The position numbers and the translations under genes were made by a program. This document shows positions 1 through 36,292 of a stretch of 36,292 nt of DNA, piece after piece. The stretch lies in UHGV virus genome UHGV-0154029; one strand, given 5' to 3'. The notes under the pieces are model-generated. The model was not told where the DNA came from. It ran no database searches and worked only from the letters and a program-made list of their open reading frames with translations. How positions within the stretch are numbered: the first letter of the stretch is position 1; each line of letters begins with the position of its first letter. The DNA is from a virus.

Positions 1-814
1 CAGCTACGCTCATGGCTTTTGGTGTAGCAGGAGTAACACCTACAGAATCTTCATTCGTAAACTCAGTGAACTTACAAGATATCCCTTCAACAATTTTAAC
101 CGGTCTTTCATTAGAGATGTTAAAAAAATATTTGTTTTTTTCTCCATCACCAGTAAATACAAGATGGGTTCCTTTACTCCAACTTTTTAATAATCTTTCA
201 GGCGCTGGTCTATATGTATCCCAATAATCAATGCCAGATCCAACCAGTGAACACCCCTCAGGAATGTTAATATTCTTCTTGATGATGCATATTCCTTCAG
301 GAATTGTTATAACCGACCTTCCAGAGTTTAAAGCTTTAATAAAAGCATCTGAATCATCTGTTACCCCATCTATTTTTGCTCCCCACCCTCTAACATCTCC
401 ACAATCTCTCCATCGTGCTATCTGCAACTCAGGATATTTTTTAGCGCCATCTGGATCTTCTAATTGCTGCCGTAGCTGATCGGGGTCATACTTCAGCACA
501 TTAGGAAAATAGAACTGCTGTGCACCATATGCATCATAAACAGCCATAGAATGGCCTTGCACAGTTACGAATTTGGCAATCTGTCCGTTATATACCGGGT
601 AACCAGCAGCGTTAATGATGATTGGTTGCGATACAGGAACGTGAGAACCGTCTTCATTCTCTACATAAACCTGAATCTGGTTTTCAGGATTTACCGGGTC
701 AGTGTCAATTTTTCCGATATAAATTTTGCCATTGGCAACCGCTTTAAAAGAACGCGCCATAGTGAAGAGTTGCGAAGGCATCGATACGATCACATTGGCT
801 GTAATGTCTGTCAT
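1..814 (-). CDS. Tailspike protein, N-terminal part only (P22 gp9-type head-binding domain followed by a divergent receptor-binding domain); gene continues past window start
   Basis: Minus-strand translation from ATG at 814 (RBS GGAG upstream) reads [97 protein letters not shown]..., matching the conserved head-binding domain of P22/Sf6/HK620-type tailspikes; open to position 1. Not in the ORF track because it is truncated. Confidence 0.85.
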
Positions 815-870
815 TTAATTTGCTCCAGATACAATGAATCGCCGCAGCATGGCTACGGTGAATTTTGGGC

Positions 871-896
871 ATAAAAAAACCCAGCCGAAGCTGGGT
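871..896 (-). terminator. Intrinsic terminator downstream of ant-like gene
   Basis: Minus-strand hairpin ACCCAGC-TTCG-GCTGGGT followed by a run of 7 T. Confidence 0.6.
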
Positions 897-914
897 CGTT
901 GCGTTGGTTATCTG

Positions 915-1844
915 TCAGTAGTTATGTACTGAAGGAGGTAATTCTTTATTCTTAAGTCTCATCCATGCGGAAAGATTCGTTGGTCCTTCTGGCTCATTGA
1001 TATCAACATCTCGTGTGTGATTGATTAAAACGTCCCTCGCCATTCCGATAACATACGAGAACTCATGACCGTAGTCGTAGCATCTGCCGGAATAGTTCGA
1101 TTGAATTTGTTTTAATGCCGGATACAGTTCGCGGAATAATGCCTGTGAGCGGTTGGCATAATCCCATAACCATACAAGGCTGTTTGCTTCTTTTGCAGAA
1201 AGCTCGTTGGTTTTCTTCTCTTGTTTGCCAATGAACTCACCTTCAAGCGGAACGCGAGCAGCAAGTGACAGTGCTTCGGTAAACTGCTCCTCACTGATTT
1301 CTTTGTACGAACATCCAAAATGGGATTTCAGTGACGACCACATGGTGATCATCGCCTTAGCCTGTTTTTCTTTTGGCAGAGACTGACCGCGACTCATGAC
1401 GAGTTGTTTAATGGCTTCCTGCTGTTCAGTGGTGATTTTACCCGGCAACGCCTTTTTAGCTTTGCGTGGGTTAACTACATGGCCTTTAGTCCAGTACTCG
1501 TAGAGAACATCGTCACACTCTTCCTGATACTGGATTACCTTGTCGCGGATTTCAGGGCGAACTTTGTTAGGACTGATGGTTTGCAGCCAGCCAGCAAGTT
1601 TGCGAAGTGCCAAACAAATAATCTCACGGCACTGTTCATCACCAGGAAGCTGCATTGTGATTTTCACAATGCAGGTTTTAAACCGTTGCTTTATTTTCGT
1701 AAACTGTGAAGCCCAATCCATACCCATGCCTTCAACGATAGGTTTCATTGGGGTGTACGGTTCACCGTTGTGATTGACGACATAAAGCTCTGCGCCGTGG
1801 AATGGCACGTTGATAGTAGATACTGCTGTTGCTATACTTTTCAT
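915..1844 (-). CDS. ant: Putative antirepressor (Ant-like, immI position)
   Basis: 309-aa ORF directly downstream of the arc-like gene and upstream of the tailspike, the position of ant in P22; RBS GAGGAAAA upstream of ATG. Family assignment from sequence alone is uncertain. Confidence 0.55.
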
Positions 1845-1911
1845 GTCAGTTTTTCCTCAAAATTTACTGGCGATTTAAGCCCGAGCTACTCGCAATAGCT
1901 TGGGCTTTACT
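1845..1911 (+). ncRNA. Predicted sar-like antisense small RNA covering the ant RBS
   Basis: Plus-strand promoter TTGATA(1810-1815)-17 bp-TATACT(1833-1838) sits inside the ant 5' coding region; the transcript would be antisense to the ant start/RBS and run into a 10-bp-stem hairpin (1878-1907, GCCCGAGCTA...TAGCTTGGGC) followed by TTT. This is the arrangement of P22 sar. Confidence 0.35.
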
Positions 1912-2057
1912 CATTCTGGACAAACAATTCCATCCTTAGCTACTGACTCCTTTAGTCTCCTCAATACCTCATTACTGAACGACCGATCATCCTTTTTCGC
2001 GGACTGCTCCAAAGCCTTTTCTAGCCATTCTGGCATCCTTAATGTCTTAACTTTCAT
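1911..2057 (-). CDS. arc: Arc-like ribbon-helix-helix repressor (48 aa)
   Basis: Not in the ORF track (<60 aa). Minus-strand ORF MKVKTLRMPEWLEKALEQSAKKDDRSFSNEVLRRLKESVAKDGIVCPE with RBS AGGAG; RHH pattern resembling P22 Arc (RSxNSE motif region); immediately upstream of ant. Confidence 0.7.
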   Translation of the reverse strand: MKVKTLRMPEWLEKALEQSAKKDDRSFSNEVLRRLKESVAKDGIVCPE

Positions 2058-2161
2058 TTTTGCTCCTTTGTATGTGGTACGCATACATAGTATTTAGGTA
2101 CGCATTGATAGTCAATAGATACCTACATATCCTGTGGTAAATAATTATTCAGGATGCGCCG
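2058..2161. promoter_or_regulatory. Divergent promoter/operator region (Pant-like on minus strand, Pmnt-like on plus strand)
   Basis: Minus strand: TTGACT (plus 2110-2115) - 17 bp - TACTAT (plus 2087-2092) upstream of arc. Plus strand: TTGATA (2106-2111) - 17 bp - TATCCT upstream of mnt-like gene. Direct repeats GGTACGCAT (2075-2083 and 2098-2106) and palindrome ATTGATAGTCAAT are candidate Arc/Mnt operators. Confidence 0.55.
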
Positions 2162-2413
2162 ATGTCTGATCGTAAGTACAAAAACCCTCAAGTGAATCTG
2201 AGGCTTCCTGTAGAGATAAAGGAACGTCTTATTGAGCTGGCTGAGGCTAATTCTCGTTCATTAAATGCTGAGATGGTAGCAGCACTTGAGGCATGGACTG
2301 AAAAAAATAAACATATTCAAGCACTAGATATTGCAACTATAGCATCGCGGTTGATAGAGCTTGAGCATGAGGTTGAGAAGTTAAAATGTATGCATGGCAA
2401 CGGTGAAAAATGA
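2162..2413 (+). CDS. mnt: Mnt-like ribbon-helix-helix repressor (83 aa)
   Basis: N-terminus PQVNLRLPVEIKERLIELAEANSRSLNAEMVAAL has the RHH pattern of Arc/Mnt; the C-terminal half is predicted coiled coil as in Mnt; divergent from arc/ant as in P22 immI. Confidence 0.65.
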   Translation: MSDRKYKNPQVNLRLPVEIKERLIELAEANSRSLNAEMVAALEAWTEKNKHIQALDIATIASRLIELEHEVEKLKCMHGNGEK

Positions 2414-2727
2414 AACGCATCGCTATCCTATTGCTCCTGTGTCTCTCGAGCATAGCTAACGCAGAAACAAAATCAGACGATAGCAGTTTTGATGAAATAC
2501 AAGGCCTCATGATAGCTTCGAAAATGGCTGGTATGTGTGGTGCAATCAAACAAATGGCAATATTCCAAGAATCTACAAACATGCCGGGTGGGAATGAATT
2601 CTTACAGAGATTCCTTACTACAGAGCAAGCAAGGCTTGGGATGACTCCGCAGCAATTTCTTGAAGCATGTCAGAAATCAATCTCTATTTATACCACCTAT
2701 TACAATATGAGCTCTGAGAAAAAATAG
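2410..2727 (+). CDS. Secreted (signal-peptide) protein of unknown function, co-transcribed with mnt-like gene
   Basis: 105 aa; N-terminus MKRIAILLLLCLSSIANA is a classic Sec signal peptide with an AxA cleavage site; its start overlaps the mnt-like stop (ATGA). Confidence 0.6.
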   Translation: MKRIAILLLLCLSSIANAETKSDDSSFDEIQGLMIASKMAGMCGAIKQMAIFQESTNMPGGNEFLQRFLTTEQARLGMTPQQFLEACQKSISIYTTYYNMSSEKK

Positions 2728-2736
2728 ACTATGGTT

Positions 2737-2922
2737 TCAACAACTTCCGCGTCCCTGAGTAATTCTATTGCGGATTTGCTTCTTACGGTGGTTTAAGCTG
2801 GAGAGCTTGGCTTCTGCTTCTGATATTTGCGCATCAAGATCTTTAAGCTCAAGATCTGAAAGTCGCTGGTCAAGCAGGGTTTGGTTCAACTCAATGTTGT
2901 TCAGGCGTTCTTCTATGGTCAT
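2737..2922 (-). CDS. Small coiled-coil protein (61 aa), unknown function
   Basis: ORF with strong RBS AAGGAG 7 nt upstream of ATG; heptad-like sequence IEERLNNIELNQTLLDQRLSDLELKDLDAQISEAEAKL. Confidence 0.45.
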   Translation of the reverse strand: MTIEERLNNIELNQTLLDQRLSDLELKDLDAQISEAEAKLSSLNHRKKQIRNRITQGRGSC

Positions 2923-2934
2923 GATTACTCCTTA

Positions 2935-2958
2935 TAAAAAACCCACCTGACGGTGGGT
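2935..2958 (-). terminator. Intrinsic terminator downstream of lipoprotein gene
   Basis: Minus-strand hairpin CCCACC-GTCA-GGTGGG followed by TTTTTT. Confidence 0.6.
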
Positions 2959-2966
2959 TTCATTTC

Positions 2967-3398
2967 TTAATCTTGCTTTGTGGACGGTATAAGGGATGCG
3001 TTTGCCTCTTTTGGCTTCAAGGTATACATCCCACCATTAAATGGATCAACAGCAAGCCAACCAATTAACCCACCAAACACAAGGTTTCCACCAATATACC
3101 AACCATTAGCATTGGCTTTGATTGGCAGGGTAACTGGTTCGTACCCATCCTTTTCCATAGTGATCTGGTAACTCTTTTTGCCAAAATAACTACCATCTGA
3201 CTTGGCAAGAGTTACTCCTTGTGGGGTCTTACCTTGCGCAACAATCACGCCTGATTCGTCTTTTACCTTAAAGCTCGCACCGGAAGGATTGCTGTTCACT
3301 TGCACAAGCTGTGTTTCGTCACCAACAATAGTTGCGCACCCAGATAACATGATAGCGCCAGCAACGACGCTAATAATCCTCTTCATATCAATTTCCAT
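2967..3398 (-). CDS. Lipoprotein (lipobox LSGC), moron at the P22 sieA position; candidate superinfection-exclusion factor
   Basis: ORF MEIDMKRIISVVAGAIMLSGCATIV...: signal peptide plus lipobox L-S-G-C; the true start may be the second Met (3386). Located between the gp16-like ejection gene and the immI module. Confidence 0.7.
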   Translation of the reverse strand: MEIDMKRIISVVAGAIMLSGCATIVGDETQLVQVNSNPSGASFKVKDESGVIVAQGKTPQGVTLAKSDGSYFGKKSYQITMEKDGYEPVTLPIKANANGWYIGGNLVFGGLIGWLAVDPFNGGMYTLKPKEANASLIPSTKQD

Positions 3399-3481
3399 AT
3401 CTAAAAAACCGGAAACATCCTAATGACAAACCATTCAAATGTGAAGCACGAGATAAGATCAATCCATCCGTGGACGACTAA

Positions 3482-5641
3482 TTACTCCTGTGTCATTCCG
3501 CTTAGCGATGCCACAATCCCAGCCCTCGACAAACGCTGGAACTCTTCGTTTCCTAGTGCATCGCGAATTGCTTTTACGGCGGCCTTATTTGCCATAAATC
3601 TGCGTTCCGCCGCCGCTAATGCTTCTTTGCTTCCGCCTGCTCTTACTGCTTTGGTGGCTTCCTGAACAGCTTTCTCTATCGCATATCGACCACTACGTGT
3701 GGTGGCAATTTTAGATACAGCGCCTTTTAACCCAGCGCCAACTAAAGCACCCGCGGCAGCGCCTGCAATGCCCCCTCCAGCGCCACCAACAATGGCACCT
3801 GATGTTGAGTTGGCAATTGCATTTAACACTGTTGATGTGACGTTGGATAAACCAGCATCCAGATCGCGTAGTACATTGGCAGTTCTCCCTGTTCTTTCAA
3901 TATACTGCTGAGGTTTCACTGCCGCTCTTGCAAGAGTGCCATATGCATCAGCAATTCTTCCAAGTTCTGAGGAATATCTGCTAATGGCTTTTACATTTTG
4001 TGGGGTAAGTATCCCTGCGATATGGTTAATTCCTGCTGCATCAGATTTGCCACCACGTACACCATGCGAGATAGCATCCTGCAACATTGATGATATAGCA
4101 GGAACACGCTCTGATTCTGGCAGCGCGCGGATCATAGAATGGAATCCGGCAGGACCATTAAGACCTTTAGCTGACGATGATTGAAGAGATTTTACTCCAT
4201 TCGTAATCAGTGCATCTGTTGCCAAATCACGCCCAAAAACAGACTCTGCACTCTCTTGTGCGGATAGCCTCGCTTTAGACAGATCATTAGCTTTTTGCCA
4301 GTCATCAAAAAATCCGCCGTTTTCCGCCATTGTGCGCATATCATCAGTAATTGCCCGACGTATTTCCCCTGCTCTCCTTGCCGCATTTGCCTCTCCGCTA
4401 CGCTTATATTTTTGCTCCGCATCAGCAAATTTCGCTCTCCATGCTTTCATGCCATCAAATGTTACTCCACCTTGATTGTTTGCCTGAACAAACTGTTTCA
4501 TTTCAGGAGTAAGCGGTATGCCAGCAGATCGCTCTGCCTGAATAACGGCATTACCATTTAGCATTCTTGCTTTTTGATTTGGCATTGTTGACCGCACGTC
4601 ATCCCATGCCGCGCGCTCAGCATCCTTCATCTGATCAAGATGTTGGAGAATCCTTTGTTTTATAGCCGCACTTTTTTCTGATGCCGTTCCAGATGCGGCC
4701 CCAAATTCATCAAGGTTTCGACTTAACTTTGATGATATTTCGTTAAATGCTGCCTGATGGGCATCCTGAACAATCCCTGGTGTTGATGCCAATGCGCCTT
4801 CGGCTTGTGCAATTCCACGACTTCCAGATCGCATTCCTGGTGTTAATGCGTTTATATCAATTCCAGCAGACTCAGCCGCTTTTGCTACATCTTCGGAGAC
4901 ATTAGCGGCCTGACTGGCAATTGACTGACGCCCGGCACCTGACTTTGCCATCCTGGAAACATCATTAGCAGAATTCAGTGCTGCACCACCAAGAGCCTGT
5001 GAAACCCTTGGCGCAATAACGCGCCCGACACCTGAAAGAACGCCTTGAGCACCAATATTGATACCACCGTTAATGGCAGCATTTTGTGCAAAATCACCCT
5101 CCTGATTTGCAGCATCAGCAAGAGAACCGGCAATCATGTTTCCTGCGGAACCGATATCTCCAGCGAGCTTTGCTGTCGCTCCAGCAGCTTTTGCCGCTGT
5201 GCCAATTGGCAGGAGATACCCACCAATTGTTTCACCGGCTTGCGCGTAAGGATCTGTCGGTCGGTCGACTGGACGATAGACATCATCCAATACTTTTGGC
5301 CCACCAAGCCCCTGACTGATTGCATTAATCAGACTTGCGCCACCCTGCAATACGTCAAATGGTATGTTTACCAGACCACGACCAGCCTGTTCTGCAATTT
5401 GCCCTGCACTTTGACCACCTGTGAGCCAATCGCCAGCTTGTTGCATCAATGATGGTTCTTCTTTCTGCTGCTGAGGCGGAGGGTATGCTGCATAAAACTG
5501 ATCTCTTGCTTCAGCCCATTTGTCACCAGCCTTAGGGGCAACAACCTCATCAAAATATTGCGCTTGAGCCTGTGCTTTCTGTTCTTCAGTTAACGCCTGA
5601 TACTGTGGAGAGGCGATAACATCTTTCCATGCTTTAGCCAT
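3482..5641 (-). CDS. Ejection/injection protein, P22 gp16-like (719 aa, enlarged)
   Basis: Position directly after the gp20 homolog in conserved P22 order; Ala/Gly-rich segments. Longer than P22 gp16 as I recall it (about 609 aa). Confidence 0.7.
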
Positions 5642-6990
5642 TAATCACCCCATAAAGACGAGAAACCGGACTTATTGCTGTCGCTTCCTGATTTTCGCTC
5701 ACTAACATATGTGTCATAACCTGATGAACTATATCCCATTGATTCAGCCTCCCTTGCTGCAACCTTTTGAAATACAGAATATTGAGATCGTATTTCAGAT
5801 AACTGTTTTCTGACGACCTCTTCAGGCTGTGTTATATCGAGTTTCGCGATCAGGTTTTCCAGTTTTTGGCCTTCAGCATTGGAGAGGCTACCCATACCTC
5901 GCATAGTCTGCACGTTCTGGACAAACGCACCCGACTTTAATTCTTCTATCGCATTACGGTTTGCAAGCCCTTCAGCACTTGTGAAGCCATCTATATTTCT
6001 TCCTTCGAAGCGACCAATACCTTCAAGCTCCTTCTTACCAAGCAAAGAATCAATTTTCTCTATCCCTCGCTCACCAGTAATCAACGCATTGTTGTAATTA
6101 TTGTTGCCATCAAGCCATCTCTTAGCCTGAGACATTCTGGCTGACGTTGCAGCTTTACCGGTTAGCGGATCAATTCCCGTCGCTGCTATTTGTGAGTTAA
6201 GAGACAAAACATCCATATCCTGAAGTTGTCCTGCTCTTTCAAGGGCCGCCTGTGACTGCTTAAACACATACTTGTCGTGATTCAGTCTTGCCATTTGAGC
6301 CTTATAGGAAAGATCCTGCCCCCTAATAGCCCTCGCATTCGTCATGTCATTATTGCGAATGGTTTCGTTAATTCTTTGCTGCTCCTGCTGGCGACCAACC
6401 ATCTTATCCTGAACAGCAAACGCCTTTTCTGGTCCAAGCGCACCGAGAGACATAGTAGTCAGCATGTGTGATAGCTGCTCTGGATTCTGGATACCTGTCT
6501 GAATCATCCAGTCAGCATTAGCACCAACGCGATTTAACCTGTCCTTGTTGTCAGTAATGAATTTACTGTAGGCTTCCGGTCCCTGAGAAAGAGCGACGTT
6601 AGCCCTCATGGCTAAATCGCCCATATCGTTGCGTTGCTGCTCATTAAGACCGGAAAACGCCTGTTGTGCCTGTGCAACAAACGCTGGATTTTCCTTGGCA
6701 AACTTAAATAGTCCCGATGGATCACCAGAAGCCCATGCATCAGCATGAACCTTATTGAACGCATTAATCGCTTTCTGTTGCTGTTCCTGCTTATAAATAT
6801 CAGCAACTCCAGCCAGACCACGTAACGCGGTCAGACCAACGTTATTTGCACCTGAGCGAGCCAGTTCATTGTTTTCGCGGATCAGACCAAGCGTTGCGTT
6901 AATGTCGCTTGCCTTTGGCGCATTCTCATTTTGCGCACCAATTCCAGCCAGAAAACCACCAGAATTAATACCCTGTTGCCACGTAGCCAT
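5641..6990 (-). CDS. Ejection protein, P22 gp20-like
   Basis: 449-aa ORF in conserved position between gp7 and gp16 homologs; start overlaps gp16 homolog. Confidence 0.8.
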
Positions 6991-7000
6991 TGATTACCCC

Positions 7001-7693
7001 TTAAAACAACGAGCCAAGCAGACCAAGACCAGCACCGATACCAGCACCCCACGGAGTTGATAGCTCGAGAGCACTGGCTATGCCACCACCCAAAAGCGCA
7101 CCGGATGCAGCACCACTAACACCCTGCTGCAATGCTGACGGTCGGTTGGCGTTTGCCGCCGCCAGCGCCGCGCTTTGCTGTGAAATCTGACTCATGTTGT
7201 TGGCATATGTTTGCCCGGCGTTTGCCTGACCTTGCAGAGCACCAAGCCCAACGTTTGCCAGATTCTGGTAGTTGTTCATCTGACCAGACAGCCACTGCTG
7301 ACCAAGCGTTGGTGCGATTGTTGCTAACTGATTACCGGTTGCAGTGGAACCCAATCCACCTGTTGCTTCTGCTGCCGCCAGACTCTGATAGCGAGCCTGA
7401 CCAGCAAGATCTTTGTACTGCTGAGAGTTGTAATACTGGTTAAGTGCCTGACCTTGCCCTTCCAGAGACGATAAGTTCTCGAGGCTGCCGACATACTTAT
7501 CAGCCAGAGGAGTAAACGGCTTCAGGTTGTTCATGATGGTGTTGAACTGCTGATTTTGCAGGTCTGCTGCATACTTCTGAGCTTCTGCGGCATACTTTGC
7601 GCTTTTATCAGAACTGCCACCTTTCCCGCCTTTTTCAGGGCAATAAGGTTCCTCGCCGCGCAGTTTTCTGCCCAGCTTAAATGCATATAACAT
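7001..7693 (-). CDS. Ejection protein, P22 gp7-like
   Basis: 230 aa; N-terminus MLYAFKLGRKLRGEEPYCPEKGGKGGSSDKSAKYAAEAQKYAADLQNQQF and Gln/Ala/Gly-rich C-terminus match P22 gp7. Confidence 0.85.
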   Translation of the reverse strand: MLYAFKLGRKLRGEEPYCPEKGGKGGSSDKSAKYAAEAQKYAADLQNQQFNTIMNNLKPFTPLADKYVGSLENLSSLEGQGQALNQYYNSQQYKDLAGQARYQSLAAAEATGGLGSTATGNQLATIAPTLGQQWLSGQMNNYQNLANVGLGALQGQANAGQTYANNMSQISQQSAALAAANANRPSALQQGVSGAASGALLGGGIASALELSTPWGAGIGAGLGLLGSLF

Positions 7694-7695
7694 GG

Positions 7696-8151
7696 CTATC
7701 TCCCGTGATTCAGGAAGTCGATTAGTTCTTCGCGTGTGGCGCTGTAAAATGTCACGTCATCCACGCCTTTGAAGTATTTCTTGATGGTTCCTACACGCTT
7801 AAGGCCAATCATTGCGCAGTAAATCTGCCCGTGGCGGAATTTGCGTGCGGCGAACGATGTGACGCACTGAACGGTGGTGTTAGTCAGAATGTATCGCCAG
7901 AACGCCAGCCCGATTTCCTTGCTGAACCCACGAACCTCTGGCAGGTACATGGCGTGGCAATCGAATGTCAGCGGCTGAATCTCCTGATAGTAAACAATGC
8001 CGCCGAACTGCCCGTGCACGTTCACCTCAAAGTAACGGCAATCAGGTTTGTAGTCGTATCCATCACCGTTATTGCTCCCGGCGATAATGTCAGGGTGATT
8101 TCCGACTGCTTCGATCAGATCGATGTTTCGCGTTGGTTTGAATGTAATCAT
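7696..8151 (-). CDS. P22 gp14-like protein
   Basis: 151 aa; position between needle and gp7 homologs; N-terminus [43 protein letters not shown] resembles gp14. Confidence 0.75.
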   Translation of the reverse strand: MITFKPTRNIDLIEAVGNHPDIIAGSNNGDGYDYKPDCRYFEVNVHGQFGGIVYYQEIQPLTFDCHAMYLPEVRGFSKEIGLAFWRYILTNTTVQCVTSFAARKFRHGQIYCAMIGLKRVGTIKKYFKGVDDVTFYSATREELIDFLNHGR

Positions 8152-8852
8152 CAGTCAATCAGCCCATGTAATCTAAGTGCTGTTTCAAGCGCCAGAATAC
8201 GCTGCCGCGCCTGCTGCAAACCTGTAGCGAGAGCTGCGACTTCGGATTGTGTGTACGTAGTGCCGACCGTGTATGACTGGTTAGCGTTGAATGAGCCAAG
8301 AAGTTGCGTACCTGTGGCTGCAGTCCATCCGGTATTTCTTGCTCCAACAACCTGAATTCCATCAACTGAATATGATGTTTTTACATCCAGCGGTGACGCA
8401 AGAGACTGCGATTCGGTTACGGTTTTCGATACGTAATCACTCTTAATGTCAGATACATCGCTTTCTACGCCATCCAGTCTTTGGTCAACAGTGACCAGAT
8501 GCGCCTGAATATCGATAACCTCATCCAGCAAGTAATCAACATCGCTACGCAGTACGACTATCTTCCCTTCGGCGGTTGTTAACCTGACCTCAAGGAGATT
8601 TATCGCTTTTGTGTTTGCGGTGATTCTTGCGTCGTGATCTGCCAGTTCGACGTCCTGTTCATCGTTTTTTACCTGAGCATCGTAAGCGCCCTGACCAGCC
8701 TGATTTGCCTTCCCGGCAATTGCGCCAACATCAGCACCCTGATTTATGACATACAGCAGGTAAGACTGGCTGAATATATTGCGTGGCAAAATTGAAGCAT
8801 CAAGGCGCGTAGCCTGAACCGCGACAGGATTATTCAGTGATGAATCCGCCAT
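8151..8852 (-). CDS. Tail needle, P22 gp26-like
   Basis: 233 aa; [36 protein letters not shown]...[16 protein letters not shown] and C-terminal ...[13 protein letters not shown] match P22 gp26 (also 233 aa). Confidence 0.9.
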
Positions 8853-10270
8853 TACTCAATCCTTATCTGGCAGCCAGATAGAGTGACAGGTGACTTCGTG
8901 ATAACGCGCAATTTGAAGCCGACATTTTTCCTGATGCGCCCTACTCGCTTCCACAAAACACGTTTGTCGTAAACGAACGGTTCATTCTGCTCAATCATCT
9001 GCTCACGCCCGTAATTGATGCCGTCAGTGGTTGCAGAGAGAAAAAGGCGGTCAGCATACTGCGCAACTCCAGTTGACGATTCAACCTCAAGATCAAAGCA
9101 TCTGGCATTATCTGCTTTGAACAACGGAGTAAACAGCAGGTGTTCCTGCTGCTTGTCGTACTGGCTGCTGATATCGAACTGCAATTTCCCGGTCACGGAT
9201 TCCAGCTTATCGCCGCACGTTATCTGATTGCCTTCGTAAATGAAGTCGATAGCGCGGTACACATCGTCATACAGCCCTGTTTTCAGCACACACCATTGCG
9301 GACCATTGGCGCTTGAAGATGCGTCATACACTAGGACGTGGCGCGGCAGGTGGATAATCAGCAACTCATGAGCATCAAATCGCAGAGACTCCATTACGGC
9401 ATCAGCCAGTTCATCAGCAGTGTAGGAGCGTAGTATTTTCTCAATGCTCGCACTGGCGATTGGTGATACCTGGCCGGAGCCGATGATGTATACAGACGGA
9501 GCACCTGTTGCCGGATTGCTGATGAACGCATAGGAATCAGCGAATGGCGTTTTGCAATAGGTTCCGGCAATACCTTTCTGCACCATCAGCGATGGTTGTG
9601 CAACATACAAAGCGGCACCAACGGTGGTTGCACCAGTCAGGGAAAAATACTCAATCGTCGATGAACCAAAGCAGACGATGAAGTCTCGCCATGTTCCGAT
9701 TCCGATGATGCCGTCAGGCTGCGACTCGGCACGATATTGTGCGCTGTAGCGGTCAGGATGCGATTCGTCTTCAAGGTCAGTGATAAACCATGAATCAGTG
9801 CCGTCTTTTGACCACGCATAACGCCCGCGTAAGCGCGTAATGTCACGAACAGAACCTAACTCATACTGCGTGAATCCGCTGTCTGTAGGCCAGTTTGAGA
9901 CGGTTTTAACCGTGCCATCATAGCGGTATTCGACCAGTTGCCCGTTAACACCTACCGCCTGTGATGTCCGACCATGTGCCATTGATACGCGACCACTTCC
10001 GGCAACATCACCGACTTCACTTTCGCCTTTGTACAGCTTGCCACCACACACGCGATAAACAGCATTCTGCGCCATGTTGTACTCGACGCCACGCGATACG
10101 CCGTTCACATCAGAACGTTTGGCAATGCCCGGGAATGAGCGAAGATATCCGCTGCTGTTAAGGATTTCTTTTGGTGTAGCCAACATATTCACTGGCAGAT
10201 AGTCGATATAGTCGGCGTTTCGGAAGTCTTTGCCGACACCTTTCATAAGCGGAAGTTGCTGAATCGGCAT
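8852..10270 (-). CDS. Tail hub protein, P22 gp10-like
   Basis: 472 aa, the same length as P22 gp10; conserved position; start/stop overlap with neighbours. Confidence 0.85.
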
Positions 10271-10770
10271 TATTCGCTCCCGTTATCGCAAGGTTCCTTT
10301 CGGTGGAAGTAATTCCAACCGTTCCACTTCGCCAACTGGTTACCGCTACCAACAGGCATACGGTTTGGATAACCGGACTTACATTTAGCGGCTTTTGCTC
10401 TGTCCATTGCAGACAGTTTGACGAGTCGCTCTTTCCCGTATCTGGCAGTGGTTATAAGTTTTGCTGACGCTTCCAGCGCATAATCCGGAGCAATGCGGCA
10501 GGCAAGGTTGAAAATGACAGCATTGATAGCGTTATTTGATAAACCGTGCTCATCGCCCGGATCCGGAGCAACATCTGCATCAGCAAAAATGTAGCCAACG
10601 TTGATACCAGGTGACACATCACCACCAAGCCATTCAGCCATCATCATTTCAAGGTCGTTGACGCCGTCTTCCATAGACTGCGGTTCGACATCTGTTAACG
10701 TGGCATTTGATGCCACACCGAGCTTACGTAATGCCGCAAGAACTAAATCACCCTTCGTTGTCAGGTTCAT
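10270..10770 (-). CDS. Tail adaptor, P22 gp4-like (166 aa)
   Basis: Start taken at internal Met ([41 protein letters not shown]...), giving 166 aa as in P22 gp4; the ORF-track start at 10830 is probably too far upstream. Confidence 0.8.
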
Positions 10771-11335
10771 CTGCTGCCGCCTTAGGTTTTCGACCAGGCT
10801 TTTTACGCTGTTTTTCTTCTGGCTCTGCAATAGCCGGACGCAAACTCAGGAGTCGTCCAAGAACATCATTTGCTTCATGACCATCCCACTCTTTCCCGAA
10901 CTCAAGCTCAGTACCTTCAGGAAGGAACTCGATTTCTTCAACAGGTAGGTGATAAGTGATTTCGCCTTCTGGAGTGGTGATACCAGCAATGATCCAGCCA
11001 TCCCACTCTTCACCGTCACTGTGTTTGCGAGACCACCACGAAAACTCAGCGTAAGCATGCATCAGCGATGAGAAGAGTCGCACTCGGTGAGCATAAAGGT
11101 CGTTAAAAGTGTGATAACCGTCGGACACTTCGCCCATATCAACTGGGGAAGTTTCACCTCCGCCAACATTCCCAATTTGATCACCAACAAGAGGATCATC
11201 AGGAACATCGTCAGGGTGCTTATACCAGCCATTTGCTAAGTGCACAGCTACATCATCAGGATCAACGGTTTTCGTTTTCAGCTTGCGCCCCCAGATTTTG
11301 GTATCTCCGCCAGCCTGAAAAATCATTACGCTCAT
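10748..11335 (-). CDS. Acidic hypothetical protein inserted between coat and gp4 genes (195 aa)
   Basis: ORF-track entry 10748..11515 trimmed to the Met after the coat stop ([13 protein letters not shown]..., RBS GGAGAT). Asp/Glu/Trp-rich with a basic C-terminal tail; I recall no counterpart at this position in P22. Confidence 0.6.
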
Positions 11336-11378
11336 TGGTATCTCCAATAGAAAAGGGAGCCGAAGCTCCCTCTGGTTA

Positions 11379-12674
11379 TCACGCGGTCTGGTTAGGCAGA
11401 CCAACACCAATTGCCTCTGGTCGTACAGCACATGCTGAATACCACACAGCAATACGGCACTTACCAGACAGAGTATTGATATCACCCTGCGTTGCGAAGA
11501 TGCCGTTAACACCAATACCAGGAATGCTGAAGGAAGACGTTTTCATGCCAGCAAACAGCTCATGGGTTACCGGGATCGGCTGAGACAGCAGACGGATTGA
11601 GTCATCAGCCCAGAACACGTTAGCAGTGGTTGTTGCCACGTTCAGAACGTTTACCGGAGTGGTATCAGCAAGAGAGGTGTTTACGTTAGCGTAAGCCTTC
11701 TCTTCTTTTGTCAGTGACGCGTCATCCAGCGCAATCGGCTTCGGCGTGATTTCGATGTGAGTACTATCGATCACTCGGGTGATTGAGAAAGTAGCATCAT
11801 CAGTCAGCACGTTCTTCGCCATCTGAGACAGGAATTTCACACCAGTGAAGCTGATTTTGTCGCCGCGCTTAAATCCGGTGGTGGAAGATACGGTCACCGT
11901 TGCAACACGGTTGTCGACGTTCTCTTTGTTACCATCGGTATCAAGGGTGTATGCCTGCGGCTTAAACTTCTGCGCACCAGAAACAGTTACACCAGTAGCG
12001 GTTGACTTGGTAACTGCCGGAAGTTTCGGTGAGCGAAGAATTTCATCAAAGCCAGCAATCTGACGCTGAATAGTACCGTTGCGATACGCTTCTTCAGGAA
12101 CGCGACCGAAGATGTCACCATCTACCAGGTTACGGCCTGCTTTGCGGTAATCGTCAGGGTTCAGGAAGTAACTGATGCCCATGTCGCGGTTGAGTTCTCT
12201 GGAGAACATCAGGCGCTCTGCATCAGACACAAAATCCCAGCCAGACAGGCCAGTAGATGGACCAATTGCGCGGGTATCGTGAACAACAAGCGAGCCCATT
12301 TCAGTTGCCTGTTTGGCAATCGCTGACTCAATGTTATTCGCCAGTTTTTTGGCGGATGCCTGGATGCGGCGACGGTAAGAACGCTCATCACGCAGGTCAT
12401 CTGCACGAAGCTCGAAGAAATCGTTATCCGGATCGCCCATGTTGCATTTCACGGACAGCTCCAGAATCCCGGTTGCCTTGCCAGTTAAATCCCAGCCAGT
12501 CTGGGTTGGCGCTTCCTGCTCAACAGGCATCCACACGGTGTTGCTTGAACGCTGCATGGATTCTGCCGGAGGGGTGTATTTTGTCACTTTGGACGCCATT
12601 GGCGTCAGGTTCTGGACGGTTTCGATGATTTCATCCAGAGCATACGTGACCAGTTGACCTTCATTTAATGCCAT
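11379..12674 (-). CDS. Major coat protein, P22 gp5-like
   Basis: 431 aa; near end-to-end resemblance to P22 coat (MALNEGQ...[19 protein letters not shown]...GVGLP.QTA). Confidence 0.95.
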
Positions 12675-13585
12675 TATCGAATTCCTTTATTCAGTTGCGC
12701 CTTGAGCTTGCGGTACGTCTCTACATCCCCTTTGTTTGCTGCCGCTTCCATCTGCTTTTCAATCGCAGAGATATTTGCAGCAACAGCATGTCCCTGAATG
12801 GGTTCATCAGGTAACGGGGCTTCTGAAACAGGCTTGGCTCGAGGCTTGAGAGTTAAACGTTCTGACAGTCGAGTGAGTTCAATCAGTGCGGATTGCCCGT
12901 CCATCGCCAGCAACTGGCGTGTTTTCTCAGGATTAGCACCAAGGTGATACATGAGAGCAGCGGATTTCTCCGGGAAGAGGCGCATGATGTCGGCACCGAC
13001 TGCTGGCGGCACCAGTTGCATGAATGCATCCTCTTTCTCCTGATAGTCAGGGATATTGAGCTTTTCCGCTGCGTCGTAGTGCTTACGGGCTGCCTCGACG
13101 TATTGCGCTGATTGCTGGGTGAACTCCTGAGTTTTGCGACCCTGCTCGGCGACAGCCTGGCTTCGTGCGTCCATAGCCTTGATCTGCCATTCACTGTTTG
13201 CTTGCTGGAAGGCAGCCAGTGCGCGGCTCTGGTCATAGTCGTACTTAGCCAGTGCATCTTCGGAAAGATAATCGTTAGGGTCTGGTTGTTTTGGTAACTC
13301 AGGGTTCACCCGCAGGTGCTCCGGCAACTCTCCACGCTTAACCGCTTCCATCTGCTGCTCAAGCTCACGCTGGCGTTTGCGTTCGATGCGGCGACGGGCA
13401 AATTCAGCATTAGTTGCCGGGTCTTGTTTTGGTTTCTCATCGTCTTTCAGGACAATCTCAAAGCCTTCTTCCTGACCTGCGCTGTCGTTGGCATTATCGA
13501 CAACTAAGCCATCAGCAGATGCCGCTGCATGATTGCCGGGCATGGTTAATTCTTCAGAAGCCTGAATGTCGGTGGTTTGGTCCAT
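12674..13585 (-). CDS. Scaffolding protein, P22 gp8-like
   Basis: 303 aa (same as P22 gp8); ...[30 protein letters not shown]... and C-terminal ...[18 protein letters not shown]. Confidence 0.9.
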
Positions 13586-13615
13586 GATTAACTCTCTCTT
13601 ATTGAGGTGTCTCGG

Positions 13616-15763
13616 CTACTCCGCCGGGGGGGGTTGAACTTGACGCATAAGATTTGCGAAATCCATGCGTTGTGAATGAGTCTGGTCTGCATCTTTAAGA
13701 AGCAGCTCAGCGTTAGCACGAGCATCTTTGCTGCGCTGTTGCTGGAATTGACCTACGAGCTTGAGGTACTCACGCAGTTCTGCCTGCTTGTCGAGGTCCA
13801 TATTGTTGAAGATTTCTGCAATCTTCGCGGCGTTGAGTTGGTTTTGGGCTTCAACCTTGGCGGCTTCAACCTGAATCTGCGCCTGTTGGTTCTCTGCCTT
13901 GAGCAATTCAGCCTGACCTTGCAGAAGGATACCCTGCGCCTGAATTTGCTCTGCTGATGGCTGCTGCGGCTGTTGTTGTGCCTGCTGCACCATCTCCATC
14001 TCTTCAGGTGTTTCTGGTTTCTTCAGCCCCATCATCACCAGTTGCTTGTTCGCGTACTCTCGCATCATCTCGACGCCTTTACCGTCAAGCAACGTGAAGT
14101 ATTGCAGCATCAGCATCTGGAACTCTGGAGTACCTTGCGGAACCTTGGTTAGCAACTCCTGAATCTCTGCGCGATTCTGTTCCTTCATGCTCTGGAAGGA
14201 TGGCCCAACGTCTGTATAGCACTCATAGCGACCGCGAATGTCGTTGAGTGTGACCACATTGCCGGACTGGTAATCGACAACTTGCGCATAGAGTTGAACG
14301 TCTTTCTCGCTTCCATCTTCGAGTGTCAGCGTTACATGACGAGGAACGTCATAAATATCGTTGACCATTGAGGCATAAATCTCGCCATCACGTCGCATTG
14401 CGGTAGCCAGGTTATCCTGAAACACGTATGTCTCAAGGTCTGCCCGCATGTTCAGTTGATTGACGGTATCGAAAGCGACCTGAGAGTTTGCTGCCTGCGC
14501 ATCCACACCAAGACTAGCCACCTCTTTCACTGCGTTGGTGGCAGCCTCAAGCATGTAAGCGTTGGCTTGCGGCACTTCAGGGTTTTCCATGTAGGAGATT
14601 GGACCAATCGGCAGGTCGCTACCGTTTTCATCGGTCCTGTTCTGCAGATAGTACGGATAGTCATCATTTCCACCGTACATGTATTCGTAGCCTTCGATTT
14701 GCTCAGGGAAGAAGGTCGGTTTCTTCTTCGGTGAACGAGCAACAATATCGGCGTTGAACGACATGATCATGTTACGAAGGCGTTGACCGTCTTTCGTCAG
14801 CCTTACCACTCCTTCGTAGCACTCCTTGTCACCAGCGAATGACCATTCGCCATACACTGGAACGATTGGAATATGCTCTCCGGCTATCTTCTCGCGGTCT
14901 TTCAGTATCTGCGTGCAGGTGATAATCGACTTATACACACGCCGACGCTTCACCTTGCGCTCTGCTACCTTAATGAATCCACGATTAGCCAGGTCGTCGA
15001 TGACGTCTTTGATATCCTGCTGGTAATAGCTTACCGGCTCACCTGTCAGCGGGTCGCGGTAGATGAAGACTTTCTCTTTCTTCTCTTCGACCTCGTAATA
15101 CTCAGCGACGTAGACGACATCATTCGATACCCACGGAAACAGCCATGTATCGTTCGGATTCTGGAAAGATGGCAAGGTGTCCGGATCAATACCGTAATCC
15201 TCTGCGAACTCTTTCCAGCCATTGCGCGACAAGGCGTTAATCACCGTGCAGTGCTTAGCGTCGCTCTTATCCATCTGCTTGCTGTTGGCGTCCCATATGA
15301 CGTGTGAGCAGGCTTCATGGATTGGCAGGCGTCGAATTACCTGATTGTTGCTTGTTGGATCGTTGTCTTCGTACTGCGTGACCAGACGCCATGCACCAAC
15401 GCCGGACTCTATCTGCTCACGAACGCCAACGTTAACGGCAATTTTTGCCGTGTTATGGCGCATATCAGTACGATACATCCCCATCAGCACATCGGCAGCA
15501 TCAGGATTATCGCCGTCTTTGGGTCGGAAGAGAACGTCGATAGGGTTCCGGCGCATCTCTGCGACCAGTTTCCTGACCACCGGGCGAACAACATCGAATT
15601 GTCCACGATATTGCAGGGTGGTGTAGTTTGATAGCCAGTCATCCCATTGCGACACTCGGCTAAAATACAGGTCATTTGTCGCCTCGATTCTGGCTTCATC
15701 GCTCGCCATCCAGTCCGCGTCAAACTTACACAGAATGGAATTGAGTCTGTTTTCGTCGGCCAT
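13616..15763 (-). CDS. Portal protein, P22 gp1-like
   Basis: 715 aa; [45 protein letters not shown]... matches P22 portal. Confidence 0.95.
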
Positions 15764-17263
15764 TTAAGTTCTCCGTGCGATGGGCCTGATTGGGGCTGGT
15801 ATCTTTTTCTCTTTTGGTTTTTTGATGTCGCGCATCATTTTTGCGAAGCGGCGCATCATGTATGCATAGCGAACGGCGGAGAGAACGTCATCGTTAAGCT
15901 TGACGATTTTCCCGTTTTCATCACGGTGATAGAGGCGGAACTCCTCAAAGAATGGCTCACAGGTGTTGAATACTTTGAAGCGGCCATCAAGCATCATGTC
16001 GCGCAATTCAGTGATTCCAGGCTCAACAGCATTACCGCCATCAGGCCATGTCGCATGCTCCTGCAACATCATAAAACCAGCGTCTGCATACTGCCCTTTG
16101 AGCTGCTCACCACCGCCCTTCTCATGCTGGTTTCCGTCATGAGGCCATGCTGTTGGCACTTTATGCGCCCATGATTTAACGGCTCCCCATGCCTGAACGG
16201 CTGTTTTTTCTTTCGCCTTCCACACGCGTGAAACGTAGATTGTGTCTGCGTCCTTATCCCACCAAAGCTGAACCTGCGCCTGTGGGTGATCCCATCCGAA
16301 ATCCATCGCGCCAATTACGTAGAAGTGATCAGGACACTCGAACGGCTGACACTTAATCGTCTCTTCCGGTATCTGGAAGATTCGACCGCTACCCATCGTA
16401 GGAATACCGCGAGCACGCGCCTCTCTCTCATGCTCAGGATAGGATGCGATGATTTGCTCTTTCTGCTCGTCGGTGTAGTGCTCAGCGTCATAGATGGTCA
16501 TGTTGACCACTTTCTGCGACTTGCTGGGGTTCTTCAGGAACTTGGTAACAACGTCAGACATCCCCATCAGCGGGGTAAACGTCAGAATTGAGAATTGCCC
16601 GTATTTGTTGGTACGAGTAAGGCCTTCACCATAAATGCTGTATGGTGGCTCTTCGTCAAACCACACGCCGTGGATTGTGTCACCCTGCCAGCGAGCACGG
16701 CCTTGCGAGTATGGTTTGAAGTAGCAGATTGAAATGCCATCTTCAACGCCATCAGCCGTGTGATGCTTAACCAGAAGGTGATCAACAAGGTTCGGAAAGA
16801 AAGGTGACTTCTTCCAGCTAATGATGTCTTCTTTCGGTATGGAACCGTAGCCAGGCTCATCATTCTCTTCGATACGACCGCACAGGATACGTTGAGTCGT
16901 TTTGGTTACAGTCTCGTTTGTCTCGCCACCAATCCAGAAGACAACAGGCTCATAGAAACGCTTACCTTTCCACTCACCGCCATATTTACCATCAGCAGGA
17001 TAGCCTTTTGTGCCCGGATAACGCCCGGTAAGGTGAAACGCGACTTCAGCAGCACCAGTAAATGACTTACCAAGCTGGTTACCAGCCATAAAACATCGCT
17101 CTGGATAGTCATGCCCGGCGTCGATGAACTCACGCTGTTTGCTGTATGGCGTAAATTCATATAGCAGGTGTGTGTTCCGGTAGTACTCTTCTTCTTCGAG
17201 TAGCTCGAGCAATTCGATTTGCTCTTCGTCGCTCAGGTTATCAAGAATCGCGTCCAGTTCCAC
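15764..17263 (-). CDS. Terminase large subunit, P22 gp2-like
   Basis: 499 aa (same as P22 gp2); directly upstream of portal. Confidence 0.95.
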
Positions 17264-17735
17264 GGTTGAATAGCTCCTTGATACGAGAGCGTCGCTTATC
17301 GCGATCTCCCTTATCAGGTGTCACGTCTTCAACTTGCGACTGCTCTTTGAGGCCCAAATCACGGGCGATGATGTTAGCGTTGAGAAGGTCAGCGGCTGCG
17401 CCAGAGAATTTCTGGTCGTAGATGATGTCTTCCGCTCGTGATGTGACGTCAGAAAAACCTTCCATTGACCGGAAGGTTCCCCATGTTTGCCTGGTGATAT
17501 CAAGGAAGGTACACAATCCTGAAATAGTCATGGCTCGCATCTTAGGGACATTAGCCTTAATTATTTCTCCCTGATATGAAAATACCTTACCCTCCCATAG
17601 CGGGTTATCATCAGCCCACTCGAAGTATTCACAACAAGCAGCCCACAGCGCCTCAGGCGATTCGAATTTAGGATTTCGCCCATGACTACTGCGGGCCTCC
17701 CAAAATCGGTTGCCCTTTGGTGCTGCCATATTCAT
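17241..17735 (-). CDS. Terminase small subunit, P22 gp3-like
   Basis: (MN)[38 protein letters not shown]... matches P22 gp3 N-terminus; 3' end overlaps TerL start. Confidence 0.9.
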
Positions 17736-17764
17736 CTCACTTAGTTGTTATTTCAGGTTGAGCA

Positions 17765-18007
17765 TCATGCTCCGGTAGTGAACAGGTCTAACGCTTCCTT
17801 AGATTTACGCACCGCTTCGAATGTGCGGATCGTGATATCTGAATTAGCGCCGCCTGACTGGAAGTGAATTTTGAATAGCTCAAGCTTCAGCTCGTCAGTG
17901 CCAATGAACTGAAATGCTTCTTCTGCGGCTGCGTTCTGGTTCATGACCAGTTTGTAAATCTCTAACTGGAATTTCTGTTCTTCAGTCATGGGAATAATCT
18001 CTGCCAT
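17765..18007 (-). CDS. Hypothetical protein (80 aa) upstream of terminase genes
   Basis: ORF only; no recognisable motif. Confidence 0.45.
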   Translation of the reverse strand: MAEIIPMTEEQKFQLEIYKLVMNQNAAAEEAFQFIGTDELKLELFKIHFQSGGANSDITIRTFEAVRKSKEALDLFTTGA

Positions 18008-18309
18008 TGTTGGCTCCGTTTATCCGTTAAAAGGGATATCAGTTAAGTTATCCCGTGTAGGGTATAAGTCATTGTCGAGACCACTCATTGAATGGTCTCT
18101 GCAATAACCGATGTCTTTCCATCAGTCCGCCACCACAAAGAATCTTTTTTGCCATAAGGCAGGAGGTTCATCTTTCAGTGGTTGCCAGTGTTATTTCCCC
18201 ACTTACTGGCTTGGGTTGTTTCGCGGTACTGCCGTAACTGGTTACCCAGAATAAATTCCGGTTTCATTATCAAGCCCACCCGTAGATAGGCTTTGTAATG
18301 CCTACATGG

Positions 18310-18789
18310 TTAAATGATTTGCCAGTCTTCAGCCATCAGGTCGCCAATGGATGGAACCCATGTAGCAAGGCGGTTCTGTGAGTTTTTCAATACAAGCGTG
18401 TCATTGAAAGTTGGCTCGCCAACATATTCGCCAAAGCCATAACCCAACGCAGACGCTAATTTTTCCCCTTTCACGAGATAAACAAACTGGTCTTTCCCAT
18501 TCCATCCTGCCCGCTGCAAACTTTTGCCCTGTTTTAACGCTTCCATGGCAAGGCCGAAACTTAGTCCTGATACCGGACGATAAGCCTTTTCGAATACTTC
18601 TTTTGGACTCCAGCTAACGTAGTCATCAAAGCGATCGGTGTTAGGTTTTCCGCCATCCAGATATTCAACCAGATAGCCTTCGTCCTCGCCGTTTTCTCCG
18701 GCAGGAAGCTGCCAGCCACGAAAATCGTTATATGCCTGTCTCGTCATCGGAAAGGCGTTAATCAGTTTTACGCCAATATGCTGGGTCAT
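18310..18789 (-). CDS. DUF2829-like domain protein (Tad2-like candidate anti-defence protein) with extra N-terminal region
   Basis: C-terminal half GLSFGLAMEALKQGKSLQRAGWNGKDQFVYLV...LATWVPSIGDLMAEDWQII carries what I recall as DUF2829 signatures (A..LK.GK...R.GWNGK and PS..DLLAEDW at the C-terminus). From memory, not searched. Confidence 0.55.
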   Translation of the reverse strand: MTQHIGVKLINAFPMTRQAYNDFRGWQLPAGENGEDEGYLVEYLDGGKPNTDRFDDYVSWSPKEVFEKAYRPVSGLSFGLAMEALKQGKSLQRAGWNGKDQFVYLVKGEKLASALGYGFGEYVGEPTFNDTLVLKNSQNRLATWVPSIGDLMAEDWQII

Positions 18790-18811
18790 AAAATTACCTA
18801 TGGAGTTGGGA

Positions 18812-18836
18812 ATAAAAAACCCCGCGAATGCGAGGC
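18812..18836 (-). terminator. Intrinsic terminator downstream of lysis cassette
   Basis: Minus-strand hairpin CCTCGC-ATTC-GCGGGG followed by TTTTTTATT. Confidence 0.6.
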
Positions 18837-19010
18837 TAAATCCTGGTGTTTGTGATGACTGGCTCTTATCTCAACGCAGCCCCTTACCGCGCGCCAGATG
18901 CTCAATATCAAGCATCAGCAATGAGATGTTTAATCTGGATTCACTCCAGAAGTGATCACCACCCTGTCTACAGAGCCAGATGTGAAGGATGATGAGTAAA
19001 ATTATCGCTA

Positions 19011-19478
19011 TCATCGAAGGCATTGCGTCCTGATGTATTCCTGAAGCGTTCTCAGTGCTGTTTGGTCGCTGATGATTCCGTCCCGGATACCGAGAACGTT
19101 TCGTCCAGCAACTGGAGAGAGTTCGACGGTGGCATCATTGCCCATGCCGGAGGCGCTGGAGGCTTCGGCTGAGGATGGCATAGGGCATTTTCCTTTGACG
19201 AACACCCGACCACCATTATCAAGCTTGCGCCGAAGAGCATCATTTTCAGCTTTCGCATCAGCTAACTCCTTCGTGTATTTAGCATCGAGTGCATCAGCAG
19301 AACGCTGGCGCTGCTGCATGTCAGTAATGGTGGCGGTCGCCTGCTTCAGCTCACTGACTTTTTTATCTCGCTGTTCTTTGTAGGCGATGGCGTTATCACG
19401 GTAATGATTAACAGCCCATGACAGGCAAACGATGATGCAGATAACCAGAGCGGAGATAATCGCGGTTACTCTGTTCAT
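19011..19478 (-). CDS. Rz: Rz i-spanin (lambda Rz-like)
   Basis: [39 protein letters not shown]... closely resembles lambda Rz. Confidence 0.9.
19052..19258 (-). CDS. Rz1: Rz1 o-spanin lipoprotein, embedded in Rz in the +1 frame
   Basis: Embedded ORF with lipobox (IMVVGC) and a Pro-rich stretch [11 protein letters not shown] as in lambda Rz1. Confidence 0.75.
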
Positions 19479-19951
19479 ACCTCAATCTCTCTGACCGTTC
19501 CGCCCGCTTCTTTGAATTTTGCAATCAGGCTGTCAGCCTTATGCTCGAACTGACCATAACCAGCGCCCGGCAGTGAAGCCCAGATATTGCTGCAACGGTC
19601 GATTGCCTGACGGATATCACCGCGATCAATCATCGGCAAAGCGCCACGTTCCTTAATCTGCTGCAGCGCAACAGCGTCCTGGCTTTTGGGAGAGAAGTCT
19701 TTCAGGCCAAGCTGCTTACGATAGGCATCCCACCAACGGGAAAGAAGCTGATAGCGACCGGCTGCTGTTGATTTGAGTTTTGGGTTTAGCGTGACAAGTT
19801 TGCGAGGGTGATCGGAGTAATCAGTGAATAGCTCTCCGCCAACAATGACGTCATAACCATGATTTCTGGTTTTCTGTCGTCCGTTATCTGTTCCCTCTGA
19901 CCACGCCAGCATATCGAGGAACGCCTTACGTTGATTATTGATTTCCACCAT
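19475..19951 (-). CDS. R: Endolysin, lambda R-type lytic transglycosylase
   Basis: 158 aa; [51 protein letters not shown]... essentially identical to lambda R. Confidence 0.95.
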
Positions 19952-20258
19952 CTTCTACTCCGGCTTTTTTAGCAGCGAAGCGTTTGATAAGCGAACCAAT
20001 CGAGTCAGTACCGATGTAGCCGATGAACACGCTCGTTATATAAGCGAGATTGCTACTTAGTCCGGCGAAGCCGAGAAGGTCACGAATGAACCAGGCGACA
20101 ATGGCGCACATCGTTGCGTCGATTACTGTTTTTGTAAACGCACCGCCATTATATCTGCCGCGAAGGTACGCCATTGCAAACGCAAGGATTGCCCCGATGC
20201 CTTGTTCCTTTGCCGCGAGAATGGCGGATAACAGGTCATTTTTTTCTGGCATCTTCAT
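19935..20258 (-). CDS. S: Holin/antiholin, lambda S-type (dual-start MKM)
   Basis: 107 aa; [51 protein letters not shown]... near-identical to lambda S107. Confidence 0.95.
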
Positions 20259-20500
20259 GTCTTACCCCCAATAAGGGGATTTGCTCTATTTAATTAGGAA
20301 TATGGTCGGTTACTGATAGAACAAATCCAGGCTACTGTGTTTAGTAATCAGATTTGTTCGTGACCGATATGCACGGGCAAAACGGCAGGAGGTTGTTAGG
20401 GCAACCTCATGCCACCCGCTTTCACGAAGGTCATGCGTAGAATGCCGCAGCGTAACTATCACTGATGAATTCAGGATAGCCAGTGGCTACGGCTCAGTTA

Positions 20501-20576
20501 TGGTGCTGGTTAACGGACTTGAACCGCTACCCATTCGCTTACAAGGCGACTGCTCTACCATTGGAGCTAAACCAGC
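20501..20576 (-). tRNA. tRNA, anticodon UGU (Thr) by manual folding
   Basis: Minus-strand 76-nt sequence GCTGGTT-TA-GCTC-CAATGGTA-GAGC-A-GTCGC-CTTGTAA-GCGAA-TGGGT-AGCGG-TTCAAGT-CCGTT-AACCAGC-A-CCA: perfect 7-bp acceptor stem, D and T arms, encoded CCA. Confidence 0.65.
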
Positions 20577-20581
20577 ATATT

Positions 20582-20656
20582 TGGCGGGACAGCGTGGACT
20601 CGAACCACGATAAGAAGGTTAACAGCCTTCCGTAATGACCTTTATACGACTGACCC
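20582..20656 (-). tRNA. tRNA-like gene, anticodon GUU (Asn) by manual folding; possibly degenerate
   Basis: Minus-strand 75 nt GGGTCAG...GAAGG-CTGTTAA-CCTTC-...CGTGG-TTCGAGT-CCACG-CTGTCCC-G-CCA: good T arm and anticodon arm, but a U-U mismatch in the acceptor stem and a weak D stem. Confidence 0.45.
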
Positions 20657-20747
20657 AAATAAAAAAAGCCACCGTTGCAACTTAAGAGTCACTAACGGCA
20701 GCTTATGCCAATAGTGTTGCTCATTTGCTCAATGATGTCAACACGTT

Positions 20748-21236
20748 CTATGCTACATGTTTAATTTTCTCTACACGTTTCCGATTTTTAAACGCACTAT
20801 CCAGAACCGGGTAAATCATAAACAACGAGGCATTAAGGATTTCGTCAACTTCCCGTCGACAGGTTGCGAGCGATGGTTTTTGAATGCGCCCGCCGCCCCG
20901 GCATAACATCTTGCGAGGTCTTGCGACGCGATGATAGTAAGATGCAATGGCGTGCTTGGAAGATCCATGGGCGTAGTAGCTGAGGAGGATGCCAAAGGCT
21001 TTCTTGTCAATGTACATGACGGAATCGACGACCTGAGAAATCAACATTCCATCATCATCATTGCACATTGGCCTTGTCATAACTCTTCCCGGCTCTACGC
21101 TCTCCATGAACTTCGCTATTACGCTGCTCATGCGCTTTTCAAGACGACCTGAATAAACCCATGCGCCCCACAGTTCAAGCCAGCCATTCAGCCACTCCTG
21201 CTGTTCTTTGGTGAGGTTTAGTTCTCTTATGCCCAT
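20748..21236 (-). CDS. Q: Late-gene antiterminator Q (phage 82 / QuuD-type, not lambda-type)
   Basis: 162 aa; motifs ELWGAWV, RPMCNDDDGMLISQVV and ILLSYY resemble QuuD/82-type Q; located between nin genes and the lysis cassette. Confidence 0.8.
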   Translation of the reverse strand: MGIRELNLTKEQQEWLNGWLELWGAWVYSGRLEKRMSSVIAKFMESVEPGRVMTRPMCNDDDGMLISQVVDSVMYIDKKAFGILLSYYAHGSSKHAIASYYHRVARPRKMLCRGGGRIQKPSLATCRREVDEILNASLFMIYPVLDSAFKNRKRVEKIKHVA

Positions 21237-21421
21237 CGTCTTCCCCTCTTGCCCTGTTTGACCATCAGGACGCCGTTAACTATTACGTGACGCTCGCCTT
21301 TGCTGTCTCGGTTGTACTTGAGCACTGTTCCTCTTGCGCAGGAAAGCATCCTTGCCACTTCGGTCTGATTGCCTCGTGTCTGGATAAGAAGCTCTGGTAT
21401 CGTTTGAATTGTGGCGTTCAT
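21227..21421 (-). CDS. ninH: NinH-like protein
   Basis: 64 aa; TIPELLIQTRGNQTEVARMLSCARGTVLKYNRDSKGERHVIVNGVLMV resembles lambda NinH. Confidence 0.75.
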   Translation of the reverse strand: MNATIQTIPELLIQTRGNQTEVARMLSCARGTVLKYNRDSKGERHVIVNGVLMVKQGKRGRRWA

Positions 21422-21780
21422 GCGTTCTCCAGTTCGGTGATTTTTATTCCAAGCCTTCCGCCTGGTACTTTCACGCCACGAATTACGCGAATGTCATCGA
21501 ATTGCTCGTCGTCTTCCGCAAATCCGGCGTGGATAAGGGAGTCGAGTAAACCTTTCAGGATGTTGTCGAGGTCGCGACGGCGGGAGTCCGGAACGTCTAC
21601 GATGACTTTGATGCGGAGTCGTGATTTGGTGAAAATGTCTAACTTAAGTTGGCGGATGATTTGCTGAACGTCTTTTCGGTATTTCTGGCCTTTATCGCTG
21701 ATGTAGTATTGGCTTCCCCGTCTTCGCCAGTAGGTATTCACCGACGGCGGGTAAGGAAGCACAAACTGATATTCGTTCAT
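21418..21780 (-). CDS. rusA: RusA Holliday-junction resolvase
   Basis: 120 aa; LPYPPSVNTYWRRRG...PDSRRRDLDNILKGLLDSL...GGRLGIKITELENA matches the RusA family. Confidence 0.9.
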   Translation of the reverse strand: MNEYQFVLPYPPSVNTYWRRRGSQYYISDKGQKYRKDVQQIIRQLKLDIFTKSRLRIKVIVDVPDSRRRDLDNILKGLLDSLIHAGFAEDDEQFDDIRVIRGVKVPGGRLGIKITELENA

Positions 21781-22067
21781 GGCTTAATCTTCCCCTCCTT
21801 CAGCAGTATCGCCTGCGTCCTGATCACGCCTTCGAGGTGGTAAAGTCTGGCGTCTTTGTTGTCGAGAATCCGGGTGCGTCGGTCGATCTCCGCGTGGCAG
21901 TCACTACAAGCCCATGCACCGATCAGGTCGTCAGGCTTCATCCCCGTTCCGCAAATTCCAGCCATCCGGTAATGTGCCAGAACTGTAGTTTCAGGGTTGC
22001 CATTGCATACGCCGTAAATACGTACCTGGCATTCTCTTCCGCGCGCTTCTTTGCGTAGGTTAGCCAT
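21777..22067 (-). CDS. YbcO-like DUF1364 protein (putative nuclease)
   Basis: 96 aa; MANLRKEARGRECQVRIYGVCNGNPETTVLAHYR...CSDCHAEIDRR... resembles E. coli DLP12 YbcO. Confidence 0.8.
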   Translation of the reverse strand: MANLRKEARGRECQVRIYGVCNGNPETTVLAHYRMAGICGTGMKPDDLIGAWACSDCHAEIDRRTRILDNKDARLYHLEGVIRTQAILLKEGKIKP

Positions 22068-22792
22068 TAAGCAGCCTCCCCTGTTACTTTCAGCATTCCG
22101 TTATCGAGCAGCTTTCTGGTCAGCCACTGTTGGCCACGTCCGGTGATTTTTGTAGTGAACGATATCTGTATTCCGTGATTTGTGTTGACCGCTGTTTCTT
22201 TCACTGTGAAATAGCCGCGATCCATATATTCCTGCATTGGCACATTGCGCCGGGAACCTGAAGCAATAAGGATTTTGTGATCGCGCATCCACGCAAACAG
22301 TTTGTTTGGACCAATACCAACAACCTTTGCAAAGTTTCCAATCAAAATTCCACTGGCCTCGCCAACGCGATCGGCAAAATCAACTTTAGGTGCTGCGAGA
22401 GCAAGCTGTTTCTCCAGTTCAGCCTTCTGGTCTTCAAGGTCAGCCGCGAGGCGCAATGCTTCAGAGAAGGTTTGTGGGATTTTCGCGGTTGCCCCTTCAA
22501 GCTCTCGCCAGCGGTCAACAAGGCGAGCGGTGAACTCTGGCGACAACTGGGCGACGACAATAATGCTGTCTCGCTTTCCTTGTTCGCCTTCGAAGACGTA
22601 GAAATCACGCTTCCCGGTAATAACACCTAAATCATTGATTATGTTAGTGTGCTGCAATGCAGGAGGCTTGATAACGCCACGTTTCACCAATCTATCTATG
22701 GATACTTTTACATTGCTATGGCGGCTTTCTACCAACTCAGCGATTTCAATGCTTGTCATTTTGATGGCATTGCCATTTATTAACTCATTCAT
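22067..22792 (-). CDS. Rha-family / KilAC-domain regulatory (antirepressor-like) protein
   Basis: 241 aa; N-terminal MTSIEIAELVESRHSNVKVSIDRLV (Rha-like) and C-terminal DFADRV...GNFAKVVGIGPNKLFAWMRDHKIL (KilAC/ANT-like). Confidence 0.75.
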   Translation of the reverse strand: MNELINGNAIKMTSIEIAELVESRHSNVKVSIDRLVKRGVIKPPALQHTNIINDLGVITGKRDFYVFEGEQGKRDSIIVVAQLSPEFTARLVDRWRELEGATAKIPQTFSEALRLAADLEDQKAELEKQLALAAPKVDFADRVGEASGILIGNFAKVVGIGPNKLFAWMRDHKILIASGSRRNVPMQEYMDRGYFTVKETAVNTNHGIQISFTTKITGRGQQWLTRKLLDNGMLKVTGEAA

Positions 22793-22955
22793 CGTCTTCT
22801 TCCTCGTACATTGAGCTATTCGGATCGCTCATCAGCTCTGCGCAGCAATCGGAGCACACGTGAACTTCAAGCACATGCAGCTTCTGACCGCAGTTAGCGC
22901 ACGTTAAAGCCCGCTCGACGCTTTCTTGTTCGTAACTTCGATTTGGGTCAATCAC
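22785..22955 (-). CDS. ninF: NinF-like zinc-finger protein (GTG start)
   Basis: Not in the ORF track (<60 aa). Minus-strand ORF (V/M)[55 protein letters not shown] resembles lambda NinF; GTG start overlaps the NinE stop (GTGA). Confidence 0.7.
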
Positions 22956-23134
22956 CTTGTTTTCCTCGCACGTTCTCTAAGCCACCGGATATCCCACAGG
23001 TGAGCCGTGTAGTTGAAGGTTTTTACGTCAGATTCTTTTGGGATTGGCTTGCGTTTATTTCTGGAGCGTTTCGTTGGAAGGTATTTGCAGTTTTCGCAGA
23101 TGATGTCGGTGAAACTTCGTCGCTGTCGTCTCAT
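22952..23134 (-). CDS. ninE: NinE-like protein (60 aa)
   Basis: ORF-track entry 22952..23224 trimmed to internal Met [34 protein letters not shown]...; its ATG overlaps the Dam stop (ATGA). Confidence 0.65.
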
Positions 23135-23658
23135 GCAGCCCTCCTGACGCCCTGCCCGATCGCCATCAATGCCGCTTTGGATACGGTAGTAAACATCCGT
23201 CGAGGACTGATGAACGGTCGCCAAATCAGCAGCATGGAACCTTTGCTGTTTCCCTTCTTCTCCAGCCCTGTCGATGGTTCGATAAAATTAATCCGTCCAT
23301 CAGTGATGATGCGAACTTCGTCGACACTCTCCAGAGCCTTGCTGAACCATCCGACTGACATATCCTCTGGCACAAGCATAACTACCGTCTGTCGCTGTTG
23401 TATGCACTGCTCAGCGGCTTTTTCCACCCACGGCCTGATATTGCTGTACGGTGGGTTATTCCAGATTGCACCGTGACTTACCCACTCAGAATTGAGCGCG
23501 TCGTCGGCCTCAGTTAGCCAGTGAGCGCACAGAGCATTTTTGTCGCTAGCAGCTGAATCCAGCCAGAATCCAAACTCAATATCCAGTGCATCAAAAAGCC
23601 AAAGCGGCGTTTGCCAGCAGTCCTTGTCGTGTGCCGGCGTATTTGATTTGATAGTCAT
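23131..23658 (-). CDS. Phage-type DNA N6-adenine methyltransferase (Dam family)
   Basis: ORF-track entry 23131..23718 trimmed to Met [26 protein letters not shown]...; catalytic motif NPPYS present; start overlaps NinB stop. Confidence 0.8.
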
Positions 23659-24095
23659 GCAGCCCGATCTCCCCATCGCGCTTTCCATTCGAGAGCCAGT
23701 CGCGCTTCGTCTGACCACTTAACGCCACGCTCTGTACCGAATGCCTGTATAAGCTCTAATAGCTCCGCAAATTCGCTTACACGCATCCTGCTGGTTGACT
23801 GGCCTATTACCACAAAGCCATTCCCGGCAAGGTTAGGAACAACGTCCTGCTGCTTTAATGCTGCGGTAAACACACACTTCCAGCTTTCTGCATCCAGCCA
23901 GCGCCCATGCCATTCAACCTGACGAGAGACGTCACCAAGGCAAGCCCAAAGCTTTCGATTCTGGTCTAAGCTGCGGTTGCGTTCCTGAATGGTTACTACG
24001 ATTGGTTTGGTTGGGTCTGGAAGGATTTGCTGTACTGCGTGAATAGCGTTTTGCTGATGTGCTGGAGATCGAATTTCAAAGGTCAGTTTTTTCAT
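23655..24095 (-). CDS. ninB: NinB (Orf-family recombination mediator)
   Basis: 146 aa; MKKLTFEIRSPAHQQNAIHAVQQILPDPTKPIVVTIQERNRSLDQNRKLWACLGDVSRQVEWHGRWLDAESWK matches lambda NinB. Confidence 0.85.
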   Translation of the reverse strand: MKKLTFEIRSPAHQQNAIHAVQQILPDPTKPIVVTIQERNRSLDQNRKLWACLGDVSRQVEWHGRWLDAESWKCVFTAALKQQDVVPNLAGNGFVVIGQSTSRMRVSEFAELLELIQAFGTERGVKWSDEARLALEWKARWGDRAA

Positions 24096-24288
24096 GACTT
24101 CCCTCTCTAACAGATTTCAGGCTATTCCACTCCGTTACCGCACTGCGATAATTCGCGGCCGCCACAGCAGCGTGGTTAGCGCAGTAGATTTGGCACCCGT
24201 TCTCCATATCGAATATTGTCGGTGATTTTCCGCATTTACATTTTTTGGCACGCGGTGCGTCTGAACACATTCCGTTAACGGTGTCCAT
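24076..24288 (-). CDS. Small Cys-rich hypothetical protein (70 aa)
   Basis: ORF with CxC and CxxxC spacing (CKCGK...CQIYCANH); lies at the position of lambda ren between the replication genes and ninB. Confidence 0.45.
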   Translation of the reverse strand: MDTVNGMCSDAPRAKKCKCGKSPTIFDMENGCQIYCANHAAVAAANYRSAVTEWNSLKSVREGSHEKTDL

Positions 24289-24314
24289 CAGGATCCCCCT
24301 CGTTCTTAATCCAA

Positions 24315-24343
24315 TAAAAAAGGGCTACTGTGTAAATAGCCCC
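24315..24343 (-). terminator. Intrinsic terminator downstream of helicase gene (tR2-like position)
   Basis: Minus-strand hairpin GGGCTA-TTTACACAG-TAGCCC followed by TTTTTT. Confidence 0.55.
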
Positions 24344-24369
24344 TGTTATTAGCTCAGTGATGTAGATGG

Positions 24370-25746
24370 TCATACGTCAGCCCCTTGTGCATATCGTCTG
24401 CCACGCGCAGCAGGTGCATTTGATGCTGTGCAAATCTGTCTGGCTTCATCCTGGTTACATGCAACAAAGTGTCCGTTACAGAACCGCTGGTAAACCGTAC
24501 CAAGTGAGCCAAAACGGTTTTTCGTCACGATGATTTCAGCAAATGGCGCGGCGCTACTGTTCTCGTCATATACCGCTTCCCGATAGAGCATGATGATTGA
24601 GTCTGCGTCCTGTTCAATGCTTCCTGAATCACGCAAATCTGCGTTTGTCGGGCGTTTGTTTGGTCGCTTCTCAACATCGCGCGAAAGCTGACTCAGGGAG
24701 ATAACAGGCGTTTTCAGGTCTTTCGCCATCGCCTTCAGGCTTCCGGAGATGTGAGCAATTGCGAGGTCGTTGCGGTCTGCTTTCGGCTTCTCAATCAGGC
24801 CAAGATAATCCGCCATGATGAGTGACAGGTTTGGATTTTCCTGTTTGTGTCGTTCTGCGATTGAGCGTATTTCTTCGACCGATAACCGCGAGGCATCGAC
24901 TACCCATACATCCAAATCTGCAAGCTGACTCATGCCGTTAGCAACACGCGCCCAGCCTTCGTCATCCATCGATGCAGGATTTCGCAGTACGCTAACCGAC
25001 ATCCTCCCGGCGTTGGCAATGCTTCGCTCTGCAATCTGCAATGCGCTCATTTCCATTGAGAAAATCAATACCCCGCGCCGGACGTCAGAACCAGGAATAA
25101 CGCGGCTTGCAACGCCTTCGGCAATCTTCAGCGCCAGTTCGGTTTTCCCCATACCAGGACGAGCAGCGATTATCACAAGGTCTTCTGCGTTCATCCCTCC
25201 GGTGATGGCGTCAAGTTCTTCGATTCCGGTCTTCAGGGTATCTGACTCTTCTCCGTTCCTCAGACGCCTGTCAAGCGTGTCAGTGTAGTCAGTGATGATT
25301 TCCCCTAACCGTACAGGTTTAACCTCGTCACGGGGCTTTCTGATGGCTGAGAGACGCTTTACAAGCTCGTCCATCGCCTGACTCGATGCATCGATGGTTC
25401 CGCTCTGAATTGGTTCACGCATTTCATCCATGATTTCCAGCACCAGACGGCGGTGATAGTTATCCGCGACCATTCCGGCATATCCCTTCAGGTTTGCGGC
25501 ACTCGGGCAGTTCTTACTGGTCATCAGGATTGACGTGAAATGCTCCTCTCCGCACGCCTCGGCAACCATCAGCGCGTCGATTAGGTTTCTGTTTCTCGCC
25601 TGCTTGCGGATAACCTCGAAGGCTTTCCGGTAGAGCGGAATTGAAAACGCTTCCGGCTCCAGCGTTGCCAGAACGTCGCTGGCGGTTGGAGTTAATCCAC
25701 CAATCAGCAGACCACCGATAACGCTCGCTTCGATATCCTGTTTCAT
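24370..25746 (-). CDS. Replicative DNA helicase, DnaB family (P22 gene 12-like)
   Basis: 458 aa; Walker A-like GMGKT, Walker B-like LIMADYLGL, and C-terminal helicase motifs. Confidence 0.9.
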
Positions 25747-26564
25747 GCAATCCCCCTGTCTGCAAACTTCCCTTCCCGTACTCCCGTTAACGAATCTTCC
25801 CTCAGCAGGTAATCAAAATCAGCCGTCCAGCCCGTGTCGTTGTCTCCGAAGTAAAACGGCTTGGCCTGATGCACAAACGCCCTGACATACGCTCTGAAAC
25901 CGTCCACGTTTGGCGTTTTCAGTTGCGGGATGATTTTCTTCAGGCGGCGTTTGCGTTTCTCGTTGACCGAAATAGCGTGTGGCAGTCTGTCACCGACTTC
26001 GGTGTTGTAGGCGTTCAGGAAGGATTCGTAGTCGATTCGTTCTGCCTTGCGACGTTCAGGTTTAACCTGCCCATCGCCGCCCCCGCTAGGGGGTAAGGGG
26101 GTATTTGTATTTATTGTCTTTTGTATATTGTCTTTTGTGTTTAGCTGACTTGGCTTATGCCCATTAGCCGACTTGGCTAATGTTTTATTAGCTGTTTTAG
26201 CTAATGTTAAGCTGTCCTGGCTAATCCACTGAGAAACCACCTTGTTCACTCCGATTTTCACGCCATCAGCAATGAGGAATTTACGCTCAATAAGCTGGCG
26301 CTTGGCAGCGCAAACATGAGTGTGATGAATACCTGTCATGGCTGCTATCTGCGTGTTTGTGAGTCGATCCATCGGCTTATTGAATCCGTATGTCTTGCGC
26401 ATGATAGCGAGCATCACCTTCATCTGCCGGACGGTTAAATCAGCCATCAGCAGACTGTCGGTAATCTCGTTAGCAACGCGCATGAAACCATCTTCGGTAT
26501 CTGCCACGCGATGCTCCACGACCTCCAGTTGAGGCCTGTAATCAGCTAACTTAACGACGCCCAT
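25743..26564 (-). CDS. Replication initiator (O-like / P22 gene 18-like) containing the origin
   Basis: 273 aa; N-terminal HTH-like region; ori iterons lie within the linker-coding part, as in lambda O. Confidence 0.8.
26101..26228. repeat. Origin of replication: four ~19-bp iterons (about 23-bp spacing) plus adjacent AT-rich tract, inside the O-like gene
   Basis: Iterons TTAGCTGACTTGGCTTATG, TTAGCCGACTTGGCTAATG, TTAGCTGTTTTAGCTAATG, TAAGCTGTCCTGGCTAATC at 26141-26228; AT-rich 26101-26140; G-rich hairpin CCCCCGCTAGGGGG just upstream. Confidence 0.7.
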
Positions 26565-26712
26565 GTTTCACCCCTGCTTTGGCTAGTCTGTAAACACCAA
26601 CAAGGCGCTCTGCGAACGCCCTGTTATTTGCTGCGGCTACCACTAATCCCTCAGGTGAATCAGGGTGTCGAATCTCTTCTTTTTCCTGGTATTTCTTACG
26701 ACGTTTTGTCAT
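26551..26712 (-). CDS. Possible small basic protein (53 aa) between cII and the O-like gene
   Basis: Not in the ORF track. [56 protein letters not shown] with RBS AGGAG 6 nt upstream; stop overlaps the O-like start. Confidence 0.3.
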   Translation of the reverse strand: MTKRRKKYQEKEEIRHPDSPEGLVVAAANNRAFAERLVGVYRLAKAGVKHGRR

Positions 26713-26744
26713 AATTACTCCTGTGGATTGATCCAGTAATTCCC

Positions 26745-27041
26745 TCAGAATTCCATCTGGATTTGTTCAGAACGCTCGGTTGCCGCCGGGCGTTTTTTAT
26801 TGGTGATTCCATCAAGCGCATACTTAAAAGCCCTGCTAATCGGACTGATGTCTGATGCCATTCCGAAAGCACACAAGACCGAAGCAATAAACCGCCAGTC
26901 CGTTCTGCTTATCTTCGATTCATGACAGCCAATCATCTTTGCCAGACCGCGCTGGGTAAGCGTTGACAGGTTGATGAGTAAATCAGTTTCTGCGCGATCA
27001 ACGTCGCGCTGTGATAGTTTGCTGTAACTTGTTTGTTCCAT
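26745..27041 (-). CDS. cII: CII-like transcriptional activator
   Basis: 98 aa; C-terminus ...ITNKKRPAATERSEQIQMEF is identical to the lambda CII C-terminus; N-terminal HTH differs. Confidence 0.85.
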   Translation of the reverse strand: MEQTSYSKLSQRDVDRAETDLLINLSTLTQRGLAKMIGCHESKISRTDWRFIASVLCAFGMASDISPISRAFKYALDGITNKKRPAATERSEQIQMEF

Positions 27042-27094
27042 TTCTTATGATTTCCATAGGTAAATAATCACTAATACTCATCTTTCGATGAGCG

Positions 27095-27129
27095 ATTAAT
27101 TAGTTACCGCGTTGTCGGCGGTGCAGATT
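27095..27129 (-). promoter_or_regulatory. nutR-like site (boxA CGCTCTTTATCAA plus boxB hairpin with GACAA loop)
   Basis: Minus strand between cro and cII: CGCTCTTTATCAA, then ACCGCCGACAACGCGGT. The GACAA loop is P22-type. Confidence 0.5.
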
Positions 27130-27150
27130 GATAAAGAGCGGATCCGCTTA

Positions 27151-27366
27151 TTAAGCGGCTTTGTGTTCCGGCGGGAACACGTCATCAAGACTGACTTTTG
27201 CGCCTAACTTGTTTAGGCACGCAACAAGAGCACGGCATGTTTTAAGGTCTGGGAAGCGACGACCAGATTCCCAATGTCCGATAGCTCCCTGTGTGCATCC
27301 AACCGCCTTAGCAAGTGTTGTTTGAGAGATATTCAGTGACTCTCGATATTTTCGTAGGTTGCTCAT
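27151..27366 (-). CDS. cro: Cro-like repressor, all-alpha HTH type (71 aa)
   Basis: ORF-track entry trimmed to MSNLRKYRESLNISQTTLAKAVGCTQGAIGHWESGRRFP... (RBS GGAGGG); its recognition helix QGAIGHW parallels QGGIGHW of the adjacent repressor. Confidence 0.8.
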   Translation of the reverse strand: MSNLRKYRESLNISQTTLAKAVGCTQGAIGHWESGRRFPDLKTCRALVACLNKLGAKVSLDDVFPPEHKAA

Positions 27367-27477
27367 ATGCCCTCCATAGTAACCATGAAACAATAATACG
27401 ATATGTACTTTTGGAATGCAAACAAAAAATACATCTTGTGCATGGATGGTTTTAGTACATAGCGTAATAATAAGGAT
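27367..27477. promoter_or_regulatory. OR region with divergent PR (toward cro) and PRM (toward repressor)
   Basis: Minus strand: TTGCAT - 17 bp - TATTAT upstream of cro, with AGTACATATCGTATTAT in the spacer/-10 region, near-identical to AGTACACATCGTACTAT at PL; further ATGTACT/AGTACAT half-site-like elements. Confidence 0.55.
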
Positions 27478-28137
27478 ATGAAAATGAAATGGTATGAACT
27501 GGCTAGATCCAGAATGAAAGAGCTCGGCATAACTCAAGAGAAGTTAGCTGAAGAACTTGGTATGACGCAGGGTGGAATTGGTCACTGGTTGCGCGGATCT
27601 CGTCATCCATCTCTTGACGAGATTGGTGTGGTGTTTAAATACCTTGGTATTGATAACGTCTCATTCAACCACGACGGTACATTTTCACCTGCTGGCGAAT
27701 ACTCATCTGCCCCCGTTAAAAAACAATATGAGTACCCTGTTTTTTCTCATGTTCAGGCCGGGATGTTCTCGCCTGAGCTTAGAACCTTTACCAAAGGTGA
27801 TGCGGAGAGATGGGTCAGCACAACCAAAAAAGCCAGTGATTGTGCGTTTTGGCTTGAAGTTGAAGGTAATTCCATGACCGCACCAACAGGATCCAAGCCA
27901 AGCTTTCCTGACGGAATGTTAATTCTCGTTGACCCTGAGCAGGCTGTTGAGCCAGGAGATTTCTGCATAGCCAGACTTGGCGGTGACGAGTTTACCTTCA
28001 AGAAACTGATCAGGGATAGCGGTCAGGTGTTCCTACAACCACTAAACCCGCAATATCCAATGATCCCATGCAATGATAGCTGTTCCGTAGTAGGGAAAGT
28101 TATCGCCAGCCAGTGGCCTGAAGAGACATTTAGTTAA
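27478..28137 (+). CDS. cI: Immunity repressor: non-lambda HTH N-terminal domain fused to lambda cI-like S24 peptidase C-terminal domain
   Basis: 219 aa; the C-terminal ~135 aa ([134 protein letters not shown]) is near-identical to lambda cI; the N-terminal 70 aa is different. Start may be the second ATG (27484). Confidence 0.9.
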
Positions 28138-28169
28138 CAGCCTCACCACTCTAAAACACACAACAATAA

Positions 28170-28197
28170 CCCGACCTTAGCGTCGGGTTTTCTTTTT
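28170..28197 (+). terminator. Intrinsic terminator after the repressor gene
   Basis: Hairpin CCCGAC-CTTAGC-GTCGGG followed by TTTTCTTTTT. Confidence 0.6.
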
Positions 28198-28262
28198 CCA
28201 AAATATAAATCAATAAAATACAAAGTGTTATAAAAAACTAACCACATTTAGAACATTTTGTA

Positions 28263-28291
28263 TTGACTCAATAAAGTACACATCGTACTAT
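28263..28291 (+). promoter_or_regulatory. PL-like promoter with overlapping operator
   Basis: TTGACT (28263-28268) - 17 bp - TACTAT (28286-28291); inverted repeat AGTACACATCGTACT (28275-28289) overlaps the spacer/-10. Confidence 0.55.
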
Positions 28292-28336
28292 TTAGCCATC
28301 AGCAGGAAGCTGGAAGCCAAACGGAACAGATTGGCA

Positions 28337-28371
28337 GGCTCTTTAACTTCGATGGGGCGCTGACAAAGCGC
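28337..28371 (+). promoter_or_regulatory. nutL: boxA (GGCTCTTTAAC) and boxB hairpin GCGCTGACAAAGCGC
   Basis: boxA-like 28337-28347; boxB 28357-28371 with 5-bp stem and GACAA pentaloop as in P22 nutL; upstream of N. Confidence 0.7.
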
Positions 28372-28490
28372 AAACAGATACCAAACGAGATGGGTTTGGC
28401 GGTGATGTGAATTGCAGCTGCAACGACAGCAACCAGAAGATCAGCACCTGGCGCATCACCACCAAAGCCATTTCACATGAGGAAAATATC

Positions 28491-28799
28491 ATGACGGTAA
28501 TCGTGTACGGGAAATCAACATTTGCAGGAAATGCCAAAACTCGCCGTCATGAGAGGCGCAGAAAGCTGGCTATCGAGCGTGATGCTATATGCAACATCAT
28601 CGATTCGATCTTCGGCACAGACAGTGAGGAACCTGTTCAGGAAGCCCCGAGAAAACGTTTAATCCTTTCTGAAAAAGCAATATCACTCGGCAACATTCGT
28701 AACCAAAATACCGACGAATGCAGTGGAAGTATTTGCCTGCCAAACGTAGCTCTTTACGCGGCAGGCTACCGGAAATCAAAACAACTGACAGCCAGGTAA
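28491..28799 (+). CDS. N: N antiterminator, P22 gene 24-type
   Basis: ORF-track entry 28407 (GTG) trimmed to MTVIVYGKSTFAGNAKTRRHERRRKLAIERDAICNIIDSIFG... with the arginine-rich motif; the C-terminus ...LYAAGYRKSKQLTAR resembles P22 N. Confidence 0.85.
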   Translation: MTVIVYGKSTFAGNAKTRRHERRRKLAIERDAICNIIDSIFGTDSEEPVQEAPRKRLILSEKAISLGNIRNQNTDECSGSICLPNVALYAAGYRKSKQLTAR

Positions 28800-29027
28800 G
28801 TGATGAATCAGACATACATTCCATCATGCTTGAGAAATCTGCCAAAGCAGAAAGCAAAGCCCCGCAAGCAAGCCATAAAGGACGCTAAGGCAGAGGTTAT
28901 TGATCAAGCAATACAATTGCTCAGGGAGGAGCTAAGAAGTGGCAAGCTCGAAGGAATGATGATGCCATATCAGCGCGGATATCTATCGGCGATTAGTAAG
29001 TTGGAAGTATTGAAGAGTGAATTATGA
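28800..29027 (+). CDS. Small basic hypothetical protein (about 74 aa)
   Basis: ORF directly after N; likely start ATG at 28803; Lys/Arg-rich N-terminus and predicted helical C-terminus. Confidence 0.45.
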   Translation: MMNQTYIPSCLRNLPKQKAKPRKQAIKDAKAEVIDQAIQLLREELRSGKLEGMMMPYQRGYLSAISKLEVLKSEL

Positions 29028-29089
29028 ACTATCTGGAATTTCCGGATGGTTCATTGTTTTGGCAGCAAACCACTTATTTGAGGTGATAT

Positions 29090-29539
29090 ATGGAAGAACA
29101 AGCAAACAAGATTCTCGTAGAACTACTGAAAAAAGCCAGTAATGGAATAGACGTGGCTGTTTCATTTAGCCAGGCACAGATTCCTGATGTTGTTCATCAG
29201 TTGCTGCTATGGAATATGGTTGAAAGTCTGATTAAAACATTAATTGCCATTCTAACAATCCCACTGGTTTTCTGGTTTATGAAGAAGCAGTGCCAAAGAG
29301 TTGAGACAGGTAAAATAGGTGGTGAAGGATACTCATGGGAGAGGGGAAATCCCAAATACAGGCCGACAATGGTTTGGGATAGCAAAGGAGATATTAACAT
29401 TCTTATCATGCCATTGGTTGGAGTTTTGACTCTGTGGGGGATTTTTATTATTGGTGTAGTAACCAATATGACTTGGTTAAAAATCTGGCTGACCCCAAAG
29501 CTTTACCTTATCGAATATGCAGCATCATTGGTTAAGTAA
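29090..29539 (+). CDS. Two-TM membrane protein (149 aa); candidate superinfection-exclusion/abortive-infection factor
   Basis: Hydrophobic segments LIKTLIAILTIPLVFWFM and INILIMPLVGVLTLWGIFIIGVV; lies in the N-cIII accessory zone where lambda/P22 carry sieB. Confidence 0.6.
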   Translation: MEEQANKILVELLKKASNGIDVAVSFSQAQIPDVVHQLLLWNMVESLIKTLIAILTIPLVFWFMKKQCQRVETGKIGGEGYSWERGNPKYRPTMVWDSKGDINILIMPLVGVLTLWGIFIIGVVTNMTWLKIWLTPKLYLIEYAASLVK

Positions 29540-29688
29540 TTTCAGGACGCATAGTCGGCCTTTATTTTTGGCATAAACAACAGAATAAACACAGCACTGT
29601 GTATTCATTCCAACGAGTGAATACACGGAGCAATGTCGCTCGTAACTAAACAGGAGCCGACTTGTTCTGATTATTGGAAATCTTCTTT

Positions 29689-29716
29689 GCCCTCCAGTGT
29701 GAGGGCGATTTTTTTC
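29689..29716 (+). terminator. Intrinsic terminator (tL-like, presumably N-suppressed) upstream of the acidic-protein gene
   Basis: Hairpin GCCCTC-CAGTGT-GAGGGC followed by GATTTTTTTC. Confidence 0.55.
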
Positions 29717-29733
29717 TGTGAGGATATGAATAG

Positions 29734-30102
29734 ATGTCAAACATCAAAAAATACATCATTGATTACGACTGGAAAGCATCAATAGAAATTGAAATCGACC
29801 ATGACGTAATGACAGAGGAAAAACTTCACCAGATTAATAATTTCTGGTCAGACTCTGAATACCGACTCAATAAACACGGCTCTGTATTAAATGCTGTATT
29901 AATCATGCTGGCGCAACATGCTCTGCTTATAGCAATTTCAAGCGACTTAAATGCATATGGTGTTGTGTGTGAGTTCGACTGGAATGATGGAAATGGTCAG
30001 GAAGGATGGCCTCCAATGGATGGTAGCGAAGGAATAAGAATTACCGATATCGATACATCAGGAATATTTGATTCAGATGATATGACTATCAAGGCCGCCT
30101 GA
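29734..30102 (+). CDS. Acidic hypothetical protein (122 aa)
   Basis: RBS GAGGA; strongly Asp/Glu-rich (EFDWNDGNGQEGWPPMDGSEGIRITDIDTSGIFDSDDM); no family recognised. Confidence 0.6.
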   Translation: MSNIKKYIIDYDWKASIEIEIDHDVMTEEKLHQINNFWSDSEYRLNKHGSVLNAVLIMLAQHALLIAISSDLNAYGVVCEFDWNDGNGQEGWPPMDGSEGIRITDIDTSGIFDSDDMTIKAA

Positions 30103-30136
30103 GCGCGTTTTTAAAGAATACAACGAAGGAGGATAT

Positions 30137-31105
30137 ATGAGTGAAGTAACAGATTTAGTTGTTATTGAGAAAGCAAATGCAATGACTGTATTTCAGTCTG
30201 CCGACCAGATTGAAGAAATCCTTCAAAAGGTTGAACGTGAAGTTATGTCCTTTGTGCCTGATATCACAACGGCAAAGGGCAGAAAGGAGATCGCTTCTCT
30301 GGCGTATAAAGTTGCGCAGACGAAAACATATCTCGATGGTCTTGGCAAAGACCTTGTTGCTGAACTGAAGGAAATTCCAAAGCTAATTGATGCCAACCGC
30401 AAGACAGTGCGCGATCGCCTTGATGAGCTGAAAGCCAGGGCACGCCAGCCTCTTACTGATTATGAAGAGGAACAGGCGCGGATTAAAGCTGAAGAAGAAG
30501 CTAAGGCAGCAGCTGAAGCTCTCGCAAAGAAAATTGAGTCTGACCATGAAATAGCGATTTTGATGGATCGCGAATTTGACCGCCAAAGAGAAGAGGCAAG
30601 ACTCAAAGCTGAGCAGGAAAGGCGAGAGCATGAAGAACGCTTAAAAAAAGAAGCTGAAGAGAAAGCCAGAGCAGAAGCCGAAGCAAAGGCAAAAGCCGAA
30701 ATTGAAGCAGCAGCAAGGCGAGAAGCAGAAGCTAAGGCCGCAGCGGAACGTGCAGAGCGTGAACGCATTGAAGCCGAGCAACGAGCACAGCGCGAAGCAA
30801 AAGAGGCAGCAGAACGAGCTGAAAGAGAAAAGCAGGCGGCAATTGAAGCAGAACGCCGAAAAGCACAGGAGGAGGCTGAACGAATCCGGCGCGAGGCTGA
30901 AGCAAAAGAGCAAGCCAGAATAGCAGAAGAAAAAAGAATCAAGGACGAAGAAGAGCGTAGAGCAAAGGATAAAGCTCACCGGAAAGAAGTAAATAACAAA
31001 ATACTTGCTGACCTTATCAAGGTTGGCGCATCAGAAGATGTTGCTAAAAATATCATAACAGCCATCGTAAAAGGCGAAGTATTCGCAACAAAAATAACCT
31101 ACTAA
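30137..31105 (+). CDS. ER/K-rich coiled-coil (single-alpha-helix-like) protein with globular N- and C-terminal regions (322 aa)
   Basis: Central ~150 aa is a low-complexity run of E/A/K/R (AEEEAKAAAEALAKK...EAEAKAKAEIEAAARREAEAKAAAERAERERIEAEQRAQREAKEAAERAEREKQ...). Confidence 0.65.
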   Translation: MSEVTDLVVIEKANAMTVFQSADQIEEILQKVEREVMSFVPDITTAKGRKEIASLAYKVAQTKTYLDGLGKDLVAELKEIPKLIDANRKTVRDRLDELKARARQPLTDYEEEQARIKAEEEAKAAAEALAKKIESDHEIAILMDREFDRQREEARLKAEQERREHEERLKKEAEEKARAEAEAKAKAEIEAAARREAEAKAAAERAERERIEAEQRAQREAKEAAERAEREKQAAIEAERRKAQEEAERIRREAEAKEQARIAEEKRIKDEEERRAKDKAHRKEVNNKILADLIKVGASEDVAKNIITAIVKGEVFATKITY

Positions 31106-31129
31106 TAAAACCAACATAAGGAACCACCC

Positions 31130-31261
31130 ATGATTTACGCAATCGCGGGAGGCGCTCGCATGGGTGCCTTCCAATTAAATGAATCTTTACTTGAACGAAT
31201 CACCCGTAAATTACGTGACGGATGGAAAAGAGTTGAGGTCTTATTATGCGCAATGAAATAG
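31130..31261 (+). CDS. cIII: CIII-like protein (43 aa)
   Basis: Not in the ORF track. MIYAIAGGARMGAFQLNESLLERITRKLRDGWKRVEVLLCAMK; core LLERITRKLRDGWKR matches lambda CIII; RBS AAGGA. Confidence 0.7.
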   Translation: MIYAIAGGARMGAFQLNESLLERITRKLRDGWKRVEVLLCAMK

Positions 31262-31398
31262 CCATTAATCACCAGATGCTTCGTGCGGCACAAAACAAAG
31301 CAGTAATAGCCAGATTTATTGGTGATTCAAAAATGTGGCTTGAAGCAAATAAAGCGATGAAATCAGCTATCAACCATCCGTGGTATCGCAGGAAATGA
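31246..31398 (+). CDS. kil: Kil-like small protein (50 aa)
   Basis: Not in the ORF track. MRNEIAINHQMLRAAQNKAVIARFIGDSKMWLEANKAMKSAINHPWYRRK; the FIGD.KM motif and position after cIII suggest lambda Kil. Confidence 0.45.
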   Translation: MRNEIAINHQMLRAAQNKAVIARFIGDSKMWLEANKAMKSAINHPWYRRK

Positions 31399-31553
31399 GT
31401 TTTACAGATAACTGGTCAGACGAAGAATTCATTCGTCAGATGAAAGAATTAATCGGTAACGAAGGAGATATTCATGTCACTTGCAACCACAGTGAAGGAG
31501 AGCAAGTTACAGAGACGCATGTACACGCAGAAAGCTCTCTGGTATCGCCATAA
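31395..31553 (+). CDS. Possible small acidic protein (52 aa)
   Basis: ORF whose ATG overlaps the Kil-like stop (ATGA); no recognisable motif. Confidence 0.25.
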   Translation: MSFTDNWSDEEFIRQMKELIGNEGDIHVTCNHSEGEQVTETHVHAESSLVSP

Positions 31554-31652
31554 TGGCGACCGCGAAGGAATGCGGGTATGCCTTAATTTGTCACGAGTCG
31601 AAGTATTAAATCAGCGTTATTTCCTTGGGCCGTGTCCATTCTGAGGTGAATT

Positions 31653-32360
31653 ATGGATTTGAATAAATTCGATGAGCCATTCAGCCCTGAAGATATCGAA
31701 TGGCGAATACAGCAAAGCGGTAAAACACGCGATGGCAAGGTGTGGGCTATGGTGCTGGCTTATGTCACGAACCGGGCAATCATGAAACGCCTGGACGATG
31801 TTTGCGGCAAAGCAGGATGGCGCAATGAATACCGCGATATTCCCAACAACGGCGGAGTTGAATGCGGCATATCAATCAAGATTGATTCCGAATGGGTAAC
31901 CAAATGGGATGCTGCTGAAAACACGCAGGTAGAAGCCGTCAAAGGTGGTCGTTCCGGTGCAATGAAGCGCGCTGCCGTTCAGTGGGGAATCGGTCGGTAT
32001 CTGTATAACCTTGAGGAAGGTTTTGCACAAACATCTCTCGATAAAAAGCAGGGATGGCACAGGGCAAAACTCAAGGATGGAACAGGATTTTACTGGCTCC
32101 CTCCATCGCTGCCGGGATGGGCAATCCCAGCATCAGATAACAAACCATCACCAGAAAATACCAACCAGAAATCTCCATCGGTTGACTGCGAACAAATCCT
32201 GAAAGACTTCAGCGATTATGCGTCAACAGAAACTGACAAGAAAAAACTCATCGAGCGTTATCAGCGTGACTGGCAATTAATGGCTGGCAACGAGGAGGCG
32301 CAGGCTAAATGCGTTCAGGTAATGAACATCAGAGTTAACGAACTAAAACAGGCGGCATAA
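31653..32360 (+). CDS. Rad52/Sak-family single-strand annealing protein
   Basis: 235 aa; motif AMKRAAVQWGIGRYLYN is typical of Rad52-like SSAPs; located next to SSB (the position of erf in P22). Confidence 0.8.
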   Translation: MDLNKFDEPFSPEDIEWRIQQSGKTRDGKVWAMVLAYVTNRAIMKRLDDVCGKAGWRNEYRDIPNNGGVECGISIKIDSEWVTKWDAAENTQVEAVKGGRSGAMKRAAVQWGIGRYLYNLEEGFAQTSLDKKQGWHRAKLKDGTGFYWLPPSLPGWAIPASDNKPSPENTNQKSPSVDCEQILKDFSDYASTETDKKKLIERYQRDWQLMAGNEEAQAKCVQVMNIRVNELKQAA

Positions 32361-32834
32361 ATGGCAATCAGAGGCGTAAATAAGGTGATCATTATTGGTC
32401 GCCTTGGGCATGATCCAGAAATCAGATATTCACCATCAGGAACGGCATTTGCAAACCTTACAGTTGCTACGTCAGAACAATGGCGTGATAAGCAAACTGG
32501 AGAGCAAAAGGAGCAGACGGAGTGGCACCGTGTGGTAATTAGCGGGAAACTGGCAGAAATTGCTAGCGAATATCTGCGAAAAGGCTCAGAGGTTTATCTT
32601 GAAGGCAAATTGCGGACAAGAAAATGGCAGGATCAAAGTGGACAGGATCGGTTCACTACCGAAGTCATCGTGGGTGTTGGTGGAACCATGCAAATGCTTG
32701 GTGGCAAGCAAGGAGGCAATGAACAGTCTTCACATCAGCGAAATAACGGTCAGCAACAAAGACAGCAATCTCAGCAGCAGGGGAATCACAGCGAACCACC
32801 TATGAACTTCGACGATTCGGATATTCCGTTCTAG
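32361..32834 (+). CDS. ssb: Single-stranded DNA-binding protein
   Basis: 157 aa; OB-fold N-terminus, Gly/Gln-rich linker and acidic C-terminal tail DDSDIPF. Confidence 0.95.
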
Positions 32835-32843
32835 GAGCTGAAT

Positions 32844-33323
32844 ATGAAAATCTGCTCAAGATGCCATCAACAGAAGGAAGAAAGGGACTTTCAAATCAGA
32901 AGAGCATCCAGAGATGGATTAACTGCCGCTTGCCGGGCTTGCCTGGCTGAATACGACAAAGAACGCGCTGGATTGCCACATCGAGTATCAGCAAGGAGAG
33001 AATATCAATCATCGGAACGCGGAAGAGAACGGTGTAACGCAGCCAAAAAGCGGTTCATTCAGAGCAACCCATGGAAAAGAAAAGCCCACATCATTGTGGG
33101 TAATTTTTTGCGCGACGGTAAGCTAATCCGACCACCACAATGTGAGTGCTGCGGATCAGAATGTAAACCACAGGCGCACCACTGCGACTACAGCAAACCA
33201 ACCGATGTGATGTGGCTCTGCAAGTCATGTCATGTCGAGTGGCACAAACATAACAAACCTATCTACCCAGACGAGGAACCAGTAACTCTCCCCTTCCCTC
33301 GTCACGCTATTCACGCAATTTAA
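32844..33323 (+). CDS. HNH endonuclease-like zinc-binding protein
   Basis: 159 aa; N-terminal CxxC...CxxC and C-terminal CECCGSE...AHHCDYSKP...LCKSCHVEWH (HNH-like). Confidence 0.7.
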   Translation: MKICSRCHQQKEERDFQIRRASRDGLTAACRACLAEYDKERAGLPHRVSARREYQSSERGRERCNAAKKRFIQSNPWKRKAHIIVGNFLRDGKLIRPPQCECCGSECKPQAHHCDYSKPTDVMWLCKSCHVEWHKHNKPIYPDEEPVTLPFPRHAIHAI

Positions 33324-33336
33324 TCAGGAGAAAATC

Positions 33337-33630
33337 ATGCCAGCGCCTCTGTATGGTGCGGATGACGCGCGCCGCTGTTCCGGCAATTCCGTATCGGATG
33401 TGCTGGATAAATTCAGAAAAAACTACGATCGGATAATGTCGCTACCACAGGAAACGAAAGAGGAAAAGGAATTTCGCCATTGTATATGGCTTGCAGAGAA
33501 AGAAGAACGCGAGCGAATTTACCAGACATCAATCCGACCATTCCGCAAAGCCACATATACCCACTTCCCTGAAATTGACCCGCGCCTGCGTAATTACCGC
33601 TCACGCTATGGCGCTATCAGTAATGACTGA
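33337..33630 (+). CDS. Hypothetical protein (97 aa)
   Basis: ORF only. Confidence 0.5.
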
Positions 33631-33640
33631 GGAATTTACC

Positions 33641-33808
33641 ATGAGAGGACTTGCATACAATCCCGGCATTCTTCCGGCAGAAATGATTATTCGCCAACGC
33701 GCAAAGCCAATGCCATCGAGAGAGGAATTACTTAAGAGAAAGAGTTTCGGTTCTGTTAATGACAACAAATATCTGAATGCGATGTTGCGCAAAGGAGGCA
33801 ACCAGTGA
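33641..33808 (+). CDS. Possible small protein (55 aa)
   Basis: ORF-track entry 33491..33808 trimmed to the Met after the upstream stop (RBS GAGG); [25 protein letters not shown]... Confidence 0.35.
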
Positions 33809-34563
33809 GCAAGATTGACTATCAGGTACTGCGTGCTAAGGCAGAAAAAGCAACGTGGGGAGACTGGGACTCATATAAACCACACCGTGGCGCACGTGGT
33901 TATGAGGTCCGACTAAGTAGTCAGGCCATTGCGCAACACGTTCTGAAAAACAACGCTGAATTTATTGCTGCCTTTAATCCAAAGATTGCTTTGGCACTAC
34001 TGGATGAACGGGAAAGGAACCAGCAATACATCAAATCCCGCGACCAGGAGAACGAGGATATTGCGCTTACGGTTGGGAGGCTGCGCGTTGAGCTGGAAGG
34101 CAAAGACAGCAAAATAGCCAATCTTACCGCCGAACGCGATGCTCTTCGTGAAGGTGAGATGGGCGACGCTAGGCATAGCAACACACGGGCCGCAGCTGAT
34201 ATCTACTTCCAACTGGTCGAGGAGTGCGAAATTCCTGCTGGCGGTTCTCTGGTCGAGTACGTTGACGATATACGCGAGAAGCTGGAAGCCTCAGAGAAGC
34301 GCATTGCAGAACTGGAAAGCAACGAAGTCCGTGAAGTCGGAAATCAGTTTCTTGTTGTTCGCCATCCTGGGAAAACACCTGTCATCAAGCACTGCACTGG
34401 TGACCTGGAAGAGTTTCTGCGGAAGTTAATCGAACAAGACCCGTTAGTAACTATCGACATCATTACGCATCGCTATTACGGGATTGGCGGTCAATGGGTT
34501 CAGGATGCAGTTGAGTATCTGCATATGATGTCTGACGCTGGCATTCGCATCAAAGGAGAGTGA
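33805..34563 (+). CDS. Ead/Ea22-like protein
   Basis: 252 aa; N-terminus [21 protein letters not shown] resembles lambda Ea22-family proteins; central coiled coil. Confidence 0.7.
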
Positions 34564-34564
34564 T

Positions 34565-35338
34565 ATGAGCACTATCACTAAAGAACGTATCGAATTGTTC
34601 ATTAAATCCCCGCTTGAAAACGGGCTTACCCGTGGCGAACAAATGGAACTGGCACGGATTGCTCTGGCATCGCTGGAAGCGGAGCCTTTGTGTTATCTCA
34701 CCTGGCATCAAGGGTTCCGTGCTCCTGATGACTGTGAGGAATACGTTGTTGAAGCCAAACCTGGTGACAAATCATGCGATGGTACCCCTGCGTTTCCAGT
34801 GTACACCGCCCCTCCAGCGCCGGTATCTGTGCCTGATGCGATGGAAATGGATGATGACTTTGACAGCGCGTTTGAGCATGGAAAAGCAGTCGGCTGGAAC
34901 GCCTGCCGCGCCGCCATGCTTCAGGCCGAACCTGTAAGTAATAGTGATGAGTTACCGCTGGACTATCTGCAAGGACACAAAGACGGCCTGGAGTGGGCTG
35001 CACAATTGGCAGAAGCCAATCATCCGCAAACAGGTGACTGGTTGTACGACGACCCAATCGATCTTGCCAGGGCGATTCGCAAAGGTCCGGATATGCCTAC
35101 TGTTCAGGGTGGCAGCTCTCCGGTGATTCCTGATGACGTACGCCGCATGGACTGGCTGGTATCGAAAACCGTTGATGTTCGTGAGCCTATGGTTTACGGA
35201 AGCCATAGCCTTTTCTGGTCGCAGACCATCACGGATGAAGAGGATGATTATCACGCGACTAAATTACGCGAGCAAATCGATGCGGCTATGGCAGCTGAGC
35301 AGGCAGCTGCACCGCAGCAGGAGGTTAACCGTGGCTAA
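34565..35338 (+). CDS. Hypothetical early-region protein (257 aa)
   Basis: ORF with tight coupling to the upstream gene; no family recognised. Confidence 0.6.
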   Translation: MSTITKERIELFIKSPLENGLTRGEQMELARIALASLEAEPLCYLTWHQGFRAPDDCEEYVVEAKPGDKSCDGTPAFPVYTAPPAPVSVPDAMEMDDDFDSAFEHGKAVGWNACRAAMLQAEPVSNSDELPLDYLQGHKDGLEWAAQLAEANHPQTGDWLYDDPIDLARAIRKGPDMPTVQGGSSPVIPDDVRRMDWLVSKTVDVREPMVYGSHSLFWSQTITDEEDDYHATKLREQIDAAMAAEQAAAPQQEVNRG

Positions 35339-35438
35339 CCTGCAACTTGCCGTCAAAGGTGAATAACAATCCTCGCACTCGCGGGGATTTCTTTTATCTG
35401 AACTCGCTACGGCGGGTTTTGTTTTATGGAGATGATAA

Positions 35439-35606
35439 ATGCACTTCCGAGTCACAGGTGAATGGAATGGAGAACCATTCAACAGAGTTATCGAAGCAGA
35501 GAACATCAACGACTGCTATGACCACTGGATGCTATGGGCGCAGATAGCACATGCAGACGTAACCAATATTCGAATTGAAGAACTGAAAGAACACCAAGCC
35601 GCCTGA
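35439..35606 (+). CDS. Possible small protein (55 aa)
   Basis: Not in the ORF track. MHFRVTGEWNGEPFNRVIEAENINDCYDHWMLWAQIAHADVTNIRIEELKEHQAA, followed immediately by a terminator. Confidence 0.4.
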   Translation: MHFRVTGEWNGEPFNRVIEAENINDCYDHWMLWAQIAHADVTNIRIEELKEHQAA

Positions 35607-35623
35607 TGGCGGTTTTTTATTAC
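35597..35623 (+). terminator. Intrinsic terminator
   Basis: Hairpin GCCGCC-TGAT-GGCGG followed by TTTTTTATT. Confidence 0.65.
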
Positions 35624-35663
35624 CTGATTTGCAGGTTCGATTCCATATTCGGAGATAGCACTC

Positions 35664-35864
35664 ATGCAACACGAACTACAACCTGATTCACTGGTTGATT
35701 TGAAATTCATCATGGCTGATACTGGCTTCGGTAAGACCTTCATCTACGACCGGATTAAGTCCGGAGACCTTCCAAAAGCCAAAGTTATCCACGGGCGAGC
35801 AAGATGGTTATATCGTGACCATTGTGAATTCAAAAATAAGCTCTTAAGCCGCGCCAATGGGTAA
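35664..35864 (+). CDS. xis: Xis/AlpA-family small DNA-binding protein (putative excisionase)
   Basis: 66 aa; size, basic character and position at the distal end of the early-left operon; no integrase follows within the window. Confidence 0.5.
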   Translation: MQHELQPDSLVDLKFIMADTGFGKTFIYDRIKSGDLPKAKVIHGRARWLYRDHCEFKNKLLSRANG

Positions 35865-36292
35865 AATAGCGGGTAAAATATTTCTCACATCTAAAAAACA
35901 CCATTCTAATCAATCCCCTGCCGCGTCAAGTAGATGTCTGCAGGGGACACCATTTATCATCCCCCTCGCAATAACCCACTTACAATCAGTGAGTTATCTT
36001 AAAATCCTTAGTATAGTCAACCAGTACTTCGATATGTGAACGCAAATCATCATGCATTCGTGAACTTAACTGGAAACCTCCCCCATTCGATGTCAAAATG
36101 ACTACCCCAATAAGTTGCCAATAATCAGGCTAATCAATACGGGTCAGTCTTGCTGGTCAGTGATCATAAAAATGTCACCTCATATTAGACACAGCAAATA
36201 ATTGTGTCGATTAAACATACTACCTTCAGCATAACCGTTCCTGAAAAATTATTATATTCAGTAATCTGAATAAATTACTGGCCTGCTATTTT

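Follow-up and report, generated by a model that had tools for sequence, protein, structure and literature searches.

The spacer between the arc-like and ant-like genes of a P22-like prophage raises the question of whether its opposite strand encodes a short antisense RNA of the sar type that limits synthesis of the antirepressor. In phage P22, sar represses Ant by base-pairing with the ant mRNA (PMC13397905; PMC5415839). Both sar and the immI region have been known since the 1980s (for P22 sar: Liao et al. 1987, Wu et al. 1987 and Schaefer & McClure 1997, as cited in PMC2629481); annotations of sar exist for further P22-like phages (PMC2629481), and immI and sar are present in many phages of this group (PMC2629481; PMC12111858). 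The window analyzed here is the whole stretch of 36,292 nucleotides of the viral genome UHGV-0154029, for which an original prediction, made from the letters of the DNA, had proposed an antisense RNA against the ant leader. Our analysis indicates that this interval is very probably a diverged allele of P22 sar, located in the immI region of an E. coli P22-like prophage and blocking Ant translation.

The immI locus and the putative sar promoter

In silico analysis of the window identified the following features in and around the arc-ant spacer:

878..897, minus strand: terminator-like hairpin with a T-run, past ant; the P22 ant terminator lies at the equivalent place
915..1844, minus strand: ant-like antirepressor gene, 309 aa (Pfam P22_AR_N 1e-44 and P22_AR_C 5e-30; PHROG anti-repressor Ant)
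1810-1815, plus strand: -35 hexamer TTGATA of the putative sar promoter (Psar), 5/6 matches, within ant codons 10-12
1830-1838, plus strand: extended -10 element TGcTATACT of Psar, the complement of ant codons 3-5 (AGT-ATA-GCA)
1845-1911, plus strand: predicted sar-like antisense RNA, ~67 nt, 5' end at G1845 and 3' end at ~1908-1914
1845-1871, plus strand: hairpin I, 6-bp stem (1845-1850 / 1866-1871) and 15-nt loop
1858..1854, minus strand: ant Shine-Dalgarno GAGGA, serving the AUG at 1844..1842
1877-1907, plus strand: hairpin II, presumed sar terminator, 12-bp stem (1877-1888 / 1896-1907) and 7-nt loop
1911..2057, minus strand: arc-like gene, 48 aa (MKVKTL...), Pfam Arc 1.6e-5
2087..2115, minus strand: Pant-like promoter TTGACT-17-TACTAT, 9/12, predicted to drive arc-ant and convergent with Psar
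2162..2413, plus strand: mnt-like repressor gene, 83 aa, Pfam Arc 3e-10, divergent from arc

The order of the Ant, Arc and Mnt genes was that of P22. Upstream lies the gene for a gp16-like DNA transfer protein and downstream that for the tailspike, late genes on the minus strand; the location of the Pant-like promoter agreed with that of P22 Pant. The partner proteins have diverged from those of P22 (Arc 31% and Ant 58% identical), and the mnt-like product was 47% identical to P22 Mnt across the ribbon-helix-helix part. The ATG of arc at 2057 is preceded at 6 nt by AAGGAG; a longer arc start at 2084 was rejected for want of a ribosome-binding site and because of its position at or upstream of the Pant start. 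By gene content and order, the locus is a complete P22-type immI region, i.e., the same cassette as in epsilon34, CUS-3 and SEN22, which is the 'ant moron' of PMC2629481. The window represents a Lederbergvirus-type, P22-like E. coli prophage, whereas the host of P22 is Salmonella. Its nearest deposited phages were CUS-3 and Salmonella phage SEN22. Of 5,426 complete E. coli genomes, 29 matched the region 1760-2170 with an identity of 99% or more, and 35 covered no less than 80% of it; E. coli ST131 strain 4993 (NZ_CP103557) was 99.8% identical to the window over 1762-2170.

Several other elements of the prophage were noted. Imperfect palindromes at 2091-2108/2112-2129 and 2066-2074/2082-2090 overlap the Pant-like (minus strand) and Pmnt-like (plus strand) promoters; these palindromes (2066-2129) probably serve as operators for Arc and Mnt in this type of immI, with a sequence unlike that of the P22 operators. 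Beside immI lie two moron-type ORFs of unknown function (2410-2727 on the plus strand and 2967-3398 on the minus strand), one of which encodes a signal-peptide-like N-terminus (phrog_19844); the product of the other has a lipobox LSGC (phrog_6823) and faintly resembles the Cor superinfection-exclusion family. Adjacent minus-strand tRNA genes, tRNA-Thr (tgt) and tRNA-Asn (gtt), were found at 20501-20656.

The original prediction had placed a plus-strand TTGATA-17-TATACT promoter within the first ant codons, and the motif was present as described: it occupies codons 3-12 of the ant-like ORF (915..1844, minus strand), has a spacer of 17 nt, a -10 TATACT at 1833-1838 and an extended -10 TG at 1830-1831, and scored 10/12 in a scan for the sigma-70 consensus. 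A scan of all 36,292 bases on both strands returned Psar alone at 10/12 or better. First-order Markov simulations of the window gave a mean of 6.5 such sites, or 0.46 with the TG; strong sigma-70-like sites are depleted in the window (1 vs 6.5 expected), and the sole one is Psar. The predicted start of the RNA, G1845, lies 7 nt past the -10 element and adjoins the complement of the ant ATG (1844..1842). The -10 element is identical to that of P22 and stands at an equal distance from CAT. The two phages differ at the -35, which is TTGATA in the window and GTGTTA in P22, and by our own count the consensus matches amount to 10/12 and 8/12, respectively. The better hexamer is in register because the window ant has two codons fewer than that of P22.

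Given that Psar lies within coding sequence, its conservation has to be read against that of the Ant protein. Across 33 distinct homologous sequences, ant codons 3-5 were AGT, ATA (TTA or GTA in three) and GCA, and no synonymous variant was seen at these codons among the 33; in the same set, codons 6-40 showed synonymous variation at almost every degenerate codon, and codon 11 (ATC, within the -35) was invariant. The Ile codon ATA is rare in E. coli. The element TTGCTATACT was retained in nearly all alleles, its variants TAAACT, TACACT and TAAATT preserving TA...T, and the amino-acid changes at codon 4 likewise preserved the -10 as TA...T. Psar thus appears to be conserved more than the Ant protein requires, and constraints on translation initiation could partly account for the conserved 5' codons of ant. 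The activity of Psar is predicted from its motif and this conservation.

The predicted RNA and its relation to P22 sar

Promoter geometry predicts a transcript of about 67 nt (1845-1911), in line with the 65-70 nt that had been proposed, and the predicted sar fills the 66-nt arc-ant spacer on the strand opposite to the two genes. Folding of 1845-1911, which the original prediction had put forward as a check, gave two hairpins with an energy of -24.8 kcal/mol (z = -5.9), and 0 of 200 shuffled sequences were as stable. Hairpin I, absent from that prediction, carries in its loop the sequence UCCUC (1854-1858), which is the complement of GAGGA, the Shine-Dalgarno of ant. The hairpin that had been proposed for the spacer is hairpin II; its stem comprises 12 bp rather than the 10 bp first given, contains one G-U pair and is followed by UACUCAUU. 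T residues had been expected after the stem, and some are there, although they are few (UACUCAUUCU past the terminal UU of the stem); hairpin II was passed over by a generic terminator scan that required 5 or more T in 8. With this poor U-tract, termination after hairpin II may be leaky, and termination is the weakest step of the sar proposal. The U-tract of the P22 sar terminator, with which hairpin II aligns, is equally poor (CAACUUUA). Two plus-strand ORFs in this interval (1770..1898 and 1829..1939) were rejected as genes, because they only run across ant and the spacer and lack any support.

Complementarity to both the ribosome-binding site and the start codon of ant had been part of the original prediction as well. 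The first part stood, and the second is probably a slight overstatement, the 3-nt AUG (1844..1842) adjoining G1845: because the RNA is predicted to start at G1845, with the same geometry as annotated P22 sar, it probably stops short of the ant AUG. A small-RNA survey of P22 gave a 104-nt sar locus that extends beyond the hairpin and starts AUUCAUG (PMC13397905), and by analogy the ends of the RNA may be heterogeneous here too, with partial coverage of the ant AUG.

The P22 GenBank record BK000583 annotates sar, its promoter and its terminator at equivalent positions: P22 sar begins beside the ant ATG and extends into the arc stop codon, overlapping its final two bases, with the promoter inside the opening codons of ant and the second hairpin as terminator. 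In the window, the arc stop codon (1913..1911) adjoins the predicted 3' end. Common to both elements are an antisense position between arc and ant, TGcTATACT in ant codons 3-5, a 5' end at the ant AUG, a 3' end at the arc stop, a length of ~67-69 nt, an anti-Shine-Dalgarno sequence in the first loop and a second stem of the type GAAGCCC...GGGCUUC. The window sar is ~67% identical to P22 sar, and the inner half and loop of hairpin II have been replaced, with compensatory changes. In a four-way alignment of the window, P22, SEN22 and CUS-3, TTGCTATACT..TCATGT was invariant; the SEN22 allele is the nearest one in a deposited phage (90% identical to the window sar).

In a search of the whole window at Rfam gathering thresholds, sar was not reported and the only hits were two tRNAs. 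A permissive Rfam search of 1700-2200, in contrast, gave one significant match, which was sar (RF00262): model positions 1-68 of 68 aligned with 1845-1911 on the plus strand at 29.3 bits and E = 6.9e-4, an E-value that refers to 501 nt against 4227 families and becomes roughly 1e-5 when rescaled to one family over the whole window. The match begins and ends exactly where the promoter and the arc stop codon would place the RNA. Since the gathering score of RF00262 is 43 bits, the window element falls below the curated cut-off. Scores at the equivalent locus, however, form a graded series from 98 down to 28 bits:

P22: 97.8 bits
CUS-3-type alleles: 82-86 bits
loci L016, L069 and L055: 70, 60 and 55 bits
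TL-2011b type (L024): 44.8 bits
SEN22: 32.4 bits
window type: 29.3 bits
L029, L028 and L073: 28-30 bits

The CUS-3-type and P22-type alleles thus pass the threshold (45-98 bits), whereas the window/SEN22, L028 and L073 types do not (28-32 bits), and five further allele types gave no RF00262 match at E <= 1. The sub-threshold score concerns the curated cut-off and not the biology that defines sar. A sar feature was unannotated in two RefSeq E. coli records, one with a window-type and one with a CUS-3-type allele; since it is missing from the CUS-3-type record too, its absence is uninformative about the window allele. That the element mirrors P22 sar, as had been proposed, is supported by the end-to-end RF00262 alignment, the P22 gene order, the BK000583 annotation and the invariant stretch of the four-way alignment; the element is a homologue of P22 sar, beyond a similar layout.

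For a comparative test of the two helices, 80 viral-contig loci were gathered by similarity to Ant residues 1-130, with peptide patterns that excluded codons 1-11. These loci comprised ~38 distinct upstream sequences of roughly a dozen sequence types, and the identical two-hairpin architecture was obtained in 18 of the 18 representative alleles folded. A plain MAFFT alignment misaligned hairpin I, and RNAalifold run on it returned only 8 pairs of hairpin II; it was replaced by a structure-anchored alignment with N padding and later by a model-based one. In the structure-anchored alignment 97.6% of cells were paired and 6 of 14 pairs had changed on both sides. The model-based alignment of 43 distinct alleles had 98.7% of cells paired, against 38-54% with a slid partner, and changes on both sides in 51 cells, against 10 in shuffles, with 0 of 500 shuffles matching the observed both-side count or covariation score. 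Among these 43 alleles, the five outer pairs counted for hairpin I were paired in 100% of cells, with both-side changes in two pairs, and hairpin II was paired in 97.9% of cells, with both-side changes in four, so that six pairs in total over both helices carried compensatory changes. Although structural alignments are fitted to per-sequence folds or to a model, and pairing is favored in them, the slid controls and the many exchanges of G-C for A-U make both helices hard to dismiss.

We also built a covariance model (R1) from the structure-anchored alignment, with 18 training rows that included the window sequence. R1 gave a single match in the window, at 1845-1914 with 47.4 bits (the window being 1 of the 18 training rows). 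Of the 80 loci, which had been gathered by Ant protein similarity only, 78 contained one R1 site, located at the start of ant; it also matched Pectobacterium, Xenorhabdus, Hafnia, Citrobacter and Pluralibacter loci outside the training set. When species-representative genomes were scanned for the exact pattern of the window-type hairpin II, nothing was returned. A generic 16-base Psar/ATG pattern returned at least 120 stretches, most of them in unrelated phyla and probably matched by chance; five had an Ant-like N-terminal reading, of which four also fold into the two hairpins, and R1 matched a further three from Enterobacterales.

Mode of action and competing explanations

By analogy with P22, the RNA most likely blocks translation of the antirepressor. 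In the mechanism we propose, the sigma-70 promoter in the first 12 ant codons would fire on the plus strand at about G1845, and transcription would cross the arc-ant spacer and end at hairpin II by the arc stop codon, yielding a product of ~67 nt. This cis-encoded RNA would be perfectly complementary to the ant leader, and its 5' hairpin loop would offer UCCUC to the ant Shine-Dalgarno; first contact would probably be made through this exposed loop, and pairing would then mask the ant ribosome-binding site and reduce Ant translation. Such a translational brake would be needed because late transcripts cross arc and ant and thereby escape Arc/Mnt control at Pant. Within the late operon, ant precedes the tailspike gene, and arc and ant are described as being transcribed from P-late too, with sar linked to that transcript (PMC12111858).

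Comparable arrangements are known from lambda OOP, directed against cII, and P22 sas, directed against sieB, which are likewise short, constitutive, terminator-ended antisense RNAs in post-transcriptional control of a developmental regulator (PMC5415839), although sar has no sequence relation to either. OOP overlaps cII at the 3' end and favors the decay of its mRNA (PMC5415839), whereas sar covers the ribosome-binding site; OOP is reported to work through RNase III, according to the title of Krinke & Wulff 1987 as cited in PMC3134472.

An active Psar could also act mainly by transcriptional interference, the short RNA being a by-product, if polymerases starting at 1845 collided with or blocked minus-strand ones coming from Pant or the late promoter. 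Psar and Pant are indeed convergent and ~240 bp apart, and the weak U-tract suggests read-through into arc; Liao et al. reportedly found in 1987 that Pant activity interferes with Psar in P22. Interference alone, however, requires neither two compensated hairpins nor an anti-Shine-Dalgarno loop, and the P22 RNA is described as base-pairing with the ant mRNA (PMC13397905); we regard this explanation as improbable. Hairpin II might instead be an element of the sense arc-ant mRNA (an attenuator, a processing site or a stabilizer), with the plus-strand promoter match arising from conserved Ant N-terminal codons, and it does form on both strands and sits exactly between the two cistrons. Against this highly improbable reading, the stem on the minus strand is followed by AAAUCGCC without a U-run, and the structure is better on the sar strand, because the G-U pairs of the plus strand (G1883-U1901, and a U-G in hairpin I) are A-C mismatches on the minus strand. 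Coding constraint on the Ant N-terminus also fits poorly with a -10 that is preserved despite an amino-acid change and without synonymous change, and the same -10 with its MSSIA codons is fused to an unrelated Bro-N antirepressor in Xenorhabdus.

That the element is a decayed, non-functional sar remnant in a defective prophage seems scarcely credible, even though its Rfam score is low and prophages often decay. The ant, arc and mnt genes are intact ORFs, the promoter is nearer to consensus than that of P22 (10/12 vs 8/12), several viral contigs and no fewer than 35 complete E. coli genomes carry a near-identical allele, and the sister alleles of L029 and SEN22 differ from it by compensatory changes. 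The reading as a diverged sar allele that limits Ant translation draws on what was computed here, namely a conserved promoter motif, a two-hairpin fold with covariation, the Rfam sar homology and the P22 gene order; production of the RNA, its 3' end and repression of Ant would be as in P22, whose experiments are the sole source for these three points.

What is new here is a sequence-diverged member of sar that the curated Rfam threshold excludes, a real but ordinary addition. Taken alone it matters little, as an E. coli P22-like prophage would simply keep the classic three-layer control of the antirepressor by Mnt, Arc and sar. Its value is one of annotation, since the window allele and several others lie under the Rfam sar threshold or escape the model entirely, and a broader sar model would recover sar-type cassettes in many Enterobacterales prophages.

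Allele diversity at the ant leader

The diversity of the alleles raises a testable question, namely whether sar gives allele-specific protection from the antirepressor of a superinfecting phage. At least a dozen alleles may share a common promoter, length and two-hairpin shape while differing in sequence and being swapped through recombination at the ant ATG, and the cassette may be joined to unrelated antirepressor families (P22_AR_N, and Bro-N in Xenorhabdus). On this basis the sar/ant-leader spacer could be a hypervariable specificity cassette that, if sar acts in trans, adds allele-specific RNA immunity on top of Mnt, a speculative idea that we consider rather unlikely. Were it true, with the resident sar acting in trans, each allele would silence only the Ant of incoming phages with the same leader, and the window would carry one allele that Rfam does not recognize. 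The idea fits the data because identical Ant N-termini occur with different sar alleles, and because of a Bro-N fusion and tandem matches in Xenorhabdus, as set out below.

In a comparison of L004 with L005, L021 and L036 (1100-1260 of each), the Ant N-termini were 97-100% identical to that of the window and the sar/leader alleles were quite different, the sequence switch falling right at the ant ATG. This points to a putative recombination joint at the ant ATG, which would fit the 'boundary sequence' bsq2 annotated in CUS-3.

In L067 and L068 (~1130-1260), which encode a relative of the Ant N-terminus (81% identical), neither the Psar -10 nor a sar-like match was found; the reading frame appears to extend upstream, a sign that the gene may be a fusion or begin elsewhere. 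In L085 (E. coli PMV-1, CUS-3-type), RefSeq annotates an Arc-family CDS at 1549-1689, ~260 nt upstream of ant, and extra sequence separates the sar allele from arc, whereas a 2008 paper on epsilon34 described CUS-3-type morons as being without arc.

In L109 (Xenorhabdus beddingii, 1473-4056), the Psar -10 and the MSSIA codons head a Bro-N antirepressor and not a P22_AR_N one. This locus has three tandem sar-like matches (2295-2365, 2921-2996 and 3985-4056), which adjoin Arc-family genes, a truncated ant start and a KilA-N/ANT gene, and by this arrangement the sar cassette looks portable between antirepressor families.

Follow-up and report, generated by a model that had tools for sequence, protein, structure and literature searches.

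Positions 2162-3398 of the window, by which we mean the whole viral genome UHGV-0154029 of 36,292 nucleotides that was analysed, hold four small genes. Their predicted products are an Mnt-type repressor, a secreted protein (SEC), a coiled-coil protein of 61 aa (cc61) and a lipoprotein. The ORF list and profile scans find ant, arc, mnt and homologues of gene 16/20 at the flanks, in agreement with the initial annotation, which had placed the segment in a P22-like prophage, with the gene 16 homologue on one side and the arc/ant module on the other. The four open reading frames described there were recovered with the same coordinates, and each is a real gene on which strong purifying selection acts. 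Each of them has near-identical copies in already sequenced phages as well as in 36-130 complete E. coli genomes. The features of the locus are as follows.

2115-2087, minus strand: Pant-like promoter site TTGACT-17-TACTAT (consensus scan), overlapped by the palindrome
2091-2129, no strand: operator-like imperfect palindrome between arc and mnt (inverted repeat, 18-nt arms, 78% complementary)
2105-2133 and 2116-2145, plus strand: Pmnt-like promoter sites (consensus scan), overlapped by the palindrome
2162-2413, plus strand: Mnt-like repressor gene, 83 aa (ORF list)
2410-2727, plus strand: SEC gene, 105 aa (ORF list)
2737-2922, minus strand: cc61 gene (ORF list)
2939-2961, no strand: bidirectional intrinsic-terminator hairpin (terminator scan and folding)
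2967-3398 as first given, 2967-3386 (139 aa) preferred, minus strand: lipoprotein gene (ORF list, RefSeq, homologues)
3417-3445, minus strand: promoter-like site of the lipoprotein gene, TTCACA-17-TAGGAT (consensus scan, 9 of 12)
3447-3481, plus strand: remains of the 3' end of an hkcB-type gene, directly next to the gene 16 stop (3449-3478 match the final 10 codons of HK620 hkcB)

The promoters of the region are consensus matches, and their number is not above the shuffled expectation.

The first gene is predicted to encode a ribbon-helix-helix repressor of the Mnt type. Its product matches the Pfam Arc domain PF03869 (E = 3.1e-10; 40.2 bits against a cut-off of 20.4) and shares 47% identity with P22 Mnt over residues 8-39, both proteins being 83 aa long. 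The C-terminal half looks helical and heptad-like (IASRLIELEHEVEKLK), and pairwise comparison of this half with P22 Mnt detected no similarity. The mnt genes of CUS-3, SEN22 and E. coli prophages share 87-98% identity with this gene, and dN/dS values are 0.04-0.16 in most comparisons. On the opposite strand, arc and ant complete a divergent arrangement; the start of arc is most likely at 2057, which is preceded by an AAGGAG Shine-Dalgarno sequence and gives the 48 aa of the RefSeq protein, and not at 2084. The palindrome that separates arc from mnt differs by just one or two substitutions in SEN22 and CUS-3, phages of the same mnt/arc type, and is unchanged in an E. coli prophage of that type. 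A locus with P22-type mnt has the P22 Omnt/Oarc sequences in its place. By analogy with P22 immI, the palindrome would serve as an operator over the divergent promoters. In the Rfam search two tRNAs were the only matches at gathering scores, and sar was found solely below threshold.

The mnt stop overlaps the start of the SEC gene (ATGA, GAAAAATGAAAC), as had been noted initially. SEC begins with n-, h- and c-regions and an A-x-A site (MKRIAILLLLCLSSIANA/ETK, the slash marking the predicted cleavage site), laid out as MKR, a hydrophobic core and ANA/E, and the highest hydropathy window covers residues 4-18. These features substantiate the signal peptide described at the outset. Pattern and hydropathy scans found neither a lipobox nor a further membrane segment, and we predict SEC to be a Sec-exported periplasmic protein whose signal peptide is cleaved. 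A hydrophobic N-terminal segment is shared by all 59 aligned family members, in which C43, F52, Q53, E72, R75 and C87 are invariant. Two of these residues are cysteines of the mature part, and SEC is probably disulfide-bonded; K38, Q53, T56, R67, E72 and R75 form a conserved polar patch in the alignment. The AF2 model predicts a three-helix bundle (core pLDDT 82-92). SEC matches phrog_19844 (1e-69), a family of unknown function; no Pfam, NCBIfam or PADLOC model matched, and the PDB held no informative relative by sequence profile or fold. An exhaustive HMM search collected 256 cluster representatives at E <= 1e-3. This is a family of ~100-aa periplasmic three-helix proteins, without a name or a Pfam entry, that are mostly carried on mobile elements.

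In 21 of 21 close viral loci SEC lies directly 3' of an mnt gene. It follows three different mnt alleles (window-type, Kapi1-type and P22-type), and dN/dS is 0-0.18 in most comparisons. A relative in a Yersinia siphovirus prophage follows an Arc-domain repressor that is divergent from an antirepressor. Further relatives come from Pseudomonas, Methylophaga, Sulfurimonas and Nitrosomonas, where they lie on islands that have no P22-like phages, and in many proteobacteria the gene is a singleton on mobile islands. A two-gene system including SEC outside the P22-like phages was considered and rejected, as the upstream genes there are unrelated (DUF4145-like, TPR or unknown). We found no kinship of SEC with hkcB or P22 orf59a.

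From this layout we infer an operon. The Pmnt-like promoter, overlapping the divergent Pant-like promoter and the palindromic operator, would read mnt and SEC; ribosomes that end mnt would restart at the overlapping ATG and translate SEC. Production of the maintenance repressor would thus also send a small three-helix protein to the periplasm. Downstream, the terminator scan was empty from the SEC stop to the hairpin at 2939-2961, and the transcript would most likely run on antisense through cc61 to this bidirectional hairpin, which probably ends it. On the plus strand the hairpin has a 9-bp stem (-14.2 kcal/mol; z < -4) with a UUUCAUUUCUU tail. Transcription of mnt in lysogens can be very low. 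Because mnt mRNA went undetected in Kapi1 lysogens and stood at background for Gally in LB, the amount of SEC produced may be very low or vary with conditions.

The cc61 gene is convergent with the SEC gene and has an AAGGAG sequence 7 nt before its ATG, which confirms the strong ribosome-binding site ascribed to it. The product has a basic C-terminus, a hydropathy scan found no hydrophobic segment, and we predict a cytoplasmic coiled-coil protein. It matches phrog_7586 (3e-44; function unknown) and is 98-100% identical in Emek orf61, Kapi1_061 and S.Kent 1-2-1. In the profile scan XhlA (14.1 bits against a cut-off of 34.7) and DUF3847 (16.8 against 40) both stayed far below threshold, and the PADLOC matches are coiled-coil stretches of large SMC-like proteins. 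The 21 DNA alleles of cc61 show up to 11 synonymous changes, and the non-synonymous ones mostly number 0-2; dN/dS is mostly about 0-0.05, placing it among the most strongly conserved genes of an otherwise fast-changing region.

In the viral loci compared, cc61 invariably points the same way as the late operon and faces the final gene of the mnt unit in convergent orientation. It has a terminator directly upstream, and the scan found no promoter of its own. From this position behind a terminator in late-operon orientation, cc61 is probably expressed late and not in lysogens, which does not support a place for it among the lysogen genes. Its product would be made only if late transcription, once antiterminated, continues on towards the tailspike gene.

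For the lipoprotein the most likely start is the second ATG at 3386, as in RefSeq and all homologues; the upstream ATG at 3398 is less likely. The lipobox MKRIISVVAGAIMLSGC matches the PROSITE-type pattern, and the LSGC motif reported initially was corroborated by an invariant C17 and a nearly invariant G16 across 42 homologues. The product is therefore a predicted lipoprotein and SPase II substrate. In E. coli, lipoproteins that lack Asp at +2 are sorted to the outer membrane in a Lol-dependent manner; with Ala at this position, the protein is probably an outer-membrane lipoprotein. Its predicted build is a PEGA/transthyretin-like beta-sandwich followed by a Gly-rich hydrophobic C-terminal segment, which is conserved (NGWYIGGN.VFGGLIGWL.VDPFNGGMYTL). 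The Pfam PEGA match is sub-threshold, and PDB profiles gave weak CnaB-like matches only. The protein is 99% identical to epsilon34 gp15, and dN/dS is 0.01-0.07.

Predicted transcription signals bracket this gene. The promoter-like sequence is conserved with epsilon34, and its -10 and downstream part also occur in the copy in a Pseudescherichia siphovirus prophage. At the 3' end, the hairpin is a strong minus-strand terminator (10-bp stem, -16.2 kcal/mol, U6 tail, z = -4.3) that ends the lipoprotein transcript, in line with the separate terminator proposed for it. A terminator is annotated at the same place in Emek, and the hairpin recurs alone in other phages. Published RNA-seq shows that the 97-98% identical homologue of Gally is transcribed from the repressed prophage, where the neighbouring gene 16 stays at background. 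In strain LF82 grown in LB, where background was 15.6 normalised counts, the homologue reached 51; its log2 fpkm was 10-11 in S1/S4 for both the bacteria-only (B) and the macrophage (MB) samples, and in macrophages it was 14-fold higher relative to LB (q = 1.4e-31). The five rightmost Gally genes, tailspike included, all rise together in macrophages, so the response need not be particular to the lipoprotein promoter. We read the gene as a self-contained moron, which supports the moron label given initially: with its own promoter and terminator it would be transcribed in the repressed prophage and yield a lipoprotein of a beta-sandwich and a glycine-rich tail.

The family is broadly conserved across Enterobacterales prophages of differing phage type, and about 2% of complete E. 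coli genomes carry the gene. Homologues with 68-77% identity are found in E. coli and Proteus prophages, where the tail chaperone and tape-measure genes flank them, and in a Pseudescherichia prophage, where tail genes I and J do so. The gene is present or absent among related phages and occupies different slots in different phages, and its promoter region moves with it into siphovirus prophages.

Mosaicism extends to the whole segment. Among 31 viral loci the three cassettes occur in differing combinations, with differing neighbours and gene 16 types. GC content is 0.40-0.45 in the segment (0.445 in the lipoprotein cassette) against 0.49-0.51 in the late genes, and together with presence or absence among relatives this upholds the accessory nature proposed for the segment. 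From 3447 onward the DNA is 96.8% identical to HK620 across '16 | hkcB', and the hkcB remnant at 3447-3481 is the scar of a mosaic junction. When sieA, hkcB and orf59a were sought in the window, this 10-codon remnant was the sole find; epsilon34 carries hkcB plus the lipoprotein gene. The corresponding region of P22-like phages has been described as a highly variable, fast-changing 'ant moron' (Villafane et al. 2008, PMC2629481). We consider it likely that the segment is part of this hypervariable accessory region (immunity I, immI) in a P22-like (Lederbergvirus) E. coli prophage, and that it consists of three independently recombining cassettes rather than one unit. Given the published variability, the locus is not unusual, contrary to the contrast with P22 drawn initially. 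Nor is a repressor operon with a passenger new: the P22 mnt unit already has orf59a, which lies on the same strand between mnt and the annotated mnt terminator, and other passengers follow mnt in Kapi1, Emek and CUS-3.

The homology and structure searches suggested by the initial annotation (Pfam, NCBIfam, PHROGs, PADLOC, and PDB by sequence and fold) matched SEC, cc61 and the lipoprotein to no function and to no informative structural relative. A literature search by accession, by locus tag and for PEGA lipoproteins in prophages found no relevant paper on these genes. The claim that the segment encodes two envelope-targeted proteins is borne out by the targeting signals of SEC and the lipoprotein, and most likely these two change the envelope of the lysogen to its advantage. 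Superinfection exclusion is a plausible candidate role for proteins of the segment. That SEC or the lipoprotein blocks an early post-adsorption step of superinfecting phages, in the manner of SieA, HK97 gp15 or Cor, is a possibility we put forward tentatively; a role in envelope fitness or virulence is somewhat more doubtful.

In its most specific form, exclusion would mean that the lipoprotein and/or SEC replace SieA and block P22-like DNA delivery, for example by disturbing the ejection conduit of gp7/gp20/gp16 within the outer membrane or the periplasm. This is rather unlikely. The genes do occupy the sieA slot of P22 in a window without SieA (tblastn of P22 SieA against the whole window gave nothing below E = 3), and two thirds of P22-like phages are without sieA, which is carried by 22 of 66 (PMC10883804). 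Lipoprotein homologues also take the exclusion-moron slot of HK97 gene 15, the Gally homologue is expressed from the prophage, and sequence rules predict that both candidates are directed to the envelope. However, beyond the signal peptide there is no similarity to SieA, Cor, Llp, HK97 gp15 or any PADLOC model, and the lipoprotein is common to podovirus and siphovirus prophages with unrelated entry machineries. That a ~70%-identical lipoprotein is found across receptors, tail types and hosts from Escherichia to Proteus argues against a receptor-specific block. The relatives of SEC on islands without P22-like phages also speak against this reading, as does the absence of co-variation between SEC type and gene 16 type.

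Alternatively, the lipoprotein, and perhaps SEC, may strengthen or remodel the stressed envelope and so aid the lysogen in the gut or in macrophages, a form of lysogenic conversion that we likewise hold to be on the unlikely side. Bor and Lom are thought to act on the lysogen envelope under stress. The strong rise of the Gally homologue in the B samples and in macrophages relative to LB is consistent with such a function, as is the conservation of the family across Enterobacterales whatever the phage type. The glycine-rich hydrophobic tail offers an analogy, and an analogy only, with glycine-zipper lipoproteins, for which a link to outer-membrane stability is reported (bioRxiv 10.64898/2025.12.22.696046). 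Against this, the lipoprotein has no known phenotype, the Gally induction spans the whole right prophage end, and a published Gally deletion of mnt (mnt only, not the lipoprotein gene) had no effect on macrophage survival.

A more far-reaching proposal would unite the two proteins. SEC would be the founder of a widespread mobile-element periplasmic family, tied in temperate phages to the maintenance repressor, and a new defence factor that might bind the periplasmic part of an incoming phage's DNA-delivery conduit or neutralise a virion or toxin hydrolase; the lipoprotein would form a second, outer-membrane layer of the same programme, common to podovirus and siphovirus prophages. We rate this combination as distinctly unlikely. 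Less probable still, SEC could be an immunity or inhibitor protein directed against a periplasm-acting toxin or hydrolase, such as a T6SS, Rhs or colicin-type effector or a virion peptidoglycan hydrolase. A small, helical, periplasmic and probably disulfide-bonded protein with a conserved polar patch, found as a singleton on mobile islands of many proteobacteria and in one metagenomic copy downstream of Rhs/Tc-toxin genes, would suit that role, but a toxin is nearby in just 1 of ~25 inspected contexts and no partner gene is conserved. The notion that the small ORFs, cc61 above all, are chance reading frames over regulatory DNA (terminators, or the antisense of the mnt transcript) is highly improbable: cc61 does sit without its own promoter or a recognisable domain between a terminator and a convergent gene, but its substitution pattern, its ribosome-binding site and its PHROG family contradict this, as do the hundreds of diverged SEC and lipoprotein homologues with conserved motifs.

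The segment is a reasonable, not surprising, place to seek new phage-exclusion factors. How P22-like phages without SieA protect their lysogens is a tractable question, the mechanism of SieA having been worked out only in 2024. Three candidates are provided here: SEC, cc61 and a promiscuous lipoprotein moron, whose homologue is prophage-expressed and macrophage-induced in an adherent-invasive E. coli strain. If any of the three excludes phages or alters envelope fitness, the finding would bear on many prophages together; should none do so, the locus is one more ant-moron variant.

Among the closest known systems is the 'ant moron' of P22 (sieA, hkcC, orf59a, mnt, arc, sar, ant), which has the same position between gene 16 and the tailspike gene. 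The segment resembles P22 immI in its palindromic operator at the divergent mnt and arc-ant promoters, a putative sar-like antisense RNA, a passenger ORF 3' of mnt and variable accessory genes beside gene 16. In contrast to P22, it has SEC in place of orf59a, and the lipoprotein and cc61 in place of sieA and hkcC; P22 sieA lies on the mnt strand with its own promoter. The mnt/arc alleles are of the CUS-3/SEN22 type and ~45% identical to those of P22 in the DNA-binding domain. Epsilon34 (gene 15) and Gally (GALLYPH_14) encode a 97-99% identical lipoprotein beside mnt with the same upstream promoter region and terminator. Both differ from the window in having neither SEC nor cc61, with mnt directly abutting the lipoprotein gene, and in epsilon34 hkcB is intact.

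With the P22 SieA proteins (types A-C; Leavitt et al. 2024, PMC10883804) the segment shares its genomic neighbourhood and the idea of an envelope protein expressed from the prophage against incoming P22-like phages. SieA, however, is a polytopic inner-membrane protein, whereas the proteins of the segment have no membrane-spanning segment beyond the signal peptides; across all four, hydrophobic stretches are confined to the two signal peptides and the Gly-rich tail of the lipoprotein. Cor (phi80/N15), Llp (T5) and Bor (serum resistance) are likewise E. coli lipoproteins encoded by (pro)phages that alter the cell surface. They differ from the lipoprotein described here in an unrelated mature domain, and its carrier phages have no common receptor. 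Cor models match the signal peptide and lipobox only (phrog_1119 at residues 5-24; NF047972 at residues 5-33, with 13.3 bits against a cut-off of 31), and kinship with Cor or Llp was rejected because the mature domain has no match.

In HK97, the gene 15 moron encodes a protein of the inner membrane that mediates superinfection exclusion (Cumby et al. 2012; review: PMC3594210). Its slot between the tail assembly chaperone and tape-measure genes is also taken by the lipoprotein homologues of E. coli and Proteus siphovirus prophages. The two proteins have no kinship: HK97 gp15, small and YebO-like, resides in the inner membrane and has proven exclusion activity, whereas that of the segment is a predicted beta-sandwich lipoprotein and only a candidate for exclusion. 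As a genetic element, the lipoprotein cassette fits the moron definition of Juhala and Hendrix, as restated in PMC3594210, in its promoter-like site and terminator, its differing GC content and its presence or absence among phages.

The segment belongs to the minus-strand late operon of a P22-like (Lederbergvirus) prophage. Positions 915-6990 are the right end of this operon, and the tailspike gene that follows is incomplete and continues past the left end of the window. The genes are:

915-1844, minus strand, antirepressor gene (ant), with P22_AR_N and P22_AR_C domains
1911-2084, minus strand, arc repressor gene as listed, between ant and mnt
2162-2413, plus strand, mnt-like repressor gene
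2410-2727, plus strand, gene for a secreted protein of 105 aa
2737-2922, minus strand, gene for a protein of 61 aa
2967-3386, minus strand, lipoprotein gene
3482-5641, minus strand, gene 16 (ejection protein), matching phrog_770 'DNA transfer protein'
5641-6990, minus strand, gene 20 (ejection protein)

The four ORFs that the initial annotation had placed between gene 16 and arc were recovered at the same coordinates. So were the ATGA overlap of the mnt stop with the secreted-protein start, a classical signal peptide on the 105-aa protein (ending ANA|E), the LSGC lipobox, the AAGGAG ribosome-binding site of the 61-aa ORF, and the lipoprotein terminator, a hairpin at 2939-2961 whose minus-strand form (-16.2 kcal/mol, U6 tail) is a strong intrinsic terminator. 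dN/dS was measured against the window allele over the related loci collected. Most comparisons gave 0.04-0.16 for mnt and 0-0.18 for the secreted-protein gene; values were 0.01-0.07 for the lipoprotein gene. The 61-aa gene came out near zero, with as many as 11 synonymous changes and mostly 0-2 replacements among 21 DNA alleles. By this codon-level evidence all four ORFs are genuine genes. Most likely the lipoprotein start is 3386 (139 aa), the one used in RefSeq and by every homologue, and not 3398 as first proposed. Likewise, arc probably starts at ATG 2057 (48 aa) and not at ATG 2084 (57 aa): AAGGAG lies 6 nt 5' of the former, the RefSeq arc annotation is 147 nt long, and with the predicted Pant -10 at 2092-2087 the arc transcript start would fall downstream of 2084. 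Two adjacent tRNA genes were also detected in the prophage at 20504-20656 on the minus strand (Rfam tRNA, 61.5 and 55.3 bits).

The four genes had been described as a single cluster. Neighbour maps of 31 IMG/VR loci carrying a relative of the secreted protein instead revealed three freely recombining cassettes: mnt with the secreted-protein gene, the 61-aa gene, and the lipoprotein gene. The 100% and 72% variants of the secreted-protein gene always lie directly 3' of an mnt gene. Three mnt types occur there: that of the window and that of Kapi1 (97% or 54%), both with the ATGA overlap, and that of P22 (82%), without it. A 43-47% variant (Kapi1_059) adjoins gene 16, in the slot held elsewhere by hkcB. 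The 61-aa gene always has the orientation of the late operon and converges on the final gene of the mnt unit (secreted protein or Kapi1_062); its upstream neighbour is the lipoprotein gene, hkcC, Emek orf161 or Kapi1_060, the last in opposite orientation. The lipoprotein gene occurs both with and without the other two cassettes. An hkcB-type gene has left its final ~10 codons in the window at 3449-3478, within a plus-strand remnant (3447-3481) beside the gene 16 stop, and similarity to HK620 starts at 3447, which places a recombination junction exactly at the start of the lipoprotein promoter-like site. This scar indicates that most of hkcB gave way to the lipoprotein cassette. In contrast to the window, with its hkcB remnant, Salmonella phage epsilon34 keeps both hkcB and the lipoprotein gene.

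Several of the maps contained further small genes. In loci L021-L030 (~4335-4823 in each) a second lipoprotein gene of the Gally13 type (lipobox LAGC, MKKSLLIIPLLLAGC...) follows the 72% secreted-protein variant on the same strand, giving a three-gene unit of mnt, secreted protein and lipoprotein. Its counterpart in Gally, a prophage of E. coli LF82, is GALLYPH_13 (L009 4556-5071), which in LF82 RNA-seq reached 70 against a background of 15.6 in LB and was raised in macrophages. Kapi1_060 (L004 2707-2889, and many IMG/VR loci) encodes 60 aa with a signal peptide and several cysteines, another small exported protein of this region; genes of its type often stand back-to-back with the 61-aa gene. 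At L015 4062-5057 the match to the 61-aa gene is shortened (4062-4196) and ~430 extra bases lie between it and the lipoprotein gene, which may reflect an insertion or rearrangement.

On all criteria tested, the lipoprotein cassette qualifies as a strict moron, expression being taken from its Gally homologue. A promoter-like site (TTCACA-17-TAGGAT, 3445-3417, minus strand) is conserved in epsilon34, and its -10 and downstream part also in a Pseudescherichia copy; a Proteus copy brings a promoter-like site of its own and is flanked by terminators. The Gally homologue is independently expressed from the prophage: it is transcribed in LF82 with the adjacent gene 16 homologue at background, with 51 normalised counts (background 15.6) in overnight LB and log2 fpkm 10-11 in bacteria-only (B) and macrophage (MB) samples, and is 14-fold up in macrophages (q = 1.4e-31) (PMC9928086). 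We detected 715 family members in Enterobacterales, with ATIVGD directly after the invariant lipobox cysteine. The model shows a beta-sandwich (pLDDT ~96). Conservation is striking in the C-terminal motif NGWYIGGN.VFGGLIGWL.VDPFNGGMYTL, whose Gly-rich hydrophobic core is modelled with low confidence. Homologues of 68-77% identity lie between the tail-assembly-chaperone and tape-measure genes of siphovirus prophages in E. coli (for example ED1a) and Proteus, and between tail genes I and J in Pseudescherichia; one sits in a decayed prophage remnant. The slot between chaperone and tape-measure genes is where HK97 carries gene 15, the original moron, whose exclusion activity is proven (PMC3594210). 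Judged from these placements, the lipoprotein is a promiscuous moron common to podovirus and siphovirus prophages, which is new here.

The secreted protein had no match in Pfam, NCBIfam or PADLOC, and a PDB sequence-profile search returned nothing. An exhaustive profile search yielded 256 cluster representatives, all of ~100 aa with an N-terminal signal segment and sharing invariant C43, F52, Q53, E72, R75 and C87; the AlphaFold model is a three-helix bundle (core pLDDT 82-92). Outside P22-like phages the gene stands alone on mobile or island DNA: near integrase, resolvase and CBASS genes in Pseudomonas nitroreducens, adjoining an integrase in Methylophaga, chromosomal in Sulfurimonas, and downstream of Rhs/Tc-toxin genes on one metagenome contig. 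No neighbour recurs among these copies. The P. nitroreducens island (L054 128-5303) has a defence-island-like neighbourhood with a CBASS of CD-NTase and Cap15, and the homologue there is directly 3' of a DUF4145-like 218-aa protein.

A repressor is the only neighbour to which the gene is linked repeatedly. One siphovirus prophage of Yersinia enterocolitica has, inserted among its tail genes (L063 3339-5869), an 'ant moron'-like module in which the homologue comes after the gene for a 148-aa Arc-domain protein; a Bro-N/P22_AR_C antirepressor gene diverges from the latter. This arrangement indicates that immunity-I-type modules move between phage morphotypes. This module also holds a small ORF and a 151-aa protein of unknown role. 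What is new for the secreted protein is its membership of a sizeable unnamed family found repeatedly behind Mnt/Arc-type repressors.

The 83-aa repressor itself is of the Mnt type by sequence: its Arc/Mnt ribbon-helix-helix domain scores above the Pfam threshold and is 47% identical to that of P22 Mnt, which has the same total length. The arc-mnt spacer contains a palindrome with 18-nt arms (2091-2129) overlapping promoter-like hexamers on both strands; the spacer is conserved in SEN22, CUS-3 and one E. coli prophage with the same repressor type, and a locus with P22-type mnt has the P22 operators in its place. A sar-like antisense RNA (1845-1911, plus strand) matched Rfam model RF00262 over its full length (E = 0.0025), though with 29.3 bits it falls short of the gathering score of 43 bits, and it folds strongly (-25.9 kcal/mol, z = -5.5). 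Inside the start of ant lies a Psar-like promoter (1810-1838, plus strand; TTGATA-17-TATACT, 10/12, extended -10). With operator palindrome, sar-like RNA and Psar-like promoter in place, the immunity I module looks complete. A sequence scan found no terminator between the secreted-protein stop (2727) and the 2939-2961 hairpin, whose plus strand has a 9-bp stem and a U-rich tail. The mnt transcript would therefore be bicistronic, run antisense across the 61-aa gene and end at this hairpin. mnt mRNA was undetected in Kapi1 lysogens (PMC12922286), and Gally mnt was at background in LB and 40-fold higher in macrophages (PMC9928086), so the secreted protein may be scarce or condition-dependent.

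The 61-aa protein has no hydrophobic segment and a basic tail ending in cysteine (...QGRGSC); its coiled coil is predicted solely via weak matches to coiled-coil families. Its gene starts 17 nt past the terminator U-tract, in the window and in Emek, and a scan for promoter-like sites found none for it. Late transcripts of P22 continue across this region into the tailspike gene (PMC2629481), which together with the late-operon orientation suggests translation from antiterminated late transcripts. It is probably a strongly constrained late gene with no lysogen function. Its near-absolute amino-acid conservation despite lying in the most variable part of the genome is notable, and we found no explanation for it here.

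For the envelope proteins, Ala at +2 of the lipoprotein probably directs outer-membrane sorting, and the secreted protein is predicted to be periplasmic. In the proposed model the lysogen would modify its envelope to its own advantage with two proteins, an outer-membrane lipoprotein and, in smaller amounts tied to Mnt, a periplasmic protein of three helices. Tests against the SieA, Cor/Llp, HK97 gp15 and XhlA families placed none of the segment's proteins in them. The advantage could be a block to superinfecting phages after adsorption, though this is less likely than not; in its favour are where the genes lie, the link to the slot of HK97 gene 15, the fact that sieA is missing here and from two thirds of P22-like phages, and Cor and Llp as precedents. 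A role in envelope fitness or virulence is slightly less likely still, and is favoured by the macrophage induction and by carrier phages with unrelated receptors and tails. That the secreted protein is an inhibitor or immunity factor seems improbable. Given the broad host and phage range of both families, a conserved envelope target is more likely than a mechanism specific to one receptor.

The stretch from gene 16 to the tailspike gene is the 'ant moron' of Villafane et al., who distinguished ten gene contents among sixteen P22-like genomes and took the region to be in rapid flux (PMC2629481). Near-identical versions of every segment gene are present in sequenced phages: the lipoprotein is 99% identical to epsilon34 gp15 and 97-98% to Gally GALLYPH_14, the 61-aa protein is 100% identical to Emek orf61 and the Kapi1_061 core, and S.Kent 1-2-1 also carries the mnt and secreted-protein pair. 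A count over 5,426 complete E. coli genomes gave 36 with the secreted-protein gene, 124 with the lipoprotein gene and 130 with the 61-aa gene; the full arrangement of four genes was present in 8. The GC content of the four genes (0.40-0.45 against 0.49-0.51 in late genes) supports an accessory origin. The locus is an additional ant-moron content variant, present in databases and unstudied; variable genes of unknown role here will not surprise a specialist, and the candidates are cheap to test. The suggestion that a passenger in the maintenance-repressor operon departs from P22 does not hold. The P22 record places orf59a after mnt on the same strand, ahead of the annotated mnt terminator (sieA shares this strand, with its own promoter), so a passenger gene belongs to the P22 arrangement too, as it does after mnt in Kapi1 (Kapi1_062), Emek (orf77, orf69) and CUS-3 (a second mnt).

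Follow-up and report, generated by a model that had tools for sequence, protein, structure and literature searches.

The late region of the virus genome UHGV-0154029 raises the question of why a temperate lambdoid phage should carry two tRNA genes between its Q antiterminator gene and its holin gene, and whether both of these genes still work. The stretch of DNA analysed here, called the window, is 36,292 nucleotides long, and the original prediction, made from its letters alone, had placed a well-formed tRNA-Thr and a possibly degenerate tRNA-Asn between Q and the holin gene, a placement that is correct. The explanation favoured here, with a probability of about 0.7, is that the pair forms a functional cassette of the phage 21 type, made up of the first genes of the late operon of a mosaic, P22-like E. 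coli phage and specifying decoders that differ from those of the host in the anticodon stem.

Over the whole 36-kb window ARAGORN reports two tRNAs in total, both on the minus strand: tRNA-Asn(GUU), 75 nt in length (20582..20656), and tRNA-Thr(UGU), 76 nt in length (20501..20576), with a 5-nt spacer, AAUAU, between them (20577..20581). Both loci are called with the anticodons that had been assigned to them by manual folding, and the coordinates agree to the base. The Rfam model RF00005, for which the gathering score is 29, likewise recognises both genes, at 61.5 bits for tRNA-Thr and 55.3 bits for tRNA-Asn, and CCA is encoded in each. In tRNA-Asn the GUU anticodon, the T-loop, the discriminator base G73 and the CCA end are all intact. 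Synthetases recognise their tRNAs by identity elements that comprise G34, U35, U36 and G73 for Asn, and G1-C72, C2-G71, G35 and U36 for Thr, and all of these are found in the window sequences. The U-U mismatch that had been noted in the acceptor stem of tRNA-Asn is real (U4·U69), and a second mismatch is present at U13·U22. The anticodon arm of tRNA-Thr reads GUCGC-CUUGUAA-GCGAA, in which a G27·A43 mismatch at the top of the stem leaves 4 bp. The tRNA-Thr gene was also considered as an integration site and dropped as such, the UGU tRNA lying far from any integrase gene and P22-like phages using thrW.

Judged by its sequence, the interval from Q to the holin gene S is a phage 21 late-control module with a tRNA cassette. 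The Q gene (20748..21236, minus strand) encodes an antiterminator of the phage 21 type, 162 aa in length, which matches Pfam Phage_antitermQ (E = 8e-25), shares 96% identity with its counterpart in the phage 21 record AJ237660, and matches the solved 21Q structures 6JNX and 6P18 over its full length (E about 1e-108). The original prediction had found no convincing late promoter in 20657-20747; however, the PR' of phage 21 is present there (20713..20741, minus strand), near-identical to AJ237660, in which the promoter is annotated. It is composed of a -35 hexamer, TTGACA (20741-20736), and a weak -10, AACACT (20718-20713), that agrees with the consensus at 3/6 positions, and between the two lies the direct-repeat element ATTGAGCAAATGAGCA (20733-20718), whose repeat, ATTGAGCA/AATGAGCA, is the published phage 21 Q-binding element. 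With the transcription start, an A, placed at 20706 by correspondence to AJ237660, the two TGAGCA subsites have their C residues at -21 and -13, in agreement with the 21Q cryo-EM paper.

The promoter is followed by a 50-nt late leader RNA (20657..20706, minus strand) that ends in the intrinsic terminator tR'. The hairpin of tR' (about 20704-20666) leads into a U7 run (20667-20661), and the leader folds at -20.2 kcal/mol (z = -6.1), a stability equalled by 0 of 200 shuffles; the suggestion that a hairpin and a run of seven T residues at 20661-20699 might be a tR'-like terminator is thereby borne out. The leader is the exact counterpart of the feature called ‘aRNA’ in AJ237660, and it also corresponds to tR' features in the Sf6 and HK75 records. 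A consensus promoter and terminator scan of 20100-21300 recovered neither element: PR' was missed by the scan, as it had been by the first reading, because of its weak -10, and tR' because its hairpin contains bulges and G·U pairs. The evidence for both comes instead from folding and from their identity to phage 21. A Q21-family protein is encoded within the fetched flank at 108 of the 133 cassette-bearing loci that are described below. The terminated PR' leader, a constitutive product, is positioned like the StxS small RNA, which is made at the tR' of Stx phages (PMC7547250).

On the other side of the pair, a stretch of 242 nt without an annotated gene (20259..20500, minus strand) separates tRNA-Thr from the holin start. 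No toxin, cargo or other annotated gene was found in this stretch, either among the window ORFs or in the RefSeq annotation of a homologous prophage, which agrees with the earlier statement that no toxin gene is present, and the CUS-3 record calls the equivalent stretch a mosaic ‘boundary sequence’. A 50-aa ORF with a GTG start (20310-20462) was considered as a small added gene and rejected, since RefSeq leaves this part without a gene and the boundary here is conserved and non-coding. With permissive settings, Rfam recognised no RNA family in 20150-20800 apart from the tRNAs. The lysis cassette comes next (19011..20258, minus strand; delimited from ORFs and from the annotation of homologous regions), with the S holin at 20258-19935, the R endolysin at 19951-19475 and Rz at 19478-19011, and with these three genes the protein-coding part of the late operon begins. 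An ORF of 159 aa (18310-18789, minus strand) that lies after them and before the small terminase gene matches PF11195 (E = 6.7e-22), a Tad2-like (Thoeris anti-defence 2-like) domain; going by this domain match, the late operon may have a second gene directed against host defences.

From this arrangement a course of events can be proposed. RNA polymerase would start at PR' (20706) and, to judge by the position of the terminator, would halt at tR' when Q is absent and yield the 50-nt leader only, whereas the 21-type Q, loading at the Q-binding element, would permit read-through of tR' into the Asn and Thr genes and then the lysis and virion genes. It is again position that makes expression of the two tRNAs appear Q-dependent. 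[quoted passage not shown] Once freed, they would supply decoders for ACA/ACG and AAC/AAU with anticodon stems unlike those of the host, and tRNA-Thr would replace host tRNA-ThrU that has been cleaved, as the identical phage 21 allele does. The late timing counts against this explanation, because the tRNAs would arrive only after Q, whose gene has 1 ACA codon and 5 Asn codons, had been translated.

The cassette is by no means confined to the window. Both mature tRNAs agree with their phage 21 counterparts at every position (100%), and the two cassettes differ only by one base in the 5-nt spacer (T versus C). The tRNA-Asn is also 100% identical to the copies in phage L and JLK-2012 and equal to the Sf6 gene, while the pair as a whole is 99-100% identical in Sf6, SfI, HK446 and CurroJimenez_Bas106, as well as in the Salmonella P22-like phages S107, SPN9CC and Oslo. 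The Sf6 record lists tRNA-Asn and tRNA-Thr as ‘similar to phage 21’, with PR', qut and tR' annotated beside them, and RefSeq annotates the Asn/Thr pair in E. coli prophages; a count over complete E. coli genomes found it in 369 of 5426 (~7%). The combination of an Asn(GUU) with a Thr(UGU) gene is met again in P1, N4, CMS-2020a and Klebsiella phage Mulock. The related phages CUS-3 and HK75 are without the cassette, which must therefore be optional. The Asn/Thr pair has already been annotated, the genome papers on SfI, phage L and phage 21 discuss it, and the mechanism for Thr is published; as a discovery the window is thus minor, and its worth is that of a phage late-control module that can be read cleanly and correctly.

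The published mechanism concerns the P2-OLD nuclease. Work on P2-lambda interference published in NAR in 2025 (PMC12445682) reported that P2-OLD kills cells by cutting the anticodon stem of the host tRNA-ThrU at paired CNG motifs, and that phage tRNA-Thr(UGU) genes, explicitly including the ‘tRNA-Thr21’ of phage 21, rescue cells, with a residual small-colony defect, because their products are resistant to cleavage. What makes tRNA-Thr21 resistant, according to that work, is that its anticodon stem is shorter and its CNG motif altered, with changed base pairs such as C28U/G42A, and overexpression of host tRNA-ThrU gave little protection against OLD where the phage alleles did protect (PMC12445682). 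The window tRNA-Thr has the features that were described for OLD evasion, namely the UGU anticodon, the altered motif and the short stem. Host thrU has CUG at 28-30 and CAG at 40-42, with 27:43 paired, whereas the window gene has UCG and CGA at these positions (U28/A42), leaving no CNG at either, and the G·A at 27:43 is unpaired. Nevertheless, OLD may not threaten this particular phage. The window encodes not Gam but the anti-RecBCD protein Abc2 (33337-33630, plus strand; phrog_656, E = 2.9e-54), accompanied by Kil (31246-31398) and a Rad52-family recombinase with SSB (31653-32834), and Abc2, unlike Gam, did not trigger P2-OLD. Among the cassette carriers, 4 of the 133 loci were informative as to Gam versus Abc2, the fetched flanks being short and the Gam query approximate.

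For tRNA-Asn the evidence is of a different kind. Host tRNA-Asn(GUU) was among the tRNAs compared for P2-OLD cleavage (PMC12445682), and the host asnT anticodon stem, CGG/CCG, contains a CNG motif, whereas the phage gene has AAG/CUU; a Klebsiella-lineage copy of the phage Asn gene has CAG/CUG and so has a CNG motif, which counts against a defence role. The AriB nuclease of the PARIS system has tRNA-Lys(UUU) as its primary target and also attacks Thr(UGU) and Asn(GUU), host tRNA-Asn being a secondary target; it cuts at 40|41, and substitutions at 39 and 41 block cutting. Both window tRNAs are substituted at exactly these two positions flanking the cut site, with UAAGCG in place of the host UAAUCA at positions 36-41 of Thr, and UAACCU in place of the host UAAUCC in Asn. 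Compared in this way, tRNA-Asn would seem to lack the host tRNA-Asn motifs targeted by OLD and PARIS-AriB, and by analogy it may follow the same replacement logic as tRNA-Thr. It can be put forward tentatively, as a reading somewhat more likely to be wrong than right, that tRNA-Asn is a second nuclease-resistant replacement and that Asn-Thr is a mobile cassette directed against anticodon-stem Toprim nucleases such as those of the P2-OLD and PARIS-AriB families. If so, U4·U69 and the AAG/CUU stem would be the resistance determinants in tRNA-Asn, and the recurrent pairing of Asn with Thr in lambdoid phages, P1 and N4 would mirror the shared target set of the nucleases. What gives the suggestion its interest is that a tRNA-Asn present in ~7% of complete E. 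coli genomes differs from that of the host exactly where two anti-phage nucleases recognise it. The pair alone should not defeat PARIS, because a tRNA-Lys(UUU), the primary AriB target, is not among the two tRNAs that ARAGORN found in the window, and the tRNA-Lys of T5 is required for PARIS escape.

The alternative that survives best, although it is unlikely, is that the two genes do no more than augment the host's supply for codons in heavy use by the phage and play no part in countering defence nucleases. Support for this comes from the Thr codons: ACA makes up 28.9% of them in 35 window ORFs, about twice the 13.3% found in 58 K-12 genes (those not highly expressed reach 17.2%, those for ribosomal proteins and elongation factors 6.7%; Fisher p = 2e-5). 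The same ACA bias was described in the SfI paper, and E. coli has no UGU tRNA besides thrU (PMC12445682). Coat genes moreover favour AAC, which accounts for 20 of 23 Asn codons in the window and for 24 of 25 in phage L (phage L paper). However, the comparison of codon usage with the host, which had been proposed along with the original prediction, came out in favour of supplementation for Thr and not for Asn: Asn codon usage in the window ORFs is unremarkable relative to the K-12 genes, with no bias that would call for supplementation, SfI has no Asn codon bias either, and Asn codons are common ones served by several E. coli asn genes. Even for Thr the fit is incomplete, as the coat gene, the most expressed of the late genes, avoids ACA (3 of 42 Thr codons). 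Codon supply also fails to explain why, among the copies of tRNA-Thr, the anticodon stem with its destabilising G27·A43 is invariant while pairs of the acceptor stem covary, or why host tRNA-ThrU in excess does not do against OLD what the phage alleles do. It does not explain tRNA-Asn; for tRNA-Thr, extra capacity to decode ACA is plausible as an added benefit that is compatible with a replacement role.

A much less probable alternative, to be given only a slight chance, holds that the tRNA folds serve mainly as elements of RNA processing or stability, at which cuts by RNase P and RNase E would detach the leader and give the lysis mRNA its 5' end, decoding being incidental. It is suggested by the fact that the first base of tRNA-Asn (20656) directly abuts the tR' U-tract and the end of the leader, so that an RNase P cut of the read-through RNA would free the same 50-nt leader as termination does. 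Yet a processing signal would not call for the conservation seen in the anticodons and in the elements that synthetases read; the same lysis genes are expressed by related phages that have no cassette; and for the Thr allele a role in decoding has been demonstrated.

The functional cassette favoured here should bear the marks of selection on both tRNAs, and these were sought in 133 copies of tRNA-Asn, retrieved from public contigs, genomic and viral, by an exact match to a 20-nt seed in the D-arm. The seed fixes 20 of the 75 positions of tRNA-Asn, and the invariance of the Asn D-arm in this collection is therefore by construction. Asn-Thr tandems make up 104 of the 133 copies, and the others include arrays such as Asn-Phe-Thr-Arg, in a Klebsiella lineage, or Asn-Gly. 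Among 18 distinct variants of tRNA-Asn, six pairs have changed on both sides, and five of these are truly compensatory (5:68, 6:67, 7:66, 28:42 and 29:41), the sixth being the mismatch position 4:69. Their covariation score of 0.156 compares with 0.062 in shuffles, was matched by 0 of 500 of these, and exceeds every slid control. Of the 18 variants, 16 leave U4·U69 unpaired, among them three diverged lineages in which the neighbouring pairs have covaried; a mismatch kept in such lineages is a conserved feature and not decay. The tRNA-Thr has four compensatory pairs, again with 0 of 500 shuffles as high and a score above the slid controls, and G27·A43 is unpaired in all 21 of its variants. When 90 distinct Asn-Thr regions are compared, the diversity per site amounts to 0.011 for Asn and 0.030 for Thr; it rises to 0.13-0.14 in leader and spacer, and the flanks reach 0.27-0.33.

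The suspicion that tRNA-Asn is degenerate does not stand up to the five compensatory pairs, the low diversity and the presence of exactly this gene in phage 21, Sf6 and phage L. Least credible of all, and largely refuted, is the broader view that tRNA-Asn, or both genes, are decaying pseudo-tRNAs and passive passengers in a mosaic junction, for which the U4·U69 and U13·U22 mismatches, the ability of CUS-3 and HK75 to manage without the cassette and a clearly degenerate chimeric Thr copy in JLK-2012 might be cited, but against which stand an Rfam score of 55 bits for tRNA-Asn, its compensatory stem changes with U4·U69 conserved across diverged lineages, a diversity about 25-fold below that of the flanks, and an intact G73, GUU anticodon, T-loop and CCA.

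Several members of the collection deserve mention in their own right. The gene annotated as tRNA-Thr in JLK-2012 (locus L010, 1287-1362) is a chimera, with a 5' half of the phage 21 type and an anticodon arm and 3' half that are thrU-like; its stems are broken, and ARAGORN makes no call. One IMG/VR copy has the same junction with a 3' half that is thrU-like and intact, and such junctions suggest recombination between phage and host Thr(UGU) genes. In phage L (locus L006, 987-1058) the tR' and tRNA-Asn are identical to those of the window, and Thr is replaced by a stretch that is annotated as tRNA-Leu(UAA) and for which there is no ARAGORN call. Klebsiella phage Mulock (L007) and IMG/VR loci such as L083, L086 and L107 have expanded cassettes of Asn-Phe-Thr-Arg(UCU), sometimes followed by Gly, in the same slot and built round diverged Asn and Thr copies, and the slot appears to accept additional tRNA genes. 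The exact D-arm of tRNA-Asn was also met in two MAG contigs binned as Segatella copri and Collinsella (L017 and L021), which are probably mis-binned phage or prophage contigs.

The preferred reading, a functional phage 21-type cassette at the head of the late operon, can finally be set beside other systems. The original prediction had likened the locus to the region of Stx phages in which tRNA and toxin genes are found, and the likeness holds for position: the tRNA genes of Stx phages lie between PR'/tR' and stxAB, in the same slot directly after the late terminator and with the same dependence on Q read-through. It does not extend to the tRNAs, as Stx phages of the 933W type carry Ile and Arg tRNAs, and the window in addition has no toxin or cargo gene and has a Q of the 21 type. 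The Stx-phage slot is cited in the SfI paper as well. The Asn/Thr tandem of P1 and the Asn/Ser/Thr cluster of N4 place the same two anticodons side by side, but there Thr is only about 80% similar, Asn belongs to a different family and the promoter context is another; the Thr gene of P1 also retains the CUG/CAG motif, which that of the window does not. The Lys/Thr/Asn set with which T5 neutralises PARIS covers all three targets of AriB, two of which are also encoded in the window, whereas tRNA-Lys is not, and the window phage is a temperate lambdoid and not T5-like. With the OLD-evading tRNA-Thr21 and tRNA-Thr6 (PMC12445682) the window Thr shares the UGU anticodon, the altered CNG motif and the short stem, and its sequence is that of the phage 21 allele on which the experiments were done, so that here the difference is one of context (Abc2, not Gam) and not of sequence. 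Phage 21 itself differs from the window outside the module, where the window is a P22-like mosaic with virion genes resembling those of CUS-3, IME10 and HZ41; within the late region, the two have the same order, the same spacing and the same position after PR'/tR' and before S, together with the same Q21 allele and Q-binding element.

Follow-up and report, generated by a model that had tools for sequence, protein, structure and literature searches.

The question raised by the repressor gene of the phage genome UHGV-0154029 is whether it combines the C-terminal domain of lambda cI with a DNA-binding domain of foreign origin, creating a new immunity specificity, as the initial annotation suggested, or whether it belongs to an immunity type that is already described. 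The interval under study, 27367-28137 of the window (i.e., the whole analysed stretch of 36,292 nucleotides), contains the rightward operator region and the repressor gene of a prophage. It starts at the first base past the cro start codon and therefore consists of OR and cI. We conclude, with a probability of roughly 90%, that this interval is an ordinary immunity switch, carried by a P22-like E. coli prophage and belonging to the VT2-Sakai/Sp5 type ("CI clade I" of the Stx phages), which also includes Nil2 and Stx2 phage II.

The window represents a short-tailed prophage of the P22-like kind; it is matched best by HZ41, IME10, Louie and Dewey and by SPN9CC, a phage of Salmonella. In a near-identical relative the integration site adjoins the tRNA-Thr gene beside proA, and no stx gene is involved in the window prophage. 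The cI gene on the plus strand is divergent from cro (27151-27366, minus strand), and cro is followed by a gene for a cII-family activator (26745-27041, minus strand; Pfam Phage_CII, E=3e-34), the 3' end of which is identical to lambda. On the other flank, a terminator scan places an intrinsic terminator directly after cI (28168-28189, plus strand), followed by the leftward operator region and the gene for the N antiterminator (28491-28799, plus strand; Pfam N_peptide, E=7e-40). From the alignment with P22 gp24, the arginine-rich motif of N is of the gp24 type. The nut sites also resemble P22: nutR (27106-27140, minus strand) contains boxA CGCTCTTTA at 27132-27140 and a P22-type boxB ACCGCCGACAACGCGGT at 27106-27122 and matches the annotated P22 nutR, while nutL (28338-28371, plus strand), with boxA GCTCTTTAA and the P22-type boxB GCGCTGACAAAGCGC, is near-identical to the annotated P22 nutL. 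A tetranucleotide repeat of the lambda/P22 style (XXXX-N6-XXXX) was sought at the 5' end of cII and nothing convincing was found there, so PRE is left unmapped.

The cI open reading frame (27478-28137, plus strand) encodes 219 residues and contains two Pfam domains, HTH_3 (aa 11-58, E=8e-11) and Peptidase_S24 (PF00717, aa 87-209, E=9e-29). An alternative start, the ATG at 27484, gives a protein of 217 residues (MKWYE...) and is the start annotated for Nil2. The longer reading of 231 residues, annotated in AP005153 and in Dewey, is shut in the window by a TAG, as the upstream frame reads MDGFST followed by the stop. We propose that cI may be expressed from a leaderless PRM transcript and from the ATG at 27484, which is preceded by a Shine-Dalgarno sequence. 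By its domain content, its Ser/Lys dyad and its Ala-Gly site, the protein is predicted to belong to the self-cleaving repressors of the LexA/lambda-cI type.

The two halves of this repressor have very different relationships to lambda. The C-terminal self-cleavage and oligomerisation domain (aa 84-219, 27727-28137), below called the tail, is a block of lambda-homologous DNA; 133 of its 136 residues (98%) are identical to lambda cI, a protein with solved structures, and the cleavage and catalytic residues A94-G95, S132 and K175 are all intact. The near-identity reported in the initial annotation is thereby confirmed. The N-terminal DNA-binding domain with its linker (aa 1-83, 27478-27726), the head, is identical to the lambda head at only 17 of 81 positions (21%). 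To call it unrelated to lambda, as was first done, is nevertheless too strong: both belong to the HTH_3 family, a weak match (E=0.003) is obtained to 1lli, the head of lambda repressor, and the lambda segment ELGlSQEsvAdkmGMgQsGvGalfnG can be aligned with the helix-turn-helix of the window protein. The recognition helix is TQGGIGHW and not the lambda-type QSGVGALFN. The head is of the VT2-Sakai type and distantly similar to phage L c2, with identities of 94-95% to Stx-phage records, 51% to SPN9CC and 46% to phage L c2. In tblastn, the head also matches HK630, mEpX2 and HK140 at 60.6% over aa 8-40; these matches are left out of the comparison. The cI of HK97, in the cI comparison, is of the lambda-immunity type.

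The transition between the two halves is sharp. In a blastn search, 27727-28131 matches lambda 37637-37233 with 94.3% identity over 405 bp, and nothing matches immediately upstream. Similarity rises from undetectable to 94% within one codon, at position 27727; this is codon 84 (YEYPVF), which belongs to the hinge, a short distance upstream of the Ala-Gly cleavage site, and a recombination junction inside the repressor gene is thus as real as first claimed. Two further lambda blocks are found by blastn: 26705-26806, equivalent to lambda 38693-38592 (94.1%), covers the 3' end of cII and the oop region, and 28160-28195 is equivalent to lambda 35834-35799 (89%). As the lambda counterpart of the latter lies directly downstream of rexB, the window has neither rexA nor rexB here. 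Between the two larger blocks lies a heterologous core of about 920 bp that extends from the 5' part of cII over nutR, cro and OR to the cI head and has the classical shape of an immunity substitution. The conserved flanks would allow homologous recombination to exchange the head, operators and Cro together as a cassette.

The second protein of this unit, Cro (71 aa; Pfam HTH_3, E=4e-12), contains the recognition helix TQGAIGHWESG, which is nearly the same as that of cI (TQGAIGHW against TQGGIGHW), as the initial annotation had noticed. Cro and the cI head are also identical at 35% of positions over 62 residues (E=6e-13). The AlphaFold2 model of Cro (pLDDT 84) consists of five helices (3-11, 15-22, 26-33, 41-54 and 60-63) and zero strands. 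Among PDB entries it matches 28tn_A, a solved "lambda repressor-like protein" of 82 residues (E=4.5e-17), and weakly the heads of P22 C2 and 434 repressor. Its identity to lambda Cro is 30%, and the alpha+beta fold of a lambda-type Cro is not seen in the model. From the model, this protein is best described as a predicted all-alpha Cro, similar to those of 434 and P22, in agreement with the earlier proposal.

The operators form two sets of three sites, one on each side of the repressor gene. The initial annotation had identified two, AGTACACATCGTACTAT at 28275-28291 and its reverse complement AGTACATATCGTATTAT at 27393-27409, which correspond to OL1 and OR1. We find six 17-bp sites. OR1 (27394-27410, TAATACGATATGTACTT) overlaps the -10 box of PR and is homologous to the annotated AP005153 operator AAATACAATATGTACTT, i.e., OR1 of VT2-Sa. 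OR2 (27427-27443, AAATACATCTTGTGCAT), with its centre at about -43 from the cI ATG at 27478, and OR3 (27453-27469, TAGTACATAGCGTAATA), which overlaps the putative PRM, are homologous to the OR2 and OR3 annotated in AP005153. On the left side, OL3 (28216-28232, AAATACAAAGTGTTATA) is homologous to an annotated OL operator of AP005153 and OL2 (28249-28265, TAGAACATTTTGTATTG) to an annotated and published operator, while OL1 (28274-28290, AAGTACACATCGTACTA) is a perfect AGTAC-N5-GTACT palindrome.

The half-site consensus of the six operators is wA(G/A)TAC(A/G), and half-sites of the lambda type (TATCACCGC) are not found in them; that these are not lambda operators was thus correctly recognised from OR1 and OL1. 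With at most one mismatch, AGTAC-N5-GTACT occurs three times in the 36 kb, all three in OR or OL, against 0.29 expected, and none of 100 shuffled sequences reaches three. A looser consensus gives five matches against 0.49 expected, and four of the five are in OR or OL. The PR-like promoter (27393-27422, minus strand; TTTGCA-18-TATTAT) reads into cro, overlaps OR1 and matches the position of the PR annotated in AP005153. A PL-like promoter (28263-28291, plus strand; TTGACT-17-TACTAT) overlaps OL1 and OL2. Both promoters come from a consensus scan whose total number of hits is not above that of shuffled sequences. The centre-to-centre distance is 33 bp in the pairs OR1-OR2 and OL2-OL3, but 25-26 bp in the pairs OR2-OR3 and OL1-OL2. 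In lambda, the distances at OR are 24 and 23 bp, those at OL 24 and 20 bp. Since OR1 and OR2 are 33 bp apart, compared with 24 bp in lambda, pairwise cooperativity of the lambda style cannot simply be assumed there.

All parts of this module have been seen before. The cI protein is identical at 211 of 219 positions (96%) to cI of the Stx1-converting phage AP005153, whose sequence is the same as that of Nil2 cI, and, if an in-frame stop in the VT2-Sakai record is read through, at 210 of 219 positions to the cI of that phage. The recognition helix is identical to that of cI in the VT2-Sakai group, and all 71 residues of Cro are identical in the records of AP005153 and Nil2. AP005153 carries annotated promoters and operators, the latter labelled putative as in the other reference records, at exactly homologous positions, and its six operators equal the OR1-3 and OL1-3 sequences of VT2-SA (PMC10742460, Table S1). 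Each window operator differs from these six by one or two bases. As the changes are mostly at the central positions 7-11, the same specificity is expected. The same type of cI, Cro and operators is present in phage records from 1999-2003 onwards (VT2-Sakai AP000363, Nil2 AJ413274, AP005153 and AP005154), and the module is thus already known, described in those years for Shiga-toxin phages such as VT2-Sakai. A new immunity specificity has to be given up: over its whole length, the repressor matches the type shared by VT2-Sakai/Sp5, the Stx1-converting phage, Stx2 phage II and Nil2, and so do Cro and each of the six operators. Such a full-length match to a described type with known operators, here annotated as putative, is what the initial annotation itself had named as decisive against its proposal.

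The type is also common. The stretch from cro to cI, in part continuing towards OL, has matches in 191 phage records. Of 5,426 complete E. coli genomes, 749 cover at least 80% of a 1,241-bp query, as do 61 phage records. In the literature, CI of the VT2-Sakai type is placed in clade I, which among the clades is nearest to lambda CI (PMC8951638). As relayed in PMC10742460, Fattah et al. 2000 described the homology between VT2-Sa CI and lambda CI as high in the C-terminal and low in the N-terminal part; a partial "cross immunity" between lambda and VT2-Sa is attributed to the same authors. On the binding of these operators by their own CI and Cro, our literature search returned only CI-typing papers and mobility-shift assays of lambda CI with VT2-SA operators, in which the KDapp is 3.7-6.4 uM, compared with 0.2-3 uM on its own operators (PMC10742460).

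How the two halves came together was addressed by a domain-wise identity comparison of 120 database homologues of cI. Among them, tails of the lambda-like kind (79% identity or more) are combined with four or more types of head. Such a tail occurs with window-type heads (P0002-P0007; head 79-87%, tail 79-85%), with SPN9CC-type heads (head about 51%, tail 79-85%), with lambda-type heads (P0054, P0061, P0069 and others; 64-70% to the lambda head, tail 82-86%) and with a fourth type in P0053 and P0106. Conversely, P0027 combines a window-type head (82%) with a tail of 58% identity. The breakpoint is not fixed either, as P0106 is 100% identical to lambda only from AFWLEVEG on, i.e., inside the tail. 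Reassortment of heads and tails is common among these repressors. The tails of the window, the Stx phages and lambda are approximately equidistant (91.5-93.7% nucleotide identity), and as these alleles are 6-8% apart, the exchange is old and not recent. The identities are symmetrical, window-type and lambda-type heads having both diverged along with the tail, and we therefore claim no direction; the foreign origin that the initial annotation gave to the DNA-binding domain is not supported.

It is, with some doubt, possible that lambda itself is the recombinant, so that a head of the L/SPN9CC/VT2-Sakai type together with the "lambda-like" tail would be the older pairing, which the lambda head joined later. 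Many full-length relatives in Enterobacterales pair a window-related head with a tail of the lambda-like class (P0002-P0007 and the SPN9CC group), as this scenario predicts. However, lambda-type heads also have relatives that diverged along with tails of the same class (P0054, P0061, P0069 and others), and the tail of window and lambda is no nearer to either family.

Very unlikely, in our opinion, is descent from a common ancestor with lambda cI in the absence of recombination, where the tail would have been frozen by purifying selection while the head changed fast under selection for specificity. Purifying selection on the tail is indeed strong, with 22 synonymous and 3 non-synonymous codon differences between window and lambda, and tails are more conserved than heads in every head family. 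However, synonymous sites of the tail are conserved as well (94% at the nucleotide level), and upstream of 27727 similarity of the DNA becomes undetectable in a step of a single codon. The tree of the tails is also incongruent with the head types: the nearest tails besides lambda (P0053 with 88-90%, and P0106) have a third type of head, and in P0106 complete identity to lambda starts at a different point. As the conservation of synonymous sites is confined to the part downstream of 27727, we reject this alternative. The remaining reading, a newly arisen chimera with a previously undescribed specificity made by grafting a foreign DNA-binding domain on lambda cI, is close to impossible: a sharp junction with lambda does exist, and head and operators are not those of lambda, but cI, Cro and operators of the same type have been in phage records since 1999-2003 and are present in hundreds of E. 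coli genomes, the homology pattern of the domains is already in the literature, the tail alleles are 6-8% apart, and no direction can be assigned.

As a switch of the VT2-Sakai/Sp5 type, the module would function by analogy to the lambda family. Dimers of cI would bind the six pseudo-palindromic 17-bp operators through the N-terminal helix-turn-helix (TQGGIGHW), shutting PR and PL, and cI at OR2 would activate PRM and thereby its own synthesis. Cro, with almost the same recognition helix, would compete for the same operators and turn off the synthesis of cI. The C-terminal domain would provide the contacts for dimers and tetramers, and self-cleavage between Ala94 and Gly95 by Ser132/Lys175, stimulated by RecA*, would inactivate the repressor. 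Given a C-terminal domain 98% identical to lambda, SOS induction should resemble that of lambda.

It can also be speculated that repressors of hetero-immune prophages in one cell form mixed dimers or oligomers, and that the cooperative wiring of OR and OL differs from that of lambda, although we consider this rather improbable. Mixed oligomers could form since the tails are 97-98% identical to lambda and the same class of tail is present in other E. coli repressors; the wiring may differ since a cooperativity domain of the lambda type is retained while the spacing is lambda-like at OR2-OR3 and OL1-OL2 and not at OR1-OR2. If true, mixed oligomers could cause cross-talk between prophages, seen as mutual destabilisation, coupled induction, or the partial "cross immunity" of lambda and VT2-Sa.

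As a discovery, the junction at a domain boundary matters little, as it is textbook lambdoid mosaicism. The lambda-like tail is a shared module that has been joined to several heads with more than one breakpoint. The immunity type itself controls the induction, and hence the toxin release, of clinically important Stx2 phages such as Sp5/VT2-Sakai, and it also circulates on P22-like prophages that are stx-negative. We suggest that such prophages should be homo-immune with Stx phages of the Sp5 type.

Compared with the VT2-Sakai/Sp5 group (the Stx1-converting phage AP005153, the Stx2 phage II AP005154, Nil2, 2851 and the PA-series phages), the window shares six 17-bp operators at equal positions and spacings, the lambda-like tail and a cII of the same family. 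However, here the module belongs to a short-tailed, P22-like prophage that lacks stx, the terminator and OL come immediately after cI without genes of the orf22 type between cI and OL, N and the nut sites are of the P22 type, the upstream ATG of the 231-aa annotation is shut by a stop, and the nucleotide divergence is about 7%. Closer relatives are Dewey, Louie, vB_EcoP-683R2, vB_EcoP-720R6, phi458 and the prophages of many strains, E. coli W among them, with 97.4-99.9% nucleotide identity over cro-cI-OL. They share the compact layout of the window. However, in this group the flanking replication and early genes are mosaic; Dewey, for example, carries a gene for an HNH endonuclease and a loader of the DnaC type.

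With lambda, the window has in common three plus three 17-bp operators, divergent PR and PRM, an OR2 at about -43 from the cI start, the block of the cII C-terminus and oop, and the terminator after the operon. The half-sites are of the TAGTAC type, while those of lambda are of the TATCAC type; Cro is predicted to be all-alpha, while that of lambda is alpha+beta; and rexA/rexB are missing. In its head, Cro and operators, the window is a member of a family that includes the Salmonella phage L, which has operators of the same kind at OR and OL (TAATACATTTCGTACTA, AAGTACATTTTGTATTG) with about the same OR spacing (34/26 bp), a Cro that is 69% identical, and a c2 with the recognition helix TQGAIGHWLNG and a head 46% identical. 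However, the tail of the phage L repressor is of the P22 class, with identities of 70% to the tail of P22 c2 and 47% to that of the window; phage L thus has the operator layout of the window together with a different class of tail. Hybrid repressors in which heads and tails of lambda, 434 and P22 were swapped were reportedly made in the laboratory by Hochschild and colleagues around 1994. They resemble the window repressor in being built from separable modules, with the head determining operator specificity and the tail cooperativity and cleavage. However, those hybrids were engineered, while the window repressor is a natural and widespread allele.

The cI gene family contains a second recombination breakpoint, at a different position. 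It is seen in P0106, a 214-aa E. coli protein among the 120 database homologues of the repressor cI, which carries a third head type. The P0106 tail departs from lambda cI as far as about residue 120, whereas the stretch from AFWLEVEG to the C-terminus matches lambda at 100%.

The cII gene (26745-27041) is also mosaic relative to lambda. The lambda-like block (26705-26806) spans the oop region together with the final ~20 codons of cII, and the DNA there is 94% lambda-identical, while the remaining protein, compared by eye, is unlike lambda cII. In AP005153, a Stx1-converting phage, the cII homologue is annotated as HK022 CII-like.

In the VT2-Sakai record (AP000363) the cI reading frame is interrupted by an in-frame stop, TAG at 3085-3087 of the compared locus, where the window has CAG (Gln) at 27568-27570, the first codon of the cI recognition helix. 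Therefore, only a truncated cI of 169 aa is annotated in AP000363. This stop may have arisen naturally as a defect, by mutation in the laboratory, or through a sequencing error.

Downstream of cI (27478-28137), rexA and rexB are missing from the window (28138-28215). Comparison with lambda DNA shows that the terminator directly 3' of cI is the same one that is found downstream of rexB in lambda. In the Stx-phage relatives, unlike in the window, several small ORFs including orf22 separate cI from OL.

The immunity region is present at 99.8% identity in E. coli W and in two assemblies of ~4.83 Mb, NZ_CP026085.1 and NZ_CM135829.1, that bear the label E. coli DH5alpha. These DH5alpha labels may be wrong, as the prophage is unexpected in a K-12 derivative.

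On the minus strand at 20501-20656, the prophage carries an adjacent pair of tRNA genes, tRNA-Thr(TGT) and tRNA-Asn(GTT), with the Q-antiterminator region on one side and the lysis genes on the other. The corresponding position in Stx phages is occupied by tRNAs and stx.

Three small plus-strand genes of 75, 149 and 122 aa (28800-30102) directly follow N, where P22 has sieB/esc and ral. Each has a match among PHROGs of unknown function, and hydrophobic stretches, judged by eye, suggest that the 149-aa product is a membrane protein. Further along the PL operon, a 322-aa ORF (30137-31105, plus strand) has a long repetitive and highly charged centre rich in Ala, Glu, Lys and Arg (EAKAKAE..., ERAERE...) and matches phrog_1376 and phrog_21365, also of unknown function.

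The operators are spaced by 33 and 26 bp in OR (27394-27469) and by 25 and 33 bp in OL (28216-28290), unlike in lambda, where the spacings are 24/23 and 24/20. This non-lambda spacing coexists with a cooperativity domain that is 98% identical to lambda. Salmonella phage L (1416-1492 of the compared locus) has the same operator layout as the window, and its repressor tail is P22-class.

Follow-up and report, generated by a model that had tools for sequence, protein, structure and literature searches.

Genes and features of the early-left region

The window, that is, the whole 36,292-nucleotide stretch of viral DNA analysed here, is a P22-like (Lederbergvirus-type) E. coli prophage, whose closest relatives are HZ41, IME10, CUS-3, APC_JM3.2 and Sf6. 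Its early-left operon lies on the + strand as the window is drawn. Within this operon, an ORF of 122 codons starts with the ATG at 29734 and ends with the TGA at 30100-30102 of the + strand; the gene, its ribosome-binding site and its neighbours are listed below.

27478-28137, + strand, gene of a CI-like repressor
28491-28799, + strand, N antiterminator (Pfam N_peptide, E 1.5e-39, residues 29-130 of the ORF; phrog_271)
28800-29027, + strand, phrog_5305 gene
29090-29539, + strand, phrog_3054 gene (149 aa)
29720-29724, + strand, Shine-Dalgarno sequence GAGGA, 9 nt before the ea10 ATG, read from the sequence and the same in lambda
29734-30102, + strand, ea10 coding sequence (122 aa plus stop; DUF2528 / PHROG 646), from the ORF list and the sequence
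30137-31105, + strand, gene of a 322-aa coiled-coil "TolA-like" protein, phrog_1376
31130-31261, + strand, cIII, read from the ORF translation
31246-31398, + strand, kil
31653-32360, + strand, erf
32361-32834, + strand, genuine SSB gene (phrog_44, E 1e-64), adjoining erf and five genes 3' of ea10
32844-33323, + strand, endonuclease with a Lar-like N-terminus (159 aa; phrog_2340)
33337-33630, + strand, abc2 (anti-RecBCD)

The N start was inferred to be an ATG inside the 28407 GTG ORF. The initial annotation had described a 122-aa ORF in the early-left region, within a neighbourhood of the Ral/Abc type. The ORF is real and its coordinates proved exact, and its placement was borne out as well: ea10 lies on the same strand as the genes of the CI-like repressor and N, 3' of both and 5' of cIII, kil, erf and abc2, as a pL-operon accessory gene in the position where lambda keeps ral, gam and kil. 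With a dN/dS of about 0.06-0.10 over unsaturated pairs, ea10 is a real gene under strong purifying selection.

Some of the neighbouring genes deserve mention on their own account. The phrog_3054 protein (29090-29539), which occupies the lambda sieB/ral slot, contains two extended hydrophobic segments and could be a membrane protein or one of the superinfection-exclusion type. The product of 30137-31105 is rich in Glu, Ala, Lys and Arg and is named "TolA" or "cell envelope biogenesis" in related phages; a relative of its gene is found near an ea10 homologue in a Pantoea prophage (locus L102). In the product of 32844-33323, the N-terminal 69 residues match the Lar-like restriction-alleviation family phrog_5558 (E 7.5e-7). 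As a lead to anti-restriction in this operon, the gene is more concrete than ea10. Neither PADLOC nor NCBIfam gave a match for Ea10 or its three neighbours.

The ORF corresponds to phage lambda ea10

Judged by its sequence, the ORF at 29734-30102 is certainly the already-known ea10 gene of phage lambda, an identity that the initial annotation missed. A tblastn search of 50,697 phage records revealed a protein 100% identical (122/122 aa) to the lambda "reading frame ea10" (V00638) and equally to those of phage 434 and DE3, with homologues of 97.5-99.2% identity in Stx phages and phage 21. At the nucleotide level, the coding sequence matches ea10 of NC_001416 over 369/369 nt with 0 mismatches. 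The protein also matches Pfam PF10800 (DUF2528) with 160.6 bits against a cutoff of 22, covering profile positions 1-104 of 104, and phrog_646 with an E value of 3.8e-71 over positions 1-122 of 122.

Besides the protein and the coding sequence, the window and lambda share a near-identical leader with tL2a, PreS and the Shine-Dalgarno sequence, as well as the same operon slot under pL, 3' of N and 5' of cIII and kil. They differ in the surroundings: the carrier genome in the window is a P22-like prophage and not lambda, ral, orf28 and sieB of lambda are replaced by the phrog_5305 and phrog_3054 genes, and the 322-aa coiled-coil gene sits between ea10 and cIII, where lambda has none. The presence of ea10 in a lambdoid prophage is in itself expected. 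It is a textbook lambda gene, carried by about 40% of the complete genomes of E. coli.

In many records the ea10 product is labelled "ssb" or "ssDNA-binding protein"; ssb is a legacy synonym of the gene. The current RefSeq/PGAP name is "DUF2528 family protein", from which the "ssb" label has been dropped.

A lambda-type module joins ea10 to its leader

Pairwise alignment with lambda delimited a mosaic module around ea10, which contains the following elements.

29557-30107, + strand, lambda-type mosaic module (PreS/tL2a leader plus ea10)
29628-29715, + strand, PreS (LPR1) homologue, near-identical to lambda and adjoining ea10 on its 5' side
29687-29715, + strand, tL2a intrinsic terminator, a GC-rich hairpin at 29687-29708 followed by a run of seven T residues, from a terminator scan

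The module is about 99-100% identical to lambda DNA, and both of its flanks are unrelated to lambda. Its leader extends ~175 bp 5' of ea10, and on the 3' side the identity to lambda ends only a few bases from the ea10 stop codon. The terminator at 29687-29715 aligns with the ral-ea10 intergenic region of lambda, where PreS (LPR1) has been described as an Hfq-dependent sRNA between ral and ea10 (bioRxiv 10.1101/2024.10.31.621285; PMC12197685), and tL2a as the 3' end of this sRNA (bioRxiv 10.1101/2024.10.31.621285). In the window the 5' end of PreS is approximate, being set from the published length of ~88 nt; for the 89-nt stretch, a folding energy of -28.9 kcal/mol and a z of -3.1 were computed. 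A scan of 28000-32000 against Rfam, in which PreS has no family, gave no match.

The same boundaries recur in other genomes. Among 80 loci on IMG/VR contigs with an identical Ea10, the 5' homology boundary lies at 29550-29599 in 63 and the 3' boundary at 30100-30129 in 77; as the boundaries coincide in most loci, PreS/tL2a and ea10 move as a single unit. Among 5426 complete E. coli genomes, 2249 (41%) carry the module, at up to six sites per genome. The P22-like prophage acquired ea10 and the upstream tL2a/PreS as one sharply bounded recombinational module. After infection or induction, ea10 would be transcribed from pL, and as tL2a lies directly 5' of the gene, its expression is expected only upon N-mediated read-through, by inference from lambda. 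Both the abundance and the N-dependence of Ea10 are taken from lambda and not from the window prophage.

Acidity and residue conservation across the family

The strong acidity ascribed to this small protein was confirmed. Ea10 has 14 Asp and 8 Glu residues (22 in total, 18%) against 6 Lys and 2 Arg, giving a computed net charge of -14 and a pI of 4.28, the second lowest among the 97 window ORFs that start with ATG and encode 60 aa or more. The sole ORF of lower pI, at 3984-4184 on the + strand, lies inside a long gene of the opposite strand and is probably spurious, which would make the pI of Ea10 the lowest of the credible window genes. The acidity had also been placed especially at the C-terminus; residues 81-122 do account for -8 of the total of -14, but a further -4 comes from residues 21-40, so that it extends beyond the C-terminal region.

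When 1.84 billion representative proteins were searched with a family profile, 589 clusters (50% identity) were obtained at E < 1e-3. Most of the 150 clusters listed are stand-alone proteins of about 115-135 aa. The longer members checked for fusions have N-terminal extensions without a Pfam match, which are probably start-codon miscalls or sequence of no recognised kind, and no informative domain fusion was found among them. The 204 full-length members have a median pI of 4.40 and a median net charge of -13, with a pI < 5 in 97.5%; the acidity is therefore kept family-wide and is not a chance property of the window copy.

Across 205 diverse sequences, 11 of the 22 acidic positions of Ea10 are Asp or Glu in at least 60% of members. 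Conservation over the same sequences is position-specific and concentrated in motifs with invariant Gly, Trp, Pro and His residues.

D22, 92% conserved
H23, 71% conserved
F37, 94% conserved
R44, 89% conserved
E90 and G91, 95% each
D96, 91% conserved
G97 and G100, 98% each
K5, Y7, E20, N35, W38, W92, P93, S98, I101 and D116, likewise highly conserved

Together, E20, D22, H23, N35, W38, R44 and the segment E90-G-W-P-x-M-D-G-S-x-G-I make up a conserved polar and aromatic patch. Mean-field covariation analysis (DCA) of 245 sequences (Meff about 180) was dominated by local couplings and gap artefacts and did not inform the clustering of these residues.

Predicted structure of Ea10

The structure of Ea10 was predicted by AlphaFold2 from a 74-sequence alignment, with a pLDDT of 95.2 and a pTM of 0.87; this model was used in place of a single-sequence prediction, which reached a pLDDT of 42. 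The model has three β-strands (residues 4-11, 15-22 and 101-107) and four α-helices (residues 28-37, 41-48, 51-70 and 74-79), and the conserved segment 90-100 forms the loop before the last strand. Ea10 is thus predicted to be a soluble, compact single-domain α/β protein, in which a β-hairpin is followed by four helices and then, after a loop rich in Gly, by the third strand.

Structural similarity search using Foldseek against 350,542 PDB chains gave no match at E <= 0.001, and against BFVD it gave one match, apparently a family member. A sequence-profile search of the PDB with Ea10 returned only DotZ, at a noise-level E of 0.85. No solved DNA mimic is among the matches listed from the PDB sequence-profile and Foldseek searches, and no SSB is among the 60 structural matches listed. 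The model has a resemblance to SPFH proteins, for which the Foldseek match is not significant; hhalign gave probabilities of 0.1% against E. coli HflC and 0.2% against HflK, and a Pfam scan of Ea10 found neither a Band_7 nor an SSB/OB-fold match.

Family members in other temperate phages

The genomic context of the family was surveyed with one genome per species, by ORF clustering and Pfam annotation. DUF2528 homologues were found in six Mu-like prophages (loci L107, L109, L112, L114, L116 and L117), whose hosts are Salmonella diarizonae, Citrobacter braakii, Symbiopectobacterium, Pseudoalteromonas, a Calditrichota MAG and a deltaproteobacterial MAG. At these loci the homologue lies in the semi-essential early region, beside or just 3' of the genes of transposase A (rve) and B (AAA_22), which it follows directly in several cases. 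In Salmonella diarizonae (L112) it precedes a Mu-Gam-like gene (PF07352), GemA and Mor. At one locus the homologue follows a Toprim/DUF5906 primase, and at other loci a phage-186-type CII gene lies near it. A DUF3164 gene precedes the homologue in L107 and L114, and another is found near the homologue in L119, with no A/B genes within the stretch examined.

The phage-database matches listed are all lambdoid, Stx, Burkholderia or Stenotrophomonas temperate phages, with no virulent phage among them (50,697 records searched). In a search of plasmids, run as a test for an ArdA-like leading-region association, 20 of 72,556 records match, and most of the plasmid matches listed look like DNA of phages, lambda included, or like chromosomal records deposited under the plasmid heading. 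The DUF2528 family thus always resides in early operons, as part of the largely non-essential "host-interaction" segments found in temperate phages of several unrelated kinds. In three of these architectures, its genes share operons with dedicated nuclease inhibitors, namely lambda Gam, Abc2 (in the window) and Mu Gam.

Possible functions of Ea10

The ea10 gene has been known since the 1970s-80s, and its product is one of the few abundant lambda early proteins without an assigned function. Ea10 is abundantly made from pL and was once mistaken for Kil (PMC3961180); the strong ribosome-binding site of ea10 fits this report of abundant early protein. CRISPRi showed the gene to be dispensable in lambda (PMC10695390), insertions of IS10 and of cassettes in it are tolerated (PMC2327257), a single two-hybrid interaction has been recorded for the protein (PMC3224144), and its role has been called "not fully understood" (bioRxiv 10.1101/2024.10.31.621285). 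Literature searches under several names of Ea10/DUF2528, with the lambda-host interactome and the Casjens & Hendrix review outside their coverage, found no functional study and no report of anti-restriction or nuclease inhibition. A lead from Sergueev et al. 2002 was set aside: the host-replication block reportedly maps to the exo-xis region and not to ea10, and within the literature covered the paper is cited mainly by studies of that region.

The initial annotation had proposed that the protein is a possible DNA-mimic or anti-restriction candidate. Accordingly, the carboxylates of Ea10 would resemble the backbone of DNA and fill the DNA-binding site of a type I/III restriction enzyme, of RecBCD or of some other defence directed at DNA, in the manner of Ocr, ArdA or lambda Gam. 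The net charge of -14, the pI of 4.28, the family-wide acidity and the 11 acidic positions retained as Asp or Glu in at least 60% of members all agree with this reading, as does the position of an early, abundant, non-essential gene beside ral/gam-type genes. The charge per residue of Ea10 (-0.115) lies between those of two accepted mimics, lambda Gam (-0.058) and T7 Ocr (-0.239). T7 Ocr and ArdA are likewise small, acidic, early-expressed and non-essential proteins; however, the charge density of Ea10 is half that of Ocr, neither protein has sequence or fold similarity to it, and its predicted α/β fold contrasts with the all-helical Ocr type. More generally, Ea10 has no fold or sequence likeness to any solved DNA mimic, and its conservation resides in specific motifs with invariant Gly, Trp, Pro and His and not only in diffuse charge. 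The family is moreover confined to temperate phages, with no virulent phage among the matches listed, is virtually absent from plasmids and does not occur in conjugative-plasmid contexts. Lambda Gam, P22 Abc2 and Mu Gam resemble Ea10 in their early operons, and Gam is likewise an acidic DNA mimic, but none of them is homologous to it, and the sharing of operons between Ea10-family genes and these inhibitors argues for a different Ea10 target. Given that DNA mimics share no common fold, this evidence does not refute mimicry, but apart from the charge none of it lends specific support; as one special case of the binding of a host protein, we regard mimicry as improbable.

The position-specific conservation of catalytic-type residues (D22 92%, E90 95%, D96 91%, R44 89% and H23 71%) would suit a small enzyme, or a binder or sponge of a metal or small molecule, for example of a host signalling nucleotide or metabolite, with a pocket formed by E20, D22, H23, R44, E90, D96, S98 and the Gly-rich loop. 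Such a role fits the compact, well-ordered single domain of the model, and it is in keeping with the many sponges and enzymes among the phage counter-defence proteins of similar size described in recent years. Although a serious alternative, it seems unlikely: Ea10 has no fold or sequence match to enzymes or solved sponge proteins in the PDB, and its high abundance suits a stoichiometric over a catalytic role. The SPFH resemblance could be read as a sign that Ea10 modulates FtsH/HflKC and so tunes CII/CIII stability and the lysis-lysogeny decision. With hhalign probabilities of 0.1-0.2% against HflC/HflK, no Pfam Band_7 match and a non-significant Foldseek match, this is very improbable, and Ea10 also differs from HflC/HflK, stomatin and prohibitin in having no membrane anchor or coiled-coil tail; the resemblance is weak and serves as a lead only. 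Scarcely credible is the role implied by the legacy "ssb" label, that of an ssDNA-binding protein. The gene does share its operon with recombination functions, but a pI of 4.28 and a net charge of -14 speak against ssDNA binding, no SSB/OB-fold Pfam match was found, the predicted fold consists of helices and no more than three strands, and the RefSeq/PGAP naming has abandoned the label. A bona fide SSB is already encoded in the same operon at 32361-32834, which points to the label on ea10 as a legacy misnomer. Altogether, Ea10 is very unlikely to be an SSB and falls outside the characterised anti-restriction families.

From its anatomy and context, we tentatively propose that Ea10 most likely binds or inhibits a host protein in a stoichiometric manner. 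This is the best reading of a compact, abundant, acidic, non-essential and early protein with a sharply conserved loop and patch, although the conserved Glu/Asp/His/Ser/Arg cluster would equally fit a metal, small-ligand or catalytic site. Ea10 would thus act stoichiometrically as a non-essential accessory protein, binding a host protein through its acidic surface and invariant loop and then neutralising or redirecting it. The target would most plausibly be a basic nucleic-acid-binding or defence protein, and temperate phages would profit from this during early lytic growth. It is conceivable, though rather doubtful, that Ea10/DUF2528 is the founder of a temperate-phage counter-defence or host-takeover class with a new fold, spread over lambdoid, Mu-like and 186-like phages, which would neutralise a host DNA-binding or immunity protein via its acidic face, itself conserved, and the invariant EGWPxMDGSxG loop, perhaps as a DNA mimic.

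Several handles are available for testing these proposals: a confident model without a solved relative, near-invariant residues, the family-wide acidity, the distribution limited to early operons of temperate phages, Mu-like ones with the gene directly after the transposase genes included, and the evidence against the "ssb" label, which continues to spread in annotations. If Ea10 does inhibit a host defence or nucleoid protein, a gap of ~50 years in the lambda gene map would be closed; if it founds a counter-defence class, a function would be assigned to one of the last lambda orphan genes.

Stray copies in public assemblies

Copies of ea10 identical to that of lambda (loci L083-L096, L100, L105 and L108) also occur in assemblies of Shewanella, Pseudomonas, Neobacillus, Oceanobacillus, Paenibacillus, Kitasatospora, Enterococcus and other genera. 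Low-coverage contigs of ~48.4-48.5 kb hold several of these matches, and 48.5-kb "plasmids" of Stenotrophomonas, Paenibacillus and Salmonella (H69-H71) carry the same gene. These stray copies look like contamination of public assemblies by lambda control DNA.
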